From the IMG/VR virus record IMGVR_UViG_3300043409_001462, positions 109,385-173,384 of that record: a stretch of DNA of 64,000 nt; one strand, given 5' to 3'. The translations under genes and the position numbers were made by a program. The DNA is from a virus. Shown here one piece after another: positions 1-64,000 of this stretch. Position 1 is the stretch's first letter. Each line of letters starts with the position of its first letter. The notes beneath the pieces were generated by a model. It saw only the letters and a list, made by a program, of their open reading frames with translations. It was not told the DNA's origin and did no database searches.

Positions 1-4
1 TAAT

Positions 5-80
5 GGACCATTAGCTCAGCTGGTAGAGCAGGAGACTCTTAATCTCTTTGTCGCAGGTTCGATCCCTGCATGGTTCACCA
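5..80 (+). tRNA. tRNA-Lys(CTT)
   Basis: Full cloverleaf, anticodon loop CTCTTAA, TTCGATC T-loop, encoded CCA. Confidence 0.95.
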
Positions 81-86
81 AAGTTT

Positions 87-162
87 TCCGCGATAGCTCA
101 GTTGGTAGAGCGTCTGACTGTTAATCAGAATGTCCCTGGTTCGAGCCCAGGTCGTGGAGCCA
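87..162 (+). tRNA. tRNA-Asn(GTT)
   Basis: Cloverleaf, loop CTGTTAA, U1-A72, G73, CCA. Confidence 0.95.
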
Positions 163-166
163 ATTT

Positions 167-241
167 GGTCCGTTAGCTCAGCGGAAGAGCAACTCCTTTA
201 CACGGAGAAGGTCGGCAGTTCAACCCTGTCACGGACTACCA
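167..241 (+). tRNA. tRNA-Val(TAC)
   Basis: Cloverleaf, loop TTTACAC, CCA. Confidence 0.93.
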
Positions 242-245
242 TTAT

Positions 246-321
246 GGGGACATAGCTCAGTTGGGAGAGCGTCTGATTTGCATTCAGAAGGTCTGCGGTT
301 CGATCCCGCATGTCTCCACCA
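246..321 (+). tRNA. tRNA-Ala(TGC)
   Basis: Cloverleaf, loop TTTGCAT, G3-U70, CCA. Confidence 0.95.
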
Positions 322-415
322 TAGGTGATGAGTTGTAGGTAAACCTGAATGCGCTAGGGAACCTTCCTAACTGTTGAGTGATGATGTCGTCACGCACTAG
401 TTACTCAACAGTCCA
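322..415 (+). ncRNA. Candidate structured small RNA within the tRNA array, ending in CCA
   Basis: Two short hairpins, then a 12-bp stem 370-381/401-412 followed directly by CCA; not a cloverleaf. Confidence 0.35.
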
Positions 416-420
416 GTTTC

Positions 421-496
421 GCCCGTATAGCTCATCTGGTAGAGCACCTGTTTTGTACTCAGGAGGCGGTGGGTTCGAGTCCTGCTGCGGGCACCA
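421..496 (+). tRNA. tRNA-Thr(TGT)
   Basis: Cloverleaf, loop TTTGTAC (T31-T39 mismatch), CCA. Confidence 0.92.
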
Positions 497-502
497 TTCT
501 AT

Positions 503-577
503 CGCGGGGTGGAGAAGTAGAATCTCGTTTGGCTCATACCCAAAAGACCGTCTGTGCAATTCAGACCTCCGCAACCA
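503..577 (+). tRNA. Initiator-type tRNA-fMet(CAT), atypical
   Basis: CGCGGGG acceptor with C1/A72 mismatch, loop CTCATAC, CCA; T-loop TGCAATT and D-loop non-canonical. Confidence 0.85.
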
Positions 578-580
578 ATT

Positions 581-655
581 GCTCTCGTACGCATCTGGTG
601 AGGCGACCCCTCTGTCTAAGGGGCGAGGAGGGTTCGATTCCCTTCGAGAGCGCCA
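581..655 (+). tRNA. tRNA-Asp(GTC)
   Basis: Cloverleaf, loop CTGTCTA, G73, CCA. Confidence 0.92.
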
Positions 656-672
656 CTTAATAAGGCTGTATT

Positions 673-1278
673 ATGCAAAATGAAGTGATAAGTCTTTTCC
701 CAACAGCTGTTATGAAGTCTACATTGGACAGAAAACTTTCAAGAAAAGAAGTTAATTTTGTAAAGAAGAATTTTAAAAATATTAGAAGCAATTTGCAAAA
801 CAGTACTAGTTGTGATAATTATATTTTAGAAAACCAAGAATTTGTTTCTTTGAAAGAGTTTATTGAAACACAGTTAGATGTATATTACAGAAAAGTATTA
901 AATGTTGATACAAGCTCAAAGATCTACATTACACAATCATGGTTGAATTATTCTAAGCCAGGTGAATCACATCATCCACATACACATACTAATAGTTTTT
1001 TGAGTGGCGTATTCTACATTAGCACAAATGAAAATGATAGAATTTTCTTTAGAAAACAAAAAGAATTTATACATATACCACCAACTGTTTGTAATGTTTG
1101 GAATTCTGATTTGTGGGCATTGTCAGCTGTAGAAGGATATCTTTATATTTTTCCTTCAAACCTTGAGCATTATGTGGAAAAAATAACAGGTAGTAAAACA
1201 AGAATTAGTTTGAGTTTCAATTCATTCATATCTGGAAAAATTGGAGCTCCTGATTTCTTATCAGAATTAAAGATATAA
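673..1278 (+). CDS. 2OG-Fe(II) oxygenase (TIGR02466-like)
   Basis: SWLN...HHPHTH...SGVFY...IFPSNLEH...RISLSFN motif set. Confidence 0.85.
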   Translation: MQNEVISLFPTAVMKSTLDRKLSRKEVNFVKKNFKNIRSNLQNSTSCDNYILENQEFVSLKEFIETQLDVYYRKVLNVDTSSKIYITQSWLNYSKPGESHHPHTHTNSFLSGVFYISTNENDRIFFRKQKEFIHIPPTVCNVWNSDLWALSAVEGYLYIFPSNLEHYVEKITGSKTRISLSFNSFISGKIGAPDFLSELKI

Positions 1279-1279
1279 T

Positions 1280-1354
1280 TGGGGATTAGTTAAATTGGTA
1301 TAACGGAGGATTCTGACTCCTTTGTTCGAGGTTCGAGTCCTTGATCCCCAGCCA
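1280..1354 (+). tRNA. tRNA-Gln(CTG)
   Basis: Cloverleaf, loop TTCTGAC, U1-A72, CCA. Confidence 0.93.
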
Positions 1355-1357
1355 ATT

Positions 1358-1432
1358 GGTGCCTGAGTAGGACGGTAATGCGCAGGTCTGCAAAACCTTG
1401 AGAACCCAGTTCAACTCTGGGAGGCACCTCCA
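1358..1432 (+). tRNA. tRNA-Cys(GCA)
   Basis: Loop CTGCAAA, U73, CCA. Confidence 0.92.
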
Positions 1433-1440
1433 AATTTTGT

Positions 1441-1515
1441 GCGGGTATAGCTCAGTGGTAGAGCACTTCGTTGCCAACGAAGATGTCGTCGGTTCGACCC
1501 CGATTGCCCGCTCCA
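1441..1515 (+). tRNA. tRNA-Gly(GCC)
   Basis: Cloverleaf, loop TTGCCAA, U73, CCA. Confidence 0.95.
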
Positions 1516-1592
1516 GTTCCGATAGCTCAACTGAATAGAGCAACGGTCTACGAAACCGTAGGTTGAGGGTTTGAGTCCTTCTCGGAACACCA
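1516..1592 (+). tRNA. tRNA-Arg(ACG)
   Basis: Abuts tRNA-Gly with no spacer; loop CTACGAA, CCA. Confidence 0.92.
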
Positions 1593-1610
1593 TTCATAGA
1601 AAGGTATATA

Positions 1611-2207
1611 ATGATTAGCAAACATTTATTGAATGAATTGAATTATATTGTAATTGATAGTGGTGTAAAGATGGAAGGTAATTTGTTTTACTACCATCAG
1701 ACGACACCATCTGATAATCTTTACGAACCTTTCGAAAAGAAACGTCAGAACCTACAGCTATTGGCTAAGAAGTTTGATAACATTATGGAGATCGGTTTCA
1801 ATGCTGGCCATAGTGCTGCTTTGATGCTCGAAGCCAATCCTAATCTGTTCTTGGTTAGCATCGATATTGGTGAACATAGCTATGTTTCTTCATGCGGAAA
1901 GGCTATTCAATCTGCTTTCCCTGGAAGGCACCAGCTTATCATCAAGGATTCGAAGCTTATCACTCAGAAAGAAATTAGCTTCGCTCAAGCTGTCATCGTT
2001 GATGGTGGTCATGAATTTGATGATTGCTCTGCAGACTTGGAGTTGTGTAAAACGTACTGCGCGCCAGGAACAGTTATCGTTATCGACGATATTGATTTGA
2101 ATGGAGTGCAGCTTGCGTATAGGCATCACTCTAGAAGTTTGTCAGTATGGAAAGATATTGAAACAATATATAACCAAGCTTTCTTCACATTAAACTCGCC
2201 CGAGTAG
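1611..2207 (+). CDS. Class I SAM-dependent methyltransferase (Methyltransf_24-like)
   Basis: MEIGFNAGHS, SIDIG, VDGGH, IVIDD motifs; stop codon lies inside the following tRNA-Leu. Confidence 0.8.
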   Translation: MISKHLLNELNYIVIDSGVKMEGNLFYYHQTTPSDNLYEPFEKKRQNLQLLAKKFDNIMEIGFNAGHSAALMLEANPNLFLVSIDIGEHSYVSSCGKAIQSAFPGRHQLIIKDSKLITQKEISFAQAVIVDGGHEFDDCSADLELCKTYCAPGTVIVIDDIDLNGVQLAYRHHSRSLSVWKDIETIYNQAFFTLNSPE

Positions 2208-2274
2208 TCCAATTGGCAGAGGCGCTGGTCTTAGAAACCAGATGTTGGGGGTTCAAATCCCTCCTCGGGCACCA
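2198..2274 (+). tRNA. tRNA-Leu(TAG), short variable loop
   Basis: Cloverleaf, loop CTTAGAA, A73, 5-nt variable loop, CCA. Confidence 0.9.
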
Positions 2275-2277
2275 TTT

Positions 2278-2391
2278 TAGGTTGTGTTCAGCATACAATG
2301 GATGAACCAGTCGGTCGGGTGTTCGAGTCACCCCAGGAGCTCCTTGCTTCTGTAGCTCAGTGGTAGAGCAACTGCCAAAAAGTACAACCTG
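2278..2391 (+). ncRNA. Array unit 1: YrlA-type Y-RNA-like RNA with circularly permuted tRNA domain
   Basis: Terminal stem TAGGTTGTG/TACAACCTG; inside, T arm (2317-2333), closed acceptor stem (2334-2352), D arm (2355-2369), anticodon-stem halves CAGT/ACTG. Confidence 0.85.
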
Positions 2392-2404
2392 TTGAAAATA
2401 GTGC

Positions 2405-2433
2405 TTGACTTATCCGTAGATAAAGCGTATTAT
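2405..2433 (+). promoter_or_regulatory. Sigma70-type promoter for array units 2-6 and the DUF2828 gene
   Basis: TTGACT-17-TATTAT, with the AGTGC upstream of -35 also seen at 13471 and 14548. Confidence 0.75.
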
Positions 2434-2449
2434 ATGTGTATTGAGTTTG

Positions 2450-2585
2450 AGATTGACCGTTCAGCAAACAGCTTTTGATCAAGCTAGTAGCCCCTGGGCT
2501 ACGTATAGACTGGCTTTATACCTGGTCTCCAGTGGTTGTTTCTTCGGGCGTCCACTATAAAAAAATGAAATAAGAAGTCAATCTG
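2450..2585 (+). ncRNA. Array unit 2: Y-RNA-like unit with multi-hairpin payload
   Basis: Stem AGATTGAC/GTCAATCT, GTTCAGCA motif, four internal hairpins. Confidence 0.7.
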
Positions 2586-2593
2586 TTGAGTTT

Positions 2594-2684
2594 TAGGAAG
2601 CATTCGGCAAACAATTATTGATTGGTTCAACTCCAATACCAGCGGTTCACGCTAGTACGCCTCGTGTGGGGCAACTGCTTCCTG
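2594..2684 (+). ncRNA. Array unit 3: Y-RNA-like unit with minimal permuted tRNA (T arm-acceptor-D arm)
   Basis: Stem AGGAAGCA/TGCTTCCT, TTCGGCA motif, T arm ATTGG-TTCAACT-CCAAT, 7-bp acceptor-like hairpin, D-like hairpin. Confidence 0.75.
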
Positions 2685-2692
2685 TTGAGTTC

Positions 2693-2752
2693 TAGGATTG
2701 TTACAGCATAAATGCACTTGATTTGTAATCAAACCCGCAAAGGGCAATCCTG
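2693..2752 (+). ncRNA. Array unit 4: Y-RNA-like unit with tRNA-Thr(UGU) anticodon arm
   Basis: Stem AGGATTGT/GCAATCCT, TACAGCA motif, TTGA-TTTGTAA-TCAA hairpin. Confidence 0.75.
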
Positions 2753-2760
2753 TTGAGTTT

Positions 2761-2814
2761 TAGGGTCAGTTCCGCATCTAAAATGATTGCATATATCAAA
2801 CCAAGATGACCCTG
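2761..2814 (+). ncRNA. Array unit 5: Y-RNA-like unit with 7-nt-loop hairpin
   Basis: Stem AGGGTCA/TGACCCT, GTTCCGCA motif, TGAT-TGCATAT-ATCA hairpin. Confidence 0.7.
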
Positions 2815-2821
2815 TTGAGTT

Positions 2822-2876
2822 TAGATTCAGTTCCGCAACCAATCAAATCGACTTGAAATCGACCAAAGTGAATCTG
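2822..2876 (+). ncRNA. Array unit 6: Y-RNA-like unit with Ser(UGA)-type anticodon arm
   Basis: Stem AGATTCA/TGAATCT, GTTCCGCA motif, TCGA-CTTGAAA-TCGA hairpin. Confidence 0.75.
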
Positions 2877-2896
2877 TCGTAAAATGGAGAAGTGAA

Positions 2897-4327
2897 ATGA
2901 ATACCTTTGTAAATGCCGTTGTTAATCAGGAAGCTCGTACCGAAAATGGTATGAAGGCTCGCCAGTCTACTGCTAATGCATTGACTGATCTGTTCTTCAA
3001 GATCGGTGCTATGCGTGGTCAGAATGTAATTCCTGCTTGGACTGCTGCTCGTGCTCATGATACTTTGCTTGCATCTCGTATCGCTCTTTGGGCACGTGAT
3101 GTTCGTGGTGGTGCTGGTGAACGTAAAATCTTCCGTGACATTTTAGTTGATCTTGCTTCAGCTGATCCTCATCGTGGTGTGGCTCTTGGTCGTAAGATTC
3201 CAGAGCTTGGTCGTTGGGATGACTTCCTTGTGTTCGTTGGTACCCCTCTTGAGGAGTATGCGTTCGAAACTATCCGCGAAGCTCTCGAAGCTGGTAATGG
3301 TCTCTGTGCAAAGTGGATGCCTCGTCAAGGTGAAACAGCTGTAAAGCTTCGTAAGTACCTTGGTTGGACTCCTAAGTTCTACCGAAAGCGTCTGGTTGAA
3401 TTGACCAAGGTTGTCGAAACTCAGATGTGCGCTAAGGACTGGGATAACATCAACTTCAACCATGTTCCTTCGGTTGCTTCTTCTCGTTACAAGAAGGCAT
3501 TCGCTCGTCATACTGACAAGTACAAGGAATGGACTGCGGCTCTTGTTTCTACTGATCCAGAGGTGGCTAAGTCTGTTAAGGTCAATGCTGGTGCGGTTTA
3601 TCCTTACGATGTGTTGAAGGGTGTGATTAATCATTATGGGCGTTATGATCAATCTAACTTGAATCATATCCTTGCTCAGTGGGAAGCTTTGCCTAACTTC
3701 GTTGGTAATGCTAACATTCTTCCGCTTGTTGACGTTTCTGGTTCAATGACTTCGAAGGCTGGTGGTTATCAGTCAAAGTCAGAAGTAACCTGCCTTGATG
3801 TTGCAGTTTCTCTTGGTCTGTATCTCGCAGACAAAAACAAGGGTAAGTTCAAGGATACTTTCTTGACCTTCTCTAGCGATCCTCAGCTGCTTCATCTTCG
3901 CGGTAACATCCTCGATAAGGTAAAGCAGATGGTATCTTCAAAGTGGGAAATGAACACCAATTTGCATCGTGCGTTGGATAAGATCCTTCGCACCGCGATT
4001 GAAGGTAACGTTCCTCAGTCAGAAATGCCAGGTGCATTGTTGATCCTTTCTGATATGCAGTTTGATTCTTGCACTCGTCACGATGACTCTGCTATGGAAA
4101 TGATTAAGCGTAAGTATGTTGATGCTGGTTACAATGTACCTAACATTGTGTTCTGGAATCTCAATGCTCACGACAATGTTCCTGTCAAGTATGACACTCG
4201 TGGTGCTGCTCTTGTTTCTGGTTTCTCACCTTCTATCGTTAAGGCTGTTCTGCAGGCTGAGATGGATAACTTTACGCCAGAAGCTATCATGATGCAAACC
4301 ATTATGAACCCACGATATGACTACTAA
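2897..4327 (+). CDS. DUF2828-family protein with C-terminal vWA domain (putatively Ro60/TROVE-like)
   Basis: ARDVRGGAGER, GRWDD, AKWMPR, MIDAS DVSGSM, LSDMQFD, IVFWNL, VSGFS motifs; GGAGA RBS; strong highly-expressed codon bias. Confidence 0.8.
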   Translation: MNTFVNAVVNQEARTENGMKARQSTANALTDLFFKIGAMRGQNVIPAWTAARAHDTLLASRIALWARDVRGGAGERKIFRDILVDLASADPHRGVALGRKIPELGRWDDFLVFVGTPLEEYAFETIREALEAGNGLCAKWMPRQGETAVKLRKYLGWTPKFYRKRLVELTKVVETQMCAKDWDNINFNHVPSVASSRYKKAFARHTDKYKEWTAALVSTDPEVAKSVKVNAGAVYPYDVLKGVINHYGRYDQSNLNHILAQWEALPNFVGNANILPLVDVSGSMTSKAGGYQSKSEVTCLDVAVSLGLYLADKNKGKFKDTFLTFSSDPQLLHLRGNILDKVKQMVSSKWEMNTNLHRALDKILRTAIEGNVPQSEMPGALLILSDMQFDSCTRHDDSAMEMIKRKYVDAGYNVPNIVFWNLNAHDNVPVKYDTRGAALVSGFSPSIVKAVLQAEMDNFTPEAIMMQTIMNPRYDY

Positions 4328-4396
4328 GGAAAAGCTTATAGTATTCCTTATGCTAATGTGGATGCCCATTGTTGTGATGGGCATCCTATTCTTCAC

Positions 4397-4472
4397 GCTG
4401 CAATAGCTCAGTTGGTAGAGCACTTGATTAGTAATCAAGATGTCGCGAGTTCGATCCTTGCTTGCAGCACCA
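4397..4472 (+). tRNA. tRNA-Thr(AGT)
   Basis: Perfect cloverleaf, stem CTTGA/TCAAG, loop TTAGTAA, CCA. Confidence 0.9.
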
Positions 4473-4549
4473 GCCCATATAGTCCAATTGGAAGAGGCGT
4501 CGGCTTCAAACTCCGAATGTTGTAGGTTCGAGTCCTACTATGGGCACCA
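4473..4549 (+). tRNA. tRNA-Leu(CAA), short variable loop
   Basis: Aligns position-for-position with tRNA-Leu(TAG); loop TTCAAAC with C31-T39 mismatch; CCA. Confidence 0.8.
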
Positions 4550-4550
4550 T

Positions 4551-4624
4551 GCTACCTTAGTGTAATGGCAGCACCCGAGTTTGTGGAGCTTGGAGCACAG
4601 GATCGATACCTGTAGGTAGTACCA
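4551..4624 (+). tRNA. tRNA-His(GTG), alphaproteobacterial type (no G-1, G1-U72, A73)
   Basis: Loop TTGTGGA, acceptor GCTACCT/AGGTAGT, ACCA; base -1 is T. Confidence 0.88.
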
Positions 4625-4631
4625 TATTAAT

Positions 4632-4706
4632 GCCGATGTAGCTCAGTGGTAGAGCATTCGCTTCATACGCGACTGGTCACTGGTTCAAATCCAGTTTTCG
4701 GCACCA
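4632..4706 (+). tRNA. tRNA with CAT anticodon (probably elongator Met)
   Basis: Cloverleaf, loop TTCATAC, CCA. Confidence 0.85.
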
Positions 4707-4760
4707 ATCCCCGCCATCCCGATACGTCGGTTGGCACCTCCAGCTTCAGGGCTGGAGAAT

Positions 4761-4836
4761 GCTCCTCTGGTATAGCTGGTGCGTACGCTCGTCTGAAGAA
4801 CGAGAGGATGCGGTTCGATTCCGTGGGGGAGCACCA
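4761..4836 (+). tRNA. tRNA-Phe(GAA)
   Basis: Loop CTGAAGA, T arm, CCA. Confidence 0.9.
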
Positions 4837-4838
4837 AA

Positions 4839-4846
4839 TATAAATA
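4839..4846 (+). promoter_or_regulatory. T4-type late promoter
   Basis: TATAAATA. Confidence 0.65.
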
Positions 4847-4864
4847 TCTCAAAATGGAGATATT

Positions 4865-4975
4865 ATGTACAAAATATACACGCTAGTGATTGATAACATT
4901 ACCAAATTAGTTTGGTTAGCATTAATGACCTATTGGTTATCCGATGGTGTCAAGATAACGTCGCTATTCAAATGA
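4865..4975 (+). CDS. 36-aa hydrophobic peptide (not in ORF track)
   Basis: GGAGA RBS, MYKIYTLVIDNITKLVWLALMTYWLSDGVKITSLFK, ATGA overlap with the next start. Confidence 0.5.
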   Translation: MYKIYTLVIDNITKLVWLALMTYWLSDGVKITSLFK

Positions 4976-5619
4976 AGAAATTAGCTCTCTTCAATCATCA
5001 CCCTGAATGTTCTAATCAGTGTTGTATGGGTATGATGAGAGCTTTAGAACCACATTATAAAGTCAAGTGGTTTGATGTTCGTTCCAATCTAGACGAGGTG
5101 CTTGATAATGTGGATGGGTTACTTTTTCCTGGTGGCATTGGCGATAGTGATTCCTATTTCGATTTCTTTACACGTTCTAAAGCTAACAAAATCGCATCGT
5201 TTATTGCTAGAGGCGGTCGGTATATCGGCATTTGTATGGGTGCTTATTGGGCTGGGTCTAGATATTTTGACATTCTTGACAATGTAGATGCGGTTCAGTA
5301 TATTAAAAGACCAACAGCTGAGATACGCCGAAGCTATGGCACGGTTGCTGATATCGAATGGCTTGGTCAAAAAGAAAAGATGTTCTTCTATGATGGCTGT
5401 ACCTTTGTTGGACCAGGTCGCTATGATACTATTGCCAAGTATGCCAACGATGAACCAATGGCGATCATTCAAGGCAACATAGGTATTATTGGTTGCCACC
5501 CTGAGAGCGAAGAGTTTTGGTTCGAAGATCCTTATCAATATATCAACAAACACTGGCATAAAGGTAAGCATCATCAGTTACTACTAGAATTCGTAAATAA
5601 GTTATGGAGAGTTGGCTGA
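4972..5619 (+). CDS. BPL_N-like class I glutamine amidotransferase domain protein
   Basis: FPGG, YIGICMGAY nucleophile elbow, GCHPE; ATG at 4972 preferred over 4912. Confidence 0.8.
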   Translation: MKKLALFNHHPECSNQCCMGMMRALEPHYKVKWFDVRSNLDEVLDNVDGLLFPGGIGDSDSYFDFFTRSKANKIASFIARGGRYIGICMGAYWAGSRYFDILDNVDAVQYIKRPTAEIRRSYGTVADIEWLGQKEKMFFYDGCTFVGPGRYDTIAKYANDEPMAIIQGNIGIIGCHPESEEFWFEDPYQYINKHWHKGKHHQLLLEFVNKLWRVG

Positions 5620-5695
5620 GTGGCCTAAAGCACTCGTTTGCTAAATGAGCGAAGGTGAAAATCTTCCGTGAGTTCGAATCTCACACTCTCCGCCA
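5606..5695 (+). tRNA. tRNA-Ser(GCT)
   Basis: Loop TTGCTAA, long variable arm, G73, CCA. Confidence 0.95.
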
Positions 5696-5703
5696 TATAA
5701 ATA
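5696..5703 (+). promoter_or_regulatory. T4-type late promoter
   Basis: TATAAATA 6 nt before tRNA-Trp. Confidence 0.65.
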
Positions 5704-5709
5704 AAAAGT

Positions 5710-5783
5710 ATCAGTGAAGTGTTACGGTAGCACATCGGTCTCCAAAACTGAGGGCGAGGGTTCGACTCCTTCCACTGGTGCCA
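5710..5783 (+). tRNA. tRNA-Trp(CCA)
   Basis: Loop CTCCAAA, G73, CCA. Confidence 0.92.
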
Positions 5784-5837
5784 TTTCATACAATGCTTTT
5801 GATGAAGATTTTGTCATATTCATCAAAGGAGTAATAT

Positions 5838-7568
5838 ATGAAAAAAATATTAGCGTTTATTGCTGCACTTTTCTGCGTAACTTCAGTATATGCACAAACT
5901 TTACCATCAGGTTCAATTGGTACAGTAACAAACAATACACCTAACACCTGGCAAACATTCACATACACATTCACACCATCAACAACTGGTGCTAACTTTC
6001 TCGGCTTTGCATTTCGTCAGGATCCAGCTTTCTGGACTTTCGATAATGTAAAGCTTACAGCTGCTGGTTCAACAACTAATCTTTTGACTAATGGTGCGTT
6101 TGACAATGGTGGTTCATTTAGTGTAACAACCAGCAATGGTCCATCATCCATTCAAGCCCCAACTAACTGGGGTGTTTGGTATCAGAATGGAACATATCCA
6201 GCCGCTGCTGGTCAGTGGCAAAGCTCAGGTGTTTGGTACGATGGTGCTGTTGGTACATTCGATGGTATCTATCAGGGCATAGTCCTACAAGCAGGAACAA
6301 CTTATACCATAGCCTTTGATGTCAGTGGAAACAATACTGCTAACACTAGCTCTATTCAGCTTGGTGCATATGGTGGCGCTTGTGCTGATGTATCGGTTTC
6401 ACCCGATCAATGTACTATTCCATCGTCTGTTGGCTTCACGACATTAGCAACTCCAGCTCAAGGCGCTTCTGCTGGTGGACCACCAACTCCTCCACCTGTT
6501 ACTCTTGTCAGCACTACAAACGCTCCATCAACTTCTGTTGCAACAACGGTAAATGGTACAGCTGTAACAGTTAACAATGTAGCTACTGGTGGTACAAATA
6601 ATGGTAGATGGATTGCTGTAACAAGAACAACAACACCTGTTACTACAAGACCATTTACTGTCACAACTGTGACAACTCCACACGCTACTGAAACTTATAG
6701 CGATGGAACAACTGTTACAACAAATGGTACTGCTGTAACAACTACTCAAACTGGTGCTACTGTTACTGTAGGTCAATCAACAGCTCAAACTGCTTCTGCT
6801 TCTGCTATTGCTCTCAAAGATGCAATGGCTATTAGTAGATTCAATCCATTTATTGTAGATGCTCTTGCAACCAAAGATGGTGCATGGGCAACTCCTTCTA
6901 TGGGATATGCTAAGACTGGTGGTTCATTTAGAACAAGTGGTCTTGGACTTGGCGCTCAGACAACTGTAGAAGAGAATACTTTTGGTATCGCTGGTACATT
7001 TGGTAAAACAAACAGTAGTGGTTATCTAAACTCTCAATCTCAAGCTGATACATATGGTGCAACTGCATATGTTTTAAGCAGACAGAGTGATATTTGGGTA
7101 AAAGGATCTGTTGGGTTCAATGTGTCAGAATATAACACAACAACATCACTTCCAGTGTTTGCTCTTATCAATCAGAGCAATGTAAGAGCTAAGAATTATT
7201 ATGCTGATGTGACATTCTACTCTGCGCAGGAGTATTTTGGCTTCAGACCGTTGGTTGGCGTTGTTGTAACTAACTCAACAATATCATCAAAGGCTCAATC
7301 AGGTTCGCCTCTGCTTTCAACATTACCGACTGATGATAGAGTTATCGAAGCTCGACCATATGCTGGTATCAGATTTGATATTGACCAGACATTTGGAATT
7401 GAAACAAGAGTAACACAATCAAAAGACTTCAAGACAGTTGGACAGGCTCGTTTGACTGCTAATCATGAAGTGTTCAAGGATGTGTTCTTCAACGTTCAAG
7501 CTGGGTTTGAAAAAGGTTCTGGTTACACAGCAGCTGTAGGTATGATTGGTTTGAAAATCAACTTCTAA
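5838..7568 (+). CDS. Secreted autotransporter-like outer-membrane protein
   Basis: Sec signal (..VYA/Q), beta-rich carbohydrate-binding-like N-terminus, Pro/Thr-rich stalk, amphipathic beta-strand C-terminus ending in Phe. Confidence 0.65.
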   Translation: MKKILAFIAALFCVTSVYAQTLPSGSIGTVTNNTPNTWQTFTYTFTPSTTGANFLGFAFRQDPAFWTFDNVKLTAAGSTTNLLTNGAFDNGGSFSVTTSNGPSSIQAPTNWGVWYQNGTYPAAAGQWQSSGVWYDGAVGTFDGIYQGIVLQAGTTYTIAFDVSGNNTANTSSIQLGAYGGACADVSVSPDQCTIPSSVGFTTLATPAQGASAGGPPTPPPVTLVSTTNAPSTSVATTVNGTAVTVNNVATGGTNNGRWIAVTRTTTPVTTRPFTVTTVTTPHATETYSDGTTVTTNGTAVTTTQTGATVTVGQSTAQTASASAIALKDAMAISRFNPFIVDALATKDGAWATPSMGYAKTGGSFRTSGLGLGAQTTVEENTFGIAGTFGKTNSSGYLNSQSQADTYGATAYVLSRQSDIWVKGSVGFNVSEYNTTTSLPVFALINQSNVRAKNYYADVTFYSAQEYFGFRPLVGVVVTNSTISSKAQSGSPLLSTLPTDDRVIEARPYAGIRFDIDQTFGIETRVTQSKDFKTVGQARLTANHEVFKDVFFNVQAGFEKGSGYTAAVGMIGLKINF

Positions 7569-7573
7569 TTCGG

Positions 7574-7596
7574 GGGAGCTTCGGCTCCCTTTTTTT
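7574..7596 (+). terminator. Rho-independent terminator
   Basis: GGGAGC-TTCG-GCTCCC-T7. Confidence 0.9.
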
Positions 7597-7638
7597 ATTA
7601 TCTAAATATCAAATATGTGAATCGATTCGGAGTTTGAT

Positions 7639-8808
7639 ATGATCTATGGTTATCATCCTACATACTATAAACATTTTTTGAGAATTGCTTCTAAATATCC
7701 TAACGATAGCAGAGCGAAACAAATCTTAAACTTTAACTTCCACAGCAGAAAGGAAAATCCTCTCTGGTGGATTAGTCGTTTTATGCACAATCAAGTTCCA
7801 GTTGACAGAACTGATACATTTAATATTCTTAAGGTTGACACTTGGTCGATACCAGATGTAGATACATCATTCAAAAAAACATTCGATCAAATATGCTACG
7901 GAACAGCTACAGAATACTGGAACAATAATGACGACGTAAGCGTTCTTTGGTCTGGTGGATTAGATAGCACATGTGTCGCTATTGCATTCATAGAAACAAA
8001 ACCAGCTGGTAAAAAACTAACATTGGTAGGCACGCAAGAAAGCGTTGACGAGTATCCCTCTTTCTATGAACAGCATAAAGCTTTAATGAAGATTGATACT
8101 ACTGAAGAATTTTGGGGAAGGTTTAAATATCATCAAAATGAAACTCTGTATGTTTCTGGTGATATTGGGGACCAAATATTCGGCGGTGTTATAGATGAAT
8201 ATGCTGATCATAAAGACGAACCTTGGGAGAGCTTTATCGAGTGGAAAGATGTGTTCGAACAAAGTGCTTTCAATGCAGATAATTTAATCCGAGATTGGTA
8301 TAAGGATGAAAAAAGTTTATTCATCAAAAGATTTACTGAGTTCAATAAAAAAGCACCATTCCCAATCGTTACTATTTTAGATTTTGTCTGGTGGTTAACA
8401 TTTACAACTAGATTTAATGGTGCTGCAAACAACATAACAAATCTTGTCAATGCAGTTTATAAATTAGAAAAAGCTGCTATAGGAACAGTTAACTGTTTCT
8501 TTCACAACTACGAATTTGAACAATGGTCGATGCTTAATCATCATTTGAAATTTCCTGGCGGACCAGAAACATACAAACAACCTATCAAAGATTTTATTGC
8601 GAAGTACAATGGTGATATGGATTTTCTTCTCAATAAAAGAAAAGAAAAATCTACACCTCGCCTTTTAGGAAGCGATGATTGGTTTAAACAATGGCGCTTG
8701 AACGATTACTCAAATTATTATTTGATTATGTCAGATGGAACCATATATAATACTAAGAATGACATTCCTTTCGAACTGATGGTAAAGTCTTTAACATTTA
8801 TAAAGTGA
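7639..8808 (+). CDS. PP-loop ATP pyrophosphatase (asparagine-synthase C-domain-like), paralog 1
   Basis: WSGGLDST and SGDIGDQIFG; shares DFxWWLxF and FxxWSMxN with 9582-10889. Confidence 0.7.
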   Translation: MIYGYHPTYYKHFLRIASKYPNDSRAKQILNFNFHSRKENPLWWISRFMHNQVPVDRTDTFNILKVDTWSIPDVDTSFKKTFDQICYGTATEYWNNNDDVSVLWSGGLDSTCVAIAFIETKPAGKKLTLVGTQESVDEYPSFYEQHKALMKIDTTEEFWGRFKYHQNETLYVSGDIGDQIFGGVIDEYADHKDEPWESFIEWKDVFEQSAFNADNLIRDWYKDEKSLFIKRFTEFNKKAPFPIVTILDFVWWLTFTTRFNGAANNITNLVNAVYKLEKAAIGTVNCFFHNYEFEQWSMLNHHLKFPGGPETYKQPIKDFIAKYNGDMDFLLNKRKEKSTPRLLGSDDWFKQWRLNDYSNYYLIMSDGTIYNTKNDIPFELMVKSLTFIK

Positions 8809-8814
8809 GATGAT

Positions 8815-9567
8815 ATGGAAAGAATTATTGGAAGTGTTTTAGATGGTCACTATTATAATGATGATGGGTCTCGGAAGAAGATAGGAATATACTGTCAGCA
8901 AATAGATAGGTGGATTCTTATTGATGAATATGACATGTGGATTACATTTAAAACTGCACAAGCTTTATCATCAAAATTAGCAACTACTGTTTATATTCTT
9001 TCTGGTGATTTGCAGGGTATGAACAACGAGAACTGTATTGAATATAGCATCCTAAACAAAACGATATTCAAACGCAAAAACGTTGCTGATCTGATTCAAA
9101 ATCAAACTCCTACTATGAAAAAGGTAGTCGACGATAATATTGTTAAGGTTGGATTGCCTGAAGATTTTTTGTCAATTGTTGGGCGCAAGAAGTTAGAAAA
9201 AATGAAAAAATATGTAAATTTTGTTAACAAGTGTATCTACGGTGTAGAAATATGTAATTCTAAAAATTGGATTGATAATAAAACTGTAGCCATAGTATAT
9301 CATCCGAAAGAATGGAGCGATGTGATAACACCATATGAACACAAATCAGAATCAGATAAAAGTGTGTTCAGCGAAATCAATGGCGTTCTGTATTTTTCCA
9401 ACTCAGTTAAAGAAGCTAAAGCTGAGATAAAGAATTTGTTTCAATTTTATCTAGATGAATGTTTGGTATCGACCAATCTTGTAAACGTTTTTTATAATGT
9501 CATCAAAGAAAAAAATCCATTCTCAGAGTATGTCTATAAAACTTCTAACTTTTACAAAACTACTTGA
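8815..9567 (+). CDS. Hypothetical protein
   Basis: 250-aa ORF tightly packed between the two PP-loop genes. Confidence 0.8.
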   Translation: MERIIGSVLDGHYYNDDGSRKKIGIYCQQIDRWILIDEYDMWITFKTAQALSSKLATTVYILSGDLQGMNNENCIEYSILNKTIFKRKNVADLIQNQTPTMKKVVDDNIVKVGLPEDFLSIVGRKKLEKMKKYVNFVNKCIYGVEICNSKNWIDNKTVAIVYHPKEWSDVITPYEHKSESDKSVFSEINGVLYFSNSVKEAKAEIKNLFQFYLDECLVSTNLVNVFYNVIKEKNPFSEYVYKTSNFYKTT

Positions 9568-9581
9568 ACGAGTAAATCATC

Positions 9582-10889
9582 ATGATAACTTCAGACGAAA
9601 CACTTTATTTTTTTAACATAAGAGACCAGCAAAAGTTTTGGAAAGAAATTTATCCATCGGCTCCACCAGCAAGTAAATTTTATATTGACATCACAAAAAG
9701 AATAAACCCACATAGACTTTGTAATAGAAACGAAGGCGAGTGGAGTTTACCTTGGAAGCAACACGCTCCTGATAAATTTAAAATGCTTCCATACAATCCA
9801 AATTTTAATAAAACGTATGAAGAAGTAACTGATGAAAGAGCTATGGATATCAAACGAGGTATCCATGCTGGTAAAAAATATGCAGTGATGTATTCTGGTG
9901 GTATGGATTCTACCAGTGTTGTTGTCGCACTATTAAAGAACTTGACCAAGGAAGAATTAAAATGCGTTACGATATGCGCATCGATTCATAGTCTTGTAGA
10001 ATATCCCCTTTTCTGGCGCAAATATATTCAAGATAAATTTGAAGTTTTAGATTCCAACAAATATTTGTACGACGATTATATTGGTATGGGTTATACTCCT
10101 ATCACAGCTGATGAGGGTGATTGTATCTTTGGTACTTCTATCGGATTGCAACTTTATCATAATTACGATTATCTTGTTGGGTTGCAGGATCCTGCGGTGC
10201 AGGGTAATTTAATGAAATTGAAATATCGAATATCAGATGGTGATGTTCATTATAGTCTTTTTAAAGATGTTATCGCTAGATATTTTGCATATGACGATAC
10301 GCCTTCTGGATTAGAATTCGGCAGGTTACTTTATGCGAAGTATCATCGTAATATTATTACGTCTTCCGTGCCAATTTATTCTCTACACGATTTCTTTTGG
10401 TGGCTTATCTTCAACGTAAAATATTTGAATTGTTCAATCCGTGGCGCTATTTTCTTCAACGCTACAATGCCTTTCGATAAGTGCGTTGACTCTATTGAAA
10501 ACTGGTTTAATGGACCTGGATTTCAGTACTGGAGTATGAATAACAATAACAATGGATTGAAAATTAAAAAGACTCTAGCTTCATATAAACATATTCAAAG
10601 GAAATATATCTACGATTTCACCAAAGATGATTGGTATTTTTGGTACAAAACCAAGCTAGAATCTATGGGTAATTTGTCTGTCAAGGGTAAAAATGATATG
10701 TCTAAATCATTTACCAATAGCGTTATTGGAATTAATGATAAGAATGAGTATCTTTGTATCCCTGACCCTGATGATTTAGATTCAGTTGTCAATAGCAAAT
10801 ATCAAGGTGTGTATCATTATGGTCCAGATGTGAGAAATTTTTTCGAAGAATCATTAATGAAATTCGAAATAGACTGGATGGATGACTAA
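9582..10889 (+). CDS. PP-loop ATP pyrophosphatase (asparagine-synthase C-domain-like), paralog 2
   Basis: YSGGMDST and TADEGDCIFG motifs. Confidence 0.7.
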   Translation: MITSDETLYFFNIRDQQKFWKEIYPSAPPASKFYIDITKRINPHRLCNRNEGEWSLPWKQHAPDKFKMLPYNPNFNKTYEEVTDERAMDIKRGIHAGKKYAVMYSGGMDSTSVVVALLKNLTKEELKCVTICASIHSLVEYPLFWRKYIQDKFEVLDSNKYLYDDYIGMGYTPITADEGDCIFGTSIGLQLYHNYDYLVGLQDPAVQGNLMKLKYRISDGDVHYSLFKDVIARYFAYDDTPSGLEFGRLLYAKYHRNIITSSVPIYSLHDFFWWLIFNVKYLNCSIRGAIFFNATMPFDKCVDSIENWFNGPGFQYWSMNNNNNGLKIKKTLASYKHIQRKYIYDFTKDDWYFWYKTKLESMGNLSVKGKNDMSKSFTNSVIGINDKNEYLCIPDPDDLDSVVNSKYQGVYHYGPDVRNFFEESLMKFEIDWMDD

Positions 10890-10949
10890 ATAGAGTTGCA
10901 GGGGTCATGACCTGTATCATTTAACGTTAAATCAACATGGAGTTTTTTA

Positions 10950-11894
10950 ATGACAACTAATATTCGCTGGGTTATCGCCCATGAACCAGTAGATCTTTTC
11001 CTTAAGGTTGCTGATTCTTTTTCTAAGGAAGTAAACGAACAGACTAACGGTAAGTTCAATATCGAAGTTCTTTCGCTTACTGATTATTCTAAGAAGTATA
11101 ATGGTGGCAAGAAGGTATCTAAGAACGATCTTATGAACCTTATTGATACTGGCGCTATCGAAATGAGCCATATCTACACTACTTGGCTTGCAGACTACAA
11201 CAAGGACCTTCATGCCCTTGATCTTCCATTCCTATTCAAGGATCATGATCACGCTGACCGTGTTCTTGAAGGCGATCTTGGCAAGTCATTGCTTGCTGAC
11301 GTTTCTAAGACTTCCAACATCAAGGCAATGAGCTTCACTTACTCTGGCGGTTATCGTATCGTTCCTGCGAACTTCGCAGCTGATACTGTATCTGCATGGG
11401 AAGGTAAGGTAGTTCGTACTAGCCGTTCTCCAGTTGCTGTTGATACATTCAAGCTTCTTGGTGCAACTCCTCGTGCAGACATTGAACTTGAAGAAATGAA
11501 CTCTGCTGCTGACGCTGGCGTTATCGCTGCTGGCGAATCAACATATGTTCGTGTGTTCCCACTCGAGCAGAATAAGAGCTTCGAAGTTGTTAACGATACA
11601 GCTCATAGCTTGTTCCTAACTTCAATCATCGTGAACCAGGATTTCTTCAAGCAGTTCGATGCTGAAACACAGGAAATCTTTGCTAACGCTGCATTCAACG
11701 CTGCTCGTAAGGAGCGTCGTGAGTCTGTTGCTGATATTCCAAACATCCTTGCTCAGTGCGAAGCTACTGGCGTTAAGGTTGTTAAGATGTCTGAAACTGA
11801 AGCAGGCAAGTTCAAGGCAATCACATCTAAGGTTTATGAGATGTACGCTGACTACTTCACTCCAGGTCTTGTGCGCAAGCTCCAGGTTGCTTAA
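10950..11894 (+). CDS. dctP: TRAP-type solute-binding protein (DctP family), no signal peptide
   Basis: FSKEVNEQTNGKFNIEV, LDLPFLFKDHDHA, GKVVRT, FKLLGATP, AGE, N-D-T-A-H; N-terminus begins at the first strand. Confidence 0.8.
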   Translation: MTTNIRWVIAHEPVDLFLKVADSFSKEVNEQTNGKFNIEVLSLTDYSKKYNGGKKVSKNDLMNLIDTGAIEMSHIYTTWLADYNKDLHALDLPFLFKDHDHADRVLEGDLGKSLLADVSKTSNIKAMSFTYSGGYRIVPANFAADTVSAWEGKVVRTSRSPVAVDTFKLLGATPRADIELEEMNSAADAGVIAAGESTYVRVFPLEQNKSFEVVNDTAHSLFLTSIIVNQDFFKQFDAETQEIFANAAFNAARKERRESVADIPNILAQCEATGVKVVKMSETEAGKFKAITSKVYEMYADYFTPGLVRKLQVA

Positions 11895-11916
11895 TAGCTA
11901 CTAATAAATAATACAG

Positions 11917-11942
11917 GGGTGGGGGAAACTCCACCCTTTTTT
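11917..11942 (+). terminator. Terminator-like hairpin
   Basis: GGGTGGGG-GAAA-CTCCACCC-T6. Confidence 0.75.
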
Positions 11943-11952
11943 ATGATAACTG

Positions 11953-12219
11953 ATGGAGACTTATATGTTTAATTTTCTTTCTTCTAAGTGGACTGAGCAA
12001 CAGCGTCGTAGCATCACTAAAGTCGTCACTTGGAGAATTCTCGTTACAATCACAAATTTTGTTGGTGGATGGCTTGCCTCTGGATCTTGGCAAGTTGGTC
12101 TTGGTGTAGTTTCATTTGCGCTTGTAGTCAACTCAATTCTTTATTGGTTTCACGAGAGAGCATGGAATCGTACTGACTGGGGTAAGCAGGTTAAAGAGCC
12201 TGAGGAAACTCCAATTTGA
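11953..12219 (+). CDS. DUF2061 small membrane protein
   Basis: RSITKVVTWR...LYWFHERAWN signature. Confidence 0.85.
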   Translation: METYMFNFLSSKWTEQQRRSITKVVTWRILVTITNFVGGWLASGSWQVGLGVVSFALVVNSILYWFHERAWNRTDWGKQVKEPEETPI

Positions 12220-12244
12220 CTATTTCTATCGATTGAGGTATAAT
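12216..12244 (+). promoter_or_regulatory. Sigma70-type promoter
   Basis: TTGACT-17-TATAAT. Confidence 0.8.
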
Positions 12245-12255
12245 ATATTCAATCG

Positions 12256-13086
12256 ATGGAGAAAGATATGACACCACTTATATGGACATGCGTATACGGA
12301 GGAGATGATTATTTCAATATCCTCCGTATCAGTTTAGAATCACTAATCAAGTATGGAAAATACAAGCGTAGCCTGTATATTTTTTCTGATAAGGATCAGC
12401 AACAAACACTTCAATATGTACCAACCGAACTTTGGTCTTGGACGATAGTTCTTCCATTCCCAGAAAAAGCGCACATCTCAGCAAGATATGAATGTTCCAG
12501 TTATCTACCGAAGGACTACGACGTTTATCTTTACGTAGATACAGACATCATCTACGATGCATCAGTATGGCCAATGCTTTATGACATCAAAAATTCAGAG
12601 AAGCTGTGCTTCACTAGCGAAAAGCATCTCTACCCAAATCTTCAGGCGAAAATTGGTTCGCTTCGAAACGGTAGCGCGTACAACTCTGAATGGTTCGGCT
12701 TGGCTATCGCTCATCAGGATGGTAGTTTGGAAGATTGCTACCTACCAATCATCAACTCAGGCGTCATAGGCTCGAACGATTTGGACGAGTTGATAACCGT
12801 ATGCTGTGATATTAAAGCCAAGCTCAAGTACATCGATCCAAAATACCTCCAAGAGTTTGGCGACCAACCCGTAACGAATTATGTAATAATCCAATACGGT
12901 TGCGAAACGAATATTACCAGATACGTTCACTTCGTCAATTCGGCTCCACCAGAGCTACACGTACGTAATGGGGTGGGGTTGCGAGGAATGGTTCATTTTT
13001 TGTGGGCTGGAAGCCTCAAATACGCCGAAATGAGCCAGTACCTAGACCTCCTAGAGCGGATGGGACTGGACGCTCCTCAGGGCTAG
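12256..13086 (+). CDS. GT-A fold glycosyltransferase (GT8-like)
   Basis: YVDTD (DxD), INSGV, GDQPVTN, VHF motifs. Confidence 0.7.
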   Translation: MEKDMTPLIWTCVYGGDDYFNILRISLESLIKYGKYKRSLYIFSDKDQQQTLQYVPTELWSWTIVLPFPEKAHISARYECSSYLPKDYDVYLYVDTDIIYDASVWPMLYDIKNSEKLCFTSEKHLYPNLQAKIGSLRNGSAYNSEWFGLAIAHQDGSLEDCYLPIINSGVIGSNDLDELITVCCDIKAKLKYIDPKYLQEFGDQPVTNYVIIQYGCETNITRYVHFVNSAPPELHVRNGVGLRGMVHFLWAGSLKYAEMSQYLDLLERMGLDAPQG

Positions 13087-13202
13087 AAATACTTCTATAA
13101 TACTTGTTTTTTACTTGTAATACTTACAGTCATGAGAGTATACACAAAGCAAGAAAAATCGCCTATACTGTGATTTTTTAGTATTCGCAAGTATTAAATC
13201 GG

Positions 13203-13230
13203 TTGACTTTTCCTCTAGATAGGGTACAAT
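13203..13230 (+). promoter_or_regulatory. Early promoter
   Basis: TTGACT-16-TACAAT, AGGAG RBS downstream. Confidence 0.65.
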
Positions 13231-13258
13231 ATATGTAACCTAAAGAAAGGAGCACCGA

Positions 13259-13474
13259 ATGACCCGTCATAATCCCCGCCTCGTACCCGAGTTCCTCGCC
13301 CGATACCCCTCCGTAGACGGCTATACTCTCATCTGTGTCTGTGAGGAAATCAATCGCCGTACTCAAGCTGGAGTTGGCGTACAGGGTATCCTAACTCAAG
13401 CTCTGCTTTTAGACAACGCTGGTCAATACCTAGCTCGAGTCTGTGAGTCACTTCAAGCCCAACAAAGTGCTTGA
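13259..13474 (+). CDS. Hypothetical early protein
   Basis: AAGGAG RBS, downstream of early promoter. Confidence 0.65.
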   Translation: MTRHNPRLVPEFLARYPSVDGYTLICVCEEINRRTQAGVGVQGILTQALLLDNAGQYLARVCESLQAQQSA

Positions 13475-13499
13475 CGAGTTTCGCGAATTACGCTATAAT
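13471..13499 (+). promoter_or_regulatory. Early promoter
   Basis: AGTGC-TTGACG-17-TATAAT. Confidence 0.8.
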
Positions 13500-13526
13500 A
13501 TATCTACGGTTGAAGAGGAGAACGAT

Positions 13527-13781
13527 ATGAACCCCACCTACACGAAGATCCCCCTCGAAAAGCTCGACGAAGTTCGTACGGCTCTTAATGCCAAGCTCAA
13601 GGCGCATAGCCAAGCTACTGGCTTTCGCTATAAGACCCGTACCTTTTACCTCGGTCCCCGTAAGGTTTATGGCGGTCGTCGTCAGGGTACTACCAACAAG
13701 AGCGACGCCTATAGCGCCAAGCTTGCCGTTTACGAGGATAATGGTCGTTACGGTTACTTTGATATCGCCTACTACGTTTGA
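13527..13781 (+). CDS. Hypothetical early protein
   Basis: GAGGAG RBS before ATG 13527. Confidence 0.75.
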   Translation: MNPTYTKIPLEKLDEVRTALNAKLKAHSQATGFRYKTRTFYLGPRKVYGGRRQGTTNKSDAYSAKLAVYEDNGRYGYFDIAYYV

Positions 13782-13791
13782 GGAGAAAGCT

Positions 13792-14073
13792 ATGAAACTC
13801 GACGATTATGATTTTGATATGACTGCCAAGGCTGTGTTCGCGATGAACCCTTCGGCTCCCCAAAATTACGATACCTGGGAGGACCTGAAGTCCTTCATGG
13901 TTTCCATGGCGTACACCTACGGTCACAAGACCAACTCTTTCAGCACCAGTGGATTCCAGCTGACTTTCTTTCCGAGCTCTAATGACACAGATATTAGCTG
14001 TCGTTCGTCTGTTTCGTCTTTTGTTGCGCTTGAGTATGTGAAGCGTATGACCCTCGTCAAGGAGAATGCATAA
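13792..14073 (+). CDS. Hypothetical early protein
   Basis: GAGGAG RBS before ATG 13792. Confidence 0.75.
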   Translation: MKLDDYDFDMTAKAVFAMNPSAPQNYDTWEDLKSFMVSMAYTYGHKTNSFSTSGFQLTFFPSSNDTDISCRSSVSSFVALEYVKRMTLVKENA

Positions 14074-14258
14074 TGTTTATCGCAAAACCCAACCTGAATA
14101 ACTCACTCGGTCAAAAGACTTTCTCCGATATGGAGGCGGCTGTTACCTACCTCGAGGAAGCCACTGGTTACAAGATGGATTTTGTTACCGACAAGCGTAC
14201 GAAGGAGCGCACTTATGACTGGGAAATCATCGGCAAACTCAAGCGTGTCAAAGCGTAA
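14073..14258 (+). CDS. Hypothetical protein
   Basis: AAGGAG RBS, TAATG coupling. Confidence 0.7.
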   Translation: MFIAKPNLNNSLGQKTFSDMEAAVTYLEEATGYKMDFVTDKRTKERTYDWEIIGKLKRVKA

Positions 14259-14364
14259 CCCATTCGCACATGAGCTTAACGATGCAAAGTTTCGGTTGCG
14301 CATCGTTAAGCCACGTAAGGGCAAAGGTTCTTATTCTCGCAAGGAGTCAAAATTATGGGTATGA
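14245..14364 (+). CDS. ArfA-like alternative ribosome-rescue peptide (39 aa)
   Basis: NPFAHELNDAKFRLRIVKPRKGKGSYSRK resembles the ArfA core; start (GTG 14245) uncertain. Confidence 0.7.
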   Translation: MSKRNPFAHELNDAKFRLRIVKPRKGKGSYSRKESKLWV

Positions 14365-14540
14365 TGAAAGAACGCTATATGGATATCGTTGATTACGCCG
14401 AAGAGTGCTGTGGTGGTACGCTTCAACATGATGAAGCTTGGAAGATGTTTCAGATGGTTTATCCTGACGAAGGCGAGATTTTCGAAGAAGCTTGGAACAA
14501 CTGGGATTCTTTTTCTGAATATATTCTAACACATCATTAA
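14355..14540 (+). CDS. Hypothetical acidic protein
   Basis: AAGGAG RBS. Confidence 0.7.
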   Translation: MGMMKERYMDIVDYAEECCGGTLQHDEAWKMFQMVYPDEGEIFEEAWNNWDSFSEYILTHH

Positions 14541-14547
14541 AAAGTGC

Positions 14548-14576
14548 TTGACTTATCTCTAAATATTAAGTATAAT
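14548..14576 (+). promoter_or_regulatory. Early promoter
   Basis: AGTGC-TTGACT-17-TATAAT. Confidence 0.8.
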
Positions 14577-14603
14577 AGATCTTGATGATGAAGGAGTATA
14601 TGC

Positions 14604-14798
14604 ATGTCAAAACCAAAGTTCAAAGTTTGCTACGATGTTAAGCACGTCGTAAAAGGTGATGGTATCTATGGATTACTCGTCACCAAAAAGTCTTACTTCC
14701 ATACCTTACAGGAAGCATTCTCCTTCTCTAAGGAGATTTATGGTCTTCGTATAAATGGTGTAGAAGTAGTAGGTCGTCCATCTATCGAACGTATGTGA
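14604..14798 (+). CDS. Hypothetical protein
   Basis: AAGGAG RBS. Confidence 0.7.
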   Translation: MSKPKFKVCYDVKHVVKGDGIYGLLVTKKSYFHTLQEAFSFSKEIYGLRINGVEVVGRPSIERM

Positions 14799-14805
14799 GG
14801 GAACT

Positions 14806-15087
14806 ATGCGTAAACTGTTGATCGTTGCATCTTTGTTGGCTATGTCTTCAGCTGCAATCGCTGCAGACGGTCGACGTATGTATGGTGGTCCTAATCGACC
14901 TGCTCATGGACATCATCGTCACCATAACGTACTGCCATGGATAGCTGGTGGATTAGCTCTTGGAGCAATTGCTGGTGGAGCATATTACTACGACCATAGC
15001 CCACCAAGGTATCGTCGTCAGTGTTATGACGATTTAATTGGTTACGATCGTTATGGTCGTGAAGTTTGGCGCAAATATTGCAATTGA
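14806..15087 (+). CDS. Small secreted glycine-zipper protein
   Basis: Signal peptide, His-rich linker, AGGLALGAIAGG, C-terminal Cys pair; resembles small alphaproteobacterial periplasmic proteins. Confidence 0.7.
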   Translation: MRKLLIVASLLAMSSAAIAADGRRMYGGPNRPAHGHHRHHNVLPWIAGGLALGAIAGGAYYYDHSPPRYRRQCYDDLIGYDRYGREVWRKYCN

Positions 15088-15094
15088 GGTTAAT

Positions 15095-15274
15095 ATGAAA
15101 ATTGGTGATACAGTAGAGTTGATAGATGAGAATGATTACGAAGGCAACTATCGTGGTCGTATGAAGGTGGTCAACATCAAAGGTCTGTCCGTTCTGTGCG
15201 ACCACCCATTCTACGACGAGTTGCTTTGGGTTCTTGAGGATCAATTGGTGGTAATGGAGGAAGCAAATGACTGA
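15095..15274 (+). CDS. Hypothetical protein (SH3/KOW-like MKIGDTV start)
   Basis: GAGG RBS. Confidence 0.65.
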   Translation: MKIGDTVELIDENDYEGNYRGRMKVVNIKGLSVLCDHPFYDELLWVLEDQLVVMEEAND

Positions 15275-15491
15275 TGATGGTAAGTACAAGTGCACATACT
15301 CTTTTAGCTGTGAATATGAGAATGTTGCTTTGCCTGGCGAGCCGAAGCACAGCTTGAATGTTCTATCTTTCGATGGTACTGATGCTCACATTCAAACAGT
15401 GGTCAACCAGTTTGTTACCTTTTTGAAGGCATCTGGTTACAGTTTCCAGGATTTGGAGATCATTAAAGATGCTAATTCCTACAAAGTATAG
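15267..15491 (+). CDS. Hypothetical protein
   Basis: GGAGG RBS, overlapping chain. Confidence 0.7.
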   Translation: MTDDGKYKCTYSFSCEYENVALPGEPKHSLNVLSFDGTDAHIQTVVNQFVTFLKASGYSFQDLEIIKDANSYKV

Positions 15492-15822
15492 CATTGGGTA
15501 CACCTATTGGGTGCCTCGTGTTTACAAGCAATTTGTGAGTACAGAAACTCTTTATTATGAAGGTGAAGAGTGGACTCGTGATGTGTATGAAATGCGTGCT
15601 TTTGCCAAGCAGAAGGTGGTCCGTTGTATGGAAATCAAGGTCCATAAAAATGGTACGCATTCTGTAATGTATGGTGTAGAGAATATTACAGATGCTGGTA
15701 CAAGTATGTTTCAGTGGTATCCAGAAGCAAATATACCTGAAAGCAATACCGAAGAGATTGCTCTAGCTTTTGCTGAGGGATTCTTGAAAGATAACCCAGA
15801 CACAGAATACTTTGGTAACTAG
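15469..15822 (+). CDS. Hypothetical protein
   Basis: Overlapping gene chain. Confidence 0.7.
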   Translation: MLIPTKYSIGYTYWVPRVYKQFVSTETLYYEGEEWTRDVYEMRAFAKQKVVRCMEIKVHKNGTHSVMYGVENITDAGTSMFQWYPEANIPESNTEEIALAFAEGFLKDNPDTEYFGN

Positions 15823-15832
15823 GAGATAAGTA

Positions 15833-16072
15833 ATGATAGATAATGCATTGCAGTTGATTAACCATAAAGGTGCGCTGTTGAAGGAGATTGCATTCCTTGA
15901 AACACAGCTTAAAGATCACGATACTGGTCATATCCGTACAGCTATCAGTGTTCTTGAAGGTCGTGTGAAGGATATCGTTGAGTTTCTTAATGATACCGAT
16001 AGAAAGTCAAAGCATTTGATGAATGGTATCATGAATTGGGACAAGATTATGTCCACACCTGGTAACCTATAA
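15833..16072 (+). CDS. Hypothetical protein
   Basis: AGGAG RBS. Confidence 0.7.
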   Translation: MIDNALQLINHKGALLKEIAFLETQLKDHDTGHIRTAISVLEGRVKDIVEFLNDTDRKSKHLMNGIMNWDKIMSTPGNL

Positions 16073-16101
16073 TAAGTAGTGGTGTTGTTAAAGTTTATTG
16101 A

Positions 16102-16177
16102 TCGGGGTTAGTTCAATTGGTAGAACTACAGACTTTGAATCTGTGTGTTGGTGGTTCGAGCCCATCACCCCGAGCCA
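16102..16177 (+). tRNA. tRNA-Gln(TTG)
   Basis: Cloverleaf, loop CTTTGAA, U1-A72, CCA. Confidence 0.93.
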
Positions 16178-16190
16178 ACTTTGGAGATAT

Positions 16191-16358
16191 ATGATGGATG
16201 GATATCAAGGCGATTCAAATAATTTACTCGAAAAACTCAAATATGCTACTCAAAGTTCTTCAATAGTAGATTTATATTGGGGTGAAGTTATGGAACTTTT
16301 GAGAGAAAGTCGAGATAAAATTGAAGAATTGACTTCACTTCTTAAAGAGGATAAGTGA
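16191..16358 (+). CDS. Hypothetical protein
   Basis: GGAGA RBS just after tRNA-Gln. Confidence 0.6.
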   Translation: MMDGYQGDSNNLLEKLKYATQSSSIVDLYWGEVMELLRESRDKIEELTSLLKEDK

Positions 16359-16564
16359 TGTTTTTCAGCAAGAAGAACGAAAAGTATATTCGTTGGAAAA
16401 TTGAGATTGATGGTATCACTGCAGAAGGTAAGCCAATCTATCATGTGTACAAAGCAAGAGCGCCATACGGTATGGATTTGGTCTGTGAGTTTCATGACTA
16501 CGATCAAGCAAGGCAATTTGTAGAGAAGCACATTGACTTCCCTATCTACTTCTATAAGGATTAG
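16355..16564 (+). CDS. Hypothetical protein
   Basis: GAGG RBS, GTGA coupling. Confidence 0.65.
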   Translation: MMFFSKKNEKYIRWKIEIDGITAEGKPIYHVYKARAPYGMDLVCEFHDYDQARQFVEKHIDFPIYFYKD

Positions 16565-16566
16565 CA

Positions 16567-16809
16567 ATGCCATTCGGTGGATACAACCCATTAGACGACG
16601 GCGAATACCAAGATTTTTCGCCCTGGTTCAAGCCCAAAAAGGAACCTAAAATGTCAGAGCTTGATTTAACAAAGATACAGTTGGTTTGGTCTCAAGATAT
16701 CTTGGTCAGGATCAAAACAATCCTAGACTCAAAAGGATGGACAGACGAGCAGAAGTTGGTCAGCATTGCTTGGCTTGTAAAGCAAGCTGTTAAAAGAGAA
16801 GATGACTAG
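16567..16809 (+). CDS. Hypothetical protein
   Basis: AAGGA RBS. Confidence 0.65.
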   Translation: MPFGGYNPLDDGEYQDFSPWFKPKKEPKMSELDLTKIQLVWSQDILVRIKTILDSKGWTDEQKLVSIAWLVKQAVKREDD

Positions 16810-17093
16810 TTTTTCTTCTCTGCTCTCTTCTTCGCCTCGTCAAGCGTCTTATACAATGCATTCATATTCTTCTGGCACTCAGTATTCTTTGAATGTAATT
16901 CTACCAGAAGTTTTGCAACCTGCACATCCGTTAAAGTTTCAGAATTTGGAAATCGTCTTACGTTTTGACAGTAAAACATCGATTTGTCTGGCACAACTAC
17001 CTGTAGTTCTGTTTTAGTAATAATTTGTGGCGGAAGAGCTTTGGCGCATCCTGCAAGAGATAAAGCTATAAACGAAGCAAATATTACTCTCAT
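16806..17093 (-). CDS. Putative o-spanin (Rz1-like lipoprotein)
   Basis: Lipobox LAG-C, Pro-rich, coupled to upstream TM/coiled-coil gene. Confidence 0.7.
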   Translation of the reverse strand: MRVIFASFIALSLAGCAKALPPQIITKTELQVVVPDKSMFYCQNVRRFPNSETLTDVQVAKLLVELHSKNTECQKNMNALYKTLDEAKKRAEKKN

Positions 17094-17455
17094 TTTACCA
17101 CATCCTTCAGCTTGTTTACTGTATCTTTAAGAACCTTTGAAGACTCTTTATCAGCTGCAACTGTTTCTTTCGAATTTAAATCTGCGCTAATAGAATTGAT
17201 TTTATCTTCAAAAACTTTTTTTGATGCAGCGTTTTCTGCTTCTATTTCTCTACGCTTCTTTTCGATATCTTCGATTTGTTGACGTAGTATTTCTTTGTCT
17301 TTGGCGTCCTGTTCGATTTGTTTTTGGTTGTACTCTAAAAGAGCTTCGCGCTCGATACCTGCGCGCCAAGAATAATACCCTGCTGAAAGAGCACCGAATG
17401 CTAGTATACCAATAAATATGTAAAGTTGTAAACGTCCAAACATCGTAACCTCCAT
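17090..17455 (-). CDS. Putative i-spanin (Rz-like)
   Basis: N-terminal TM helix plus long coiled coil; minus-strand late promoter upstream. Confidence 0.7.
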   Translation of the reverse strand: MEVTMFGRLQLYIFIGILAFGALSAGYYSWRAGIEREALLEYNQKQIEQDAKDKEILRQQIEDIEKKRREIEAENAASKKVFEDKINSISADLNSKETVAADKESSKVLKDTVNKLKDVVK

Positions 17456-17465
17456 AGCTAGGAGC

Positions 17466-17473
17466 TATTTATA
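17466..17473 (-). promoter_or_regulatory. T4-type late promoter (minus strand) for the spanin pair
   Basis: TATTTATA = TATAAATA on the minus strand. Confidence 0.7.
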
Positions 17474-18078
17474 TGAAAGTATATCTCGGACCTTATAAAA
17501 ACTGGATTGGACCGTATCAGATTGCCGATGCTGTTTTCTTTTGGGTAAATCGTCGTGGTGTCTTTGCTGACGATGACCCTCGTCATGACCGTTGGGACTA
17601 CAAGGCAGCTGATGCGTTTGGCGACTGGCTCGCTGATATCAAGTGGCTCTATAAGTCTTGTAACTGGATTCATGCGAAGCGCAAGCGTAATATCAAGGTA
17701 CGTATTGACGAGTATGACACTTGGTCAATGGATCACACTCTTGCTTACATCGTTCTGCCTATGCTTAAACAGTTGAAAGCTACAAAGCACGGCTCGCCTT
17801 TCGTTGATGATGAGGATGTTCCTGAACACCTTCGTTCAACTGCTGCACCAGAACTAACTGACGAAGAAAAGAAATGGGGTGAAACAGATGCGTTGTTTCA
17901 TGACCGTTGGGTTTATGTTCTCGACGAAATGATCTTCGCTTTTGAATTAGAAATTAACGACGAATGGGATGATGAATATCACAAAAGTGGCGATTATGAT
18001 GCTATGAACGTTATTGGTGATCGTCAGAAAAACGGCTTCCGCTTGTTCGGTAAATATTATCAGGGGCTATGGGACTAA
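17473..18078 (+). CDS. Hypothetical phage protein
   Basis: AGGAG RBS; 201 aa. Confidence 0.8.
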   Translation: MKVYLGPYKNWIGPYQIADAVFFWVNRRGVFADDDPRHDRWDYKAADAFGDWLADIKWLYKSCNWIHAKRKRNIKVRIDEYDTWSMDHTLAYIVLPMLKQLKATKHGSPFVDDEDVPEHLRSTAAPELTDEEKKWGETDALFHDRWVYVLDEMIFAFELEINDEWDDEYHKSGDYDAMNVIGDRQKNGFRLFGKYYQGLWD

Positions 18079-18293
18079 TGGAAACTCTGACTCAATACAC
18101 TCAAATCCCAGAAGAAGTTGTACAGCAAGCAGCAGAGATGTGTTCAGATGATGAAAACAATAGCTTCTTTAGAATATGGAATGTTGGTCAAGGGTATAAG
18201 TCTGCTGGTATGACACCTATCTATTTACTAGATCAAACAGTAATGCAATTATTTGTTGTAGCCCAAGAAACTTTTGGAAAAAAATTGCACTAA
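18069..18293 (+). CDS. Hypothetical protein
   Basis: Coupled ORF (start may be 18078). Confidence 0.65.
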   Translation: MGLMETLTQYTQIPEEVVQQAAEMCSDDENNSFFRIWNVGQGYKSAGMTPIYLLDQTVMQLFVVAQETFGKKLH

Positions 18294-18296
18294 CCC

Positions 18297-18325
18297 CTTT
18301 AAAAATATTGCGTCGCAACCTATAT
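18297..18325 (+). promoter_or_regulatory. RpoH (sigma32)-like heat-shock promoter
   Basis: CTTTAA-16-CCTATAT versus alphaproteobacterial CTTGAA-N15/16-CCTATAT. Confidence 0.55.
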
Positions 18326-18330
18326 AATAT

Positions 18331-18386
18331 GTGAGATGCCAGTCGGGTCTCGCAATTATCAACTCTCGCTTCACAGGAGAACTACT
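18331..18386 (+). promoter_or_regulatory. ROSE-type RNA thermometer
   Basis: 5' hairpin plus TCTCGCT-TCAC-AGGAGA hairpin sequestering the SD with a bulged G (U(U/C)GCU motif). Confidence 0.75.
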
Positions 18387-18881
18387 ATGACTAACTTTAA
18401 ATTCGATCACACATTCTCAGACCTCGCCAAGTTCGACAAGTTTTATGTTGGCTCTGATAAGTTTCTAGCAAAGATGCAGGAAACAGCAGAGCATCTAGCA
18501 AATACTGCAACTCATGGCGCGTATCCTCCATTTAACCTCAAGAAAACTGATGACAATGTTTATGTCGTCGAGCTTGCTGTTGCTGGCTTTGCTAAGCAGG
18601 ATATCGAGCTTACGCTTGAAGAGAATAAGCTAATCATCAAGGGTGGCACTACACTTGATACTCTTACATCTGATGGTATCGATACTCAGTACCTTCATAA
18701 GGGCATTTCAGACCGTGCATTTACCCGCACCTTCTCGCTCGCTGACAATGTTGTCGTGAATAATGCGCAGATGGTTAATGGACTTCTTAAAATTTGGCTG
18801 GAACACATTATTCCAGAGCACAAGAAGCCAAAGAAAATTGACATCGAAGAAGAGGTAGCGACAAAGGTTGCTAAGAAATAA
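18387..18881 (+). CDS. ibpA: Small heat shock protein (Hsp20/IbpA family)
   Basis: YPPFNL, ELAVAGF, YLHKGISDRAFTRTF, NGLL, PKKIDI. Confidence 0.92.
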   Translation: MTNFKFDHTFSDLAKFDKFYVGSDKFLAKMQETAEHLANTATHGAYPPFNLKKTDDNVYVVELAVAGFAKQDIELTLEENKLIIKGGTTLDTLTSDGIDTQYLHKGISDRAFTRTFSLADNVVVNNAQMVNGLLKIWLEHIIPEHKKPKKIDIEEEVATKVAKK

Positions 18882-19076
18882 ATGTTTGACTTGTTTACAA
18901 ATTATATCGACCAATCATTAATTTGGATGAAGAGAAGCTTTGCTTATAATAAGGCAGCATCAGAGCTTCATAATCTTTCTGATAGAGAGCTTGCCGACTT
19001 GGGCATTTACCGTGGTGAAGTACATAATGTCGTTTTGAATACATTGAGACAGCGAATCCCAAGTCGGTCCTTTTAA
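18882..19076 (+). CDS. DUF1127 (YjiS-like) small protein
   Basis: ELHNLSDRELADLGIYRGEV. Confidence 0.85.
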   Translation: MFDLFTNYIDQSLIWMKRSFAYNKAASELHNLSDRELADLGIYRGEVHNVVLNTLRQRIPSRSF

Positions 19077-19084
19077 CAATAAAT

Positions 19085-19113
19085 AACGGGGAAGCAATTC
19101 CCCGTTTTCTTTT
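19085..19113 (+). terminator. Rho-independent terminator
   Basis: AACGGGGAA-GCAA-TTCCCCGTT plus T-rich tail. Confidence 0.8.
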
Positions 19114-19740
19114 ATGGAGATAGATATGAAAGTCACACTCGAACAATTATGCAATTTCTTCGAAGACACAGATGATTTTGTGCTAGAGAAATTCGTCGGT
19201 CCAATTAATCAAATTATCGAAGATTTTGACATCAATACACCTAAGCGTTTGTCTATGTTTCTTGCACAGGTAGGGCATGAGTCAGGTGGGTTGACAAGGC
19301 TTCATGAGAATTTGAACTACAAGGCTGCTCGCCTTTCTCAGATCTTTCCAAAATATTTCAGGGACGTTGATCCTGATGATTATGCAAACAAGCCTGAAGC
19401 TATCGCTAATCGTGTGTACGCTAGTCGCATGGGTAATGGTGATGAAGATTCTGGTGATGGTTATCGCTTTCGCGGTCGTGGTGCTATCCAGTTGACTGGT
19501 CGTTCGAATTACACTGCATGTGGTGCAGATCTTGAAGTTGATTTGATTAACAATCCCGACTGGTTGGAAACTCCAGAAGGTGCTATTATGTCAGCTGCTT
19601 GGTTCTGGGACCAGCATGATCTAAATGACTGGGCGGACAAGAGTGATGTTACTACAGTATCAAAGAAGATCAATGGTGGTACTATTGGTCTCGAAGAGCG
19701 CAAAGAACTATTTGAAGAAGCACTCACAATTTTCGCTTGA
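19114..19740 (+). CDS. Glycoside hydrolase family 19 endolysin
   Basis: FLAQVGHESGG, ENLNY, FRGRGAIQLTGRSNY, SAAWFW, INGG; start may be 19126. Confidence 0.9.
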   Translation: MEIDMKVTLEQLCNFFEDTDDFVLEKFVGPINQIIEDFDINTPKRLSMFLAQVGHESGGLTRLHENLNYKAARLSQIFPKYFRDVDPDDYANKPEAIANRVYASRMGNGDEDSGDGYRFRGRGAIQLTGRSNYTACGADLEVDLINNPDWLETPEGAIMSAAWFWDQHDLNDWADKSDVTTVSKKINGGTIGLEERKELFEEALTIFA

Positions 19741-19801
19741 TTTTTTCAACGTAGTAGGGTATTATTGGTAACAGTGATGCCCTACACTCACATTCGGAGT
19801 T

Positions 19802-22270
19802 ATGATGAAGTTTTACACAAGTGTTTATCAGCGTGGAGATAAGATTTATGTTCGTGGTTATGAAGACGGTCAACGTGTAGAATTTATCGAGAAGTATAAG
19901 CCATACCTCTTTCTTCCTAAGAAGGATGGGTTTTATCGTACACTGGATGGTAAGCAAGTTGATAAAATGCAGTTCGAGTCTATTTCGGACGCACGTGATT
20001 TTTGTGAGAAATATAAAGACGTATCGAACTTTGATTATTATGGACTGAACAACTATCAATATGTGTTTATGTATGACTATTACAACGGCGAGATCAATTA
20101 CGATCCGTCGATTATTTCAGTAGTAACTATCGATATCGAGTGTGCAGCTGACGAGGGATTTCCTGATATTCAGAAGGCTGATAAAGAAATCACAGCTATC
20201 ACTCTACGTAAGAACGGTAAGAACATTGTGTTCGGATGTGGAGAATATATTGAGCACAATGATGAGACCAAGTATATTCGTTGCAAAGATGAATTCGAAT
20301 TGCTTGATAAATTTATCAAAGTGTGGAATCATCCTACTTGGAAGCCAGATGTTGTTACTGGTTGGAACATAGAGTTCTTCGACATTCCTTACACGGTCAA
20401 TCGTATCAAGAACGTACTAGGCATAGAGTATGCTAAGAAGCTATCTCCTTGGCTTATTCTTGACGAGAAAGAAGTTGAATTCAAAGGCAAAAAAAATCAA
20501 ACATACACTCCAGCTGGTATTGCTGTTCTTGACTATTATCAGTTGTATCGTAAGTTTTCATTCGGTAACCAAGAGAACTATAAGCTAGATTATATTTCTC
20601 AAGTTGAGCTGGGCGAGCAAAAGATCGATTACTCTGAATATGGTTCATTGCTTGAATTGTATAAGAGTAACTTTCAAAAGTTTATCGAGTATAACATTCA
20701 CGACTGTGTGCTTGTTGATAGGCTTGACGAAAAGCTTAAGTTCATTGAACAGGTTATGGCGTTGGCGTATGACGCAAAGGTAAACTATGGTGATACCATG
20801 ACGACTGTTCGTCCATGGGATGTAATTATTCATAACTATCTGCTTGATCGTCGTATTGTTATTCCTCAGTTCGAACCTTCTAGGCAGGAGTTCGAATTGG
20901 TTGGTGGTCATGTGAAGGAACCTGTCCCAGGTTTGTATAAGTGGGTTGTATCATTCGATTTGAACAGTCTGTATCCGCATTTGATTATGCAATATAATAT
21001 CAGCCCAGAAACATTCATTACCCGTTTACCTAACTTCAATTCAATTGATAGTTTGCTTGATGGGACAATGTCGCATAACTGCGAACATGCTATCGCAGCG
21101 AACGGTTGCATCTATCATAAGGACAAGCAAGGGTTTCTACCTCAGCTTATGGAAACAATGTACGACGACCGTACAAAGTATAAGAAGCTAATGATTGAAG
21201 CCAAGAAGCGATATGAGGAAAGTCACTCTCGCGAGGACGAGATGTTGATTGCTCGTTATCATAATATGCAGATGGCCAAGAAGATTCAATTGAACTCAGC
21301 TTACGGTGCGCTTGGTAATAGATACTTCCGTTGGTTCAGCTTTAATAATGCAGAAGCTATCACTATGTCTGGTCAGCTTTCTATCCGTTGGATTGAGAAA
21401 AAGATGAACCAGTTTATGAACAAGGTTTGTAAGACCAAGGGAATAGATTTTGTTGTTGCTTCTGATACCGACTCAATCTATGTTACCTTTGATAGATTGA
21501 TCCCTGCAGGTAGCGACGAACTTGAAGCAGTAAAGTTAATCGATCAGTTCTGCGAAACTAAAATTCAGCATTATATCAACTCATGCTACGACGAGCTAGC
21601 TGGTATGATGAATGCTTATCAGCAGAAGATGCAAATGAAACGCGAAACTATCGCTAACAAGGGCATCTGGCGTAAGAAGAAGATGTATATTTTAAATGCC
21701 TGGAACGTTGAAGGTGTTCAGTATGATAAACCAAAGCTGAAGATTCAGGGTATCGAAGCTGTTCGTTCTTCAACACCTCACGTCTGTCGCGAGAAAATTA
21801 AACAGGCGTTGGATATCATTATGAATAAAGATGAAGAGACACTTCAAGCATTTATTGAAACGTTTCGTCAAGAGTTTCTTGAACTTCCTTTCGAGAAAGT
21901 CGCCTTTCCTCGTGGAATTAAAGGTATGAGTAAGTATTCTAGTAAGAAAGAAATATATATCAAAGGTACACCTATTCAAGTTAAAGGTGCATTGCTTTTC
22001 AATAACCTACTGCAAACTAAAGGTATGAAAAACATACCACCTATCATGGATGGTGATAAAGTTAGGTTTGCTTATCTCAAATTGCCTAATCCTATCGGTG
22101 ATACTGTTATTGCAACTCCTGATGAACTTCCGAAAGAATTCAAGCTTGATAAGTATATCGATCGCGAGATGCAATTCAATAAAAGTTTCGTAGAACCACT
22201 ACGCTCAATCACAGAAGTTATCGACTGGGAAGTTGAGCAGAGAGCAACATTGGAGGATTTCTTTGGCTAA
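19802..22270 (+). CDS. 43: Family B DNA polymerase (T4 gp43)
   Basis: DIE, GWNIEFFD, SFDLNSLYP, KIQLNSAYG, SDTDS. Confidence 0.97.
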   Translation: MMKFYTSVYQRGDKIYVRGYEDGQRVEFIEKYKPYLFLPKKDGFYRTLDGKQVDKMQFESISDARDFCEKYKDVSNFDYYGLNNYQYVFMYDYYNGEINYDPSIISVVTIDIECAADEGFPDIQKADKEITAITLRKNGKNIVFGCGEYIEHNDETKYIRCKDEFELLDKFIKVWNHPTWKPDVVTGWNIEFFDIPYTVNRIKNVLGIEYAKKLSPWLILDEKEVEFKGKKNQTYTPAGIAVLDYYQLYRKFSFGNQENYKLDYISQVELGEQKIDYSEYGSLLELYKSNFQKFIEYNIHDCVLVDRLDEKLKFIEQVMALAYDAKVNYGDTMTTVRPWDVIIHNYLLDRRIVIPQFEPSRQEFELVGGHVKEPVPGLYKWVVSFDLNSLYPHLIMQYNISPETFITRLPNFNSIDSLLDGTMSHNCEHAIAANGCIYHKDKQGFLPQLMETMYDDRTKYKKLMIEAKKRYEESHSREDEMLIARYHNMQMAKKIQLNSAYGALGNRYFRWFSFNNAEAITMSGQLSIRWIEKKMNQFMNKVCKTKGIDFVVASDTDSIYVTFDRLIPAGSDELEAVKLIDQFCETKIQHYINSCYDELAGMMNAYQQKMQMKRETIANKGIWRKKKMYILNAWNVEGVQYDKPKLKIQGIEAVRSSTPHVCREKIKQALDIIMNKDEETLQAFIETFRQEFLELPFEKVAFPRGIKGMSKYSSKKEIYIKGTPIQVKGALLFNNLLQTKGMKNIPPIMDGDKVRFAYLKLPNPIGDTVIATPDELPKEFKLDKYIDREMQFNKSFVEPLRSITEVIDWEVEQRATLEDFFG

Positions 22271-22484
22271 AACAGATGACGACAACGACTTCGGTTTTTC
22301 TTTCTCGCATACCGAAGATATTAAAATAGAAGCCAACGATAAAGTTGAAGGGTTGAGAAAGATGATTATGCCTCTACTCAACAATCTAATGAAGAACCCA
22401 GACAAGGACACAATTGTTTGGCCAGATCGCGAAAAGAAAATTAAAGCATTCATCAAAAAGATGGATGACTATATTAACTCTTGA
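22233..22484 (+). CDS. Hypothetical protein
   Basis: Short ORF between gp43 and uvsX; start uncertain. Confidence 0.65.
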   Translation: MSREQHWRISLAKTDDDNDFGFSFSHTEDIKIEANDKVEGLRKMIMPLLNNLMKNPDKDTIVWPDREKKIKAFIKKMDDYINS

Positions 22485-22509
22485 CAAATACAATAATATA
22501 AGCTATACT
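22481..22509 (+). promoter_or_regulatory. Sigma70-type promoter for uvsX
   Basis: TTGACA-17-TATACT. Confidence 0.75.
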
Positions 22510-22533
22510 AATAATATTACATAGGAGAACAAT

Positions 22534-23574
22534 ATGTCGCTTAAAGATCGTTTGATTAAGAACTCTACTATTGATTTGACTTCTACTCTTGAAGATAGCA
22601 AGATCTTCACCAAGAAGGATATGATTCCTACCTCTGTACCTATGATCAACGTTGCGTTGTCAGGGTCAGTTGATGGCGGTATTACTCCTGGTCTAACCAT
22701 GCTTGCAGGTCCGTCAAAGCATTTCAAAACTGGTTTTGCTTTGCTACTCGCCTCAGCTTTTCTAAAGAAGTATAAAGATGGAATTATTCTCTTTTATGAT
22801 TCTGAGTTTGGTACTCCTCAGTCTTATTTTCAAACGTTTAATATTCCTTTCGATTCTGTGGTGCATACACCGATTACTGATATCGAAGAGCTAAAGTTCG
22901 ATATCATGCAGCAGATGAAAGAACTAGGTCGTGATGATCATTGTATGATTGTTATTGACTCTATCGGTAATCTTGCTTCAAAGAAGGAAGTCGAAGACGC
23001 TCTTGATGGTAAGTCTGTTGCTGATATGACTCGTGCCAAGCAGCTTAAGTCATTGTTCCGTATGATTACACCTCATCTGACTCTCAAGGATATTCCTATG
23101 GCTGTAATCAATCATACGTATAAGGAAATTGGTCTCTATCCCAAGGATATCGTTGGCGGTGGTACAGGCTCGTATTATGGTTCAGACAACATCTGGATCC
23201 TTGGGCGTCAACAGGAAAAGGATAGCGATGGTATTTCGGGTTATCATTTCGTAATTAATGTGGAGAAGTCAAGATATGTCAGAGAAAAGTCAAAGATTCC
23301 TATCACTGTTTCATTCGAAGGAGGTATTAATCGCTGGTCTGGCTTGCTTGATGTCGCTCTTGATGGTGGCTACATTGTTAAACCTAAAAATGGATGGTAT
23401 GCTACGGTGGATAGAGATACTGGCGAAGTTCGTCAGCCCTCAATGAGAGCTGGTGATATTGTTGACAATGGCGAATTTTGGAAAAATATGTTTTTGTCAA
23501 CTGACTTTTCTAAGTATATTGAGAACAAATATAAGATGTCTATGGGTCCAATTATGGAGAGTGATGATGAGTAA
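22534..23574 (+). CDS. uvsX: RecA-like recombinase UvsX
   Basis: AGPSKHFKT Walker A, YDSEFG, DSIGNLASKKE. Confidence 0.95.
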   Translation: MSLKDRLIKNSTIDLTSTLEDSKIFTKKDMIPTSVPMINVALSGSVDGGITPGLTMLAGPSKHFKTGFALLLASAFLKKYKDGIILFYDSEFGTPQSYFQTFNIPFDSVVHTPITDIEELKFDIMQQMKELGRDDHCMIVIDSIGNLASKKEVEDALDGKSVADMTRAKQLKSLFRMITPHLTLKDIPMAVINHTYKEIGLYPKDIVGGGTGSYYGSDNIWILGRQQEKDSDGISGYHFVINVEKSRYVREKSKIPITVSFEGGINRWSGLLDVALDGGYIVKPKNGWYATVDRDTGEVRQPSMRAGDIVDNGEFWKNMFLSTDFSKYIENKYKMSMGPIMESDDE

Positions 23575-23788
23575 GGTACTGTCTGAATTTTGGAGTGATG
23601 ATAATTACAAGAAAGCTTTGGTTTGTGTTGATGCTAAAACTCAATGCTATTTTATTGAGTGTTACGATGTACATCTTAGTGGATTAAAGATTGTAGATAC
23701 AATTTCTTTTCCTGGTAGGAGCCTTAGATATGCAGAAGATGCAGCTGAGAACTTTATACTTGGTATACTAAATGTCAAAGCTTCTTAA
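23564..23788 (+). CDS. Hypothetical protein
   Basis: GGAG RBS; fills the uvsX-gp41 gap. Confidence 0.6.
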   Translation: MMSKVLSEFWSDDNYKKALVCVDAKTQCYFIECYDVHLSGLKIVDTISFPGRSLRYAEDAAENFILGILNVKAS

Positions 23789-23869
23789 TTATACAGCTCC
23801 ATTAAGATCCTCGGTGGAAGTGGGTTCACCGAGGTTGGCGAAATTTGCAAAAGACGTAACGGAGAATAG

Positions 23870-25312
23870 ATGGACATGGCGATTGAAAATGCGATTTTTG
23901 GGAACCTGGTATACAATGAAGAATACGCTCGCAAGTGCATACCCTTTCTCAAAGAGGAATATTTCTCTACGCAGGATCAAAAAGCGTTATTCCGACTCAT
24001 TAAAGAATACGTAGACAAATATAATTCTTTCCCCACCAAAGAAGTTATGGCTATTGACTTGTCTAACACTGATGGCATAAGCGAAGATACCTTTAAGAAC
24101 TGTAAGGAGTTAATCAGTGGTCTCACGCATGACAAAGAAACCCAAGTCGATTGGCTCTTGGACCAAACAGAGAAATTCTGTCAAGACAAAGCAATCTATA
24201 ATGCGATCATGGCGTCAATCGGGATTCTTGATGATAGCTCTGGGAAAACCTCAAAGGGGTCAATACCTCAGATACTCTCCGATGCACTTGCTGTATCGTT
24301 TGACACACATATTGGTCATGACTTCCTTGAAGACTCGGATACACGCTATGAGTTCTATCACACCAAGGAAAGTCGTATCCCGTTCGACCTCGAGTACCTT
24401 AACAAAGCAACGAATGGCGGGTTGCCTAAGAAAACGCTCAACATTGCTCTAGCAGGCACTGGCGTTGGTAAGTCTCTATTTATGTGTCATTGTGCAGCAT
24501 CTAACCTTGTAAATGGTTTGAATGTGCTGTACATTACGATGGAGATGGCGGAAGAAAAGATCGCAGAGCGTATTGACGCCAACCTGCTTGACACCCCTAT
24601 TGATCAACTAGCATTATTACCCAAGGACGTTTACGATAAAAAGGTTGAGCGTATTCGTAAAAAGACAGCGGGTAAGTTGATCGTGAAGGAGTACCCTACA
24701 GCATGCGCAGGTTCGGCTAACTTCCGCCATCTTCTAAACGAACTTAAGTTGAAGAAAAACTTTGTACCCGATATTATCTATATCGATTATCTAAACATTT
24801 GTATGTCATCGAGGATTAAAAATGGAGCCAACGTCAATTCTTATACCCTTGTCAAAGCCATTGCAGAAGAACTGCGAGGACTTGCAGTGGAGTTCAATGT
24901 TCCTGTCGTCTCTGCGACTCAAACAACTCGAAGCGGATATTCGAACAGCGACGTGGGACTGGAAGATACGTCAGAGTCCTTCGGACTCCCAGCCACAGCT
25001 GATTTTATGTTTGCACTCATCGCGTCCGAAGAACTTACTGACCTCGGTCAAATTATGGTTAAACAGCTCAAGAATCGCTATAATGATCCAGGGGTGTATA
25101 CTAAGTTTTGTGTTGGTGTGGATCGCAGCAAGATGCGGCTATACAATGTAGAACAGTCTGCTCAGGAAGATATTCTCGATGGTCCTAAAAAGAAAAAAGA
25201 TCGAGATGAAGACAAGTCTGTATTTGATAATGGTAAGTTTATGACGGAAGACCTAGAACGTAGTAAGCCTAAACAGAAGTTTGATAAAAACAAATTTGCG
25301 GGGTTCAAATGA
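23870..25312 (+). CDS. 41: DnaB-like replicative helicase (T4 gp41)
   Basis: AGTGVGKS, ITMEM, IDYLNIC, SATQTTR, SESFGLPATAD. Confidence 0.96.
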   Translation: MDMAIENAIFGNLVYNEEYARKCIPFLKEEYFSTQDQKALFRLIKEYVDKYNSFPTKEVMAIDLSNTDGISEDTFKNCKELISGLTHDKETQVDWLLDQTEKFCQDKAIYNAIMASIGILDDSSGKTSKGSIPQILSDALAVSFDTHIGHDFLEDSDTRYEFYHTKESRIPFDLEYLNKATNGGLPKKTLNIALAGTGVGKSLFMCHCAASNLVNGLNVLYITMEMAEEKIAERIDANLLDTPIDQLALLPKDVYDKKVERIRKKTAGKLIVKEYPTACAGSANFRHLLNELKLKKNFVPDIIYIDYLNICMSSRIKNGANVNSYTLVKAIAEELRGLAVEFNVPVVSATQTTRSGYSNSDVGLEDTSESFGLPATADFMFALIASEELTDLGQIMVKQLKNRYNDPGVYTKFCVGVDRSKMRLYNVEQSAQEDILDGPKKKKDRDEDKSVFDNGKFMTEDLERSKPKQKFDKNKFAGFK

Positions 25313-25518
25313 GCAAGCGTAAGATGACATATAATCTAGTCGAAGGCAAAGATAAGTCTATGTACGATGTACTAGAGGAAACTACATCTCAGGTAATCAA
25401 ATCGTTCCCTGGAGATAAATTTCTAGAAGCAAAATCATTCATGCGCCACTTAAACCTTGGTGGTGGATTCGATGGTTGGACTCCATCATTTTTGTTAAAA
25501 AAAATTAAAAATGCTTGA
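25309..25518 (+). CDS. Hypothetical protein
   Basis: ATGA coupling; LNLGGGFDGWTP. Confidence 0.7.
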   Translation: MSKRKMTYNLVEGKDKSMYDVLEETTSQVIKSFPGDKFLEAKSFMRHLNLGGGFDGWTPSFLLKKIKNA

Positions 25519-25536
25519 AAAAACATCGTTACGTTG

Positions 25537-25544
25537 TATAAATA
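25537..25544 (+). promoter_or_regulatory. T4-type late promoter
   Basis: TATAAATA. Confidence 0.7.
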
Positions 25545-25548
25545 ATCT

Positions 25549-25651
25549 CAGAAATGATATGTATTACGTTTAACGTATGAGGCACGAGGCTAATTAGGCT
25601 ACGGAATAGTTGAGAGAAAACGGTGGGGTTCCGCTCAACCATATCAATCTG
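25549..25651 (+). ncRNA. Candidate late small RNA with terminal stem and pseudoknot
   Basis: Lies between a late promoter and a terminator with no credible ORF; complementary ends. Confidence 0.55.
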
Positions 25652-25655
25652 TTTT

Positions 25656-25686
25656 GGGGGGATCGAAAGGTCCTCCCTTTTTATTT
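25656..25686 (+). terminator. Rho-independent terminator
   Basis: GGGGGGATC-GAAA-GGTCCTCCC-T run. Confidence 0.85.
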
Positions 25687-25694
25687 TATAAATA
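25687..25694 (+). promoter_or_regulatory. T4-type late promoter
   Basis: TATAAATA. Confidence 0.7.
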
Positions 25695-25712
25695 TATTAA
25701 AACGGGGTAACT

Positions 25713-27071
25713 ATGTCTTATAACTATAATCAATTAACAGTATCTGCAAAAAAAGCTGTTAGCTTGATCATAAGCAGTGGGGTCCCAGCTTCAATTAAAA
25801 CTTCTAGGTATCAAACGCAAATTAAAGCCGTTGAAGTTTCGTATAAAGGCAATTTAGGCGATTTGTTAGAAGCTTCAGGGTTGATAGGCACCTTAACAGA
25901 TTTATCTTCTATAGAAGAAAAAAATATATCAGGAAAATATAAAGCTAAGTTGTTTACCACAGCAAAAGCTGCCAAAGCTTTTTCGAAAGAAGAGTCATTT
26001 TTTATTGTTAATACCTTTACTGAAAAAGGTAGTCTTAAAACAAAAGATTTAGCACCAGATAAACTCGGGTTAACTGCATATACGGATATCAGGAGTTTTG
26101 ATAAAGCTATATCTTCTGGCATCGAATATCTAGCAGTTGACGAAGCTATTAAATTCGTATTGGGTTCTTTACATTACGATATACGACAATTTAAATCAAA
26201 CAACTCTGATGTCGTGCCTTTTAGTAAAGAAACTAAAGAGCTTATGTCTGTAACAAAACCTCAAGACAGACAAGCCATCGGTAAAGATTTCGGAGAGATA
26301 CTTTCCCTACGTTGGTATATCACGCAAAAATTTGCACAACCAGTAACGAAATTTGGATTTTCGGCTGTTAGTAACGAAGCACTCGTAGATTTTTATGTCG
26401 TTCATGGTAAAATAACTTCAAATGTGTCGGCTAAGTTTGAAGCTGGTGCTGCGCCTTCTATTGGTTCTATTGTAAAAAATATTGATAAAGTATACAAATC
26501 TCCAACGAGCGAAGAGAAAAAAGCAATTGACGTTTTGAAAGCTCTCGCGAGTGAAAAAGATAACACTTCAACTAAAATACTCAACGCATATAAAACGTTG
26601 AAATTACCAGCATTAGCTAAATTAAATACCATTCTAAAAAAGAACAGTGTAGAATTGAAAGATATTAACGAACATATTCAATCTATTGCAAAAAGTGGCA
26701 GTAAAGCTGCGAATAGAATAAAATTATTTAAAATTAAATTTGATTCGGTTTATACACTATTAAACAAAACTGCATCCGAAGATTCTTTAAACACAGTATT
26801 TTATAATGAAACATATCCAAAACCATATTATTCATTATTGTTATCACCAATGGGTTACGCATTAGTTGATTATATGAATAAAACTCCTATCTATCAGGAC
26901 ATACTCAATAATATAAGTAGGAGTATGAAAACAGAACAAGTGTATTTAAATTTCACCTCAAGCGGTATGAAGTTTGAAAAAAAACTCTTTTCAAAAGCAG
27001 AATTTAAATTTGCATATGGAGCTAATGCAAAAGATGCAAACAATACTGGCATTAAGTTCTCTATGAAATAA
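25713..27071 (+). CDS. Hypothetical protein, possible PD-(D/E)XK nuclease fold
   Basis: FGE...NEALVDFYV...VSAK pattern; function tentative. Confidence 0.55.
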   Translation: MSYNYNQLTVSAKKAVSLIISSGVPASIKTSRYQTQIKAVEVSYKGNLGDLLEASGLIGTLTDLSSIEEKNISGKYKAKLFTTAKAAKAFSKEESFFIVNTFTEKGSLKTKDLAPDKLGLTAYTDIRSFDKAISSGIEYLAVDEAIKFVLGSLHYDIRQFKSNNSDVVPFSKETKELMSVTKPQDRQAIGKDFGEILSLRWYITQKFAQPVTKFGFSAVSNEALVDFYVVHGKITSNVSAKFEAGAAPSIGSIVKNIDKVYKSPTSEEKKAIDVLKALASEKDNTSTKILNAYKTLKLPALAKLNTILKKNSVELKDINEHIQSIAKSGSKAANRIKLFKIKFDSVYTLLNKTASEDSLNTVFYNETYPKPYYSLLLSPMGYALVDYMNKTPIYQDILNNISRSMKTEQVYLNFTSSGMKFEKKLFSKAEFKFAYGANAKDANNTGIKFSMK

Positions 27072-27085
27072 TAAAAAGGCATAAT

Positions 27086-29146
27086 ATGTTAAAGTTCAAT
27101 ACTTACTTATTAGAATCATTAGATATCGAGAAGCTTAAACATCTTGAGCATCTCGAAGACCATATAATTCATGGTGGCCATGAAGGTGTAATACACGCCT
27201 CTGAAACGTTATCTGATGTGGTTGGAATTCTAGAGGGTAAGCCAAGAAAAAACTTCAATCAACAAACTAGAATAACAACAAAGTATGATGGCGCTCCATC
27301 TATTGTATTCGGTATCAATCCAGAAAATGGTAAGTTCTTTGTTGCATCTAAGTCAGCATTCAATAAAAATCCAAAGATAAACTACAACGACAGAGATATC
27401 GAAGAGAACCATGGTCATGCTCCTGGACTTGTAGAAAAACTAAAGCTAGCTTTGAAAGAGCTACCAAAAATTATGCCAAAGTCAGGTGTGTTTCAAGGCG
27501 ACTTAATGTATGGTAAGGAAGATCTATCAAAGAACGAAAATGGCACTTATAGCTTTACACCTAACACAATTACATATACTACAGATAATCCCGAACAAAC
27601 TCGTAGCGCTGAAGTAGCAAACATTGGTGTCGTAGTTCACTCTAGATATACTGGTAAAACATTAGCTGATGCAAAGGTAAGCTTTGATGTTGATCAAAGC
27701 CAGTTCAAACGTAATCCTGACGTTCATATGGTTAATCCAGAAATATCTGGAGCCAATATCAAACCTGTTGAAAAGAAAAAGTACGAAGCAGAACTTCAGC
27801 AAGCAACAGATATCTATAAAACATTAGACGATGATTTCTTTAATATCGTCGACGGTCATAACGACACATTGAAAATGTATATCAATTCATGTGTAAGAAA
27901 TAAAAGCGTTCCTGAAGGTAAAGGTTATCTAGCTTTCGTTAAAGATAGAGCTGACAAAGAAGTAGAAAAAGCAAAGTCTGCAGATGGTAAAACTAAGAAG
28001 AAAGCTGCGTCAGCTGCTATTACTTCACATGTCAAAAACCATATGGATCAATTTAATAGTTTGTTTAGATTACATTACTCTTTACAGCAAGCGAAAGATA
28101 CATTAACAACTGCATTATCTACCACTGTCAACACAGGATTTAAAACTACACTCGGTGGTAAACCAGCAAAGCAAGAAGGCTTCGTTGCTATTCGTGGTGG
28201 AAGACCAACTAAACTAGTTGATCGTGCAGAGTTCAGTGCTGCTAATTTCTCTGGTGGCTCATTCCAGAAAGCAGCAAAAGAAGAAGAAGCTGCTGCTGAA
28301 GATTTAAATCCAGTTGTTACTGCATGGGGAAGAATGAATCCTCCAACTCATGCTGGTCATGGAGCTGTTGTTGGTAAAGTAATGGACCTAGCTAAAGAGT
28401 TAAAGGCTCCACATTCTATTGCTCTTACTAGATCACAAGATCCAGAAAAGAACCCACTATCACCAGAACAAAAACTAAAGCATGCCAAGCGTATGTTCCC
28501 TGGTGCTAATGTAATGATAGCTGATGAAGATGCTAAAACAGTTATTGAACATATTAAGAAACTAAATCAAAAAGGTCACAAGCATCTTGCTTTGGTTGTT
28601 GGTTCTGATCGTGTAGAACAGATGCAAAAGCTTCTTGATCAGTATAATGGTAAAGAGTATAAGTTCAAAAAGATAGATGTTGTATCAGCTGGTCAGCGAG
28701 ATATGGATGCTGATGTTGATGAAGAAGATGAAAAGCCATCTAAAGATGAAACACCACAGCAGAGAAAAGAGCGTGAAGAAAAGAAACGTCGTAAAATGTC
28801 TGCTTCTAAAATGCGTGGACATGCTATCAAAGGTAAATATCAAGACTTCAAATCAGGTATGCATCCAGATGCTCCAGAAGAACATACTCGTGAAATGTAT
28901 GATGAAGTTCGCCAGGGTATGAATATCGATATTGGACCAAATACATCTGGTATATCATTAGCTCGATACGCTAAACGTAAAGATCCTATTGGTATGAAAG
29001 CTCGTAGAGAAATGAAGCGTAGAGAAATAGTTAAGCAACAAGAAATTAACACGAAACAAGCGAAAAAACCAGTTAAGCCATCAGATAAACCAAAAGTAGC
29101 TGGTTTTAAGCAGTTTTCTCCTGCTAAGAAAATCGTAAAAATATAA
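27086..29146 (+). CDS. Fusion of ligase-like nucleotidyltransferase domain and HIGH-class (cytidylyltransferase-like) domain
   Basis: TKYDG, QGDLMY, EGFV, KLVDR; then GRMNPPTHAGH, VVGSDR, SAGQRD, MSASKMR. Confidence 0.75.
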   Translation: MLKFNTYLLESLDIEKLKHLEHLEDHIIHGGHEGVIHASETLSDVVGILEGKPRKNFNQQTRITTKYDGAPSIVFGINPENGKFFVASKSAFNKNPKINYNDRDIEENHGHAPGLVEKLKLALKELPKIMPKSGVFQGDLMYGKEDLSKNENGTYSFTPNTITYTTDNPEQTRSAEVANIGVVVHSRYTGKTLADAKVSFDVDQSQFKRNPDVHMVNPEISGANIKPVEKKKYEAELQQATDIYKTLDDDFFNIVDGHNDTLKMYINSCVRNKSVPEGKGYLAFVKDRADKEVEKAKSADGKTKKKAASAAITSHVKNHMDQFNSLFRLHYSLQQAKDTLTTALSTTVNTGFKTTLGGKPAKQEGFVAIRGGRPTKLVDRAEFSAANFSGGSFQKAAKEEEAAAEDLNPVVTAWGRMNPPTHAGHGAVVGKVMDLAKELKAPHSIALTRSQDPEKNPLSPEQKLKHAKRMFPGANVMIADEDAKTVIEHIKKLNQKGHKHLALVVGSDRVEQMQKLLDQYNGKEYKFKKIDVVSAGQRDMDADVDEEDEKPSKDETPQQRKEREEKKRRKMSASKMRGHAIKGKYQDFKSGMHPDAPEEHTREMYDEVRQGMNIDIGPNTSGISLARYAKRKDPIGMKARREMKRREIVKQQEINTKQAKKPVKPSDKPKVAGFKQFSPAKKIVKI

Positions 29147-29149
29147 ATA
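29142..29149 (+). promoter_or_regulatory. T4-type late promoter
   Basis: TATAAATA. Confidence 0.7.
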
Positions 29150-29214
29150 GAAAGTTCGCAGAAAGCTACGGCAACCCTGCAATTGTTCAATGGTTAAGCC
29201 CAAGGGAAACACCA

Positions 29215-30393
29215 ATGTTAAAAGATACAAGTCTCCAAACTAGTCCTCAGCTAGCTCTTGTAGAGCAACCAAGGGTTGTCGTAGCCCTTTCTACTAAACA
29301 GGTTATATCACTTTTTAAAAAATCAGAATACTCACATATTCCTTTTGACACTTTGAAAGAAGTATATCAAAGAGGTTATTCACAAAGTTTATCCGAGCAA
29401 ATTGCATACAATAGAGTTAATTCATTTATTGCAGGTGGTGCAGCGATGGAAATTGATCAAGATTTAGTAGAAGGTCTCAAAACAACAGGTCGCAAAGACT
29501 TACATGGAAAAGATTCTAGACTTCATCATAAAGAATTAAAAGCATCTGGTTATGTAAGCAAGGGTTCTGATGCGAATTATAAAAATAGTGAAGGAACAGA
29601 ACACTCTTACTATCATCCTAAATCAAATACCATGCATGCATTTCGCGCCAAAGGTGGAAAGATTAATCATGCATATGAATGGACACCAAACATATCTTAT
29701 GGCAAAGCTCATGGCGCTGTTGTTCATGAAGAAACTATTAATGAAAAGCGTGGTCTTTGGGATAATATCCATGCAAAGAGAGAACGTATTAAACGTGGCT
29801 CTGGCGAAAGCATGCGTAAGCCAGGATCAAAAGGCGCACCAACAGCTGCTGCGTTAAAAAATTCACAGACAAAAGAAGAATATACAGGCGCTGAAAAAGT
29901 GTCTAAGAATTCAGACGATGCGTCAAGCCGTTTCGTTGGCGCTAACTCTTTAACTGATGTTTATAAGAAAGCAACACCAGGTTATACTTCTACCGTCAAG
30001 CGTGTAGTAAAAGAAATGGCTACTCGTGTAAACGAAGGCGACGTAATTAAAACTAAATTCGCCACAAAGAATATGCATAAACGAGGTATTGAAGGACCGC
30101 ATCCTGTTGTTGGTGATGATCTTATGCGTAACTGGGCGCTTCATAAAATGCCTAAAAAATCTCATGATATGCCAGATATTTCATATCATATGGGAACAGC
30201 AAGATTCCATAATATGGAAAAGGGAACACATTTTGATGTTAAAGGCGGCGCTCCAAGAACTACTGTTATTACAAAACATAATAACAAACCTACTCTTGGA
30301 TTGATAGCTCCAAAAAGCCCTGTGAGTTTTAAACAAGATAAAGTGAAAAAGAAAAAGGGTAATGTTGTTCCTATTAAAGGTAAAGATAAATAA
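29215..30393 (+). CDS. Hypothetical late protein (modular, likely internal head protein)
   Basis: Late promoter; basic modules separated by (L/I/V)xE sites. Confidence 0.65.
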   Translation: MLKDTSLQTSPQLALVEQPRVVVALSTKQVISLFKKSEYSHIPFDTLKEVYQRGYSQSLSEQIAYNRVNSFIAGGAAMEIDQDLVEGLKTTGRKDLHGKDSRLHHKELKASGYVSKGSDANYKNSEGTEHSYYHPKSNTMHAFRAKGGKINHAYEWTPNISYGKAHGAVVHEETINEKRGLWDNIHAKRERIKRGSGESMRKPGSKGAPTAAALKNSQTKEEYTGAEKVSKNSDDASSRFVGANSLTDVYKKATPGYTSTVKRVVKEMATRVNEGDVIKTKFATKNMHKRGIEGPHPVVGDDLMRNWALHKMPKKSHDMPDISYHMGTARFHNMEKGTHFDVKGGAPRTTVITKHNNKPTLGLIAPKSPVSFKQDKVKKKKGNVVPIKGKDK

Positions 30394-30425
30394 GAATAGT
30401 AACTAAAATATAATGGAGAAAACAA

Positions 30426-30872
30426 ATGGAAATTATGGATTTAATAGTAACAGTAATTGTGGTTGGTTTTGCTGGTTGGCTTGTTTTAGAATTTCTTCTT
30501 CCAAAGAAAGATAAAGTAGAATCAGAAACTAAAATTGAACCTGCAAAGAAAATCGATTCTGACTTTGTTACTGGTTTAACTGTTGAGAAAGTTGAAGAAG
30601 TTAAACCTGCACCAGTTGCATCACTTGAACCAGTGGTTGAAAAAGCAAAAGAAGAAGAAGTTAAGAATGTTGAAACTGCAGTAGTTGAAGAAGCTAAAGA
30701 AGCAGCTGCTGAATTGGTTAAAGAAATTGATCAAGTCTTAGAAGAAGTTAAAGTAACAACTAAGAAAGTTAAGGCTAAGGCAAAGGCTATTGAAGAAGCT
30801 ATTGAAGAAAAAGCAGAGCAGTTAGAAGCTGCAGTAAAGAAAACAAGAGCAAAGGCGAAGAAGAATGGATGA
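30426..30872 (+). CDS. Membrane-anchored Glu/Lys-rich protein
   Basis: N-terminal TM helix, GGAG RBS. Confidence 0.75.
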   Translation: MEIMDLIVTVIVVGFAGWLVLEFLLPKKDKVESETKIEPAKKIDSDFVTGLTVEKVEEVKPAPVASLEPVVEKAKEEEVKNVETAVVEEAKEAAAELVKEIDQVLEEVKVTTKKVKAKAKAIEEAIEEKAEQLEAAVKKTRAKAKKNG

Positions 30873-31302
30873 ATTAATTGAGCAAATGAAGGTAACTCTT
30901 GCTAGTACCTTCTCATTCTATTTGAAAGCTCATAATTTTCATTGGAACGTGGAAGGTGCAAACTTTCCACAGTTTCATTCATTCTTTGAAGGGATTTATA
31001 CTGATGCGTGGGGAGCAGTTGATGTTATTGCCGAACATCTTCGTACATTAGATGCATATGCTCCTGGTTCACTAAGTCGTTTTGGTGAATTATCTTTAAT
31101 TAAAGACGAAATCAATATTCCTTCTGCTATCGCTATGATGACTAAGTTAACAACTGATAATGGCACAATGATTGAATTGTTGAATAAAACTCAGGCTCTT
31201 GCAGAACAAAATAATAAAATGGGATTAGCTAACTATCTACAAGATCGCATCGACGCCCACGAAAAACATGGCTGGATGCTACGTTCAATTATAAAGGCAT
31301 AA
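30865..31302 (+). CDS. dps: Dps family ferritin-like protein
   Basis: KAHNFHWNVEG, FHSFFE, DVIAEHLR, HEKHGWML. Confidence 0.92.
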   Translation: MDELIEQMKVTLASTFSFYLKAHNFHWNVEGANFPQFHSFFEGIYTDAWGAVDVIAEHLRTLDAYAPGSLSRFGELSLIKDEINIPSAIAMMTKLTTDNGTMIELLNKTQALAEQNNKMGLANYLQDRIDAHEKHGWMLRSIIKA

Positions 31303-31304
31303 CA

Positions 31305-32744
31305 ATGAGAGACAATCGCAGCTTAGAACAAAAGATTAGAAATATCGTACACGAATCAAATCGTAATACAGAGCTACGTAAAAAAGAACCTAATGTTGGT
31401 CGCCCAACAGGTGATAATAAGCTCGCGAAGCAGGGTCAAATTAAAACTAAAATTATTGATGAAGATAAAGAATGGGAAAAAGATTCAGCTGCTGTAAAAG
31501 CTTCTACAGATAAAAAATTCGTTAGTAAAATGGCAAACAAATGGGGCGAACGTGGTGGTGCATTTTTAAGTCATCCATCAATCACTGGCTCAGATAAAAG
31601 AGAAAAGAAAACAGTAAAAGAAGACAGCGAATATGGTATGGCTCGTAACGAATTAGAAACAGCCAAGCGTGCTATCGATAGATTAAATGCAAAGATGGGT
31701 AAAGGCGAAGGCGAACTCGAAGCTTGGGTGCAGTCTAAAATAACTAAAGCCGCTGATTACCTAGACACAGTTGCTGATTATATCGAAAGCGGATCAGTTA
31801 AAGAAGAAGTAATTGATGAAGACACAGCTGTCGCTAGCGTATCAACTAAAGATACACCAAAAGAACAGCCTGAAAGTAAGAACAAAAAAAAGGATGATGG
31901 TAAAGATTTGATGGAACCAGGCACCATCAAAGGTGGTAAAACAGAAGTTGATACAGAACCAACAACTGATGATCGCGCTGACGATGGTAAGAAAATTAAC
32001 AAAAACGAAAAAGCAACAAAAGCAGCTAATGCACAGGCTGGCGTCAAGGAGGAAACAATGAACAAAACTAAACATTTCGGACTGCCAGCTGATCTAATTG
32101 CAGCAGTTACAGAAGCACTTAAGGGTGATCAGCATAAGATTGATGCCAATAAGAATAATAAGATTGATTCTCATGATTTCAAACTTCTTAGAGGTAAGAA
32201 GAAGGTTGAAGAAGAAGTAGAAGAGCTTGATGAACGTGATGCTGGTAATAAAGCTAAGAAAGATGCTGCTGTTGCTTCTGTTGGTGCAGCAAACAAAGAC
32301 GAAAAGCATCTTACTACTAAAGGTACAGGAATTCGTGGTAGCGTAGCTGACAAGATTCGTGGTCGCGAAGTAACTTCTGGCAAGGATCGTATGAAAGAAG
32401 AAGTCGAATCGATCGAAAAGCTTTCAAAAGATACAATGAAATCTTACGAAGAAACTGATCCAGGTTTCTCAGAAGCTGAACTAGCCCGTATCGAAGAAAT
32501 CGCAAACAACATCGATGAAGTAGTAACAGCAAGAAAGCTTACACCAGCTGATAAGGCTGCAAGAGCAAAGTATCTTGAAGGTCATGCAGCAAAAATGGCT
32601 GGTATGGCTCATCATGCTATTAAGGGTGACGCAAAGTCATTCAAAGCTCGTAACACAGAACATGGCGATTATTCAAAAGAGCCAAGTAAAATGGCAGGTA
32701 TTGGTTTAGATTACACTTTAACAAAGCAAGATACCAAAAGATGA
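31305..32744 (+). CDS. Hypothetical late protein (modular, charged; likely internal head protein)
   Basis: Repeated (V/I/L)xE sites, EF-hand-like DANKNNKIDSHD module. Confidence 0.7.
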   Translation: MRDNRSLEQKIRNIVHESNRNTELRKKEPNVGRPTGDNKLAKQGQIKTKIIDEDKEWEKDSAAVKASTDKKFVSKMANKWGERGGAFLSHPSITGSDKREKKTVKEDSEYGMARNELETAKRAIDRLNAKMGKGEGELEAWVQSKITKAADYLDTVADYIESGSVKEEVIDEDTAVASVSTKDTPKEQPESKNKKKDDGKDLMEPGTIKGGKTEVDTEPTTDDRADDGKKINKNEKATKAANAQAGVKEETMNKTKHFGLPADLIAAVTEALKGDQHKIDANKNNKIDSHDFKLLRGKKKVEEEVEELDERDAGNKAKKDAAVASVGAANKDEKHLTTKGTGIRGSVADKIRGREVTSGKDRMKEEVESIEKLSKDTMKSYEETDPGFSEAELARIEEIANNIDEVVTARKLTPADKAARAKYLEGHAAKMAGMAHHAIKGDAKSFKARNTEHGDYSKEPSKMAGIGLDYTLTKQDTKR

Positions 32745-33316
32745 AATCTTTCTCATCATTTATAACTGAGGCTAGAAGACCTAAGATTCGTCCCGATGCA
32801 AAACATGGGGACGAACCAGGTGTTACTGATAAGAGTAACAACATTGCAACAGTTAACATAACTGATGAGAAACTTCATGAACTTTCACCAGAGCTAGTTG
32901 GTAAAGTACACAAGGCTCGAGCTGTTGGTGGTAAGCCAAGCAAAACACTTGCAGCTAGTAAAACTCTTTCCGCTGCTGTAAGAAAAGCTTGGCTTAAAAC
33001 TAAAGCTGGTAAAATGAAAACTGAATCTGTTGGTTTAGATGTTACTGCAAAAACTCCTATCCCTCATGTGACCATTTCGAAAACATCTCGTAATAAAGCT
33101 ACTAATGCACCAGCTTCTGCTGCTTCTTCTCAGGCAGCTGCTACAAATAGATCTGCAGATCTACAAAAGAATGCTGAGAAAGAAAGAGAAGCTAAGAAAA
33201 AAGCTTCTCAATCTGAAATTGCAACAAGAAAAGTAGCTGAGAAATTACGTAAATCGACTGGTCTTAAACCACCTGAAGCACCAAAAGCAAAACAGATGGC
33301 TGCACCGAAAATTTAA
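32741..33316 (+). CDS. Putative internal head protein with capsid-targeting sequence
   Basis: MKSFSSFITE resembles the T4 internal-protein targeting peptide MKTYQEFIAE. Confidence 0.65.
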   Translation: MKSFSSFITEARRPKIRPDAKHGDEPGVTDKSNNIATVNITDEKLHELSPELVGKVHKARAVGGKPSKTLAASKTLSAAVRKAWLKTKAGKMKTESVGLDVTAKTPIPHVTISKTSRNKATNAPASAASSQAAATNRSADLQKNAEKEREAKKKASQSEIATRKVAEKLRKSTGLKPPEAPKAKQMAAPKI

Positions 33317-33359
33317 AAACAATAAATAGAAAAAACACTTTCTCTAGGAGGATATCTAA

Positions 33360-34121
33360 ATGGCACAATGGGGTAGAAACGATCAGGCTGTTACAGCTAA
33401 CACTAGTACTACTGTAGAAACATCAACTGGCGCACCAATCGGTACTTGGGCTCTCGTAAAAGGTAGCGGCAACGGTACAACACCAATCGCAATGACACCA
33501 AATGGACATTTTGGTAACACGTCATCAGGTTCAAGAGCATCTGTTGACGTTAATATGTTCGGTAACACAACTCCAGGCGCTTTTATTCCTGGCGCTGCTT
33601 ATGGTGTATTCGGAGCTGGTGCTGATTCTAGTGGAGCTGCTGGTATTGAATTGGCAGTCGATAATGCTGCTGGTCGTAAATTGACTCATGCTGGATGGCA
33701 GCTACGTAAAGCTGGCACTGGTCCAGTAATCGGTGTTTCTTTTACTGGCGGTGCTGCTACTGCTTATAATAATGCTGATATTCTTGTTGTTAGATCAACT
33801 CAGGCTGGTGGCAATGCAGCAATTTCAATGACTACTAACTCAACTGGTGGTAGTTTAACTCTAGCAATTACTAATGCTGGTGCTGGATTTCTTGTAACAT
33901 CAATTCCAACTTCAAACTTAGTAATCACTAACACAGCTGGTGGTACAGCTGCTGGTAACTCAACAGTAACTAACTTTGTTGTAACTGTTGGTGGTCGTGC
34001 TGGTCGTGTGCAGTATGAAACACTTGTAGCTATGGGATCTCTTGGCGCTCAAACTGCCGCTTATGGTACTGCAGCTGCTGTAGCTGATGCATCGGACGAC
34101 GCAATTCTTCCAGATGCCTAA
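33360..34121 (+). CDS. Putative virion structural protein
   Basis: MAQWG...GRVQYETLVAM, Gly/Thr/Ala-rich; AATAAATA late-like promoter and AGGAGG RBS. Confidence 0.65.
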   Translation: MAQWGRNDQAVTANTSTTVETSTGAPIGTWALVKGSGNGTTPIAMTPNGHFGNTSSGSRASVDVNMFGNTTPGAFIPGAAYGVFGAGADSSGAAGIELAVDNAAGRKLTHAGWQLRKAGTGPVIGVSFTGGAATAYNNADILVVRSTQAGGNAAISMTTNSTGGSLTLAITNAGAGFLVTSIPTSNLVITNTAGGTAAGNSTVTNFVVTVGGRAGRVQYETLVAMGSLGAQTAAYGTAAAVADASDDAILPDA

Positions 34122-34137
34122 TAGTTAGGACTAACTG

Positions 34138-35283
34138 ATGGCTAATGATTCAAAAAAAGTATCGGAATTAACTGTTACTACTAGTCTATCTGCAAATGAT
34201 AGACTAGTAGTTCTTACCAATCCGAACACTTCTGGCGCCGCTGTAAAAACTATTACATCAACTACTTTTGCGAATTCTGTAGTTAATTATATACCAAAAG
34301 CTAACAGTTCTGTTCTTGGAATTGTTAGAGTAGGTAATAACATTGTATCTGTTAATGGTGTCATAAGCACTTCATATTCTCTTCCAAATTCAAGTATAGT
34401 AGGTTATATTTTAACAGTTAATTCTTCTGGTAATTCTGCATGGAGTGCATTTACTGGAGTAAATAATGTTAGAAGTATTTTTAGTGGTACTTCTAACAGT
34501 GTATCATCAGAAGATAGTGTATTATTAGTTAATCCATATGTTTCTGGTGCTAACGTTACTATTATTCTTCCAATCGAAAGCGCTATTGAAGGTAAAGAAA
34601 TTCTTATTAAGAATGTAGACGCTACAGGAAACAAAAAAGTAAGAATTACAACTGATGATGTTGGTAATGCTTATCTTGAAGATCCAATAACTGGTAGCTT
34701 TGTTACATATTATGATTTGATTGAAACAGGTCAAGCCGAAACATGGATTCATGATGGTAATGTTTATCGTCATTTAAACACAGCACGTGCTACTCCTATT
34801 TTCTATACTAACGCAAACACATACGCACAAGTTGTTATCAAAAATGCTTCTGCTGGTAATAATGCTTCTTCTGATCTAGTTTTATATAATAATGCTGGTG
34901 ACGAAGCAGCTGGTGCTGGTCCGTATATTGATTTAGGTATCAATAGTAATACGTATTCGAATTCATCATATAGTATTGGTGGATTTAGCGACGGATATCT
35001 ATTCAACGTTGGCGGTAATCTTACCGTTGGTACATCAGATGATAAATCTATCATTTTCCATGCTAATGGAACAACTGTAGATAAAAGAGTATTGACTATT
35101 AATAGTACAGCTGTAAGTATTAATAGTACTTCAGTATCGATAGCTGGTTTATTACAAGCACCACAAAGTACAAAACAAAACAACTCTACTGGAACTGTTG
35201 GACAAATTTGCTGGGATGGTAGCTATATATATGTATGCACTGCAACGAACGTTTGGAAAAGAGCAACACTTAACACATTTTAA
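34138..35283 (+). CDS. Putative tail-fibre/structural protein
   Basis: Asn/Ser/Thr-rich beta protein, KKVSEL start, C-terminal GTVGQICWDGSYIYVCTATNVWKR module. Confidence 0.65.
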   Translation: MANDSKKVSELTVTTSLSANDRLVVLTNPNTSGAAVKTITSTTFANSVVNYIPKANSSVLGIVRVGNNIVSVNGVISTSYSLPNSSIVGYILTVNSSGNSAWSAFTGVNNVRSIFSGTSNSVSSEDSVLLVNPYVSGANVTIILPIESAIEGKEILIKNVDATGNKKVRITTDDVGNAYLEDPITGSFVTYYDLIETGQAETWIHDGNVYRHLNTARATPIFYTNANTYAQVVIKNASAGNNASSDLVLYNNAGDEAAGAGPYIDLGINSNTYSNSSYSIGGFSDGYLFNVGGNLTVGTSDDKSIIFHANGTTVDKRVLTINSTAVSINSTSVSIAGLLQAPQSTKQNNSTGTVGQICWDGSYIYVCTATNVWKRATLNTF

Positions 35284-35293
35284 AGTAACATGA

Positions 35294-35695
35294 ATGATTT
35301 TTGAGAATTTGACTGATGATAATTTTTTAATTTATTGTGCTAAACATTATGATAACCCTCAGTGTCATTCAACTGAAGAGTTTATGGAAGACTTGAAACG
35401 CATAAAGTATATTAAAAAATTGATAACAAGATACGTAGAGAATGGTGATTTGAAAGAGAGATTAATTCTCAATCATCTTACCATTCTCTATAATGTTTTT
35501 GGGGCTGAACATTTATGTAGAATATTATACCTTAAAATGAAGCCGCAGTATAGTTATATTAAACCGTTTTTAATTATGTTAAATATAATACCAGAGCGAT
35601 TGTTTAATATAAAAGACGAAAAGATTATCGACACTAATACAATTCCAATGGACGAAAACATCGTCAAGATTTTAAGAGCATTATCAAATGGATAA
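35294..35695 (+). CDS. Hypothetical T4-like phage protein
   Basis: YDNPQC...EFMEDLKR...ERLILNH. Confidence 0.75.
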   Translation: MIFENLTDDNFLIYCAKHYDNPQCHSTEEFMEDLKRIKYIKKLITRYVENGDLKERLILNHLTILYNVFGAEHLCRILYLKMKPQYSYIKPFLIMLNIIPERLFNIKDEKIIDTNTIPMDENIVKILRALSNG

Positions 35696-35846
35696 AAAGT
35701 TAGTAAAAGAAGATGGTATTGCTCCTAGTGCAGTAAACGCTACTAGTCCAGCTGTTGCTGGAACTGCTGGTGATATAACATGGGCGAAACAGAAAAAAAA
35801 ACTTCGTGTTATAACCAGGCAGAACCCAAATGGCACCAACTGTTGA
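35688..35846 (+). CDS. 52-aa hypothetical protein (not in ORF track)
   Basis: MDKKLVKEDGIAPSAVN...; bridges neighbouring overlapping genes. Confidence 0.5.
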   Translation: MDKKLVKEDGIAPSAVNATSPAVAGTAGDITWAKQKKKLRVITRQNPNGTNC

Positions 35847-36204
35847 TCGTATTGATTCAATAATTGAAAAATTATCGTTAATTGCAATTGATTTAAAATC
35901 AATGATAGCAGTTCATGAGCAACGTATAAATCAGCAAGAAAAAGCTTCTATAGATATACAAATATCAGTTGAAAAACGTCGTGAAGAATTGGATATAAAA
36001 TTGAAAGATGTATACGATACGATTCGTGAAAGAGATGATAAACTTTTTGCTGAAATTAGAGCAAGTAGAGAAGAGCATAACAAACACTATCAATGTTTAA
36101 ATGAAAAATTTACATCCATTCAAAAAATTATATGGATGGCTATAGGTGGTGGTATTGTGCTAGGATATGCACTGTCTTTTATTACAAATTATTTAAAATT
36201 CTAG
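35830..36204 (+). CDS. Coiled-coil protein with C-terminal TM helix
   Basis: AVHEQRI coiled coil, WMAIGGGIVLG. Confidence 0.7.
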   Translation: MAPTVDRIDSIIEKLSLIAIDLKSMIAVHEQRINQQEKASIDIQISVEKRREELDIKLKDVYDTIRERDDKLFAEIRASREEHNKHYQCLNEKFTSIQKIIWMAIGGGIVLGYALSFITNYLKF

Positions 36205-36218
36205 GACAATAATAACCC

Positions 36219-36247
36219 TTTACTTTTTCCTATTATACCAGTATAAT
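36219..36247 (+). promoter_or_regulatory. Sigma70-type promoter for primase
   Basis: TTTACT-17-TATAAT. Confidence 0.6.
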
Positions 36248-36279
36248 TCTATGTGAGACTGTGATATAGGAGATAAGTT

Positions 36280-37305
36280 ATGGACTGGATTGAGAATAAA
36301 TACTTGATGTTGATTTCAAGTCGACTCGAGAGATTTAAAAGAAAATCAGGAAACGTGTTTAACTTTCGTTGTCCGATTTGTGGTGACTCAGAAACACATA
36401 AAAATAAAACTCGTGGATACATATATGATAAGAAAGGTAAGTCGCTTTTCCACTGTCATAACTGCAATGCCACAATGGGCTTGAGTAATCTAATCAAATC
36501 AATAGATCAAGTTCTCTATAATGAGATGCAGCTTGAAAAGCTAAGAGGCGAAAAAACACCAGAGCAAACAGAGCTTGAATCGTTCGTAGAAAAAATGAAG
36601 AAACCTATCTTTATGAAAGAAGGTCCATTGAAAGGACTTAAGAAGGTTTCGCAGCTATCGCCAGACCATAGAGTAAAGAAGCTGGTTGACGCTCGTAAAA
36701 TTCCTAACCCATATCACGCCAAGTTATTTTCTTGCCCCAATTTTAAACAGTTTACAAACAATTTGATTCCTAATAAGTTCGATGAGGAATCTATTGCAAG
36801 AGATGAAACACGTTTATTGATTCCATTTTTTGACAAAGAAAAGAGGTTACATGCTTACCAAGGTCGCGCATTGGGTGACTCCAAAGTTAAATATATTACG
36901 ATTATTCTTGATGATTCAGTCCCTAAATTGTATGGCTTGGATAGTGTCGATTTTACAAAAACTTTATATGTTTTTGAAGGTCCGATTGACTCCATGTTCA
37001 TACCTAACTCAATCGCTACTGCGGGTGGTGATTTGGTTAGTTCTATTGGAATGTACGGTGATAAAAAAAATATCGTTATTGTCTATGACAACGAACCAAG
37101 ATCAAAAGACACAATAAAAAAGCTTGACAAAGCGATCATGCAGGGGTATAATATTGTAATATGGCCTGATAACCTAGAGCATAAAGACATCAACGATATG
37201 GTTCTTGCAGGTATGAGTTCTGAGTTTATTACGCATATTTTGAAAACAAATACCTACCGAGATCTAGCTGCCAAGCTAGCGCTAACTAAATGGAGCAAAG
37301 TGTGA
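36280..37305 (+). CDS. 61: DNA primase (T4 gp61)
   Basis: CPICGDS...CHNC zinc finger, EGPIDS, YDNE, KDINDM TOPRIM motifs. Confidence 0.95.
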   Translation: MDWIENKYLMLISSRLERFKRKSGNVFNFRCPICGDSETHKNKTRGYIYDKKGKSLFHCHNCNATMGLSNLIKSIDQVLYNEMQLEKLRGEKTPEQTELESFVEKMKKPIFMKEGPLKGLKKVSQLSPDHRVKKLVDARKIPNPYHAKLFSCPNFKQFTNNLIPNKFDEESIARDETRLLIPFFDKEKRLHAYQGRALGDSKVKYITIILDDSVPKLYGLDSVDFTKTLYVFEGPIDSMFIPNSIATAGGDLVSSIGMYGDKKNIVIVYDNEPRSKDTIKKLDKAIMQGYNIVIWPDNLEHKDINDMVLAGMSSEFITHILKTNTYRDLAAKLALTKWSKV

Positions 37306-37715
37306 TGGAAGATGATATCGTTAGTCGTATCGATAAGCTGATACTTGGTTGGGAACGAGAGTATGGTATCACCAACAAGACGATGGTTGATGCTATGTTA
37401 ACAATCATTGATTTGCGTTCTAAGATTCCTGGATACGATGATCTTCATACAATTATCGAAAAGCAAGAAGAAGAAATTCATATGCTTCGCGCTCAGTGTC
37501 TTATTCGTAAAGATATGATTGAAAAGCTTAAGTCAGGTCCTGGTGGCATCATGGAAATGAAACAAACTATTGCTGATCTAGAAAAGTACCGTAACCTCGT
37601 AGAGTTTATCGCCAATGACTATATCGAGTTGAGTTATGAGAAAGCTCAATGTCAGCGTGATGATTGGCGCAAGCGTTGTAATAAACTTATAAAGGAATTA
37701 AATAATGGCATATAG
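37305..37715 (+). CDS. Hypothetical protein
   Basis: TGATG coupling to primase, GGAG RBS. Confidence 0.65.
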   Translation: MEDDIVSRIDKLILGWEREYGITNKTMVDAMLTIIDLRSKIPGYDDLHTIIEKQEEEIHMLRAQCLIRKDMIEKLKSGPGGIMEMKQTIADLEKYRNLVEFIANDYIELSYEKAQCQRDDWRKRCNKLIKELNNGI

Positions 37716-37929
37716 TCAAACAGGCAATCCATTGAAAGATGATTTGCTTTTTAAATTGTTTCAAGATCATGTTAGGCAAGAGCTTCGAACAGCATTAACG
37801 CCTGTAATTGAACAGGTTGTTGATAGCTGTATTGATAAAGCTATTGATAGTATGGGTGTTACGATTCATAGTTATTATGATCATACTGGTCTTGGGCAAG
37901 TAGTCAAGATCATTATGGAAAAGAAATGA
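37705..37929 (+). CDS. Hypothetical protein
   Basis: Overlapping chain. Confidence 0.65.
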   Translation: MAYSQTGNPLKDDLLFKLFQDHVRQELRTALTPVIEQVVDSCIDKAIDSMGVTIHSYYDHTGLGQVVKIIMEKK

Positions 37930-38306
37930 CAAAAATAGATAGATTGGTTTTAGGTGCATATATGACTGGATACAAATCTAAAAAAATGCTGGCCGAAAGC
38001 CGCGAACCAGACGTACCTGATGTAGATTATCATTATAGAGAGACAAGTGATATGATTATGGAAAAGGCTAACTCTGATTTGTTCTACAATCTTCGTCATT
38101 TGAAGATGTTTAAAGAACGTACTAAGATGGAAAAGTCCCGTTGGTTTATTACCTGGGATGATGGTGATAGAATTATCGTTCATGACGACCGTAAGCAAGT
38201 TATTTGTGAACTCGATGATATTGTAATGGCTGAGTATATTTGCTCACTACATAATATGTCTTTTATGTTAATTAAGGAAGTGGAGCAAAAATATGAAACT
38301 TGTTAA
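37926..38306 (+). CDS. Hypothetical protein
   Basis: ATGA coupling. Confidence 0.65.
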   Translation: MTKIDRLVLGAYMTGYKSKKMLAESREPDVPDVDYHYRETSDMIMEKANSDLFYNLRHLKMFKERTKMEKSRWFITWDDGDRIIVHDDRKQVICELDDIVMAEYICSLHNMSFMLIKEVEQKYETC

Positions 38307-38508
38307 ATTTACAAATAACAATGAACAGTTAAAGGGTATGCCTGTTTATTTGATGGACGAACATATCGTTTCTGTATTTGAAATGCCAACAGAAGGTGGT
38401 AGTTTAGTTACTTCTATCTATGGTATCCGTGGTGATACATGGTATGTTGAGGAAGGTTTAAAGGAAGTTGTTGATATTGTTAATGGGAGAATAATTGATG
38501 CCCGCTAA
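38293..38508 (+). CDS. Small protein, FlbD-like
   Basis: LVKFT...PVYL..EHIVSV.E...T.I...VEE...EVV pattern. Confidence 0.5.
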   Translation: MKLVKFTNNNEQLKGMPVYLMDEHIVSVFEMPTEGGSLVTSIYGIRGDTWYVEEGLKEVVDIVNGRIIDAR

Positions 38509-39211
38509 AATTATTGCTGTTACACAGCCATTGATACATAAAAGTGGCGATGTTATATATGACGAATCTGGATTTATTATTGGTGAGGCTGATGGTTTAA
38601 AACTTACAGTCGATGAATTTATCGCCTATGTTGCTCGTGTATCTAATCCAGGTAATCAACATAACACCTTGACTGCACCAAAGCTGCTTCGTTATCTTGC
38701 CAAGCATAAGCACTGGTCGCCATTCGAGATGGTTAATGTGGTTATGGAGATAAATACGACTAGAGATATTGGTCGTCAGATCCTTCGCCATCGTTCCTTC
38801 ACCTTCCAGGAGTTTAGTCAACGCTATGCAGATCCAACCAAAGATATGGGGTTTACCGTTCGTGAAGCCCGTTTACAAGATATATCCAATCGACAAAATT
38901 CCGTCGAAACGGACGATGAAGCAATTCAAAAAAGATGGATTGACCAACAAAATTGGGTCAGAGAACTCTCAATGCAAGTCTATCAGGAAGCAATCGCAAA
39001 CGGAATTGCCAAGGAGCAAGCACGTGCTGTCTTACCAGAAGGACTTATTCTTAGCCGCATGTATATGGCTGGCAGTCTTCGCTCTTGGATTCATTATTGC
39101 CAACTGAGATCTGGTATTGAAACGCAGAAAGAACATCGTGAAATTGCTCTTGATGCTTGGTATCAGATTACTGAGCACTTCCCATCTCTTAAGGATGCCC
39201 TGGATATATAA
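38495..39211 (+). CDS. thyX: FAD-dependent thymidylate synthase
   Basis: HWSPFE, QILRHRSFTFQEFSQRY, EQARAVLP, TQKEHR. Confidence 0.95.
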   Translation: MMPAKIIAVTQPLIHKSGDVIYDESGFIIGEADGLKLTVDEFIAYVARVSNPGNQHNTLTAPKLLRYLAKHKHWSPFEMVNVVMEINTTRDIGRQILRHRSFTFQEFSQRYADPTKDMGFTVREARLQDISNRQNSVETDDEAIQKRWIDQQNWVRELSMQVYQEAIANGIAKEQARAVLPEGLILSRMYMAGSLRSWIHYCQLRSGIETQKEHREIALDAWYQITEHFPSLKDALDI

Positions 39212-39214
39212 ATA
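39207..39214 (+). promoter_or_regulatory. T4-type late promoter for the curli-like operon
   Basis: TATAAATA. Confidence 0.7.
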
Positions 39215-39233
39215 GTGGGTAACGGAGATTAAC

Positions 39234-39671
39234 ATGAAGAAATTAGCGTTCATATTCTTTCTAATTTCTTCTGTTTCTTTTGCTGGTGAAATTCAATTTG
39301 GATTCAAGAGTCCATCATTTAACGGTGTAGGATACTCTTCTCATGTTCTTACTATTGAAAACTTAGAAGCAACAAGAAAGCAGAAGATATTCGACGATAG
39401 AAAATCAGCTGCTGAAAAGGCTGCTTCTGATGCAAAGAATACGAACCTAGCTAAGTTTCTCAATAACTTAGAGAGTCGTATATACGCTACTATTTCTCAA
39501 AATATTGCTTCCGAATTGTTTAAAGACGGGGGAGCATCGGCAGGTGAATTTAATATCCAAGGTAATAACTTACAGTGGGTTTCTGATGGTTCAACTATTA
39601 CGTTACGAATAACTGATCCAGGTGGAAGTGTGACGCAAGTGGTTGTACCTTATGGGAGTTTGGCATGGTAA
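39234..39671 (+). CDS. csgF: Curli assembly protein CsgF-like
   Basis: Signal peptide then GEIQFGFKSPSFNG (cf. CsgF GTMTFQFRNPNFGG), F..NLESRI, ITDPGG.VT. Confidence 0.8.
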   Translation: MKKLAFIFFLISSVSFAGEIQFGFKSPSFNGVGYSSHVLTIENLEATRKQKIFDDRKSAAEKAASDAKNTNLAKFLNNLESRIYATISQNIASELFKDGGASAGEFNIQGNNLQWVSDGSTITLRITDPGGSVTQVVVPYGSLAW

Positions 39672-40471
39672 AGTATACAGCTATAGTATTAGCTTTGTTA
39701 CTTGGTGGATGTACTGGTAAGCAAGTAACAACACAATCTGTTGTTGAAGCTGAGGTTGATGCGCCTGAGATTATAACTCACAAGCGTTTCAACGAGATTG
39801 TCAACATTACACCACCAGTTGGGGATCCTATTCCAATTGCAGTTTATCGCTTTCAAGATATGTCTGGTCAACGTAAGCCTAATAACAATTATGCATCATT
39901 GAGCTCTGCTGTTACTCAGGGCGGTGATGTATTTCTTATCAAGGCATTACAGGACGCTGGTAAGGGTAAATGGTTTCAACCTGTAGAGCGTGTTGGTCTC
40001 GAGAATTTAGTTAAAGAGCGTCAGCTTATTCGCTCGCAGAGAGAAACATATGAAAAGGATCAGGCAAAGCCACTGGTACCTCTTATTGTAGCAGGAGTTA
40101 TGATTGATGGTGGAATTGTCGGTTATGATACTAATATGGGTACTGGTGGTATTGGCGCTCGCTTTCTTGGAATAGGTGTCGACCAACAGTATCGTAAAGA
40201 TGAAATAACAGTTATGGTTCGATTGATCTCAGTCAACACTGGTGAGATATTAATATCAACTGGAGCTACTAAAACTATCTATTCTACAGGAACTAACTTA
40301 AACTTGATGAAGTTTGTTGATGCTGGTACTAAGTCGTTTGAACTTGAGGCTGGTTCTTCCGTCAACGAGCCTACAACATATGCTGTTAGAATAGCTATTG
40401 AAGCAGCTATTGTTGATATGATTAAAGAAGGCGTAAAGAAGAAAATCTGGGCTTATAAGAAAGGAAAATAA
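39665..40471 (+). CDS. csgG: Curli secretion channel CsgG
   Basis: Lipobox LLGG-C, AVYRFQDMSGQRK, AVTQG, WFQPVERVGLENLVKERQLIR, GARFLGIG, NEP. Confidence 0.92.
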   Translation: MVKYTAIVLALLLGGCTGKQVTTQSVVEAEVDAPEIITHKRFNEIVNITPPVGDPIPIAVYRFQDMSGQRKPNNNYASLSSAVTQGGDVFLIKALQDAGKGKWFQPVERVGLENLVKERQLIRSQRETYEKDQAKPLVPLIVAGVMIDGGIVGYDTNMGTGGIGARFLGIGVDQQYRKDEITVMVRLISVNTGEILISTGATKTIYSTGTNLNLMKFVDAGTKSFELEAGSSVNEPTTYAVRIAIEAAIVDMIKEGVKKKIWAYKKGK

Positions 40472-41146
40472 ATGAAAACACTAACAAGAATGATTGCGTT
40501 TTTGTCATTCTTTGTTATGATTCAGTATGCATATGCGGCAGGTAATAAAATATACGTTGACCAAATTGGTGATGGTTCAAATATAACTATGACGCAAACT
40601 GGAAGTGATAACGGGATTGGTACACCTACCACCCGTAGTATGTTTAGTGGCACAAACAACACAGTAACAGTATCTCAAATAGGTAATCAAAACAACCAAT
40701 TAATCAAAGTAATTGGTGATGGTGTTACTTTGAATTCAACTATCACTGGTAATACAAACCAAGTTGATATTGAATGTACTTCTTGTACAGCATCAAGTAT
40801 AACCAGTGCAGTAACTGGTAGTAGTAATTTAGTTACAATAACTAACGAAAATTTAACAAATACAGCTTTAACAATTGATTCAGATAATAACACTGTCACA
40901 ATGACCAATAACTCATCTTCTATTGGCGGCGTAAATAACGTCATCAATATTTCTGGTGGTAATGGCAACCAAGTAACCATTGATCAAACAGGGGTTGCTG
41001 GTCCACTTGGTCATAAGATTGATTTGGCAGTAACTGGTGCGCTTAATAATGTTCAAATAGGACAAGGCGGATCAGTTGATTCAATCGTTAATAGTACGAT
41101 TACTGGCTCTAGCAACACTCTTATTATTAAGTCTAACCACCAGTAG
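40472..41146 (+). CDS. Curlin-repeat-like secreted protein (CsgA/CsgB-like)
   Basis: Signal peptide plus repeated Q-x-G-x-x-N / TG-x-x-N beta-arch units. Confidence 0.75.
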   Translation: MKTLTRMIAFLSFFVMIQYAYAAGNKIYVDQIGDGSNITMTQTGSDNGIGTPTTRSMFSGTNNTVTVSQIGNQNNQLIKVIGDGVTLNSTITGNTNQVDIECTSCTASSITSAVTGSSNLVTITNENLTNTALTIDSDNNTVTMTNNSSSIGGVNNVINISGGNGNQVTIDQTGVAGPLGHKIDLAVTGALNNVQIGQGGSVDSIVNSTITGSSNTLIIKSNHQ

Positions 41147-42182
41147 TGGTGAAATAGGCAAGGTTACAGAGCAATCTGGACCTACTGAAATACGCAGAGA
41201 CAAAGCAAACTTACCTAGCTCAATATCATCAGGTATTGAGATGAGTGATATTGTTACTACGGCTAATAGCAAAACTGCTATTACATTTAAAGATGATACT
41301 AAGGTACAAATAACAGAACAGAGTAAACTTGTTATTGATACGTTTGTTTATGATGGTGAAAAGAAAACTGGTAAACTTGCTATCAAGATGGCTCTTGGCA
41401 CTATTAAATATGCAAGCGGTCAGATAGCAAAAAATGACCCACAGCAAGTTGTGGTAGAAACACCAACAGCAACGATTGGTGTAAGAGGAACAGATTTTTC
41501 GGGGACTGTAGATGAAACTGGACGCTCAACAATCATATTGTTACCATCATGCCCACTGGGTTGGAAAAGTATTGAAAGAGATTGTGTTACTGGTAATATT
41601 TCTGTCACTACTATTATGGGCACTATCTGGTTAACAAAACCGTTCGAAGCAGTTGTTGTTAATACAGTTATAGCACAACCAAAGTCAGCTATATTGAATC
41701 TCAGTTTAGATCAGATTAATAATATGCTGATCGTTACGCCTCCTAAAGAAGTTAGAGAAGAGCGTACAAGAGATAAAAGTAAAGCTTTCAATTTTCTTGA
41801 TGAGAATGCTCTTGATAAAGATCTGTTAAAATTTGATGGTTTAGATAACAATGCATTAGATAAACCAACAGGTCTAGAAAGAAACTATTTAGATTCTGAT
41901 TTCCTTTTGAACTATTTGGATATTCAGAACAGTCAAATGTTGAGTAATGAACTGGATGAGTTTAATGGATTGTTGCCTAAATATAATAAATCTACAGGGT
42001 TGAAATATACGGTTGATGATACTACTTTGTCATTGTATAGGGAAACCTATTCTAGTTATTTTGAATTAAAAGTAGATACAACAAGAAGCTTGACTTTGAA
42101 TATTAATCAAGATAACCTAGCAATTAAACAGATAGTAAATAGTGCTGGATCAACAACAATAACAATAAAACAGAGTAACTGA
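41076..42182 (+). CDS. FecR-domain periplasmic protein
   Basis: DIVTT, F.D.T.V.I.E.S.L.ID, TPTATIGVRGTDF. Confidence 0.85.
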   Translation: MIQSLIVRLLALATLLLLSLTTSSGEIGKVTEQSGPTEIRRDKANLPSSISSGIEMSDIVTTANSKTAITFKDDTKVQITEQSKLVIDTFVYDGEKKTGKLAIKMALGTIKYASGQIAKNDPQQVVVETPTATIGVRGTDFSGTVDETGRSTIILLPSCPLGWKSIERDCVTGNISVTTIMGTIWLTKPFEAVVVNTVIAQPKSAILNLSLDQINNMLIVTPPKEVREERTRDKSKAFNFLDENALDKDLLKFDGLDNNALDKPTGLERNYLDSDFLLNYLDIQNSQMLSNELDEFNGLLPKYNKSTGLKYTVDDTTLSLYRETYSSYFELKVDTTRSLTLNINQDNLAIKQIVNSAGSTTITIKQSN

Positions 42183-42183
42183 T

Positions 42184-42462
42184 ATGTCATTACTTCGTAT
42201 AGCAATATTATTGATTTTCGTTAATTTGAGCTGTTATGCTAATGCTCAAACCGTAAACAATGCAACCGTGAATATACAAGGAGCGAATCAAAGTGTATCT
42301 ATTACTCAGTCTGGTGCTGGCCATTCTGCTAATCTTAACTTTATTGGCGATAGCATCAATGCAATTATCTCTCAAACTGGAAACACACCTCAGTCGTTTA
42401 GCCTTTCTGTTACTTGTGGTTACAGTTGTCCTGTCTCCCCTTATATTGTTAATCAGTACTAG
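42184..42462 (+). CDS. Small curlin-like secreted protein
   Basis: Signal peptide, N.A.V.IQGANQ, ITQSG, ISQTG repeats. Confidence 0.6.
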   Translation: MSLLRIAILLIFVNLSCYANAQTVNNATVNIQGANQSVSITQSGAGHSANLNFIGDSINAIISQTGNTPQSFSLSVTCGYSCPVSPYIVNQY

Positions 42463-42464
42463 CG

Positions 42465-44522
42465 ATGGAAAAGATAGGCTTATACCTCACAAGCACATGG
42501 ATGGTTGCTATCAGCGCCTGTCTCCTGTTGACATTGTATGTAATCAATCCAAGTCCTATACAAACACTTCAGCTAAAAACTTTTGATTATCTAATAACTT
42601 CACTTGATAGAAAACAATCAGATGAAATTGTCGTTGTCAACTTTGGTGAAAAGTCGGTCGAACAGTTTGGTCAGTGGCCATTCGACAGACGCGATATCGC
42701 AAAGACGATTGATAAACTAAAAGAAAACGGTGCTGCGGTAATCGTTGCACCTATTTTGTTTTCCGAAAAGGATAGAGCAGGTGGCGATGATGAACTGGCA
42801 AAAACTCTTGATGGTGTTATCCTCGCACAAACACCTACTACACAAAACAATAAGCCTGATTCGGTCCGTCGTGGGTTCGCTAGTATCGGTCCTATTGATC
42901 CTGCTGGGGTTGTCTATCGTTGGCCTGGTGGACTACGCCCTCTTGACCAGCATGCCAAAGTTGCCTCAGGAGTTGGTGTGGTCGCAACAGTTCCTGAAGT
43001 GGACGGTGTGGTTCGCCGTATTCCTTTACTTGTCAATATTGCATCTGGTCTTTATCCAAGTATTCCTTTGGAGACCATTCGTGTCGCTGCTGGAGATCCT
43101 AGCTTTCAAGTTAAGACGAACGAAGGTGGAATAGAGGCTGTAAGGGTTCCAGCGTTTCCTGCTATACCAACTGATGAAAGAGGACGAATCTGGTTAAGCT
43201 GGAATACCAAATTTGAAACAATAGAAACAACTCAAATCGACAACCGTGTCAAAGATAAGATAGTCATACTTGGTTTGACTATTGAAGGTGTTGGAGGTAT
43301 AATAGGTACTCCAATAGGTGAGAAGTGGGCACATGAGATACAAGCTCAGGCTCTTCAAACACTAGTTGATGGTACTTCTATTTCTCGCCCCAGCGTAGGA
43401 AGGCTAGTAGAAGGAATATTACTAACCACCATGCTACTACTATTGCTCCATATAGTTCCAAGACTGACTGTAGCGTTAACAGTTCCATTCTACGCTTTCA
43501 TTGTGGTTGGAGTATCAGTTTCGAGTTATTATTTATTTAAAACACAGCTGCAGTTATGGGACCCAAGTTATATAGTATTGGCTGTATCTATCATATTTGC
43601 CCATCTAGTGTTTAATAACTTTGCTCGTGAGTTTAGATTAAAGCAACAAATCAAGAAGCAATTTGGAACTTATCTTTCACCAGCTTTGGTTGAAAAGTTG
43701 CAGAAAAATCCAGAACTACTAAGATTAGGAGGAGAAACACGTGAGCTATCTATTATGTTTACTGACGTTAGGGGTTTCACGACTATTTCTGAACATTATG
43801 GTAGTGATGTACAAGGTCTTACGCAAATAATGAATCGATATATGACAGCGATGACAGCTAAGATAATTCAAAACGAAGGTACATTAGACAAGTATATTGG
43901 CGATGCTCAGATGGCGTTTTGGAATGCACCACTAGATGATGAAATGCACGCTAGACATGCAGTAAAAACGGCGTTGGAGATGTTAAATGATTTGGAACGA
44001 TTTAATAAAGAAATCGCTTTGGAAGGAGTTCCTGCTTTCGGTATGGGATTGGGTATTAACACTGGTAGTGTTGTTGTGGGTAACATGGGAAGTTCTCAGC
44101 GTTTTGATTACACATGTTTGGGTGATACTGTTAATTTGGCTTCGAGGTTAGAAGGTCAATCAAAACCATATCATGTAAAGATGGTTATCGGACCACAAAC
44201 ATATGAGTATGTTAAGGATGAATACCTATGCTTAGAGCTAGATTGTCTTGCTGTTAAGGGTAAAACAAAAGGCGTTAACATATACACTATCGTAAACAAG
44301 AATGGACTCAACATAGCCGCATCTCGCTCTCACGCAGAATTTTTAATGCATTATCGTGAACAAAATTGGGATAAAGCTCTTGAATATATACCGTATATAG
44401 AACAAGCATTCGAAGGCGATATGATAGAATACTATGAAATGATGAAAGAGAGAGTAGAGGACTATAAGAAGAATCCTCTATCAAAGGATTGGGATGGAGT
44501 ATATCGTACCAACAGCAAGTAA
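42465..44522 (+). CDS. CHASE2-domain class III adenylate cyclase
   Basis: GQWPFDR, DGVVRR, three TM helices, FTDVRGFT, DKYIGDA, GDTVNLASRLE, VKGK. Confidence 0.92.
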   Translation: MEKIGLYLTSTWMVAISACLLLTLYVINPSPIQTLQLKTFDYLITSLDRKQSDEIVVVNFGEKSVEQFGQWPFDRRDIAKTIDKLKENGAAVIVAPILFSEKDRAGGDDELAKTLDGVILAQTPTTQNNKPDSVRRGFASIGPIDPAGVVYRWPGGLRPLDQHAKVASGVGVVATVPEVDGVVRRIPLLVNIASGLYPSIPLETIRVAAGDPSFQVKTNEGGIEAVRVPAFPAIPTDERGRIWLSWNTKFETIETTQIDNRVKDKIVILGLTIEGVGGIIGTPIGEKWAHEIQAQALQTLVDGTSISRPSVGRLVEGILLTTMLLLLLHIVPRLTVALTVPFYAFIVVGVSVSSYYLFKTQLQLWDPSYIVLAVSIIFAHLVFNNFAREFRLKQQIKKQFGTYLSPALVEKLQKNPELLRLGGETRELSIMFTDVRGFTTISEHYGSDVQGLTQIMNRYMTAMTAKIIQNEGTLDKYIGDAQMAFWNAPLDDEMHARHAVKTALEMLNDLERFNKEIALEGVPAFGMGLGINTGSVVVGNMGSSQRFDYTCLGDTVNLASRLEGQSKPYHVKMVIGPQTYEYVKDEYLCLELDCLAVKGKTKGVNIYTIVNKNGLNIAASRSHAEFLMHYREQNWDKALEYIPYIEQAFEGDMIEYYEMMKERVEDYKKNPLSKDWDGVYRTNSK

Positions 44523-44532
44523 GTTTTTATAC

Positions 44533-44967
44533 TTACTTGCCTTTATTTGCTGGCTCTGCTTTGGGCTCTTGCTTTGGTGGCGTTATGGATATATTATCTA
44601 TCTTGATAGTACTATTATTATGCTTGGCTGCTAATTCTTCTGCAGCCTTAACCTGTTTATCGGCAGCTTCAAGTTCGCGAGATTGAGCTTTAGCTGCTGT
44701 TTCTACGTCGTGTAGGTGTCTTTCTGATTCAATTTCTTTACCGCGTAACTGTAATACAATATTAATTTTTTGATTCAAACGAATCAAATCATTGTCTAAC
44801 ATACGGATACGATCTATGAGTGCTATAAGTACAGTGCTGGCTTCACTTGTTACAGGTTTGATCTCTTTTGTTGCCCAGGTCCATACATAGTAAATCATAT
44901 ATCCCATGCCACCAGCGGCTACAATAGGAAATCCGTATTTGTTAATTAGTTCTGCTAACCCACCCAT
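44533..44967 (-). CDS. Membrane protein (YvrJ/holin-like), paralog B
   Basis: YGFPIVAA TM helix, LIDRIRMLDNDLIRL. Confidence 0.7.
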   Translation of the reverse strand: MGGLAELINKYGFPIVAAGGMGYMIYYVWTWATKEIKPVTSEASTVLIALIDRIRMLDNDLIRLNQKINIVLQLRGKEIESERHLHDVETAAKAQSRELEAADKQVKAAEELAAKHNNSTIKIDNISITPPKQEPKAEPANKGK

Positions 44968-45248
44968 TAGTCTCTCCTTGCATCATTTTTGCCATCTGCG
45001 CGTGCGATTCTATCCACGTCTGGCTTTACGCCCAATGCGTTTGAAACCAATGTATCGATTCGAATAACGTCATGATTCATTGTTTTGACACGATTATCAA
45101 GAGCAGTAATAATACCAGAGAGACTCTTGACCGCAGACATAACACCAGCGAGGATAAATTTCATTGTTAGAAATACAAAATATCCACCAGCACAGGCTGA
45201 AGCGATAGGAAACCCTACCTCGGCTACTAATTTAAACCATTCATCCAT
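44967..45248 (-). CDS. Membrane protein (YvrJ/holin-like), paralog A
   Basis: VGFPIASA TM helix, LDNRVKTMNHDVIRI. Confidence 0.7.
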   Translation of the reverse strand: MDEWFKLVAEVGFPIASACAGGYFVFLTMKFILAGVMSAVKSLSGIITALDNRVKTMNHDVIRIDTLVSNALGVKPDVDRIARADGKNDARRD

Positions 45249-45289
45249 ATCAACACCTTTTTAGTTGACTTATCAGTAAGAATATAGTA

Positions 45290-45297
45290 TATTTATA
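45290..45297 (-). promoter_or_regulatory. T4-type late promoter (minus strand)
   Basis: TATTTATA on + = TATAAATA on -; overlaps the divergent nrdA promoter region (TTGACT 45265). Confidence 0.65.
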
Positions 45298-45315
45298 ATC
45301 AAGAGGAGAATAAAA

Positions 45316-47607
45316 ATGATGGCAAGTATTCAAGTAACGAAGCGTAACGGTAGTAAAGAACCTCTTGATCTGAATAAATTCCATAAGGTGGTAGCTTGGG
45401 CTTGTGAAGGACTGAATGCAGTTTCTGAATCAGAAATTGAATTGAAGTCGCATATTCAGTTTTATAATGGAATCAAAACAACAGACATTCAAGAAACTTT
45501 GATCAAAGCTGCAGCTGATTTGATCAGTGAAGATACTCCTGCGTATCAGTATGTTGCTGGTCGTCTTATTAACTATCATCTTAGAAAGCAAGTTTATGGC
45601 GACTACAACCTTCCTACTCTCGTTGCTCATATTGATAATGTTATTGGGGCTGGATACTACGACAAGAATATTAAAGAATGGTATTCTATTGATGATATGG
45701 TTATTCTTAATTCTTATATTGATCACAAGCGAGACTTTTCAATTGCTTATGTTGGTATGGAGCAATTTCGCGGCAAATATTTGATCAAGAACCGTTCGAC
45801 TGGACAAGTTTTTGAAACGCCTCAGTTTGCGTACATGCTGATAGCAATGGTGTTATTCCGCAATTATCCAAAAGAAACACGTTTGAAATGGGTAAAGGAT
45901 TTATATGACGCAACATCTACTTTTGAAATTTCGCTGCCGACTCCTATTATGGCAGGTCTCCGCTCGCCTCAGAAGCAATTCTCTTCGTGCGTCCTTATCG
46001 AGGCAGATGACAGCCTTGATTCAATTAATGCTACAGCTTCCGCAATCGTTAAGTATGTTTCTCAAAAAGCTGGTATCGGTATTAATGCTGGGCGTATTCG
46101 TGCTCTCGGCTCTCCTATTCGCGCTGGTGATACTACGCATACTGGTGTGGTGCCTTTCTTCAAGCACTTTCAGTCTGCAGTTAAATCGTGTTCACAAGGC
46201 GGTGTCAGAGGCGGTGCAGCAACTCTATACTACCCTATCTGGCATTTGGAAGTCGAAGATCTATTGGTACTAAAGAACAACAAAGGTACAGAAGATAATC
46301 GTATCCGTGGTTTGGACTATGGCGTTCAATTTAATAAGGTGATGTATGAAAGACTGCTTGTGGGTGGAAACATCACCCTCTTTTCCCCTAATGACGTTCC
46401 TGCTCTTTATGATGCTTTCTTTGTGGACGTGGATAAGTTTCGAACTCTATACCTCGAAGCAGAAGCAGATCCAACCATCAGAAGAAAGTCAATCCCAGCC
46501 GTTGACCTCTTTTCAGCTTTCATGCAAGAGAGAAAAGATACAGGGCGAATTTACCTGCAAAATGTAGATCATGCAAACGACCACGGATCCTTCATCAAAG
46601 AACTAGCACCCATTCATCAGTCTAACCTTTGCTGTGAAATTGACTTGCCGACCAAGCCACTAAATGATATTAATGATCCTGATGGAGAGATTTCACTATG
46701 TACATTAGCTGCTATCAACTGGGGAAAAATTCGTGATCCTGCTGACTTTGAACGTCCTTGCACTTTGGCTGTTCGTGCACTTGATGAGCTACTCGACTAT
46801 CAGGACTATCCTGTCTTGGCAGCAAAAAATTCCACGATGGCAAGGCGTCCTCTTGGAGTTGGTATCATTAATCTTGCTTATTGGCTCGCTCGTAATGATT
46901 TGTCTTACCAGCATATTGATCATGATGGTTTGAGTAAGCTACATTCATTTGCAGAGGCTTGGTCTTATTATCTTATTAAAGCATCAGTTGATCTAGCAGA
47001 GGAGAAGGGTGCCTGTGAGAAGAGTAATGAAACAAAGTATAGTCAAGGTGCGTTCCCCATACACACCTACAAGAGAGAACTGGACGATATTGTATCGCCT
47101 GAATATCGGATGGACTGGGTTTCGTTGGGCGCTAAAGTTCAGCGTGTCGGCATCAGGAACTCAACTCTTATGGCTCTCATGCCATCAGAAACATCAGCAC
47201 AGATTAGCAACGCAACGAATGGTATTGAACCGCCAAGATCTTTGGTTTCGGTTAAACAAAGTAAGGATGGTGTACTTAAGCAAGTCGTACCTGAGGTGCG
47301 TAAGCTTAAAAAGAAGTACGATCTTCTCTGGGACCAACAATCGCCAGAGGGATACCTTAAAATCTGTGCAGTTCTTCAGAAGTTCATTGATCAAGGAATT
47401 TCCGTTAACACCTCGTACAACCCAAAGTTCTACGAAGATGAAAAGATACCGATGAGTGATATGATTGGTCATCTATTGATGTTCTATAAGTATGGTGGAA
47501 AACAGCTATATTATTTCAACACCAATGATGGTGCTGGCGAGTATGAAGAAGCACCATTGGCTCCTGGCGTAGATAACGAAGAGGATTGTGAATCATGCAA
47601 GATTTAA
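45316..47607 (+). CDS. nrdA: Ribonucleotide reductase class Ia alpha subunit
   Basis: ATP cone, QFSSC, SNLCCE, ISLCTL, LYY, C-terminal CESC. Confidence 0.97.
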   Translation: MMASIQVTKRNGSKEPLDLNKFHKVVAWACEGLNAVSESEIELKSHIQFYNGIKTTDIQETLIKAAADLISEDTPAYQYVAGRLINYHLRKQVYGDYNLPTLVAHIDNVIGAGYYDKNIKEWYSIDDMVILNSYIDHKRDFSIAYVGMEQFRGKYLIKNRSTGQVFETPQFAYMLIAMVLFRNYPKETRLKWVKDLYDATSTFEISLPTPIMAGLRSPQKQFSSCVLIEADDSLDSINATASAIVKYVSQKAGIGINAGRIRALGSPIRAGDTTHTGVVPFFKHFQSAVKSCSQGGVRGGAATLYYPIWHLEVEDLLVLKNNKGTEDNRIRGLDYGVQFNKVMYERLLVGGNITLFSPNDVPALYDAFFVDVDKFRTLYLEAEADPTIRRKSIPAVDLFSAFMQERKDTGRIYLQNVDHANDHGSFIKELAPIHQSNLCCEIDLPTKPLNDINDPDGEISLCTLAAINWGKIRDPADFERPCTLAVRALDELLDYQDYPVLAAKNSTMARRPLGVGIINLAYWLARNDLSYQHIDHDGLSKLHSFAEAWSYYLIKASVDLAEEKGACEKSNETKYSQGAFPIHTYKRELDDIVSPEYRMDWVSLGAKVQRVGIRNSTLMALMPSETSAQISNATNGIEPPRSLVSVKQSKDGVLKQVVPEVRKLKKKYDLLWDQQSPEGYLKICAVLQKFIDQGISVNTSYNPKFYEDEKIPMSDMIGHLLMFYKYGGKQLYYFNTNDGAGEYEEAPLAPGVDNEEDCESCKI

Positions 47608-47804
47608 ATCACTGTGATTGTTCAACTATTTGTTCTCGTTGGGTACGATACAGCGACGGTTCTGGTGGATGGTTTTGTCCTTATGCTCTCTACTCTGAGA
47701 CCATCTGTAAAAAAACTACCGACATTGGTAAAGATATGCAACCAACAATTGTTGAAAAAGTTGTGCCAAAAATAATTGAATATGATGAAAGTTGTAAAAT
47801 ATGA
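47595..47804 (+). CDS. Cys-rich hypothetical protein
   Basis: Overlapping chain after nrdA. Confidence 0.5.
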   Translation: MQDLNHCDCSTICSRWVRYSDGSGGWFCPYALYSETICKKTTDIGKDMQPTIVEKVVPKIIEYDESCKI

Positions 47805-48019
47805 GATACTTCTGTTATAATTCAATTGATCCAAAGACAGGCGATAAATCGGTTGAAACAGTATCAGAGCAACAAATTCGTGATTGGGAATGGTACGCAT
47901 GGCAACGTAGGAAGTCTTGGAAAGAAGGAACAGATTATGTGAACAAAACCTACTGTTTCCAAGACTGTCTAGATGAATGGATCATTGTTAACCAAGCATG
48001 GGAGAGTACTAATGAATGA
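47801..48019 (+). CDS. Hypothetical protein
   Basis: ATGA coupling. Confidence 0.65.
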   Translation: MRYFCYNSIDPKTGDKSVETVSEQQIRDWEWYAWQRRKSWKEGTDYVNKTYCFQDCLDEWIIVNQAWESTNE

Positions 48020-48704
48020 ATCACACGCATATCCAGCACCAGTAGTTGATTGGGGTCTAAGAACATATCTCGTTGGTGTGTTCAATCACATGGGAATCGC
48101 ATTGCTAATCAGTGCGGTTGTCAGCGCATACATTGGTCTCACACCTGAGATTGGTGCAGCTATTTGGGGAACACCATTCAAGTGGGTTGCTATCTTTGCG
48201 CCTCTTGCATTCGTATTTCTGTTTGCATATATTGCAGATAAGATTTCATCAGGAACTGCAGCAATCATGCTCTATTGTTTTGCTGGTTTGATGGGATTGA
48301 GCCTCAGTAGCATCTTTATGATATTCAAGTTGGGTAGCATTGCTAATGTGTTCTTCATTAGTGCTGCAACATTTGGTGCTACTGCATTGTATGGCTACAC
48401 TACCAAGCGCGATCTTAGTAGCATGGGTTCGTTCCTCATGATGGGCGCAATTGGTTTGATTATTGCTGGTGTCGTCAATCTGTTCCTACAGAGTAGCGTT
48501 ATGGCCTTTGTCATCAGTGTCATCGGTGTGCTTATCTTTGTTGGCTTCACCGCATATGACATGCAGGATATCAAAGAGAAGTACTACGAACTAAATGACG
48601 ATGAAGAAATCCGCAAGGCTGGTATCTTTGGCGCTCTTAATCTTTACCTAGACTTCATCAATATCTTTGTGAACCTGCTACAGTTGTTGGGAGATAGAAA
48701 GTGA
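48012..48704 (+). CDS. Bax inhibitor-1/YccA family membrane protein
   Basis: 7 TM helices, YGYTTKRDLS, TAYDMQ, ALNLYLDFINIF. Confidence 0.92.
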   Translation: MNESHAYPAPVVDWGLRTYLVGVFNHMGIALLISAVVSAYIGLTPEIGAAIWGTPFKWVAIFAPLAFVFLFAYIADKISSGTAAIMLYCFAGLMGLSLSSIFMIFKLGSIANVFFISAATFGATALYGYTTKRDLSSMGSFLMMGAIGLIIAGVVNLFLQSSVMAFVISVIGVLIFVGFTAYDMQDIKEKYYELNDDEEIRKAGIFGALNLYLDFINIFVNLLQLLGDRK

Positions 48705-48886
48705 ATGATTCATTAGAAAAAGCTAATGGTCTTCATATCGTTGTTCACGAAACAGAACCAACAGCAAAAATCTATATGTTCATAGATGGAAAATATACAC
48801 ATTGGGTTGAATATGATGTGGAACAGATGTGGAATATGATGGAAGTTTTTCGTAAAAAGCTTGATCAAATGGTGGAGAATATGTGA
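48701..48886 (+). CDS. Hypothetical protein
   Basis: GTGA coupling. Confidence 0.6.
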   Translation: MNDSLEKANGLHIVVHETEPTAKIYMFIDGKYTHWVEYDVEQMWNMMEVFRKKLDQMVENM

Positions 48887-49119
48887 TGAACGAGCGAATT
48901 AAAGAACTACATGAACAGGCTGAAGTGTATTCTTCTATGTGGACAGGGGAAGAAAAACAAAAAGCATTACTAGAAAAGTTTGCTGAGTTGATCGTTAAAG
49001 AGTGTGTTAGGTGTGTTACTCAACCAACTATTCAGGCTGAATTTCCGTATGATATTGCTATAAGAGAATTGCAAAACGTATTAGCAAATGATATGAAGTC
49101 TCACTTTGGAGTTAAGTGA
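48883..49119 (+). CDS. Hypothetical phage protein
   Basis: MNERIKEL...EKFAELIVKEC...HFGV. Confidence 0.7.
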   Translation: MMNERIKELHEQAEVYSSMWTGEEKQKALLEKFAELIVKECVRCVTQPTIQAEFPYDIAIRELQNVLANDMKSHFGVK

Positions 49120-49565
49120 TGAACAGACGTAGTATGCTATCTTTTCTTGGTGTTGGTGCTGTTGGTGCGTCAACTCTTGGCGCTCAATCAGGTATGAATC
49201 CTGTTCCTTCTACTCATGGCACAACTTACGATATGGCATATTCTATTACCAAAGAACCATACGATATTCCTATGGTAAAAGATACCAGTGGATATATCAA
49301 AGACATGCAGGAACAGCTATCGCTAATCACTAGCGACCCTGCTAAGTGGATTGCTCAGAGAGTTACAGACGAAATGAAAGATTGGCGTATGGGGTTTGGA
49401 GGTGTCAGGCTTAATGATATTGATCCAGACATTCGCAATATGAAGTCGGTCTCAGAAACAACCAAGATGCGTATGTACTTTGAACGGCGAGCAAAACGGC
49501 AAGCTGAAGTCAATCAAATGTCATTGACGGCTCGCATTGCAGAATATCTGGGAGTGAAGGTGTGA
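49116..49565 (+). CDS. Hypothetical protein with twin-arginine (Tat) signal
   Basis: MNRRSMLSFLGVGAVGA. Confidence 0.65.
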   Translation: MMNRRSMLSFLGVGAVGASTLGAQSGMNPVPSTHGTTYDMAYSITKEPYDIPMVKDTSGYIKDMQEQLSLITSDPAKWIAQRVTDEMKDWRMGFGGVRLNDIDPDIRNMKSVSETTKMRMYFERRAKRQAEVNQMSLTARIAEYLGVKV

Positions 49566-49792
49566 GTGAGTGGTCTGAGAAAAACGATTCTACTACCGAA
49601 AGTACTGAGTGGATTGTAAGATGGGAAAATGGTAAATCCAAAAGATATGTTCCCTATGATTATTTGGGTGTAACACGATTTGTTATAAACGGTCTTAAAG
49701 AAGGTAAAGTTTATCTTAACGAAAAAGAAGTTGTTGAACATATAATGTGGGATGGATCATCTTATTGTAAACTTAGGATAAATGATGAGTGA
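49562..49792 (+). CDS. Hypothetical protein
   Basis: GTGA coupling; starts MSEWSEK. Confidence 0.6.
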   Translation: MSEWSEKNDSTTESTEWIVRWENGKSKRYVPYDYLGVTRFVINGLKEGKVYLNEKEVVEHIMWDGSSYCKLRINDE

Positions 49793-49967
49793 GTGGTCTG
49801 ATAAACGCGATAGAGAATATCGTGATATAGAATATATCGATAAAACATATAAAGATAAATGGTTCGTTCATAGAGTTATTAGGTTTCTTCGTGATCATCC
49901 CGAAAGAGCGCCAGACTATATAGATTTCGTACCAGATTGGGAGACTAGGAATATAGATGTCGTATAG
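49785..49967 (+). CDS. Hypothetical protein
   Basis: Starts MSEWSDK. Confidence 0.6.
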   Translation: MSEWSDKRDREYRDIEYIDKTYKDKWFVHRVIRFLRDHPERAPDYIDFVPDWETRNIDVV

Positions 49968-51069
49968 TGTATTTGATTCAAATAACAAGAAAGACGCAAC
50001 ACAGGTAAGAGCATTCTTTGATGATGCTCCTACTATTGCTCGTTATGATAAGCAAAAGTATGCATGGATTGAGAAGCTAACTGATAAACAGCTTGGTTTC
50101 TTTTGGCGTCCAGAGGAAGTCGATATCTATAAGGATGCTAAAGATTTTAAGGATTTGACTGTCCATGAACAACATATTTTTACCTCAAATCTTAAGCGAC
50201 AAATTCTCCTTGACTCAGTACAAGGTAGGGCACCAACAATGGCATTTGGACCTATTTGTAGTTTACCTGAACTCGAAACATGGATCACAACTTGGGCATT
50301 CTCAGAGACCATCCACTCACGCAGCTATACGCACATCATACGAAACATTTATCCAAACCCATCTAAAATCTTCGACGAGATAATGGATATCCCTGAGATC
50401 GTCGATTGTGCTGGCGATATTAGTAAGTACTATGATACATTGATTGAATATAATAATCTATCAACTGTTGATCCTTATTGGGATAATGCTCCTACTATTT
50501 CAATACATGAGCACAAAAAGGCTCTTTGGCTTGCGCTAATGTCTGTTAACGTACTTGAAGGAGTTAGATTTTATGTATCTTTTGCATGCTCATGGGCATT
50601 TGCTGAAGTCAAAAGGATGGAAGGTAATGCGAAAATCATTAAGTTTATCGCTCGTGACGAAAACTTGCATCTTGCTGGAACACAACAGCTACTCAAGGCG
50701 CTACCGAAAGAGGATGAAGAATTCGCCGCAATTGCGGAAGAAACAAGAGATGAATGCTGCAAACTATTTGTGGATGCTGTTGAGCAAGAAAAGGCATGGG
50801 CAAGTTACCTATTCAAAGACGGGTCGATGGTTGGTCTCAACGAAGCCTTACTCAGCGAATATATCGAGTGGATCGCTAACAAGCGAATGACCGCTGTTGG
50901 ATTGCCAACTAAGTACAAAGGTGGTAGCAACCCATTGCCTTGGACGCAGAAGTGGATTAGTGGTTCTGAGGTTCAGGTAGCACCACAGGAAACTGAGATA
51001 ACCAGTTATGTGAATGGTGGTGTAAAGAAAGATGTTAATGGTGATACGTTTAAGGGGTTCTCATTATGA
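49957..51069 (+). CDS. nrdB: Ribonucleotide reductase class Ia beta subunit
   Basis: FFWRPEE, LLDSVQGR, ETIHSRSY, EGVRFY, RDENLH, VAPQETEITSY. Confidence 0.97.
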   Translation: MSYSVFDSNNKKDATQVRAFFDDAPTIARYDKQKYAWIEKLTDKQLGFFWRPEEVDIYKDAKDFKDLTVHEQHIFTSNLKRQILLDSVQGRAPTMAFGPICSLPELETWITTWAFSETIHSRSYTHIIRNIYPNPSKIFDEIMDIPEIVDCAGDISKYYDTLIEYNNLSTVDPYWDNAPTISIHEHKKALWLALMSVNVLEGVRFYVSFACSWAFAEVKRMEGNAKIIKFIARDENLHLAGTQQLLKALPKEDEEFAAIAEETRDECCKLFVDAVEQEKAWASYLFKDGSMVGLNEALLSEYIEWIANKRMTAVGLPTKYKGGSNPLPWTQKWISGSEVQVAPQETEITSYVNGGVKKDVNGDTFKGFSL

Positions 51070-51257
51070 TTACTGATGAACAGCAAAAAAGAAATGTAGA
51101 AAATGGTCTAGGTCCAAACGGAGATTGGAATTACAATAATTGGTTGATTTGGTTAGAAAAACAACCCAAGGTATTCAAAGAAGGTTATCGTGCAGTAGAA
51201 GAAGCTATGGGGCATCCAAGTCCTGAGTTTTGGGTGGAGAGAAAATATGACAGATGA
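51066..51257 (+). CDS. Hypothetical protein
   Basis: ATGA coupling. Confidence 0.6.
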   Translation: MITDEQQKRNVENGLGPNGDWNYNNWLIWLEKQPKVFKEGYRAVEEAMGHPSPEFWVERKYDR

Positions 51258-51624
51258 ATATAAGCAAAAGTATGACGATCTTATGAAACGTTGTGCTGAG
51301 TTTATGAGAGATTTTGCTCCACCTTCTCCATATGAGCTTGGCTTCAAAGCTGGTTGGGAAGCAGCAAAGCAAGAGTTTCATAAAGACAATACATATGTTC
51401 CTGATACAACCAAACCAGCTAAGACAATGGACATTCAGTGGCCAAGAGATAAAATGGCATGGCCATGGCCACCAACAACTGCGCCATGGCCACCAAAAGT
51501 GTACCAAGCTTGTAGTGTTTGTGGTATGGGCAGTGATATAAATAAGGCTATGTCATTTGTATGTAATAACCCACAATGCCCTACAAAGGTAACTTGCATT
51601 TCAACTACAGGAACATCAACATGA
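51247..51624 (+). CDS. Hypothetical protein with CxxC and WP repeats
   Basis: GGAG RBS. Confidence 0.65.
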   Translation: MTDEYKQKYDDLMKRCAEFMRDFAPPSPYELGFKAGWEAAKQEFHKDNTYVPDTTKPAKTMDIQWPRDKMAWPWPPTTAPWPPKVYQACSVCGMGSDINKAMSFVCNNPQCPTKVTCISTTGTST

Positions 51625-51776
51625 ACAAATACGAAATTACCTGCGAAGAATGCCTAACATCTTTTGATGTTTTATATGATACAACAGAAAGAGTTGACTA
51701 CTGTCCTTTCTGTGGTGAATTTATGCCACATCAGTCAGATGGTTGGGATGAAGAAGAAGACGTATTCGACGAGTAA
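51621..51776 (+). CDS. Small zinc-ribbon protein
   Basis: CEEC...CPFC. Confidence 0.7.
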   Translation: MNKYEITCEECLTSFDVLYDTTERVDYCPFCGEFMPHQSDGWDEEEDVFDE

Positions 51777-51800
51777 TAAATATAGGGAGGAGGACTCCCT

Positions 51801-52199
51801 ATGTGGACTTATGATGGAATTGTATTTGAAAATAAAGAAAGTTGGGTGTCGTTCGTCTACCTAATTACCAATCTTGTTAACGATAGAAAATACATCGGCA
51901 AGAAAGGATTTACCTTCTCAAAAACGAAGCAGGTAAAAGGTAAAAAGAAACGTTTCAAAGTAGAATCTGACTGGAAAGATTATTACGGTTCCTCTGAAGA
52001 GCTCAAAGCTGAAGTTGAAAAATTTGGTGAGAAAGCTTTTCGAAGAGAGATAATAAGGCTATGCAAGTCAAAGGGAGAAGCCTCCTATTTCGAAGCAAAG
52101 GAGCAATTTGCTCGAAACGTGCTAGAATCTGCGGAATATTACAATTCATGGATTTCTTGCCGAATTAGAAAATCGCACTTGATTTTTCTTAATAAATAG
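51801..52199 (+). CDS. GIY-YIG-like endonuclease
   Basis: FVYLITN...KYIGKK, YYGSS, E.K.Q, YYN. Confidence 0.8.
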   Translation: MWTYDGIVFENKESWVSFVYLITNLVNDRKYIGKKGFTFSKTKQVKGKKKRFKVESDWKDYYGSSEELKAEVEKFGEKAFRREIIRLCKSKGEASYFEAKEQFARNVLESAEYYNSWISCRIRKSHLIFLNK

Positions 52200-52216
52200 G
52201 CTATTATATAAACATT

Positions 52217-52294
52217 GCCCCAGTAGGCCAACTGGTTAGAGTCAACGGACTTAAAATTCGTACAGTGTCGGTTCGAATCCGACCTGGGGCACCA
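52217..52294 (+). tRNA. tRNA-Leu(TAA), short variable loop
   Basis: Loop CTTAAAA, A73, CCA, 5-nt variable loop. Confidence 0.88.
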
Positions 52295-52310
52295 AAATTT
52301 CGAGGAAAAT

Positions 52311-52529
52311 ATGACAGAAATAGATCGTGATAGTCCTGCATACAGGCGTAAGAGAATGAGAGATCTATTTCGTCCTATAGAACGACAGATACTAATGACT
52401 GACGATGCAAGTGACTTGATTATGTTAGGTTCTTTAATGGTCACAACTGGTAAAGATATTTTGGTCCAGAGACTTGGATCAGAAAAGGCGAAGAGAATTA
52501 TTTTAACAATGAACTTTGGAGAAGATTAA
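52311..52529 (+). CDS. Hypothetical protein
   Basis: GAGG RBS. Confidence 0.7.
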   Translation: MTEIDRDSPAYRRKRMRDLFRPIERQILMTDDASDLIMLGSLMVTTGKDILVQRLGSEKAKRIILTMNFGED

Positions 52530-52630
52530 TGCCTCATCCTCATAAGAATCGTCCTCGTAAGGGTCGCCGTAAGGTTGGATCAGCAAAGCGTAAATCTCGT
52601 CGTACCAAGGGTAAGAAGAGCAAGAAGTAA
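52529..52630 (+). CDS. 33-aa extremely basic microprotein (not in ORF track)
   Basis: MPHPHKNRPRKGRRKVGSAKRKSRRTKGKKSKK; GGAGA RBS; TAATG coupling at both ends. Confidence 0.65.
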   Translation: MPHPHKNRPRKGRRKVGSAKRKSRRTKGKKSKK

Positions 52631-53802
52631 TGGATGATACTGACTTAGACGACTTCATTGAAGAAACAAAAGAAGGCACTTTAAAATCTAACTCTCGATT
52701 GATTTATGATATAAATCAGCTAGATACAGAATCTTCTGATTTCCATGAAAAGTTAACTAGAATAATTTACCTTTTGGTTACAAAAAAACCAATGGTTGTT
52801 AATTACGCTAAGTTAGATAGAAGAACAGCTTGGTCTAAGTACTTAAGAGAAAATAACATACCAAATAATAGTTTGATGGCGAATGTTATCAAATCTCTTG
52901 GTAAGGTTGGTGATGTTGGTAAAATACATGATAATGTATTAAATTTATATGAAGATAATTATCACAACACTAGATTTTTTATCCGTTATCTTAACTCGTT
53001 AAAGAACGAAGATAAAGTTCCATATCTAGGAGTTGCACTTAATTCTATTAGTGAATTTATTTTTGAACATCCTATCAAAAATTTAAATGATCTTAAAAAA
53101 TTGATGATGTTATCTGAAACAGAAATTGTTGAAAAGCTCACAGAAATTTCTAATAAGATAGGTGGTCTTAAGAGAATAAGTGGCGAGACAAATACTGATT
53201 GTAATATGTATTCTTGGATTCCTTTAGAATTCGAATATGATAGAGAGTTCATAAAGAATGCTGATATAGCATATGATTTAGGTGGAGGATTTACTACACC
53301 TCACCTAAGTTATCTTTTCGAAAAAGAAATGATAAGTTTAGACAGGATTAATCCTGCTATAGCAAAAGAGAACAAAATTAAAATTGTTAATCCTAAACAT
53401 GTTCCTTTAGAAGATTACTACGATGCTTTGTCAAAGCAAAAGTGGCAACCTTTCGATGTGTTCATTGACAGTATAGATGATAGCTACGATAGCTATTTTG
53501 TAACAAGCTTTGGTTTCACTACGTCAACTGTAGCGCCTCATAAAGATATAAAAAGCGAAGACGAAAATATGAACACGTTTCATACTTCGTTTCATGCACT
53601 AAAAGTTATAACTGAATTGATTGCAAAAAACAAAACAGTATATTTCTTTCTTTATGGTAGACCAACAGGAAGAGTTTATCAAAATAAAATTATTTCTATG
53701 AAGTTTATAAATAAAAAGTTAGTAAGGTACAATTTTTATGTTGATATATACTCTAGTAAAACGAAACACAATTTCGGCGTAACAAAGTTAGTATCATTAT
53801 AA
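52630..53802 (+). CDS. Hypothetical protein, possible SAM-binding fold
   Basis: AT-rich; AYDLGGG...SLD motif. Confidence 0.6.
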   Translation: MDDTDLDDFIEETKEGTLKSNSRLIYDINQLDTESSDFHEKLTRIIYLLVTKKPMVVNYAKLDRRTAWSKYLRENNIPNNSLMANVIKSLGKVGDVGKIHDNVLNLYEDNYHNTRFFIRYLNSLKNEDKVPYLGVALNSISEFIFEHPIKNLNDLKKLMMLSETEIVEKLTEISNKIGGLKRISGETNTDCNMYSWIPLEFEYDREFIKNADIAYDLGGGFTTPHLSYLFEKEMISLDRINPAIAKENKIKIVNPKHVPLEDYYDALSKQKWQPFDVFIDSIDDSYDSYFVTSFGFTTSTVAPHKDIKSEDENMNTFHTSFHALKVITELIAKNKTVYFFLYGRPTGRVYQNKIISMKFINKKLVRYNFYVDIYSSKTKHNFGVTKLVSL

Positions 53803-53804
53803 TT

Positions 53805-53878
53805 GCGGGGTTGGTATATAGGTTGTGCCCTAGCCTTCCAAGCTAGAGAAACGAGTTCGAGTCTTGTACCCCGCTCCA
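53805..53878 (+). tRNA. tRNA-Gly(TCC)
   Basis: Loop CTTCCAA, U73, CCA. Confidence 0.93.
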
Positions 53879-53893
53879 AAAAACAGGTGAAAC

Positions 53894-54565
53894 ATGTCAA
53901 ATAATTTATTGCCATATCCATGGTTTACTTTTTCTGCTATCTCTTATCTTCAAGAAATATTAAAAAGAGAAACAAAAGTTTTTGAATATGGAGCTGGTAA
54001 CAGTACATTGTTTTTCAACAACAATGTTGATGAGTGTTATTCTGTTGATCATAATTATTCATGGGTTAATTATGTTCTTAGCTCGATTCCAAAAGCGAAT
54101 ATTTCGTTTTGCGGAGAAAATGAAACGCCTCTAAAATCTGGTATTGAACTTATTGAAAATTTCAAAAGCGAAAATTTCGAATTACCAGTTCATCCTAATA
54201 GAAATCATAATATAGAACATGGTTTATTGAACCTTGAATTTGCAAATTATGCTAGTCAATTGACCAAATGGGATAAGGGTTATTACGATCTAATTATTGT
54301 AGATGGAATGGCCAGAAGTTTGAGTGGATATATTGCTGCTCATATGATTTCAGATCAAGGATATATTGTTCTTGACAATTCTGATAGATGGCAGTATAAT
54401 TCTTTACAGCAATATTTGATAGACCAAGGATTTGGTAGATTAGATTTTTTTGGAATGGGAGCTGTAAATGAATGGCCATGGTGCACTTCTTTCTTTTCTA
54501 AAAAAGTAGAAACAAACAATCCCGTAATTCAAAGACCACGAGATAGTGGTGATTTGAAATGGTAA
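53894..54565 (+). CDS. Class I SAM-dependent methyltransferase-like protein
   Basis: PWFT, VFEYGAGNST, SVDH, DLIIVDG..R, VLDNSDR. Confidence 0.75.
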   Translation: MSNNLLPYPWFTFSAISYLQEILKRETKVFEYGAGNSTLFFNNNVDECYSVDHNYSWVNYVLSSIPKANISFCGENETPLKSGIELIENFKSENFELPVHPNRNHNIEHGLLNLEFANYASQLTKWDKGYYDLIIVDGMARSLSGYIAAHMISDQGYIVLDNSDRWQYNSLQQYLIDQGFGRLDFFGMGAVNEWPWCTSFFSKKVETNNPVIQRPRDSGDLKW

Positions 54566-54576
54566 AAAGGTGAAAT

Positions 54577-55050
54577 ATGTCAAGAGAGTTCAATCTCGAT
54601 GAAGTTAAAGAATTTATCAGTCGCACTTCAGATTCATCCAATATTTACATTGGAGCCGATAGCGAGCGGTATCGTGGTCGCGATAACTTCTGGTATGCTG
54701 ACTACACAGTTGCTATCGTGGTTCATATTGATGGCTCACGTGGATGTAAGGTATTCGGGCAAGTCACTACTGAGCGAGATTATGACAAAAAGCATGATCG
54801 CCCAGCGTACCGCCTGATGAACGAAGTATACAAGGCTTCGGCCATGTATATCGATTTGTTCGAACACATTGGCGACCGTCACTGTGAAGTTCATCTTGAC
54901 ATTAATCCTGACGAAATGCATGGATCTTCTTGTGTTATTCAACAGGCAACTGGCTATATTCGTGGTATGTGTGGGTTCGCGCCCAAAGTGAAGCCAGAAG
55001 CCTTTGCAGCATCATACGCTGCTGATAGACTCAAGGAGATCCTTGCTTAA
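54577..55050 (+). CDS. RNase H-like YkuK (DUF458) family protein
   Basis: IYIGADS, RLMNEV, EVHLDIN, KPEAFAASYAAD. Confidence 0.85.
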   Translation: MSREFNLDEVKEFISRTSDSSNIYIGADSERYRGRDNFWYADYTVAIVVHIDGSRGCKVFGQVTTERDYDKKHDRPAYRLMNEVYKASAMYIDLFEHIGDRHCEVHLDINPDEMHGSSCVIQQATGYIRGMCGFAPKVKPEAFAASYAADRLKEILA

Positions 55051-55056
55051 CAATAA

Positions 55057-55132
55057 GCGCGAGTAGCTTAGCGGCTAAAGCCGACCGCTCATAACGGCCA
55101 GATCGGGGGTTCGAGTCCCTCCTCGCGCACCA
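55057..55132 (+). tRNA. tRNA(CAT), probably Ile2
   Basis: CCG-CTCATAA-CGG arm typical of TilS-substrate Ile2; CCA. Confidence 0.8.
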
Positions 55133-55177
55133 TTTCTAACTAAATAGAAACTGGTTAAACAATTTAAAGGAAAACAA

Positions 55178-55987
55178 ATGCGAAAGATTATTCTAGCTGC
55201 TTTGTTAGCTGTACCATTTATTTTTACAAGCGTTGCTTATGCAGAGCCAGTTAATAAACAAACTACTGAACAAACAGTTAAGAAGCCTGTTAAAAAGAAA
55301 AAAGTTAAAAAGCAAAAAGAAGCTGTAAAAGTCGAAGATAAGCTTAATGCGTTTTTGAGAGATTGTGGCTTGTTCGGCTGCGCTTCGCCTACGTATACTT
55401 CATTCGCAGCTCCTATTTCTGACGAAAACGCAGGAGCTTATTGGGCTAGAGAATATGAAAGAGAACAAATTCGTAAAAAGCAAATAGCTAAAGCTCCACC
55501 AGCGCCAAAACAACCAGCTAAGAAAGAGAAAGAATGTACTGGGTTCTTTACAGTTTGCGATAGAGATTCTGGACCATATATTGAAGCCAAGCGTTGGGAA
55601 GGTAAAACTGCTACTGGTAATCGCCAAGAGTTAAAAGCTTTACTTGCGCAAGGTAACAATAATATTCCTGTAGATCCAGCAAGAATTCCATGGTGCGCTG
55701 CATTCGCTAATGCGATTCTCAATCGTCAAGGGTATGAAACCACTGGTAGCTTGACAGCTCGTAGTTTCCTTACTCTCAATCACAAAACAAAAGATCCTGA
55801 AATTGGCGACATTGTAATTACTAAACGTGGGCACAGTAATGCTACTGGTCATGTTGGTTTCTTCGAAGGGTTTGAAGAAGTTGATGGTGTCAAGTATGTA
55901 AAGGTATTTGGTGGTAATACACAGAAGGCTGTTTCTACTGGATGGTTTCCTGTTAATGCAGTACTTGGTTATCGCAAAGTCGCGTAG
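55178..55987 (+). CDS. Secreted CHAP/NlpC-P60-type peptidase (TIGR02594-like)
   Basis: Signal peptide, PWCAAFAN, ARSF, GDIV, GHVGF, GGN. Confidence 0.8.
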   Translation: MRKIILAALLAVPFIFTSVAYAEPVNKQTTEQTVKKPVKKKKVKKQKEAVKVEDKLNAFLRDCGLFGCASPTYTSFAAPISDENAGAYWAREYEREQIRKKQIAKAPPAPKQPAKKEKECTGFFTVCDRDSGPYIEAKRWEGKTATGNRQELKALLAQGNNNIPVDPARIPWCAAFANAILNRQGYETTGSLTARSFLTLNHKTKDPEIGDIVITKRGHSNATGHVGFFEGFEEVDGVKYVKVFGGNTQKAVSTGWFPVNAVLGYRKVA

Positions 55988-55994
55988 GTGATTG

Positions 55995-56144
55995 ATGTGG
56001 AGATTATGGGCTAAAGCTCTTGGTGATAAATATGGAAAAGACGATAGGGAAGCTGATAAGATTGCGTTCATTAGAACAGCTATCGTCTTTTGTTATTTGA
56101 TTACAAATATTGTAATTATAGCAGGCGTCGTACGACATTGGTAG
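55995..56144 (+). CDS. 49-aa membrane microprotein (not in ORF track)
   Basis: MWRLWAKALGDK...EADKIAFIRT...IIAGVVRHW. Confidence 0.65.
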   Translation: MWRLWAKALGDKYGKDDREADKIAFIRTAIVFCYLITNIVIIAGVVRHW

Positions 56145-56173
56145 TTGACAAACGTGAAAATATCAGGTATAAT
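56145..56173 (+). promoter_or_regulatory. Consensus sigma70 promoter
   Basis: TTGACA-17-TATAAT. Confidence 0.85.
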
Positions 56174-56192
56174 GATGACAATGGAGATTAAA

Positions 56193-56300
56193 ATGTACAG
56201 TGAACTTGAACTACTCGTTATGAAAGATATGATGGAACTAGATTTTGATCCTTTGAATGTACACGATATTCAACTTTATTGGGAAAGAATTCTAGGATGA
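56193..56300 (+). CDS. 35-aa hypothetical protein
   Basis: GGAG RBS, ATGA coupling to glutaredoxin. Confidence 0.55.
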   Translation: MYSELELLVMKDMMELDFDPLNVHDIQLYWERILG

Positions 56301-56554
56301 AAGTTACACTATATACAAAACACGACTGTTTCTATTGCAGTCAAGCTAAGGTTCTTCTAGCTTCGAAGAATATTCAATTTAACGAACTTAAGCTTAACGA
56401 TGATTACACTCGAGATAACCTTCTCGAGATGTTCCCTTCTGCTACTACGTATCCAGTTGTAGTTGTAGATGGATTTAATATCGGCGGATTTACGCAACTT
56501 AAGAGTATGCTTGCAGAACAAACAACTACCACAGCTAAACTATTGAACGAGTGA
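56297..56554 (+). CDS. Glutaredoxin (NrdC-like)
   Basis: CFYC, TYP, IGGF. Confidence 0.9.
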   Translation: MKVTLYTKHDCFYCSQAKVLLASKNIQFNELKLNDDYTRDNLLEMFPSATTYPVVVVDGFNIGGFTQLKSMLAEQTTTTAKLLNE

Positions 56555-56564
56555 AGGATATAAA

Positions 56565-56837
56565 ATGCTATATGATCGTGATACTCTTCTGAAAGATCTT
56601 CAGGAGCAGGTGATTAAGGTGACATTCACTAAGGTTAATGGAGAGCAACGTGTTATGCGTTGTACTTTGATGCCACATCATCTCCCACAAAACACAGACA
56701 CCAACTATCTTATTCAAGAACATCGTAAGCCAGAGAATTTGAACACTCTTGCTGTTTGGGATTTGGAAAACGGTGGATGGCGATCTTTCCGTATCGAATC
56801 CGTAACTTATGTAGAATCTATGCACGAGAACTACTGA
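56565..56837 (+). CDS. WYL-like SH3 beta-barrel protein
   Basis: VTFTKVNGEQRVMRCTL...VWDLENGGWRSFR. Confidence 0.75.
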   Translation: MLYDRDTLLKDLQEQVIKVTFTKVNGEQRVMRCTLMPHHLPQNTDTNYLIQEHRKPENLNTLAVWDLENGGWRSFRIESVTYVESMHENY

Positions 56838-56838
56838 A

Positions 56839-57147
56839 ATGAAAAAGCTTGTTATGGTTGATTGTCTCTCACAGTTTCGTATTCGTTACTGCGTAGAGGT
56901 TGAAGACGATATTGAACATGCTCTTGATGAAGTTGTTATGGAATATGATGACACAGAATTCCATGAATTTTCTCAAGAGCACCTTAGACCTTCCCCAATT
57001 ATCCTTTCTTACAGAGAGATAAATAAGGAAGAATACCTTCGCATGTTCGACGAAGACAATGGCTATCTCAAGGATTGGTCAGAAGAACAAAAACTTAATT
57101 TCATCAACAAAATTAACTATGACAAGCCTGATCTTGTCGAGGGCTAA
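56839..57147 (+). CDS. Hypothetical protein
   Basis: Packed in operon. Confidence 0.7.
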   Translation: MKKLVMVDCLSQFRIRYCVEVEDDIEHALDEVVMEYDDTEFHEFSQEHLRPSPIILSYREINKEEYLRMFDEDNGYLKDWSEEQKLNFINKINYDKPDLVEG

Positions 57148-57157
57148 GGAGAACATT

Positions 57158-57544
57158 ATGGCATACTGGGGTTATCATCTTATTTTGGACTGTGCAGGTT
57201 GTGATCACGAAGCAATCACAAGTGCTGAAAACATTTCAGCTTTCGCCAAGCAATTGGTGCGAGATATCGACATGGTTCCTTATGGTGAACCACAGGTTGT
57301 AAATTTTGGTAGTGGTAACAAGGCAGGATATACGCTCGTTCAGCTAATTGAAACTAGTAATATCACAGCTCATTTTGTTGAGGAAAACGATACTATGTAT
57401 CTTGATGTTTTCTCTTGTAAGCCATTCGATCCTCAGAAGGCTATCGAAGTTGCGACTAACGCATTTAAGTTCCAGCGTTACAATACTGCATACATTGAAC
57501 GACAAGCTCCTTCAATGGAAGATCCTGTTCCAGAGAACAGCTGA
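57158..57544 (+). CDS. speD: S-adenosylmethionine decarboxylase proenzyme
   Basis: GYHLILD, ETSNITAH cleavage region, YLDVFSCK. Confidence 0.85.
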   Translation: MAYWGYHLILDCAGCDHEAITSAENISAFAKQLVRDIDMVPYGEPQVVNFGSGNKAGYTLVQLIETSNITAHFVEENDTMYLDVFSCKPFDPQKAIEVATNAFKFQRYNTAYIERQAPSMEDPVPENS

Positions 57545-58401
57545 TGCGTATTCTTGTTACTGGTGGACTAGGGTTCGTTGGTAGTTTCCTTGTGGAAAGG
57601 TTGATGCGAGATCATTCAGTTGATGTTGTTGACAACCTTTCTACAGGCGACTCTAGATGGAAAGTAGATAATGAGAACGTAAGGTATTACATTACTGATG
57701 TTGTTACCTACTGCAAAGAAGCAACAAAAACGTATGATGTAATTTATCATCTGGCTAACAATGCTAGAATTTCTATGTCGTTCGATTACCCAGAAGAAAC
57801 ATTGCTAAATAATTACCAGAGTACGATTGCTATTCTCGAGTACATGCGCGAGACCAATCCCTCTGGTAAGTTGTATTATGCATCATCATCAACAACTGAA
57901 TTTACAGACAAGTTCAATAATCCGTACACTTTTTCTAAGAAGGTGTGCGACGACATTTTGTATTTGTATAATATGCATTATGGTATTGACTTTTCGATTG
58001 TAAAATTTTACAATGTATATGGGTCGATGAGAGAGAAAGATCTCGGTGAGTACACGACGGTTATTCGCAAATTTAAACAGAAGGTAGAGGAAAATCTTAC
58101 TCTGCCTGTATATGGTCCAGATCGTCGACGTGATTTTACGCATATTGATGATACCATCGATGCTCTTGATATTATCTTAAAGAAGAATGATATGAATAGA
58201 GTGTTCCATATTGGCGCTGGTCAAAACTATTCTATTCAGGAAATTGCAGAAGCGTTCAATCATCCTATTGAGTATCAGCTGGACAAACGACCATATGAAC
58301 TGCATACAACTTTAAGCTTACCGAACGTTCAAGGTTGGAAAGCAAAACACAACGTAATTGATCACATTAAACAATGGAAAGAGAACTATGCCGTTAGCTA
58401 A
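57544..58401 (+). CDS. NAD-dependent epimerase/dehydratase
   Basis: VTGGLGFVGS, DNLSTG, YTFSK, YNVYG, RDFTHIDD. Confidence 0.92.
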   Translation: MRILVTGGLGFVGSFLVERLMRDHSVDVVDNLSTGDSRWKVDNENVRYYITDVVTYCKEATKTYDVIYHLANNARISMSFDYPEETLLNNYQSTIAILEYMRETNPSGKLYYASSSTTEFTDKFNNPYTFSKKVCDDILYLYNMHYGIDFSIVKFYNVYGSMREKDLGEYTTVIRKFKQKVEENLTLPVYGPDRRRDFTHIDDTIDALDIILKKNDMNRVFHIGAGQNYSIQEIAEAFNHPIEYQLDKRPYELHTTLSLPNVQGWKAKHNVIDHIKQWKENYAVS

Positions 58402-59386
58402 AGATGAACTCAGCGCAAAGGCGATGGGTGGTAGTGAAATGATGAAGTATAAGCTGATCGAGCGTCTCCCACAGGAGCTGACCGATCAGTTTCAAATTTT
58501 TGTTTCTCGCATTCAGGAACCTTTGAATCCTAATCTTATTAAAATTTATTGGCATCAGGATTTGCCTGAGGATCCCAATGCTATTGGTCCGTTGAAGAAT
58601 AACGGATGGAAGAACTTTGATATGCTAGTTTTTAACTCGGATTGGCAGCGAACAGTTTTTCAACGTGCTTTCAATATTCCATACTGGAAGTGCGTTACTC
58701 TTTGTAATGCTATGGAGCCATTCGATAATAACATCGTAAAGCCAGATCCTACTGAAACAGTTAACTTGATCTATCATACTACTCCTCATCGTGGGTTGGA
58801 AATTTTAGTTCCTGTCTTCGAGCGTTTGGCTGAAGATGATAAGGATATTAGGCTTGATGTTTACTCAAGCTTCAACATGTATGGATGGGGTGAGAGAGAT
58901 TCTCATTATCAAAATTTGTTCGATCGTTGTATTGATCATTCTCAAATTAATTATCATGGTTATCAGAAGAACGATGTTATTCGTGAAGCCTTACAAAAGG
59001 CGCATATTTACGCATATCCTTCTATTTGGACTGAATCATCTTGTATTAGCTTAATGGAAGCTATGTCTGCTAAGGTTCTTTGTGTTCACAGCAATCTTGG
59101 CGCTCTATGGGATACAGGTGGTGGTTTGACACGTATGTACCCATTCGATGAAGATGTAAATATTCATGCAAATCGTTTTGCCTTGCTTCTCAAGGAAGCT
59201 ATTGATTCAGTTCGTTCTAAAACAGTTGCAGCTGAGTTGATGTTCGTTAAGTCATACGCCGATATTAGGTTCAATTGGTCTCGTCGTGAGAAAGAATGGA
59301 TTTCTTTGATGGAGTCCTTGATTTCTCGAAAAAATGCGGGTATACTTAAGAATAGGGATGAAGGTAGATTTGTCTACAGAACTTGA
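58388..59386 (+). CDS. GT-B glycosyltransferase (GT4-like)
   Basis: GGSE, TPHRGL, YPSIWTESSCISLMEAM. Confidence 0.85.
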   Translation: MPLAKDELSAKAMGGSEMMKYKLIERLPQELTDQFQIFVSRIQEPLNPNLIKIYWHQDLPEDPNAIGPLKNNGWKNFDMLVFNSDWQRTVFQRAFNIPYWKCVTLCNAMEPFDNNIVKPDPTETVNLIYHTTPHRGLEILVPVFERLAEDDKDIRLDVYSSFNMYGWGERDSHYQNLFDRCIDHSQINYHGYQKNDVIREALQKAHIYAYPSIWTESSCISLMEAMSAKVLCVHSNLGALWDTGGGLTRMYPFDEDVNIHANRFALLLKEAIDSVRSKTVAAELMFVKSYADIRFNWSRREKEWISLMESLISRKNAGILKNRDEGRFVYRT

Positions 59387-59389
59387 GAG

Positions 59390-59397
59390 TATAAATA
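59390..59397 (+). promoter_or_regulatory. T4-type late promoter
   Basis: TATAAATA. Confidence 0.65.
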
Positions 59398-59427
59398 ATA
59401 CAGAGTCAGTTTAACAAAGGTAACTCG

Positions 59428-59820
59428 ATGGATAACGTCATACCGTTTCCTATTAAAAATAAAATACCAGCGCCAGCAGATTTAGATGAAGTAGGTGAAA
59501 AGATCGCTCAAGTAAAAAATCATCATATCAATGAAACTTTGCAAGCTGTCGTTCCTATTTTGTTTTCATATCTAGAGTCTGCTGGATTTGATTTTGATGT
59601 AGATGACGAAGAAGATGTAATAAACGATCCTAACATCAAAGATGCAGCTTTCGTTGTAGAATCGATTAGGTCTATACTTTGTAAGTACCATAATATGGAC
59701 CATCCCTTCCAGCAAATATCAGAGCATATATTCGAACCAGACTTGACAAACGAAGGTGTTTTCAGTTTGGCTAAAAAGATCAATATCACGTTTAAGAGCC
59801 TAGAGAAAGGAAACAGCTAA
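59428..59820 (+). CDS. Hypothetical protein
   Basis: MDNVIPFP start. Confidence 0.75.
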   Translation: MDNVIPFPIKNKIPAPADLDEVGEKIAQVKNHHINETLQAVVPILFSYLESAGFDFDVDDEEDVINDPNIKDAAFVVESIRSILCKYHNMDHPFQQISEHIFEPDLTNEGVFSLAKKINITFKSLEKGNS

Positions 59821-59833
59821 AAGCTGTATTGTT

Positions 59834-60682
59834 ATGATTATCGTTGATCTAAATCAAGTGATGTTGTCCAATCTTATGATGCAAATTGGCAACCATACTA
59901 ATGCTAAAATTGAAGATAATATGGTTCGCCATATGGTTCTAAATTCCCTCCGCTCTTATAAGCAAAAGTTCGGAGAAGAATATGGCGAGATTGTTATCGC
60001 CTGTGATAATACCAATATTTGGCGCAAGCAGATATTCCCTTATTACAAGGCTAACCGTAAGAAGTCTCGTGATTCCTCCGAGCTTGATTGGAAAATTATC
60101 TTCGAATGCATGAACAAGATTCGTTCAGAGCTTAAAGAATATTTCCCTTACAGAGTTATTGATATTGAATCTGCTGAGGCGGATGATATCATTGCAACCC
60201 TAGTTGGTGATGCTGATTATGGTACTCCTATACTAATTTTATCGGGTGACAAAGATTTTATTCAACTGCACGTACATGAAGGTGTCAAGCAATATGATCC
60301 TGTTCGTAAGAAGTGGATCACACACGACAACCCAGATCGTTATCTGGCAGAACATATCTTAAAGGGAGATAGCGGCGATGGCGTTCCTAACGTACTTTCT
60401 TCTGACAATTGTTTTGTTGTTGGCGAGCGTCAAAAACCACTGACTCAAAAAAAGATCGATGCTCTTATCGAGCTTGGTCTTGATGGTAAATTTGATCATC
60501 AATTGGCTCGTAATTATTCTCGAAATAAGCAGCTGATTGACCTAAGTATGATACCAGAAAATATTAAAGTAAAAGTTTTAGAATCTTATAATTTACAAAC
60601 AGATAAGAACAAAGACAAAATGTTTAACTATTTTATTGTAAACAAACTTAAAAACCTAATGGAACACATCGGAGAATTTTAA
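59834..60682 (+). CDS. rnh: T4 RNase H (5'-3' exonuclease, FEN family)
   Basis: WRK..FPYYKANR, EADDII, SGDKDFIQL, GDSGDGVPN. Confidence 0.93.
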   Translation: MIIVDLNQVMLSNLMMQIGNHTNAKIEDNMVRHMVLNSLRSYKQKFGEEYGEIVIACDNTNIWRKQIFPYYKANRKKSRDSSELDWKIIFECMNKIRSELKEYFPYRVIDIESAEADDIIATLVGDADYGTPILILSGDKDFIQLHVHEGVKQYDPVRKKWITHDNPDRYLAEHILKGDSGDGVPNVLSSDNCFVVGERQKPLTQKKIDALIELGLDGKFDHQLARNYSRNKQLIDLSMIPENIKVKVLESYNLQTDKNKDKMFNYFIVNKLKNLMEHIGEF

Positions 60683-61113
60683 TGGGTAAACGAATTGGAG
60701 TGGCAGAATTTCTAGAGAATGTTTCGAAATTCAAGAAGAAAGAAGAAAAGGTAAAGGTTCTTCAAGAGAATGATCATTTTGCCATCAAAACAATCCTTCA
60801 AGGAGCATTTGATCCTCGTATCACTTGGTTACTTCCAGAAGGAGATCCACCATATAAGCCAAGTGATCTAGTCGATCAAGAAAACGTTTTGATCCATGAT
60901 GTTCGTAAGCTCGTCCATTTTATTGAAGGTGGAAATCCCAACTTGAAGCAGAACAAGCGTGAATCTATGTTTGTTGAAATGTTAGAAACAATTGCTCCTG
61001 CCGATGCAAAGCTTCTTTGTGCTATCAAAGATAAGAAGTTGCCTTGGAAGGGCATTACCCCCGAAATCGTCAGAGAAGCATATCCAGGATTGATTGGTGA
61101 TGAGCAAGTCTAA
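60682..61113 (+). CDS. Hypothetical T4-like phage protein
   Basis: LPEGDPPY...KRESMFVEMLE. Confidence 0.75.
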   Translation: MGKRIGVAEFLENVSKFKKKEEKVKVLQENDHFAIKTILQGAFDPRITWLLPEGDPPYKPSDLVDQENVLIHDVRKLVHFIEGGNPNLKQNKRESMFVEMLETIAPADAKLLCAIKDKKLPWKGITPEIVREAYPGLIGDEQV

Positions 61114-61318
61114 TTTTAAAAAGTTTCGTAAGAATGATTGGTCGTATGACGATGATGAAGAGAATGCTGATAACCGCAGTAACTATCTAGAAAAGAAAAA
61201 ACAGAAAAGAGTTGATCGCGCACTGCGCACCAGGGACATCACAGCTCTTCTCGAAGACGAAGAAGACGAAACAGGTTTCGAAACGAACTATTCAACGTTC
61301 GAGGAAGATAAGCTTTAA
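61094..61318 (+). CDS. Hypothetical protein
   Basis: Overlapping chain; start may be 61100. Confidence 0.65.
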   Translation: MVMSKSNFKKFRKNDWSYDDDEENADNRSNYLEKKKQKRVDRALRTRDITALLEDEEDETGFETNYSTFEEDKL

Positions 61319-61560
61319 TGCCAACGTATAAGTTTCTTAATAATGACACTGGTGAAGAGCACGAGGACTTTATGAGTATCTCGGCTCTTGGTGAGTATTT
61401 GAAGACTAACCCACACATAACGCAACTAGTTAATGGTGCACCTATGATTTCTTCTGGGCGTGGACTCGGTAAACCAGACAATGGTTTTCGTGACTTGCTT
61501 AAAGACATGAAGAAGAAACATTCAAAAGGTATTACTAGGAGTACGATTAACACATTTTAA
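61318..61560 (+). CDS. FmdB-like small protein (Cys-less)
   Basis: MPTYKF.N..TGE...F. Confidence 0.65.
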   Translation: MPTYKFLNNDTGEEHEDFMSISALGEYLKTNPHITQLVNGAPMISSGRGLGKPDNGFRDLLKDMKKKHSKGITRSTINTF

Positions 61561-61572
61561 AAAAGAGTAACA

Positions 61573-62310
61573 ATGACAACAGAAAGATTGACCAGAAAAC
61601 AAAAAAGAATACAGCGTCAACAAGGTGGAAGAGAGGAAACTGTTCAAAGAAACAATTTGAGCCTCAAGCATTTCGATCCGTTAACAGCCAATCAAAAAAT
61701 AACATATCAAAATTTTAATAGCAAAAATTTGATGTTACATGGTATGGCTGGTACTGGTAAAAGTTTCATCTCGTTGTATCTTTCATTGAAGGAAGTCATC
61801 AAAACTGAAAGCATATATAAAAAAGTAGTCATTGTTAGAAGCGTTGTTCCAACCAGAGATATGGGATTCCTTCCAGGGAACAACAAGGAAAAAGCAAAAG
61901 TATACGAGGCGCCATACTATGCAATATGCACTGAGCTATTCGGACGAGGAGATGCTTATGAAATTCTCAAATCCAGAGGACTTGTGGATTTCGTATCAAC
62001 TTCTTTCATACGAGGCATTACTCTTAATGATTGTATCATTGTGGTTGACGAGATTGCCAATCTAACACTTCACGAATTAGATTCAGTTATCACTCGTGTA
62101 GGTAAGAACTGCAAAATTATCTTCTCAGGTGATTTCAGTCAATCAGACTTCACTCGCGAGCAGGATAGAAATGGTCTAAAAGACTTCATGAAAATTATTG
62201 AACGTATGAAGTCTTTCGAATTTATTGAATTTAATGAAAATGATATTGTTAGATCTGCAATGGTGAAAGAGTATATTCTTTCCAAACATAGGTTGGGTAT
62301 TGCTGCTTGA
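61573..62310 (+). CDS. phoH: PhoH family ATPase
   Basis: GMAGTGKS, GFLPG, FIRGITL, VDE, ITRVG, GDFSQSD, DIVRS. Confidence 0.93.
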   Translation: MTTERLTRKQKRIQRQQGGREETVQRNNLSLKHFDPLTANQKITYQNFNSKNLMLHGMAGTGKSFISLYLSLKEVIKTESIYKKVVIVRSVVPTRDMGFLPGNNKEKAKVYEAPYYAICTELFGRGDAYEILKSRGLVDFVSTSFIRGITLNDCIIVVDEIANLTLHELDSVITRVGKNCKIIFSGDFSQSDFTREQDRNGLKDFMKIIERMKSFEFIEFNENDIVRSAMVKEYILSKHRLGIAA

Positions 62311-62957
62311 GAAAAATATTTGAACATGAGTTCTATACACCATTCAAATTAGAACGAGTTGTGATTGACGGAAAAAGACATTATGTGACACCAGAAGGTG
62401 GAAAATACAAGTCAGTCACAACCATTCTAGATGAGAAACTCGATAAATCTTCACTCATCGAATGGCGTAAGAAAGTTGGTGAAGAGGAAGCCAAACGAAT
62501 ATCAACTCAAGCTGCCAACCGTGGTACTGCTATTCATAACATTGCAGAACACTACCTCCTCAATAATGAATCGTATCCTACTGGTTCTATGCCAGCAAAC
62601 ATCGATACCTTCAAGAAGCTGCGTCCAGTCATTGATGAACATATCGGTAAGGTGTATGGGCTAGAGTACTACGTCTATTCAGATAGGCTCAAGACAGCTG
62701 GTGCTACGGACTGTATCGCAGAGTTTGATGGCGTCAACTCTATCATTGACTTCAAAACATCCAGAAAGCCGAAGAAGGAAGAGTGGATCGAAAGCTATTT
62801 CCTTCAGGCTACCTGCTACGCTATGATGGTTGAGGAGCGACTACCGCTAATCGTTCCTCAAATCGCTATTTTGATCGCTGTTGACCACGAAGAGCCTCAA
62901 GTATTTGTCAAGCCCAAGTCGCAATATGAAAAGCGAGTTCTTGAACTTTTCGCTTGA
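62307..62957 (+). CDS. PD-(D/E)XK (Cas4-like) exonuclease
   Basis: SVTTIL, RGTAIH, AGATD, IIDFKTS, YFLQATCY. Confidence 0.88.
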   Translation: MRKIFEHEFYTPFKLERVVIDGKRHYVTPEGGKYKSVTTILDEKLDKSSLIEWRKKVGEEEAKRISTQAANRGTAIHNIAEHYLLNNESYPTGSMPANIDTFKKLRPVIDEHIGKVYGLEYYVYSDRLKTAGATDCIAEFDGVNSIIDFKTSRKPKKEEWIESYFLQATCYAMMVEERLPLIVPQIAILIAVDHEEPQVFVKPKSQYEKRVLELFA

Positions 62958-62982
62958 CTTTTTCCTTTTTCTAGGGTAGAAT
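62954..62982 (+). promoter_or_regulatory. Early promoter
   Basis: TTGACT-17-TAGAAT. Confidence 0.7.
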
Positions 62983-63009
62983 ATAGGGTGACTAGAAAAG
63001 GAGGGTTGA

Positions 63010-63294
63010 ATGTCTAAGCTTTCTATACTTGTGAAACGCTACACTTCTACTTCTAAATCTAAAGCTTTCTCCGCCTACGACGAAATAGACGCCTCGAAAA
63101 AGTGGGCTGAATATAGTGTAGACGAATATAAAATTCGTGAGCTTATGAGAAACGTTGAATTTACTGAAAAATTTGAAGCCGAAAAAGCCCTATCTATAGT
63201 TCGGCGTAAAATAGAGTGGATGTATAAACACCGTAATTTTAACGTTTCTGAGGCGACTTCTAACTATAAAAAACTGAAACGTCTAGTTGCTTGA
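63010..63294 (+). CDS. Hypothetical early protein
   Basis: AGGAGG RBS. Confidence 0.75.
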   Translation: MSKLSILVKRYTSTSKSKAFSAYDEIDASKKWAEYSVDEYKIRELMRNVEFTEKFEAEKALSIVRRKIEWMYKHRNFNVSEATSNYKKLKRLVA

Positions 63295-63299
63295 ATATA

Positions 63300-63328
63300 A
63301 AGGGGAATCTTCGGGTTCCCCTTTTTTT
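63300..63328 (+). terminator. Rho-independent terminator
   Basis: GGGGAATC-TTCG-GGTTCCCC-T7. Confidence 0.9.
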
Positions 63329-63337
63329 GAAAAAAAG

Positions 63338-63414
63338 TATTGTCTAGCTACGATTTATGGTTGACTTCTTTTGAAAACAAGCGTATACTATGTGTATGGT
63401 TGGTTGAACAGGAG
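63338..63414 (+). repeat. Early promoter/RBS cassette, copy 1
   Basis: 77 nt, one mismatch versus copy 2; TTGACT-17-TATACT plus AGGAG. Confidence 0.9.
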
Positions 63415-63419
63415 GTTCT

Positions 63420-63611
63420 ATGATTCTTGAAGCTGTCTCTGGTACTGAAACTATCACACTTGGCCGTGACTTTACTTTTGAAACGGCGTACGAGTTTATA
63501 CTCGAGCAAGACAACGACGAGGAAAATCCTTGGTTTGAAGGCTACGACATTTTCCTTATTGACGGCGAAGACCAGTGGATCTTTGAATCGGATTGCTGGG
63601 TTCAAATTTGA
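63420..63611 (+). CDS. Acidic hypothetical early protein
   Basis: Follows cassette 1 RBS. Confidence 0.75.
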   Translation: MILEAVSGTETITLGRDFTFETAYEFILEQDNDEENPWFEGYDIFLIDGEDQWIFESDCWVQI

Positions 63612-63619
63612 AAATAATT

Positions 63620-63696
63620 TATTGTCTAGCTACGATTTATGGTTGACTTCTTTTGAAAACAGGCGTATACTATGTGTATGGTTGGTTGAACAGGAG
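63620..63696 (+). repeat. Early promoter/RBS cassette, copy 2
   Basis: Near-identical to 63338-63414. Confidence 0.9.
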
Positions 63697-63703
63697 AGCT
63701 AAA

Positions 63704-63877
63704 ATGGACTACACGAACTTAACAATAGGCGTTCAAATCGCTATTGCTAACCTTAAGGACCAGGCGATAAGCTTAGGTTTCGATTTTCCGACCCAGGATA
63801 TTACCAAGGTAGAGCCGAAAGAACTTTACGACTTCTACCTTGAACTAGAGAATTACGTTGAAACTAATTCAAAATAA
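63704..63877 (+). CDS. Hypothetical early protein
   Basis: ATG 63704 after cassette 2 RBS. Confidence 0.7.
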   Translation: MDYTNLTIGVQIAIANLKDQAISLGFDFPTQDITKVEPKELYDFYLELENYVETNSK

Positions 63878-63879
63878 TT

Positions 63880-63932
63880 TATTGTCTAGCTCCGATTTAG
63901 GGTTGACTTCTTTTGAAAACAAGCGTATACTA
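63880..63932 (+). repeat. Early promoter cassette, copy 3 (promoter part only)
   Basis: TATTGTCTAGCT.CGATTTA.GGTTGACTTCTTTTGAAAACAAGCGTATACTA. Confidence 0.85.
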
Positions 63933-64000
63933 ATAGCATGGTTGAGAAGGGGAATGGTCCCCGAAGTGAAAAAGGAAGAGGTTGTATAATGGCTACTCAG

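What the first reader, a model, noticed from the sequence alone, without database searches (positions are those of the whole stretch)
2278..4327. Six-unit Y-RNA-like array displaying tRNA parts, feeding into a DUF2828/vWA (Ro60-like) gene: candidate new phage RNP system
Seen: six tandem units (2278-2391, 2450-2585, 2594-2684, 2693-2752, 2761-2814, 2822-2876). Each has the frame AG-N5/6...N5/6-CT-G with a different but complementary terminal stem: AGGTTGT/ACAACCT, AGATTGAC/GTCAATCT, AGGAAGCA/TGCTTCCT, AGGATTG/CAATCCT, AGGGTCA/TGACCCT, AGATTCA/TGAATCT. That is covariation within one locus. An unpaired motif follows the 5' strand (GTTCAGCA, GTTCAGCA, ATTCGGCA, TTACAGCA, GTTCCGCA, GTTCCGCA), and a GTTGAGTT(T/C) linker joins units 2-6. 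Payloads vary: permuted tRNA bodies in units 1 and 3, anticodon-arm hairpins in units 4-6. The array has its own promoter (2405-2433) and ends 20 nt before the ATG of a highly expressed 476-aa helical + vWA protein. Established: Ro60/Rsr (TROVE + vWA) binds Y RNAs through a stem formed by their 5' and 3' ends, and bacterial YrlA RNAs carry a permuted tRNA domain. Inference: a constant protein-binding handle plus swappable tRNA-mimic payloads, i.e. a modular RNP repertoire, possibly decoys for host tRNA-cleaving defence nucleases or adaptors for RNA repair/decay. I know of no description of such an array or of RNA partners for DUF2828, but I could not search.
Basis: partly seen in the sequence, partly recalled or inferred. 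Interest (0 to 1): 0.96.

Follow-up and report, generated by a model that had tools for sequence, protein, structure and literature searches.

The report
Phage Ro60-like protein with partner-RNA array
A 173-kb phage carries six small folded RNA genes that share one conserved "handle", just ahead of a gene for a ring protein shaped like the RNA-surveillance protein Ro60. The same RNA-protein pairing recurs in many unrelated phages, so it looks like an undescribed branch of the Ro60/Y-RNA particle.

Summary
Six tandem units (2279-2875) each have a different 7-8 bp closing stem, the motif UUCMGCA (U4: UACAGCA) just after the 5' strand, and a G after the 3' strand. Covariance models find five of the six and nothing else in the 173-kb genome.

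The handle is conserved. All 71 related metagenomic loci with upstream sequence have 1-7 units ahead of the homologous gene. Units with the core CAGCAA also flank the gene in Synechococcus, Felixounavirus, Listeria, Staphylococcus, Enterococcus, Campylobacter and mycobacteriophage genomes. The stem covaries at all seven pairs.

The 476-aa protein (DUF2828+DUF7788, PHROG 850) is predicted at pLDDT 94 to fold like Ro60 (Z 21 to Xenopus Ro60, intact MIDAS).

- U1 is a YrlA-like tRNA mimic.
- U4 carries an 18/19-nt copy of the phage's own tRNA-Thr anticodon arm.
- U6 has the tRNA-Ser(UGA) anticodon loop.

Most likely these are partner RNAs of the Ro60-like protein, with one handle and varied payloads. 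Binding, processing and biological role are untested.

The protein's Ro60 likeness is already published. I found no paper or Rfam family for the RNA family. Its build matches the Dictyostelium Class I RNAs. This scan has found the same pairing on other genomes.

The parts
2198..2274 (+). tRNA-Leu(UAG), ending 4 nt before U1. It suggests that U1 is co-transcribed and processed with the upstream tRNA cluster.
   Evidence: ARAGORN; Rfam tRNA 60.6 bits.
2279..2391 (+). Unit 1: stem AGGTTGT/ACAACCT, motif GTTCAGCA, trailing G. The payload is a YrlA-like permuted tRNA domain (T arm, stem-loop, D arm).
   Evidence: Rfam YrlA RF02553 39.1 bits, E 5.5e-7, below the gathering score of 69. R1 30.2 bits and R2 27.8 bits as a held-out sequence. 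A 20-nt D arm is identical to phage tRNA-Met at 4632.
2405..2433 (+). Sigma-70-like promoter candidate (TTGACT-17-TATTAT) between U1 and U2.
   Evidence: 10/12 match, but the number of such sites in the region equals that in shuffles. It remains a candidate only.
2450..2585 (+). Unit 2: stem AGATTGAC/GTCAATCT, motif CGTTCAGCA, a 109-nt payload of several hairpins of unknown kind, trailing G.
   Evidence: Sequence. Rule-based scan. Fold closes the terminal stem. Orthologous units in L001 and L002. Missed by both covariance models.
2595..2684 (+). Unit 3: stem AGGAAGCA/TGCTTCCT, motif TTCGGCA. The payload has a T-arm-like hairpin (UUGG-UUCAACU-CCAA); a tRNA-like body is not demonstrated.
   Evidence: R2 26.9 bits, E 6e-4, held out. 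No Rfam match. No significant similarity to the phage tRNAs.
2694..2752 (+). Unit 4: stem AGGATTG/CAATCCT, motif TTACAGCA. The payload hairpin copies the anticodon arm of the phage tRNA-Thr(AGU), with anticodon UGU.
   Evidence: R1 36.4 bits, held out. 18/19 nt identical to tRNA-Thr(AGU) at 4397-4472; score 16.5 against a null maximum of 12.
2762..2814 (+). Unit 5: stem AGGGTCA/TGACCCT, motif GTTCCGCA. Payload hairpin with loop UGCAUAU; the UGCAU loop type recurs in relatives.
   Evidence: R1 61.6 bits. Orthologous units in many loci.
2823..2876 (+). Unit 6 (proximal): stem AGATTCA/TGAATCT, motif GTTCCGCA. Payload hairpin with loop CUUGAAA. The unit ends 10 nt before the Shine-Dalgarno GGAG (2886-2889) and 21 nt before the ATG.
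   Evidence: R1 52.6 bits. The loop is identical to the anticodon loop of the phage tRNA-Ser(UGA). In 59 of 71 related loci the last unit ends 10-25 nt before the ATG.
2897..4327 (+). Gene for the 476-aa Ro60-like protein: HEAT-repeat ring plus vWA domain with an intact MIDAS site (D279, S281, S283, T354, D386).
   Evidence: Pfam DUF2828 + DUF7788. PHROG 850 'RNA-binding protein', E 5e-137. AF2 pLDDT 94.4, pTM 0.92. The top 13 Foldseek hits are all Ro60. Z 21.3 to 1yvr over 404 residues. Invariant columns.
4360..4386 (+). Terminator-like hairpin (12 bp, then a T-rich tail) closing the array-plus-gene unit before the next tRNA cluster.

Best explanation
The array encodes six members of a widespread, so far undescribed family of Y-RNA-like noncoding RNAs. 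These are most likely the partner RNAs of the adjacent Ro60-like protein.

Each RNA is closed by a 7-8 bp stem formed from its 5' and 3' ends. The stem sequence differs between units, which keeps neighbouring units from mispairing. Next to the stem lies an asymmetric internal loop. Its 5' side carries the conserved UUCMGCAA (family-wide core CAGCAA) and its 3' side is A-rich. An invariant G follows the stem.

By analogy with Ro60 and Y RNA, this handle is the likely docking site for the ring protein. The variable payload would decide what else the particle engages:
- a YrlA-like tRNA mimic in U1;
- a copy of the anticodon arm of the phage's own tRNA-Thr in U4;
- a tRNA-Ser(UGA)-type anticodon loop in U6;
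- other hairpins in U2, U3 and U5.

The units are probably cut out of a precursor made together with the neighbouring tRNAs and the gene's mRNA. The proximal unit sits next to the ribosome-binding site, so it could also let the protein limit its own translation.

Shown here: the RNA family, its covariation, its exclusive co-location with the gene, and the protein fold. Inferred: binding, processing and biological role. The role is most plausibly handling of tRNA-like RNAs or countering a host defence.
For: Stem covariation:
- In 34 diverse units, 100% of cells pair and all 7 pairs change on both sides. The covariation score is 1.02 against 0.24 in shuffles and at most 0.18 when the partner columns are slid.
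- The same holds for 43 units of the close clade.

Specific co-location with the gene:
- 174 of 174 R1 hits in 80 loci lie on the gene's strand.
- All 71 loci with upstream sequence have a unit within 1.2 kb upstream, with 232 rule-based hits on the gene strand against 30 on the opposite strand.
- Whole-genome scans of four named phages hit only within about 1 kb of the gene. The same holds for the window's own genome.

Units in distant named phages:
- Found in seven of the nine named phages examined, upstream or downstream of the gene.
- Held-out detection in the Enterococcus phage and of window units U1 and U3.

Protein fold:
- pLDDT 94.4. Only Ro60 chains match at full length, Z 14-21, while vWA-only hits reach at most 11.8.
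- The MIDAS residues are invariant.

Precedents:
- Rsr with YrlA in bacteria and 22 phages (PMC4201824).
- Thermus phage Ro60 binds two RNAs encoded upstream of its gene (PMC12135203).
- Felixounavirus gp130 is Ro60-like and counters the Ppl defence (PMC11482910).

tRNA-derived payloads. In addition, 23 of 34 seven-nt payload loops fit the anticodon-loop pattern Y-U-NNN-R-N.
Against: - No binding, expression or processing data exist for this family.
- Co-location does not prove partnership.
- The handle motif (CAGCAA) differs from the Ro60-binding motifs known for Y RNAs (GGUCCGA, GNCGAA).
- For the look-alike Dictyostelium Class I RNAs, the one direct binder shown is an RRM protein, Rnp1A (PMC7919456).
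- No clear units were found beside the homologues in Serratia phage BF or Vibrio phage phi-pp2.
- The units used for the covariation counts were picked by a script that required a stem, so percent paired is inflated; the double changes in a fixed register are not.
- Many units are orthologues, so loop counts are not independent.
- This phage has no RtcB, Rnl1 or Rnl2 match (the Rnl1 control matched nothing anywhere), so an RNA-repair role has no local support.
Confidence: 0.7

Rival explanations
1. The units are primarily cis-acting leader elements of the Ro60-like mRNA. The protein, or another factor, binds the proximal unit and controls translation. The array is a regulatory 5' UTR rather than a set of trans-acting RNAs.
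For: The last unit ends 10-25 nt before the ATG in 59 of 71 related loci. In the window it ends 10 nt before the Shine-Dalgarno sequence. A terminator follows the gene, so array and gene can form one transcript.
Against: In Felixounavirus EC6, mycobacteriophage CELFI and a Staphylococcus phage the units lie downstream of the gene. Arrays reach 7 units, with tRNA-like payloads that a leader does not need. This role can coexist with the best explanation.
Confidence: 0.1
2. The RNAs are real and travel with the gene, but they bind a different protein (a host or phage factor, such as an RRM or tRNA-binding protein). The Ro60-like protein acts on them, or on other RNAs, only indirectly.
For: The only direct binder shown for the similarly built Class I RNAs is the RRM protein Rnp1A. 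The handle motif is unlike known Ro60-binding motifs.
Against: The units lie strictly beside the gene, on its strand, across very distant phages, and nowhere else in whole genomes. Every studied Ro60 has partner RNAs encoded next to its gene.
Confidence: 0.12
3. The units are by-products of the tRNA cluster, such as decayed tRNA pieces, processing signals or repeats, with no function of their own.
For: They sit inside tRNA clusters in several phages. U1 and U4 contain tRNA-derived segments.
Against: Compensatory changes occur at every stem pair, and a conserved motif spans phages of Gram-positive, Gram-negative and cyanobacterial hosts. The window's other tRNA genes (16102, 52217, 53805, 55057) have no units. 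CELFI has units but no annotated tRNA in the 6.4-kb locus fetched.
Confidence: 0.03

Closest known systems
Ro60 (Rsr) with Y RNAs, especially bacterial and phage YrlA/YrlB (Rfam RF02553; Chen et al. 2014, PMC4201824) and Thermus phage phiLo Ro60 with Yrl1/Yrl2 (PMC12135203)
   Same: A ring protein of HEAT repeats plus a vWA/MIDAS domain. Small RNAs are encoded beside its gene on the same strand. Each RNA is closed by a stem of its 5' and 3' ends, next to a conserved unpaired motif. One RNA (U1) carries a permuted tRNA-like domain that Rfam's YrlA model recognises.
   Different: The protein is only 11-17% identical to Ro60 chains over the structural alignments. It matches Pfam DUF2828/DUF7788, with no TROVE match up to E 1. 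The handle motif is CAGCAA/UUCMGCAA rather than GNCGAA or GGUCCGA. Arrays hold up to 6-7 units, most with short hairpin payloads rather than tRNA-like bodies. U1 is below Rfam's gathering score. Binding is untested.
Dictyostelium Class I RNAs (Aspegren 2004; Avesson 2011; Kjellin et al. 2021, PMC7919456)
   Same: The build is the same and in the same register: G-N5 closing stem, then (CC)UUACAGCAA, a variable region ending A-rich/CC, the 3' strand ending C, then UG. Lengths are 42-65 nt, like U4-U6.
   Different: Class I RNAs are single genes with their own eukaryotic promoter (DUSE). They are reported as unique to dictyostelids and are known to bind the RRM protein Rnp1A. No link to a DUF2828 protein has been reported. 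The window's units mostly read UUCMGCA rather than UUACAGCAA. Common descent was not tested.
Felixounavirus Bas63 gp130 (PhageMaP preprint, PMC11482910)
   Same: Most likely the same protein family. I tested the Felixounavirus EC6 homologue (36% identical, sitting upstream of a tRNA cluster), not Bas63 itself. gp130 was noted as Ro60-like by structure, with a phenotype as a counter to the Ppl defence system.
   Different: The authors only guessed that some annotated tRNAs might be Y RNAs. In EC6, the CAGCAA-handle units lying between the tRNA genes are the better candidates. Whether the window's protein counters any defence is unknown.

Membership tests
Ro60/TROVE protein family | Ring of HEAT-like helical repeats followed by a vWA domain, superposable on solved Ro60 structures | tested here: met
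   AF2 pLDDT 94.4. Foldseek ranks 1-13 are all Ro60, TM 0.47-0.63. Z 21.3, rmsd 3.9 over 404 residues to 1yvr. Z 16.7 to phage phiLo 9kop. vWA-only hits reach at most 11.8.
Ro60/TROVE protein family | MIDAS motif in the vWA domain (DxSxS, T, D) | tested here: met
   D279, S281, S283, T354 and D386 are invariant in 132 sequences.
Ro60/TROVE protein family | Significant sequence match to the TROVE domain or to Ro60 sequences | tested here: not met
   Pfam gives only DUF2828 + DUF7788. phmmer against PDB finds no Ro60. A profile of 132 sequences reaches Ro60 chains only at E 0.04-0.1, over the start of the vWA domain.
Ro60/TROVE protein family | Binds Y RNA through the stem formed by the RNA's ends | not testable with these tools
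   Needs EMSA, RIP or a structure.
YrlA (Rfam RF02553) | Score at or above the curated gathering threshold (69 bits) | tested here: not met
   U1 scores 39.1 bits, E 5.5e-7. The other units give no match.
YrlA (Rfam RF02553) | Permuted tRNA-like domain (T arm, stem-loop, D arm) inside a closing stem | tested here: met
   For U1 only: the cmscan alignment covers the T and D arms, and a 20-nt D arm is identical to a phage tRNA.
YrlA (Rfam RF02553) | GNCGAAN0-1G motif near the 5' end | tested here: not met
   U1 has GUUCAGCA at that place. No unit has CGAA there.
YrlA (Rfam RF02553) | Encoded within 4 kb of the Ro60 gene on the same strand | tested here: met
   U1 lies 506 nt upstream of the ATG on the + strand.
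Dictyostelium Class I RNA | Short stem joining the 5' and 3' ends, with structure but not sequence conserved | tested here: met
   Aligned in register with four Class I RNAs.
Dictyostelium Class I RNA | 11-nt motif CCUUACAGCAA next to the 5' strand (U3, C6, C9, A10, A11 most conserved) | tested here: inconclusive
   U4 has UUACAGCA. The other window units have UUCMGCA(A), which keeps C6, C9 and A10; A11 is kept in U2, U3 and U6 only. Distant phages have UUACAGCAA or UAACAGCAA.
Dictyostelium Class I RNA | Own upstream DUSE promoter; occurrence in dictyostelids | tested here: not met
   This is a phage locus with tandem units and no eukaryotic promoter.
DUF2828/DUF7788 (PHROG 850) protein family | Matches above the curated cut-offs | tested here: met
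   PF25043 164 bits and PF11443 63.4 bits. phrog_850 458.6 bits over the full length.

The most novel reading that the evidence does not exclude
The CAGCAA-handle RNAs and the DUF2828-type Ro60-like proteins form one ancient ribonucleoprotein found in phages, other viruses and cells. The orphan Class I RNAs of social amoebae would be its eukaryotic branch, and a DUF2828 protein would be their missing partner. In phages, the payloads would present tRNA parts (whole tRNA mimics, anticodon arms) to intercept or redirect host factors that act on tRNA, which might relate to the reported Ppl counter-defence activity of the Felixounavirus homologue.
Probability: 0.3. Interest if true: 0.9.

Novelty: new variant of a known kind. 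Interest (0 to 1): 0.8.

Why it matters
The protein family is very common. It occurs in 711 of 50,697 deposited phage records, including Felixounavirus and Listeria phage groups that I know are used in biocontrol. More than 6,000 protein clusters at 50% identity match it.

If the RNAs defined here are its partners, that gives a concrete, testable handle (stem plus CAGCAA) for a protein already linked to one anti-defence phenotype. It would extend the Ro60/Y-RNA idea to a second, much larger protein branch with modular RNA arrays. It would also offer a lead on the function of the Dictyostelium Class I RNAs, whose mechanism is still unknown.

This window is a good example for experiments. One array holds a YrlA-like tRNA mimic, an exact anticodon-arm copy of the phage's own tRNA, and short hairpin units.

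Tried and rejected
- **Motif-spacer pairing.** I considered that UUCAGCA pairs with the downstream spacer UGUUGAG, as a pseudoknot or an alternative hairpin with the upstream spacer. Rejected: motif variants in U4-U6 are not compensated, and the spacer is absent outside the closest relatives, where only the G after the stem is invariant.
- **Rfam.** Apart from tRNA and the sub-threshold YrlA match, only chance-level hits appeared (PreQ1, SAM-II, CAESAR, at E 0.5 or higher).
- **Sequence searches against PDB.** These gave no usable Ro60 match. Only the fold comparison did.
- **RNA-repair link.** RtcB and Rnl2 are absent from this phage genome. The Rnl1 search is uninformative because its control matched nothing anywhere.
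- **Serratia phage BF and Vibrio phage phi-pp2.** No convincing units were found.
- **Campylobacter phage.** Units are seen by rule but were not recovered at E < 0.01 in the whole-genome scan.
- **Weak R1 hit at 53340-53397 (-).** It lacks the motif and is taken as chance.
- **First rule-based strand comparison.** It was too permissive (356 against 184) and also failed with a script error. It was replaced by stricter rules.
- **Literature searches.** Searches for DUF2828, Ro60 with CAGCAA, Ro-like with phage and noncoding RNA, and Ro60 with anti-defense found no description of the RNA family.
Full report
**What is in the window.** The window is the last 64 kb of a complete 173,384-bp virus record. 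The genome has 29 ARAGORN tRNA calls, one of them labelled tRNA-SeC; 22 tRNA genes lie in the window.

Each has:
- a 7-8 bp closing stem with a unit-specific sequence;
- the motif UUCMGCA (U4: UACAGCA) directly after the 5' strand;
- a variable interior;
- a G after the 3' strand.

Single-sequence folds close the terminal stem in all six units. Folding z-scores are about -2 to -2.4 for U1-U5 and -0.9 for U6. A terminator-like hairpin follows the gene at 4360-4386. The promoter-like site at 2405-2433 exists but is not statistically distinctive.

**Is it more than chance, and is it conserved?** A search with the protein fetched 80 viral-metagenome loci whose homologues are 61-93% identical.

- A motif-plus-stem scan found the same architecture 1-7 times upstream of the gene.
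- With stricter rules, all 71 loci that have upstream sequence carry at least one unit within 1.2 kb upstream. There were 232 hits on the gene strand against 30 on the other strand.
- In 59 of 71 loci the last unit ends 10-25 nt before the ATG.
- A covariance model of 43 short units (R1) gave 174 hits at E < 0.01 in those loci, all on the gene strand.
- In the window, R1 found only U5, U6, U4 and U1. In the whole phage genome it found only the array.

The stem covaries. Five pairs show double-sided changes in the close clade.

**How far does the family reach?** tblastn finds the protein in 711 deposited phage records, where it is annotated 'RNA-binding protein', 'Ro-like RNA binding protein', 'vWFA protein' or hypothetical. 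I fetched nine distant examples. Units with the same build, now with the core (U/A)ACAGCAA, lie beside the gene in seven of them:

| Phage | Units | Position relative to the gene |
|---|---|---|
| Synechococcus phage BUCT-ZZ01 | 3 | upstream |
| Felixounavirus EC6 | 4 | downstream, between tRNA genes |
| Campylobacter phage F357 | 2 | upstream |
| Listeria phage LP-048 | 3 | upstream |
| Mycobacteriophage CELFI | 3 | downstream |
| Staphylococcus phage S-CoN_Ph2 | 3 | downstream |
| Enterococcus phage EA1 | 3 | upstream; two are sub-threshold YrlA matches |

An alignment of 34 units across these lineages pairs in 100% of cells, and all seven pairs change on both sides. One caveat applies: the units were picked with a stem requirement, but the register relative to the motif and to the invariant 3' G is fixed.

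Model R2, built from that alignment, was used for whole-genome scans. In EC6, LP-048, CELFI and the Staphylococcus phage it hit only within about 1 kb of the gene, on its strand. It also detected held-out units: the third Enterococcus unit, and window U1 and U3. No Rfam family covers these RNAs.

**The protein.** It matches Pfam DUF2828 + DUF7788 and PHROG 850. With a 132-sequence alignment AlphaFold2 gives pLDDT 94.4 and pTM 0.92.

- The 13 best Foldseek matches in the PDB are all Ro60: Xenopus, human, Deinococcus Rsr and Thermus phage phiLo.
- The second aligner gives Z 21.3 over 404 residues to 1yvr and Z 16.7 to phiLo Ro60. vWA-only proteins stop at Z 11.8.
- The MIDAS residues are invariant.
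- Sequence-level similarity to Ro60 is marginal.

So this is a structurally Ro60-like but sequence-divergent branch.

**Payloads.**
- **U1.** It matches Rfam YrlA at 39.1 bits, E 5.5e-7, and shares a 20-nt D arm with a phage tRNA-Met.
- **U4.** It contains an 18/19-nt copy of the D-stem and anticodon arm of the phage's own tRNA-Thr(AGU) at 4397-4472. The one difference changes the anticodon to UGU. The score is well above all shuffles.
- **U6.** Its 7-nt loop CUUGAAA equals the anticodon loop of the phage tRNA-Ser(UGA). This loop is the commonest one in proximal units of relatives.
- **Across short units.** 34 of 74 hairpins have 7-nt loops, and 23 fit Y-U-NNN-R-N. Many of these are orthologues, so the counts are not independent.
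- **U2, U3, U5.** They show no significant tRNA similarity. U3 has only a T-arm-like hairpin by eye. The U5 loop does not fit the anticodon pattern.

**Comparison with what is known.**
- Ro60 with Y RNAs is the functional model. YrlA RNAs lie beside TROVE-type Ro60 in 254 bacteria and 22 phages, and carry a GNCGAA motif.
- Thermus phage Ro60 binds two RNAs encoded upstream of its gene and recruits PNPase.
- A preprint reports that the Felixounavirus Bas63 homologue, gp130, is Ro60-like and counters the Ppl defence. It only guesses that some neighbouring tRNA genes are Y RNAs.
- I found no paper describing the CAGCAA-handle RNAs in phages.
- Earlier notes of this scan report the same pairing in many other genomes and point to Dictyostelium Class I RNAs. 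I checked that lead. Class I sequences from the paper's supplement read G-N5 stem, CCUUACAGCAA, variable region, N5'-C, UG. They align in register with the phage units. Their known direct binder is an RRM protein, and they were reported as unique to dictyostelids.

**Mechanism.** The best-supported reading is a modular Ro60-like particle, with one handle for the ring protein and payloads that select other partners. The proximal unit is placed where bound protein could also limit translation.

What is shown is the RNA family, its covariation, its exclusive co-location with the gene, and the protein fold. Binding, processing and biological role are inferred. An RNA-repair role has no local support, since I found no RtcB or Rnl2 match in this genome. 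RNA ligase genes do sit near the homologue in Serratia phage BF and Listeria phage LP-048. The decoy idea fits the anticodon-arm payloads but remains speculative.

Noticed in passing
window 4397-4472: The phage encodes a tRNA-Thr with anticodon AGU (A at the wobble position), which to my knowledge is unusual for bacteria-type tRNA sets. Its anticodon arm is the one copied, with U34, into unit 4.
   Followed up: partly
G000:C1:109305-109382 (ends 2 nt before window base 1): ARAGORN calls a 'tRNA-SeC' with anticodon UCA, a possible UGA-reading (suppressor-like) tRNA at the head of the tRNA cluster.
   Followed up: no
window 1358-1429: Rfam calls a tRNA here (43.9 bits) that ARAGORN does not report.
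   Followed up: no
window 673-1278 and 1611-2207: A 2OG-Fe(II) oxygenase (PF13759) and a methyltransferase (PF13578) are embedded in the tRNA cluster just upstream of the array. They may be nucleic-acid-modifying or repair enzymes.
   Followed up: no
L089 about 1860-1895, 2045-2080, 2225-2262: In Enterococcus phage EA1, each of the three units is preceded by a conserved leader hairpin (GUUCC...GGAAC, then AUAAAGAA). This extra module was not seen in the other lineages.
   Followed up: no
L083 819-2078; L086 5352-6503: An RNA ligase gene lies about 420 nt upstream of the Ro60-like gene, one small gene between them, in Serratia phage BF. An RtcB-like ligase lies 1.3 kb downstream in Listeria phage LP-048. 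This echoes the bacterial rsr-yrlA-rtcBA operon.
   Followed up: partly
L058 4465-4531 (also L059, L060, L062, L063); L035 4530-4590: In some metagenomic relatives a unit also lies just downstream of the gene, so arrays can flank it on both sides.
   Followed up: no
window 53340-53397 (-): A weak R1 match (E 0.19) with an AGGAUUA/UAAUCCU stem but no CAGCAA-type motif, near a second tRNA group. It is probably chance.
   Followed up: partly

What the first reader, a model, noticed from the sequence alone, without database searches (positions are those of the whole stretch)
2278..2391. Unit 1 is a clean circularly permuted tRNA (YrlA architecture)
Seen, 5' to 3': anticodon-stem 3' half CAGT (2308-2311), variable loop CGGTC, T arm GGGTG-TTCGAGT-CACCC, acceptor 3' strand CAGGAGC, 5-nt loop TCCTT (discriminator-CC-like), acceptor 5' strand GCTTCTG, TA, D arm GCTC-AGTGGTA-GAGC, A, anticodon-stem 5' half ACTG. 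The anticodon loop is replaced by the link to the terminal handle stem. Established: this matches bacterial YrlA Y RNAs. tRNA finders would miss it or call it a fragment. It follows tRNA-Leu directly, so it is probably made from the tRNA operon rather than from the 2405 promoter.
Basis: partly seen in the sequence, partly recalled or inferred. Interest (0 to 1): 0.8.

Follow-up and report, generated by a model that had tools for sequence, protein, structure and literature searches.

The report
Phage tRNA-shaped Y-like RNA
This stretch of an uncultured 173-kb phage encodes a small RNA built like a tRNA whose acceptor end is sealed and whose anticodon end opens into a conserved "handle". It is most likely the RNA partner of the Ro60-shaped protein encoded 500 bases downstream, so it is a divergent relative of the known bacterial and phage Y RNAs, not a new kind of thing.

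Summary
Window 2279-2390 is a 7-bp terminal stem enclosing a rotated tRNA: 4-bp anticodon-like stem, 5-nt variable loop, T arm, 7-bp acceptor hairpin, U8-A9, D arm.

- **tRNA finders.** ARAGORN and the Rfam tRNA model miss it. Rotated back with a 7-nt loop added, ARAGORN calls a full 75-nt tRNA. 17 chimeras of neighbouring tRNAs give none.
- **Conservation.** 22 distinct relatives beside the same gene in IMG/VR contigs keep all five helices: 97.4% of cells paired, 23 of 27 pairs with double changes. The tertiary 15:48 pair also covaries.
- **Cultured phages.** Mycobacteriophage Whirlwind, Enterococcus phage EFDG1 and a Felix O1-type coliphage carry the same RNA.
- **Partner gene.** It is Pfam DUF2828/DUF7788, not TROVE. 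Its model matches Ro60 structures over both domains (Z 13-18).
- **YrlA membership.** The architecture is YrlA's, but strict membership fails: RF02553 gives 39.1 bits against a cut-off of 69, although the published ET08 phage YrlA gives only 37.4. The GNCGAA motif is absent, replaced by a family-specific CAGCA handle.
- **Other first-reader points.** The "discriminator-CC" loop is not conserved. Origin in the tRNA operon is supported indirectly.

This scan has already found this RNA family on other DNA. Verdict: a real new variant of a known kind, of moderate interest.

The parts
2198..2274 (+). tRNA-Leu(UAG) with encoded CCA. Its 3' end lies 4 nt before the handle of unit 1.
   Evidence: ARAGORN; Rfam tRNA 60.6 bits
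2275..2278 (+). UUUU leader. It belongs to the conserved UUUUAG lead-in shared by the units of the array, and is a likely processing spacer (inferred).
   Evidence: Sequence; columns 5-8 are U in 74-92% of 90 distinct units
2279..2285 (+). Handle, 5' strand (AGGUUGU).
   Evidence: Pairs with 2384-2390. 5 of 7 pairs show double changes and 100% of cells are paired in 22 homologues
2287..2293 (+). Conserved unpaired motif UUCAGCA (CAGCA at 2289-2293), the family signature next to the 5' strand of the handle. Proposed protein-binding site (inferred).
   Evidence: C 94%, A 82%, G 96%, C 93%, A 97% over 90 distinct units. Also present in Whirlwind, EFDG1 and the Felix O1-type phage
2294..2307 (+). 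Variable linker between the handle motif and the tRNA-like body.
   Evidence: Poorly conserved columns
2308..2311 (+). Anticodon-stem-like helix, 3' half (CAGU).
   Evidence: Pairs with 2371-2374. Covaries to CGUU/AACG in L013
2312..2316 (+). Variable loop CGGUC. C2316 corresponds to position 48.
   Evidence: The 15:48 pair covaries in 20 of 22 homologues
2317..2333 (+). T arm: 5-bp stem and loop UUCGAGU.
   Evidence: 4 of 5 pairs show double changes and 100% are paired. Loop is UUCGANU in 19 of 22 (all 22 begin UUC)
2334..2352 (+). Acceptor-like hairpin: 7-bp stem (2334-2340 with 2346-2352) closed by the loop UCCUU (2341-2345).
   Evidence: 7 of 7 pairs show double changes and 95.4% are paired. 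The loop sequence is not conserved
2353..2354 (+). U8-A9 equivalents.
   Evidence: U in 21 of 22 and A in 19 of 22
2355..2369 (+). D arm: GCUC, AGUGGUA, GAGC, with A14, G15 and G18G19.
   Evidence: Same as the D arm of the published ET08 YrlA
2370..2374 (+). A26 equivalent and the anticodon-stem-like helix, 5' half (ACUG).
2375..2383 (+). A-rich linker CCAAAAAGU before the 3' strand of the handle.
   Evidence: A in 69-82% at four successive columns over 90 units
2384..2390 (+). Handle, 3' strand (ACAACCU).
2391..2395 (+). Conserved 3' tail GUUGA.
   Evidence: G 96%, U 93%, U 88% over 90 units
2405..2433 (+). Sigma-70-like promoter TTGACT-17-TATTAT, downstream of unit 1. It would drive units 2-6 and the protein gene, not unit 1.
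   Evidence: Consensus scan gives 10 of 12. Hexamers are conserved and the spacer varies in L002-L004
2897..4327 (+). Gene for a 476-aa DUF2828/DUF7788 protein (PHROG 850, 'RNA-binding protein'), predicted to have the Ro60 fold. Proposed protein partner.
   Evidence: Pfam; PHROGs; AF2 model with pLDDT 68.9; Foldseek and VIA top ten rows are all Ro60, Z 12-18

Best explanation
Unit 1 (about 2275-2395, + strand) is a genuine small non-coding RNA of the Y-RNA kind with YrlA architecture.

**Shown or supported by comparison**
1. It folds into a 7-bp terminal handle plus an L-shaped tRNA body. The acceptor end is sealed by a short loop. The anticodon arm is opened and continues into the handle.
2. 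It belongs to a large phage RNA family whose members share one handle: AGG-N4 paired with N4-CCU, an unpaired CAGCA motif after the 5' strand, an A-rich run before the 3' strand, and a GUU tail.
3. Members of this family lie beside genes of one protein family (DUF2828/DUF7788) that is predicted to fold like Ro60.

**Inferred**
4. The RNA is transcribed with the tRNA cluster and released by the processing that trims tRNA-Leu.
5. The handle and CAGCA motif bind the Ro60-like ring protein, as Y RNA stems bind Ro60.
6. The tRNA body presents a tRNA elbow and a 12-bp acceptor/T minihelix to a tRNA-recognising factor, so the RNA acts as a tether, gate or decoy. It is probably modified like a tRNA (T54, pseudouridine 55, D). 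With its 7-bp acceptor stem it may be cut by RNase P, as M. smegmatis YrlA is.

The identity of the factor and the biological purpose are unknown. The purpose could be tRNA quality control for the phage's own tRNAs, or interference with host tRNA-directed enzymes.
For: **Anatomy.** Verified. The rotated sequence is called a 75-nt tRNA by ARAGORN, while the native order gives none. Tandem-half chimeras give 0 of 17.

**Conservation and covariation.**
- My covariance model R1 finds 28 related loci with full-length hits of 58 bits or more. All are on the strand of the DUF2828 gene.
- On 22 distinct sequences, 97.4% of cells are paired and 23 of 27 pairs show double changes. Slid controls give 36-50%.
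- Tertiary nucleotides are kept and 15:48 covaries.

**Same RNA in cultured phages of three host phyla, beside the same gene.** Whirlwind 68.3 bits; EFDG1 75 and 47 bits; Felix O1-type 'allfine' 35 bits.

**Handle consensus.** Derived from 90 distinct units.

**Protein.**
- Pfam DUF2828 plus DUF7788.
- 711 cultured phage records carry a homologue. Some are annotated 'Ro-like RNA binding protein'.
- The AF2 model matches Ro60 chains over 355-394 residues, Z 12.2-18.0. All ten top rows are Ro60, above vWA-only rows at Z below 11.

**YrlA model.** 39.1 bits, E 2.8e-8 in the genome. The published phage YrlA of ET08 scores 37.4 bits.

**Transcription.** Unit 1 starts 4 nt after the tRNA-Leu CCA. 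A conserved promoter lies downstream. Homologues abut tRNAs in many relatives.

**Precedents.** YrlA is bound by Rsr, modified by TruB and DusA, and cut by RNase P when the acceptor stem has 7 bp (PMC4201824). Phage phiLo Ro60 binds two phage Y-like RNAs and host PNPase (PMC12135203).
Against: - No expression, end-mapping, binding or modification data exist for this RNA or any relative that I could find.
- The protein shows no sequence-level match to Ro60 (phmmer and profile search against PDB chains). No Pfam TROVE hit was found. The AF2 model is of middling confidence (pLDDT 68.9, pTM 0.60).
- The YrlA Ro-binding motif GNCGAAN0-1G is absent from the + strand of 2198-2896. Binding to the protein is therefore inferred from co-occurrence only.
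- The YrlA covariance model also gives weak hits on tandem tRNAs (21.5 bits at 28-142) and in 6 of 14 control genomes. Its hit alone is weak evidence.
- The alignment used for pair counts was fitted to my model, which leans towards the structure.
- The MFE fold of the single sequence misses the D arm and has only z = -2.5.
Confidence: 0.72

Rival explanations
1. It is a true orthologue of YrlA (Rfam RF02553): the same RNA family, merely diverged, and bound by a diverged Ro60. It would then be an ordinary new member, not a separate handle family.
For: - Full-length RF02553 hit of 39.1 bits.
- It meets the numerical criteria of Chen et al. 2014: E below 5e-5 in the genome, best hit, within 4 kb of and on the same strand as the Ro60-like gene, and not a tandem tRNA pair.
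- The published ET08 phage YrlA scores no better, at 37.4 bits, and has the same D arm.
- The protein has the Ro60 fold.
Against: - The score comes from the tRNA-like core. The handle region aligns with an 8-nt deletion and low posterior probability.
- GNCGAA is absent, while ET08 has a long GC-rich stem with GCCGAG and no CAGCA.
- The partner is a different Pfam family, and no TROVE gene is found in the genome.
- T-stem sequences vary freely here, whereas they are reported as conserved in YrlA.
- tRNA-like cores can arise repeatedly from tRNA genes. Chen et al. argue that YrlA and Yrn1 arose independently.
Confidence: 0.2
2. It is debris of the tRNA cluster: the 3' half of one decayed tRNA followed by the 5' half of the next, or a dead tRNA dimer, with no function of its own.
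For: It lies in a dense tRNA cluster. Tandem tRNAs are a known false positive of YrlA models (PMC4201824) and give 21.5 bits here.
Against: - The two 'halves' pair with each other through 7 bp of acceptor and 4 bp of anticodon-like stem, which unrelated neighbours do not do (0 of 17 chimeras).
- All helices, including the handle, covary across 22 relatives.
- The element is kept next to the same gene in phages of different host phyla.
Confidence: 0.02
3. It is a circularly permuted tRNA gene in the sense of Cyanidioschyzon merolae. The transcript would be circularised at the opened anticodon end and then opened at the acceptor loop, to give a working tRNA.
For: It has the same gene order as permuted tRNA genes (3' half, linker, 5' half). 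Wang et al. raise this possibility for YrlA. It has a 7-bp acceptor stem suited to RNase P.
Against: - There is no anticodon loop. Beyond the 4-bp stem the strands run into the CAGCA motif and the handle, which five neighbouring units with non-tRNA cargo also carry.
- No RtcB or Rnl2-type ligase gene was found in the phage genome.
- No splicing endonuclease of that kind is known in bacteria.
Confidence: 0.03
4. It is only a processing or stability element of the polycistronic tRNA transcript (a tRNA-shaped punctuation mark that directs RNase P or RNase E), with no protein partner.
For: It abuts tRNAs in many relatives. tRNA-like structures can direct RNase P cleavage elsewhere (established for mascRNA; my own knowledge).
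Against: - In several relatives it is not next to a tRNA but directly before the DUF2828 gene, for example L040 and L041, where it ends 10-12 nt before the start codon.
- The conserved handle and CAGCA motif are not needed for punctuation and are shared with non-tRNA units.
Confidence: 0.03

Closest known systems
YrlA Y RNAs of Salmonella Typhimurium, Mycobacterium smegmatis and mycobacteriophage ET08 (Chen et al. 2014, PMC4201824; structure PDB 6CU1, Wang et al. 2018; Rfam RF02553)
   Same: - Order of elements: variable region, T arm, closed acceptor-like hairpin, D arm, enclosed by paired 5' and 3' ends.
- Conserved U8, A14, G18G19 and T loop, and a covarying 15:48 pair.
- Encoded within 4 kb of a Ro60-shaped protein gene, on the same strand.
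- 7-bp acceptor stem, as in M. smegmatis YrlA.
- D arm the same as in ET08.
   Different: - No GNCGAAN0-1G motif. It has a CAGCA motif and a short AGG...CCU handle instead.
- The partner is DUF2828/DUF7788, not TROVE, whereas ET08 has a TROVE protein.
- T-stem sequence is free to vary.
- It is one of six handle-bearing units in an array.
- It scores below the Rfam cut-off, as ET08's YrlA also does.
Thermus phage phiLo Ro60 with Yrl1 and Yrl2 (PMC12135203; PDB 9KOP, 9L5Y)
   Same: A phage-encoded Ro60-shaped protein with phage-encoded Y-like RNAs just upstream of its gene. 9KOP and 9L5Y are the best structural matches of the window's protein (Z 18.0 and 16.6).
   Different: The phiLo RNAs were picked by a CGAA motif and a stem-bulge-stem shape, and are not described as tRNA mimics. 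The proteins share only 16-17% identity over the aligned residues.
Deinococcus radiodurans Yrn1 with Rsr and PNPase (RYPER)
   Same: The Y RNA is a two-module adaptor. A terminal stem binds the ring protein and the distal module, with tRNA-like features, binds an effector.
   Different: In Yrn1 the T and D elements are oriented differently and tRNA likeness is partial. No effector is known for the window's RNA.
Circularly permuted tRNA genes of Cyanidioschyzon merolae and some archaea
   Same: The gene order is 3' half, linker, 5' half, with the acceptor stem first made as a closed hairpin.
   Different: Those transcripts are rearranged into working tRNAs with an anticodon loop. Here no anticodon loop is encoded, and the opened end is a conserved protein-type handle.
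Class I RNAs of Dictyostelium (PMC7919456). The lead came from earlier notes of this scan.
   Same: At the level of architecture only: a short stem joining the 5' and 3' ends, a conserved unpaired motif next to the 5' strand of the stem, and a variable remainder.
   Different: I could not read the letters of their 11-nt motif in the held text. No Rfam match links them to this region. They are eukaryotic RNAs with a different known binding protein (Rnp1A). This is an untested lead, not a finding.

Membership tests
YrlA (Rfam RF02553; Chen et al. 2014) | T arm, closed acceptor-like hairpin and D arm in that order, enclosed by pairing of the 5' and 3' parts | tested here: met
   Sequence; CM alignment; covariation of all five helices; rotation test
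YrlA (Rfam RF02553; Chen et al. 2014) | Nucleotides for tRNA tertiary contacts, including a covarying Levitt pair (G15:C48 or A15:U48) | tested here: met
   U8 in 21 of 22, A14 in 21 of 22, T loop UUCGANU in 19 of 22 (all 22 begin UUC). 15:48 is G:C 14, A:U 4, U:A 2, other 2
YrlA (Rfam RF02553; Chen et al. 2014) | Score at or above the Rfam gathering threshold (69 bits) | tested here: not met
   39.1 bits. None of 20 related loci reaches it. The test is weak, because the published ET08 phage YrlA reaches only 37.4 bits
YrlA (Rfam RF02553; Chen et al. 2014) | GNCGAAN0-1G motif near the 5' end (the presumed Ro60 contact) | tested here: not met
   No + strand match between 2198 and 2896. UUCAGCA occupies that place
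YrlA (Rfam RF02553; Chen et al. 2014) | Encoded within 4 kb of a Ro60 (TROVE-domain) orthologue, on the same strand | tested here: inconclusive
   The gene lies 506 nt downstream on the same strand. Pfam gives DUF2828/DUF7788 and no TROVE, but the predicted fold matches Ro60 over both domains (Z 12-18)
YrlA (Rfam RF02553; Chen et al. 2014) | Strongly conserved T-stem and D-stem sequences (Wang et al. 2018) | tested here: not met
   The D stem GCUC/GAGC is mostly kept, but 4 of 5 T-stem pairs change on both sides among the 22 relatives
YrlA (Rfam RF02553; Chen et al. 2014) | Bound by the Ro60 orthologue in vivo; carries pseudouridine 55 and dihydrouridine | not testable with these tools
   Needs immunoprecipitation and modification mapping
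Canonical tRNA (Rfam RF00005) | Contiguous cloverleaf with free acceptor ends and an anticodon loop | tested here: not met
   There is no ARAGORN call and no RF00005 hit up to E 10 at 2275-2395. It becomes a tRNA call only after rotation and addition of a loop
Permuted tRNA genes (Cyanidioschyzon type) | The termini can be joined to give a 7-nt anticodon loop on a 5-bp stem | tested here: not met
   After 4 bp the strands continue into the shared handle motif, and C2307 faces C2375. The same handle carries non-tRNA cargo in other units
Phage handle RNAs beside DUF2828 genes (uncatalogued; defined here by model R1 and the consensus) | AGG-N4 / N4-CCU terminal stem, unpaired CAGCA after the 5' strand, A-rich run before the 3' strand, GUU tail | tested here: met
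   All of these elements are present at 2279-2395, against the consensus of 90 distinct units
Phage handle RNAs beside DUF2828 genes (uncatalogued; defined here by model R1 and the consensus) | Lies beside a DUF2828/DUF7788 gene, on the same strand | tested here: met
   Window; 28 related loci with hits of 58 bits or more; Whirlwind, EFDG1 and the Felix O1-type phage. The family was collected through that gene, so this row is partly circular

The most novel reading that the evidence does not exclude
The sealed acceptor hairpin is opened by host RNase P and given a CCA end, as happens to M. smegmatis YrlA. The Ro60-like protein would then carry a two-piece, handle-tethered tRNA body with a real 3' end. 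This particle would serve the phage as bait or adaptor for host enzymes that attack or read the acceptor/elbow side of tRNAs, as a counter-measure to tRNA-directed host defence or a quality-control device for the phage's own large tRNA set. It would be part of an undescribed, widespread second kind of Ro/Y-RNA particle in phages.
Probability: 0.15. Interest if true: 0.8.

Novelty: new variant of a known kind. Interest (0 to 1): 0.5.

Why it matters
Y RNAs that mimic tRNA have been known since 2014, but what their tRNA-like module binds is still open.

- **A second lineage.** This RNA shows the same design (sealed acceptor, intact elbow, opened anticodon end) in a lineage with a different handle and a partner protein that only fold comparison links to Ro60.
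- **Wide spread, including cultured phages.** That lineage occurs in at least 360 IMG/VR contigs and 711 cultured phage records for the protein. The RNA itself is present in Whirlwind, EFDG1 and a Felix O1-type phage. These phages grow on laboratory hosts, so the open question of the effector of the tRNA-like module becomes testable by ordinary knock-out and pull-down work.
- **Annotation.** These elements are invisible to tRNA finders and fall below the Rfam cut-off, so they are unannotated in every record I looked at.

For unit 1 alone the result is confirmatory, not surprising.

Tried and rejected
- **Sequence searches of the protein against PDB chains.** phmmer and a profile of 23 sequences found no Ro60. 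Only fold comparison did.
- **blastn of 2190-2900 against cultured phages** matched only the tRNA-Leu.
- **Pfam searches of the phage genome** for RtcB, Rnl2-type RNA ligase, CCA-adding enzyme and TROVE all found nothing. No phage-encoded tRNA repair partner can be named. The record may also be incomplete for such purposes.
- **MFE folding of the single sequence** recovers the handle, T arm and acceptor hairpin. It replaces the D arm by another pairing and buries the CAGCA motif in a weak hairpin. I rejected this in favour of the covariation-supported structure.
- **'Discriminator-CC' reading of the loop** is rejected as a conserved feature.
- **Weak PreQ1, SAM-II and CAESAR hits** in unit 2 (E 0.58-6.7) are treated as chance.
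- **Literature I could not reach.** Supplementary tables of Chen et al. 2014 (their list of 22 phages) are not held, and two reviews are not held. I therefore could not check whether any DUF2828-type phage was already in their list. ET08, their figure example, is TROVE-type.
- **Dictyostelium Class I motif letters** could not be read.
- **Complex prediction** was not used, because it does not test protein-RNA binding.
Full report
**Setting.** The window is the last 64 kb of a 173,384-bp IMG/VR virus record. Its first 5.8 kb are a tRNA cluster: 18 ARAGORN tRNAs plus one more seen only by Rfam. The cluster is interspersed with small genes: a 2OG-Fe(II) oxygenase, a methyltransferase whose stop overlaps tRNA-Leu, and others. 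The finding lies directly after tRNA-Leu(UAG) (2198-2274). It sits about 500 nt upstream of a 476-aa gene (2897-4327), with five further short structured units in between.

**The observation.** The acceptor strands CAGGAGC and GCUUCUG form seven pairs (one G-U). CAGU and ACUG form four. AGGUUGU (2279-2285) pairs with ACAACCU (2384-2390). ARAGORN and the Rfam tRNA model report nothing here.

I then rotated the sequence back into tRNA order: 2346-2375, a 7-nt loop, 2307-2341, plus CCA. ARAGORN called a full-length 75-nt tRNA in all six constructs, and nothing in the native order.

The obvious artefact is the 3' half of one tRNA lying next to the 5' half of the next. Chen et al. name this as a false positive of YrlA models. 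I tested it by building the same kind of chimera from all 17 neighbouring tRNA pairs of the window. None was called.

**Conservation.**
- The downstream protein has at least 360 relatives in IMG/VR, and I fetched 80 loci.
- blastn found unit 1 homologues in ten of them.
- From these I built a covariance model, R1, with 27 base pairs. It finds full-length hits of 58-146 bits in 28 loci. All are on the strand of the protein gene. Tandem tRNAs give only local hits of 29-37 bits.
- On 22 distinct sequences, 97.4% of pair cells are standard pairs (shuffles 70.9%; partners slid by 1-3 columns 36-50%). 23 of 27 pairs show changes on both sides. All five helices covary: handle 5 of 7 pairs, anticodon-like stem 3 of 4, T stem 4 of 5, acceptor 7 of 7, D stem 4 of 4. 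This alignment was fitted to the model, which favours the structure, but the slid controls and the MAFFT alignment show the same compensations.
- The tertiary Levitt pair also covaries (G15:C48 14, A15:U48 4, U:A 2, exceptions 2). U8, A14 and the T loop are nearly invariant. This is the same argument Chen et al. used for an L-shaped fold of YrlA.
- The acceptor stem has 7 bp throughout. Its closing loop varies in sequence and length, so the 'discriminator-CC' reading holds only for the window and its two nearest relatives.

**The handle and the family.** The weaker R1 hits (30-50 bits, 70-110 nt) are units with other cargo. Over 90 distinct units the shared frame is:
- a UUUU lead-in;
- A-G-G-N-U-N-N paired with N-N-A-N-C-C-U;
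- an unpaired C-A-G-C-A (82-97% each) after the 5' strand;
- an A-rich run before the 3' strand;
- a G-U-U tail.

Unit 1 has all of these.

The same RNA, with this handle and a rotated tRNA, occurs in cultured phages beside the homologous gene:
- Mycobacteriophage Whirlwind, 68.3 bits, downstream of its 'Ro-like RNA binding protein'.
- Enterococcus phage EFDG1, two tandem copies of 75 and 47 bits upstream of its 'RNA-binding protein'.
- The Felix O1-type coliphage allfine, 35 bits in its tRNA cluster.

None of these RNAs is annotated in the records.

**The protein.**
- Pfam gives DUF2828 and DUF7788, not TROVE. PHROGs gives family 850, 'RNA-binding protein'.
- At least 7,992 relatives exist in the large protein collection, all with the same two domains.
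- 711 cultured phage records carry a homologue. The nearest is Synechococcus phage BUCT-ZZ01, at 48.5% identity.
- Sequence and profile searches against PDB chains do not reach Ro60.
- An AlphaFold2 model from 23 sequences is of middling confidence (pLDDT 68.9, pTM 0.60).
- Its best Foldseek matches are all Ro60: phage phiLo 9KOP and 9L5Y at E about 1e-7, Xenopus 2I91 and 1YVP, D. radiodurans 2NVO, and human.
- VIA-align gives Z 18.0 (394 residues, rmsd 4.3) down to 12.2 for ten Ro60 entries covering both the helical ring and the vWA domain. vWA-only matches start at Z 10.7.

I take the Ro60 fold as likely and homology as probable but not shown. The phage genome has no Pfam TROVE gene.

**Comparison with YrlA.**
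- Chen et al. 2014 describe YrlA as V, T, acceptor-like stem and D between paired ends, with a GNCGAAN0-1G motif near the 5' end. It is encoded within 4 kb of a TROVE Ro60. They report it in 254 bacteria and 22 phages.
- Wang et al. 2018 solved the structure and call such RNAs circularly permuted tRNAs with closed acceptor stems.
- Unit 1 has this architecture, and the Rfam model aligns to it end to end (39.1 bits).
- The score comes from the tRNA-like core, and the handle aligns poorly. The cut-off of 69 bits is not reached. GNCGAA is absent.

To calibrate, I searched mycobacteriophage ET08, the phage example in Figure 1 of Chen et al. It has a TROVE protein. Its YrlA, 260 nt upstream, reaches only 37.4 bits with RF02553, so the Rfam cut-off excludes even published phage YrlAs. 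Its handle is a long GC-rich stem with GCCGAG and no CAGCA. R1 matches only its core (46.3 bits).

There are thus two kinds of phage particle of the same design: TROVE with a GNCGAA-type stem, and DUF2828 with a CAGCA-type handle. Unit 1 belongs to the second kind. I therefore do not file it in RF02553, but I say it works like YrlA.

**How it is made.**
- Unit 1 starts 4 nt after the CCA of tRNA-Leu, with no promoter-like or terminator-like site between them.
- The TTGACT-17-TATTAT promoter at 2405-2433 lies after unit 1. It is conserved in the three closest relatives while its spacer varies. It can serve units 2-6 and the gene, but not unit 1.
- The homologue abuts the 3' end of a tRNA in L002 and L004 (Leu), L003 (Trp), L009 (Val), L044 (Ile), L052 and L057 (Phe) and L080 (Gly).
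- A tRNA follows the homologue directly in L018, L037 and L080.
- Elsewhere the homologue sits immediately before the protein gene (L040, L041).

Co-transcription with the tRNAs and release by tRNA end-processing is therefore the likely route in this phage. It is inferred, not shown.

**What it does.** By analogy with Y RNAs, the handle binds the ring protein and the tRNA body is the effector module. The body keeps the elbow and a 12-bp acceptor/T helix, but has no anticodon loop and no free 3' end. It can therefore engage enzymes that read the elbow or the acceptor/T helix (TruB, TrmA, Dus, RNase P, the CCA enzyme), but not anticodon readers. M. smegmatis YrlA, the one YrlA that Chen et al. 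report with a 7-bp stem, is cut by RNase P and receives CCA. The strictly kept 7 bp here make the same fate possible.

The phage encodes no RtcB, Rnl2-type ligase or CCA enzyme that I could find. Whether the particle gates the ring, tethers it to a host enzyme (as phiLo Ro60 and its RNAs do with PNPase) or acts as a decoy cannot be decided here.

**Earlier notes of this scan.** The same RNA family beside DUF2828 genes has been reported by this scan on other DNA many times. The word search returned 438 findings in at least 324 genomes. The eight listed included Felix O1-type, giant-virus and crAss-related cases. The six-unit array of this genome is the subject of separate notes. My tests were made independently and agree with those notes. 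A lead from them, a likeness of the handle to Dictyostelium Class I RNAs, holds at the level of architecture in the text of PMC7919456. I could not check the motif letters.

**Verdict.** Unit 1 is a real, conserved tRNA-mimicking Y-like RNA. It has the YrlA design but belongs to a distinct, uncatalogued handle family tied to DUF2828 Ro60-like proteins. It is a new variant of a known kind, of moderate interest by itself. The interest lies in the family and in the fact that cultured phages carry it.

Noticed in passing
L030:2374-2498, L040:2858-2983, L037:73-196, L041:2860-2985: In these relatives the rotated tRNA keeps a whole anticodon-arm-like hairpin with a 7-nt loop (CUUGUAA, CUUAUAA, CUUCUAA, CUGAAAA, which would read as anticodons UGU, UAU, UCU, GAA) just before the T arm. 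The break point is therefore at the D/anticodon junction, not in the anticodon loop as in the window.
   Followed up: partly
L023:2058-2113: A local Rfam tRNA hit (model positions 7-64 of 71, 45.9 bits) lies directly after the unit 1 homologue. It looks like a tRNA core without an acceptor stem, perhaps another kind of cargo.
   Followed up: no
L087:501-573 (Enterococcus phage EFDG1): A rotated tRNA-like element (CAGU..., T arm, 7-bp hairpin, D arm...ACUG) lies between tRNA-Ala and tRNA-Pro without the CAGCA handle. R1 gives a 27.2-bit local hit.
   Followed up: no
L018:1703-1776 and L044:3695-3766: tRNAs with a CUA anticodon (ARAGORN calls them 'tRNA-Pyl') in related phages; in L018 it follows the unit 1 homologue directly (L044's lies about 2.3 kb downstream). 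They could be amber suppressors.
   Followed up: no
L030:4619-4709, L037:4697-4787, L048:3877-3967, L052:494-583, L057:2084-2175, L080:2169-2264: Unusually long (90-96 nt) 'tRNA-Ile(UAU)' calls recur in related phages. Synechococcus phage BUCT-ZZ01 has Rfam tRNA hits of 113-114 nt at L083:4581-4693 and 4711-4824. These may have long variable arms or introns.
   Followed up: no
window 1358-1429: Rfam calls a tRNA (43.9 bits) between tRNA-Gln and tRNA-Gly that ARAGORN does not report.
   Followed up: no
window 2405-2433: The promoter-like TTGACT-17-TATTAT between units 1 and 2 is conserved in L002, L003 and L004, with hexamers kept and spacer changed. L013 has TTGACG...TATAAA.
   Followed up: partly
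window 1611-2207 and 2198-2274: The methyltransferase ORF (Pfam Methyltransf_24) ends 10 nt inside tRNA-Leu, so the mRNA and the tRNA share a transcript or overlap.
   Followed up: no
L085 (Listeria phage LMTA-94) 2501-4021 and 5349-6503: In this Listeria phage the DUF2828 gene lies 1.3 kb from a gene annotated 'tRNA-splicing ligase' (RtcB type). R1 found only a 16.9-bit hit there.
   Followed up: no
L093:1474-1598 (mycobacteriophage ET08): The published phage YrlA of ET08 scores only 37.4 bits with Rfam RF02553 (cut-off 69). The Rfam threshold therefore misses known phage YrlAs.
   Followed up: yes

What the first reader, a model, noticed from the sequence alone, without database searches (positions are those of the whole stretch)
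2693..2876. Units 4-6 present isolated anticodon stem-loops, one copied from the phage's own tRNA-Thr
Seen: unit 4 contains GCACTTGATTTGTAATCAA (2714-2732), 18/19 identical to GCACTTGATTAGTAATCAA (4420-4438) of tRNA-Thr(AGT). The only difference is wobble base 34 (UGU versus AGU). Unit 6 has TCGA-CTTGAAA-TCGA, a canonical CU-NNN-AA loop with anticodon UGA (Ser). Unit 5 has a 4-bp stem with a 7-nt loop TGCATAT (CAU in the anticodon position, but non-canonical flanks, so ambiguous). Inference: anticodon-arm decoys or sensors for anticodon nucleases (PrrC/RloC/VapC/colicin-like) or tRNA-modifying enzymes, held on a protein scaffold. The payload may be acquired from tRNA genes.
Basis: partly seen in the sequence, partly recalled or inferred. 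Interest (0 to 1): 0.85.

Follow-up and report, generated by a model that had tools for sequence, protein, structure and literature searches.

The report
Phage RNAs displaying bare anticodon arms
A freshwater phage carries, in front of a gene for a Ro60-like RNA-binding ring protein, small RNA genes whose only cargo is the anticodon hairpin of a tRNA; related phages keep this design and swap the anticodon, so these RNAs are probably baits for host enzymes that read or cut tRNA anticodons.

Summary
The sequences are as reported. Units 4-6 end a six-unit array upstream of a DUF2828 gene whose model matches only Ro60 structures. In 403 related loci, 76 of 169 distinct short cargos hold a canonical anticodon stem-loop (shuffles 4.6±2.2), only 7-nt loops are enriched, and stems covary around fixed loops. 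Loops are real tRNA loops (A34 in 1 of 51), led by Thr(UGU) and Ser(UGA), and one stem recurs with several anticodons. 'Copied from the phage's own tRNA-Thr(AGU)' is not supported: the 19-mer is letter-identical to 22 other viral tRNA-Thr(UGU) genes, and cargos resemble their own phage's tRNAs no more than others (p=0.26). Unit 5 is not canonical (G33; homolog loops 7-10 nt). Best model (about 45%): Ro-like-protein-borne baits for tRNA-cutting defence nucleases; rivals are modification enzymes, RNA decay tethering and a leader sensor. Expression, binding and function are untested. I found no paper or Rfam family for these RNAs. The scan noted this array system before in about 20 other genomes, and similar anticodon display in canonical Ro60 loci.

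The parts
2693..2752 (+). Unit 4: handle stem (2693-2700 with 2745-2752), CAGCA box 2704-2708, Thr(UGU) anticodon stem-loop 2718-2732 (loop 2722-2728), small 3-bp hairpin 2734-2744
   Evidence: exact 19-mer in 22 viral tRNA-Thr(UGU) genes; orthologues carry Thr, Lys(UUU) or Lys(CUU) loops on the same stem
2761..2814 (+). Unit 5: handle stem, CCGCA box 2772-2776, weak 4-bp hairpin 2784-2798 with a non-canonical 7-nt loop (G33, CAU). The family keeps a YGCAU core in loops of 7-10 nt
2822..2876 (+). Unit 6 (last unit, ends 20 nt before the start codon): handle stem, CCGCA box 2833-2837, Ser(UGA) anticodon stem-loop 2848-2862 (loop 2852-2858)
   Evidence: (13 distinct arms; paired 0.69 vs 0.45 when 3' strands are permuted, 0 of 5000)
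2278..2391 (+). Unit 1: same handle around a circularly permuted tRNA body (T arm, capped acceptor, D arm), YrlA-like
   Evidence: Rfam RF02553 39.1 bits, E 4e-6, below gathering 69; fold z -2.75
2449..2585 (+). Unit 2: same handle, multi-hairpin cargo with no clear tRNA part
2594..2684 (+). Unit 3: same handle, T-arm-containing cargo
2405..2433 (+). Sigma-70-like promoter match (10 of 12) between units 1 and 2; could drive units 2-6 and the protein gene
   Evidence: consensus match only, count not above shuffles, but a similar TTGAC element recurs at this place in relatives
2897..4327 (+). 476-aa DUF2828 + DUF7788 protein (PHROG 850), predicted Ro60/TROVE-like ring with vWA domain and MIDAS-type DxSxS motif (residues 279-283)
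4397..4472 (+). tRNA-Thr(AGU), the claimed donor; its arm is a common Thr arm with A34 and varies freely within the phage clade
421..496 (+). The phage's true tRNA-Thr(UGU): arm only 12/17 identical to unit 4, with a U31.U39 mismatch and C38

Best explanation
Units 4 and 6 (unit 5 as a detuned relative) are small Y-RNA-like RNAs: a fixed handle plus a bare anticodon stem-loop as cargo. Steps: (1) the array is transcribed with the protein gene and the units fold as closed stems (inferred from position, promoter match and stem covariation); (2) the Ro60-like ring binds the handle (inferred from fold and co-occurrence, not shown); (3) the cargo is an anticodon-arm mimic kept by selection, retuned by point changes in the triplet rather than re-copied from tRNA genes (shown by comparative data); (4) the particle offers host-type Thr(UGU), Ser(UGA), Lys and Arg arms as baits to host enzymes that read the anticodon loop, most likely tRNA-cutting anti-phage nucleases, tying them up while the phage's own altered tRNAs keep translating (inferred). 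Steps 1-3 together about 0.8; the whole model with nucleases as the target about 0.45.
For: 76/169 distinct short cargos have a canonical arm vs 4.6±2.2 in dinucleotide shuffles; 7-nt loops 118 vs 35 while other loop sizes are near null. Stems covary around fixed loops (Thr 0.90 vs 0.61; unit-6 family 0.69 vs 0.45). 15/22 distinct loops are common natural tRNA loops (null 0.12), A34 occurs in 1/51, and nine stems recur with 2-5 anticodons. UGU+UGA make 16/50 cluster-level cases vs 5.5% of nearby phage tRNAs. tRNA-Thr(UGU) is the main target of P2-OLD (PMC12445682), a prime target of PARIS AriB (PMC12409363) and a secondary target of HepS (PMC13043305); Ser(UGA) is a mycobacterial VapC target (PMC10264068). 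Unit 4 carries the AriB site U36AAUCA, as E. coli thrU and lysT do; the site is in 8/24 cargos vs 16/151 phage tRNAs. The phage's own tRNA-Lys(UUU) has the U36AAACC form reported as AriB-resistant in T5 (PMC12409363). PrrC binds and cleaves isolated arms (PMC1950546). The protein model matches only Ro60 structures at E<1e-3.
Against: No expression, binding or activity data. Cargo stems lack OLD's CNG pseudo-palindrome (1/38 vs 112/247). AriB also needs a D-loop contact, and its cleavage site alone did not make a hybrid tRNA cleavable (PMC12409363). In the OLD study, extra host tRNA-Thr gave little protection and rescue was by resistance, not competition (PMC12445682). Several classic targets are absent among canonical short cargos (CAU, GUG, ACG, CCA). 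Stems are weak (25% GC vs 59%), and units 5 and 6 do not fold as predicted in isolation. The AriB, A31-U39 and anticodon-bias tests were post hoc and the sequences are related.
Confidence: 0.45

Rival explanations
1. The arms are baits or docking sites for anticodon-loop modification enzymes (t6A37 TsaBDE, i6A37 MiaA, TruA, RluA, CmoAB). They sequester these enzymes or recruit them to the phage's tRNA cluster transcripts and so reshape decoding.
For: 40/50 cluster-level anticodons end in U or A (t6A/i6A classes) vs 58% of phage tRNAs, p 7e-4; U34-G35 is enriched (21/50 vs 12%); A31-U39 is in 32/38 vs 83/247; A37-A38 in 36/38. YrlA is modified by tRNA enzymes (PMC4201824). That MiaA accepts minihelices is from my own knowledge.
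Against: The same biases follow from nuclease preferences or shared ancestry of the units. Several of these enzymes need the whole tRNA (own knowledge). No benefit to the phage is evident.
Confidence: 0.2
2. General Ro60-type tether: each unit ties the ring to an RNA decay or repair machine (PNPase-like), and the anticodon arm is one of several interchangeable tRNA-derived modules used to clear or protect damaged tRNA.
For: Fold identity with Ro60; phiLo Ro60 with Yrl1/2 binds and dampens PNPase (PMC12135203); Rsr-Yrl genes lie in an RNA repair operon induced by cleaved tRNAs (PMC7790460); the array also holds YrlA-like units.
Against: It does not explain why the loop must be a real anticodon loop. 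No RtcB or Rnl2-type ligase was found in this genome (the Rnl1 search was uninformative).
Confidence: 0.15
3. Cis-acting sensor in the leader of the protein gene: cleavage or binding of the arm in the last unit changes expression of the Ro-like gene (compare the tRNA-Thr-mimicking operator of E. coli thrS, own knowledge).
For: The last unit ends 10-30 nt before the start codon in 129 of 246 loci, as unit 6 does here.
Against: Arms also occur in units far upstream and downstream of the gene (42 loci have downstream units), and the anticodon of the last unit changes freely between clades.
Confidence: 0.1
4. The arms bind the ribosome or aminoacyl-tRNA synthetases (codon-reading or synthetase-titrating mimics).
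For: Loops are decoding-type, mostly U34, and avoid A34. ThrRS and LysRS read anticodons (own knowledge).
Against: SerRS ignores the anticodon (own knowledge), yet the Ser(UGA) loop is conserved. There is no acceptor end, and a ring-bound 4-bp arm is unlikely to fit a decoding site.
Confidence: 0.07
5. Non-functional remnants of tRNA genes, recently copied from the phage's own tRNAs.
For: The 18/19 match to the own tRNA-Thr(AGU); the array lies inside a tRNA cluster.
Against: Compensatory stem changes around invariant loops; own-versus-other tRNA test p 0.26 and 0.21; unit 4 stays fixed while the AGU tRNA arm varies; own tRNA-Ser(UGA) arm is 11/17 to unit 6.
Confidence: 0.03

Closest known systems
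Bacterial and phage Ro60 (Rsr) with Y RNAs YrlA/YrlB (Rfam RF02553; Chen et al. 2014, PMC4201824; Hughes et al. 2020, PMC7790460)
   Same: Several small RNAs encoded next to a Ro60-fold protein, a terminal stem with a short conserved motif, tRNA-derived cargo. Unit 1 has the YrlA layout. Hughes et al. already suggested that YrlA might competitively inhibit an anticodon nuclease.
   Different: The protein is DUF2828/DUF7788 (11-16% identity to Ro60, no TROVE Pfam hit). The motif is C(A/C)GCA, not GNCGAAN0-1G. YrlA shows the T/D elbow and has no anticodon arm, whereas units 4 and 6 show only the anticodon arm, with a variable anticodon.
Thermus phage phiLo Ro60 with Yrl1/Yrl2 (PMC12135203; PDB 9kop, 9l5y)
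   Same: Phage-encoded ring protein with upstream partner RNAs; best structural match of the model (E 4.6e-9).
   Different: CGAA motif, no anticodon cargo reported in the part I read, acts on PNPase; canonical Ro60 branch.
Phage tRNAs that evade anticodon nucleases (van den Berg 2023, PMC10264068; PARIS, PMC12409363; OLD, PMC12445682)
   Same: Same conflict and the same isoacceptors (Thr-UGU, Lys-UUU, Asn-GUU, Ser).
   Different: Those are full, chargeable, cleavage-resistant tRNAs that replace host tRNA. These are unchargeable arms that keep the host-type loop.
Dictyostelid Class I RNAs (Rfam RF01414; Kjellin et al. 2021, PMC7919456)
   Same: About 60 nt, short terminal stem, ends AAG...CUGU, an unpaired 11-nt motif next to the 5' strand with conserved C6, C9, A10, A11, variable interior. 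Here 358/423 units start TAG/AAG and 351/423 end CTGT (partly imposed by my parser).
   Different: The Rfam model does not hit the array. The conserved T falls at motif position 4 rather than 3. No anticodon cargo or Ro-like partner is reported for Class I RNAs.

Membership tests
tRNA anticodon stem-loop (units 4 and 6) | 7-nt loop with Y32, U33, R37 | tested here: met
   Loops UUUGUAA and CUUGAAA are the commonest loops of natural Thr(UGU) and Ser(UGA) tRNAs in the pool
tRNA anticodon stem-loop (units 4 and 6) | 5-bp stem | tested here: inconclusive
   Only 4 bp here; many homologs have 5; covariation supports pairing; unit 6 folds otherwise in ViennaRNA
tRNA anticodon stem-loop (unit 5) | U33 and R37 in a fixed 7-nt loop across homologs | tested here: not met
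   G33; orthologous loops 7-10 nt around YGCAU; a few read YU-CAU-A or the Ala(UGC) loop
Copy of the phage's own tRNA arm | Closer to own tRNAs than to tRNAs of other phages | tested here: not met
   p 0.26 (17-mer) and 0.21 (stem) over 58 cases; 19/19 match to 22 other viral tRNA-Thr(UGU) genes
Y RNA / YrlA (RF02553) | Encoded on the same strand within 4 kb of a Ro60 orthologue | tested here: inconclusive
   Adjacent gene is Ro60-like by fold but not by Pfam or PDB sequence search
Y RNA / YrlA (RF02553) | GNCGAAN0-1G motif near the 5' end | tested here: not met
   Motif is T(A/T)C(A/C)GCA(A)
Y RNA / YrlA (RF02553) | T and D arms in permuted order; Rfam gathering score | tested here: not met
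   Absent in units 4-6; unit 1 scores 39 of 69 bits; no YrlA hit at gathering in 8 other loci
Y RNA / YrlA (RF02553) | Stem joining 5' and 3' ends | tested here: met
   839 units on the gene strand vs 116 on the other; first G to box C is 9 nt in 395/423
Y RNA / YrlA (RF02553) | Bound and stabilised by the Ro protein in cells | not testable with these tools
Ro60/TROVE proteins | Helical ring closed by a vWA domain with MIDAS motif | tested here: met
   Model pLDDT 81.9; all 13 Foldseek hits at E<1e-3 are Ro60, TM 0.39-0.59; D279, S281, S283 invariant
Ro60/TROVE proteins | TROVE Pfam domain / sequence similarity to Ro60 | tested here: not met
   Only DUF2828 and DUF7788; no Ro60 hit by phmmer
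Dictyostelid Class I RNA (RF01414) | Match to the covariance model | tested here: not met
   No hit on the array even at E<=10
Anticodon-nuclease decoy | Binds or inhibits the nuclease and protects host tRNA | not testable with these tools
   Sequence proxies are mixed: AriB site enriched, OLD motif depleted

The most novel reading that the evidence does not exclude
A widespread phage ribonucleoprotein in which an orphan Ro60-like ring carries a reprogrammable library of bare anticodon arms. Each is tuned by point changes to the tRNA that a host defence nuclease attacks, and it works as an RNA decoy, a counter-defence distinct from resistant phage tRNAs and from tRNA repair.
Probability: 0.4. 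Interest if true: 0.88.

Novelty: new variant of a known kind. Interest (0 to 1): 0.7.

Why it matters
tRNA cleavage is now known as a common anti-phage strategy, and the described phage answers I found are resistant tRNAs and repair ligases. A protein-borne decoy arm would be a third route. It would test directly the idea, floated for YrlA, that tRNA-mimicking Y RNAs inhibit anticodon nucleases. The catalogue of displayed anticodons (Thr-UGU, Ser-UGA, Lys, Arg-UCU, Cys, Ser-GCU, Phe, Asn, Tyr) would predict which tRNAs undiscovered host enzymes attack. It would also give a role to a protein family found in 711 annotated phage records and nearly 8,000 protein clusters. Even if the decoy idea fails, these are uncatalogued, naturally minimal anticodon-arm RNAs.

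Tried and rejected
Copying from the own tRNA-Thr(AGU): rejected; one-way or reverse gene conversion inside this small clade cannot be excluded, since U32 and this arm co-occur in some relatives. Unit 5 as a true Met/Ile(CAU) arm: not supported; an Ala(UGC) register fits only two clusters. Rfam: no family for units 2-6; Class I RNA model negative. phmmer against PDB gave no significant hit. RNA ligases in the own genome: RtcB and Rnl2 not found, Rnl1 search uninformative. Bacterial chromosomes: the protein was rare in the samples (one extra genome among 150 and one among 400; one search drew an overlapping sample); I had no handle for Bacillota. Units were not found by my parser beside the gene in Vibrio phi-pp2, Felixounavirus, Serratia BF, mycobacteriophage L or Staphylococcus loci; the parser is strict and missed visible units in Bacillus, Enterococcus and Campylobacter phages. 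One review (PMC10870794) was not held. No complex prediction was run: the tool does not score RNA partners. Eight literature searches found no description of these RNAs.

Full report
Setting. The window is the last 64 kb of a 173-kb virus record with T4-like replication genes and at least 29 tRNA genes. Between tRNA-Leu(UAG) and a 476-aa ORF (2897-4327) lie six units with one layout: a 5' strand, a short link, a C(A/C/G)GCA box, a variable cargo, and a complementary 3' strand ending CTG. The ORF is DUF2828 + DUF7788, PHROG 850. Its AlphaFold model (pLDDT 82) matches only Ro60 structures at E<1e-3, best the Thermus phage phiLo Ro60. Unit 1 gives a weak YrlA hit; units 2-6 match nothing in Rfam.

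Observation. Unit 4 has a 4-bp stem and the loop UU-UGU-AA, unit 6 a 4-bp stem and CU-UGA-AA, unit 5 a 4-bp stem and UG-CAU-AU. ViennaRNA supports the unit-4 hairpin but prefers other folds for units 5 and 6, also with the box held unpaired. Sequence alone therefore does not settle units 5 and 6.

Homolog test. I fetched about 400 loci of the protein (82 clusters at 80% identity) and parsed units with a script. It found 839 units on the gene strand and 116 on the other. Among 169 distinct cargos of up to 50 nt, 76 contain a stem of at least 4 bp closing YU-NNN-RH, against 4.6±2.2 in dinucleotide shuffles. Loops of 7 nt occur in 118 cargos against 35 expected, while other loop sizes are near the null. 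With sequences anchored on the loop only, Thr-loop stems pair at 0.90 against 0.61 after permuting 3' strands, and unit-6 orthologues at 0.69 against 0.45 (0 of 5000 each). Fifteen of 22 distinct loops are common natural tRNA loops (null 0.12), and A34 occurs once in 51 cases (the composition null there is generous). The cargos are therefore anticodon-arm mimics under selection. These counts are not phylogenetically independent, but the gap to the null is large. Arms also occur in distant or cultured phages: Lys in Synechococcus phage BUCT-ZZ01, an Ile(GAU) arm read by eye in Campylobacter phage F357, Asn in L454.

Origin of the cargo. The unit-4 19-mer is letter-identical to 22 ARAGORN-called tRNA-Thr(UGU) genes of other viruses (some near-duplicates), so it needs no wobble change and no local donor. 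Within the clade the tRNA-Thr(AGU) arm takes six forms while unit 4 keeps its stem, and Thr units occur in 35 loci of 10 clusters, only 11 with an AGU tRNA in the fetched DNA. Over 58 cases, cargos are no closer to their own phage's tRNAs than to other phages' (p 0.26 and 0.21). The own tRNA-Ser(UGA) arm is 11/17 to unit 6. Cargo stems are 25% GC against 59% in tRNAs, only 2 of 43 equal a tRNA arm in the pool, and nine stems recur with two to five anticodons. Longer cargos show the likely route: acceptor-less tRNAs, arm plus T-arm, permuted YrlA-like bodies, then bare arms. So the ancestry is tRNA, but diversification is by point changes on an old scaffold (inference).

Unit 5. Its orthologues keep a YGCAU core in loops of 7-10 nt. 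About half fit a 7-nt YG-CAU-like register with G33, a few have YU-CAU-A, and two clusters read as Ala(UGC). It may be a detuned CAU arm (about 50%), but it is not a canonical one.

Mechanism. The displayed set is narrow: UGU and UGA make 16 of 50 cluster-level cases against 5.5% of nearby phage tRNAs; 40 of 50 end in U or A; A31-U39 is in 32 of 38 (post hoc). tRNA-Thr(UGU) is the main target of P2-OLD (PMC12445682), a prime target of PARIS AriB (PMC12409363) and a secondary target of HepS (PMC13043305); Ser(UGA) is cut by mycobacterial VapCs (PMC10264068). Unit 4 keeps the AriB site U36AAUCA found in E. coli thrU and lysT, enriched in cargos (8/24 vs 16/151). This phage's real tRNA-Thr(UGU) breaks that site, and its tRNA-Lys(UUU) has the form reported as resistant in T5. 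PrrC works on isolated arms (PMC1950546). This fits baits held on a ring protein. Against it: the OLD motif is depleted (1/38 vs 112/247), AriB needs the D-loop, surplus substrate did not protect against OLD, and the same biases fit modification enzymes. I put nuclease decoy at 0.45, modification enzymes at 0.2, decay or repair tether at 0.15, leader sensor at 0.1, ribosome or synthetase at 0.07.

Comparison with what is known. It works like Rsr with its Y RNAs but fails YrlA membership on motif, layout and Rfam score, and the protein fails the TROVE sequence test while passing on fold. Hughes et al. proposed YrlA as a possible competitive inhibitor of an anticodon nuclease (PMC7790460), yet YrlA lacks the arm shown here. 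The handle resembles dictyostelid Class I RNAs (PMC7919456), a lead taken from earlier scan notes, but the Rfam model does not hit. Eight literature searches found no description; subscription papers are largely outside the library. The scan has noted this array system in about 20 other genomes, and anticodon display in canonical Ro60 loci; those notes are not independent evidence.

Verdict. A real feature: bare, reprogrammable anticodon arms on an uncatalogued Y-RNA-like scaffold. The donor claim is wrong, unit 5 stays ambiguous, and the decoy role is a testable hypothesis. New variant of a known kind; interest 0.7.

Noticed in passing
window 4397-4472: tRNA-Thr with A34 (AGU), rare in bacteria. 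Among my loci it is confined to one phage clade, with six different arms, which suggests selection on the A34 anticodon itself.
   Followed up: partly
window 322-420: Unannotated structured RNA between tRNA-Ala and tRNA-Thr. Its stem uses the 9-mer CTGTTGAGT (371) paired with 403-411; the same 9-mer spans the unit junctions at 2583, 2682, 2750 and 2812, so 403-411 is also complementary to them.
   Followed up: no
window 1358-1429 and 581-655: A tRNA-Cys(GCA)-like gene missed by ARAGORN but found by Rfam; tRNA-Asp(GUC) has an unusual loop with U37 and D arm and scores poorly.
   Followed up: no
genome C1 about 108400-108940, just upstream of the window: ORF-free stretches among the tRNA genes with long terminal stems, one starting with a T-arm like a tmRNA or tRNA-like domain; a tRNA with UCA anticodon is called at 109305-109382.
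   Followed up: no
window 2774-2790 and 2706-2715: In units 4 and 5 a UGC in the cargo can pair with the GCA of the box, and several unit-5 orthologues share this; a possible switch between box-free and box-paired forms.
   Followed up: partly
L023, L035, L238, L338, L355, L467 and others: A recurrent A32 variant of the loop (AU-UGA-AA, AU-GCA-AA, AU-GGA-AA) and a poly-U/poly-A stem family with Pro(UGG)-like loops, also in Listeria phage LMTA-57.
   Followed up: partly
L438 5850-7061; L097 819-2078; L458 upstream of 3001: RNA ligase genes lie close to the DUF2828 gene in Listeria phage LMTA-57 and Serratia phage BF, and the ORF before it in a Subdoligranulum element looks RtcB-like by eye, linking the family to RNA repair in other lineages.
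   Followed up: no
window 673-1278, 1611-2207, 4972-5619: 2OG-Fe(II) oxygenase, methyltransferase (Methyltransf_24) and BPL_N/glutamine amidotransferase genes are interleaved with the tRNA cluster; a role in RNA modification was not tested.
   Followed up: no
window 4360-4386: Strong 12-bp hairpin after the DUF2828 gene, terminator-like or a processing site before tRNA-Thr(AGU).
   Followed up: no
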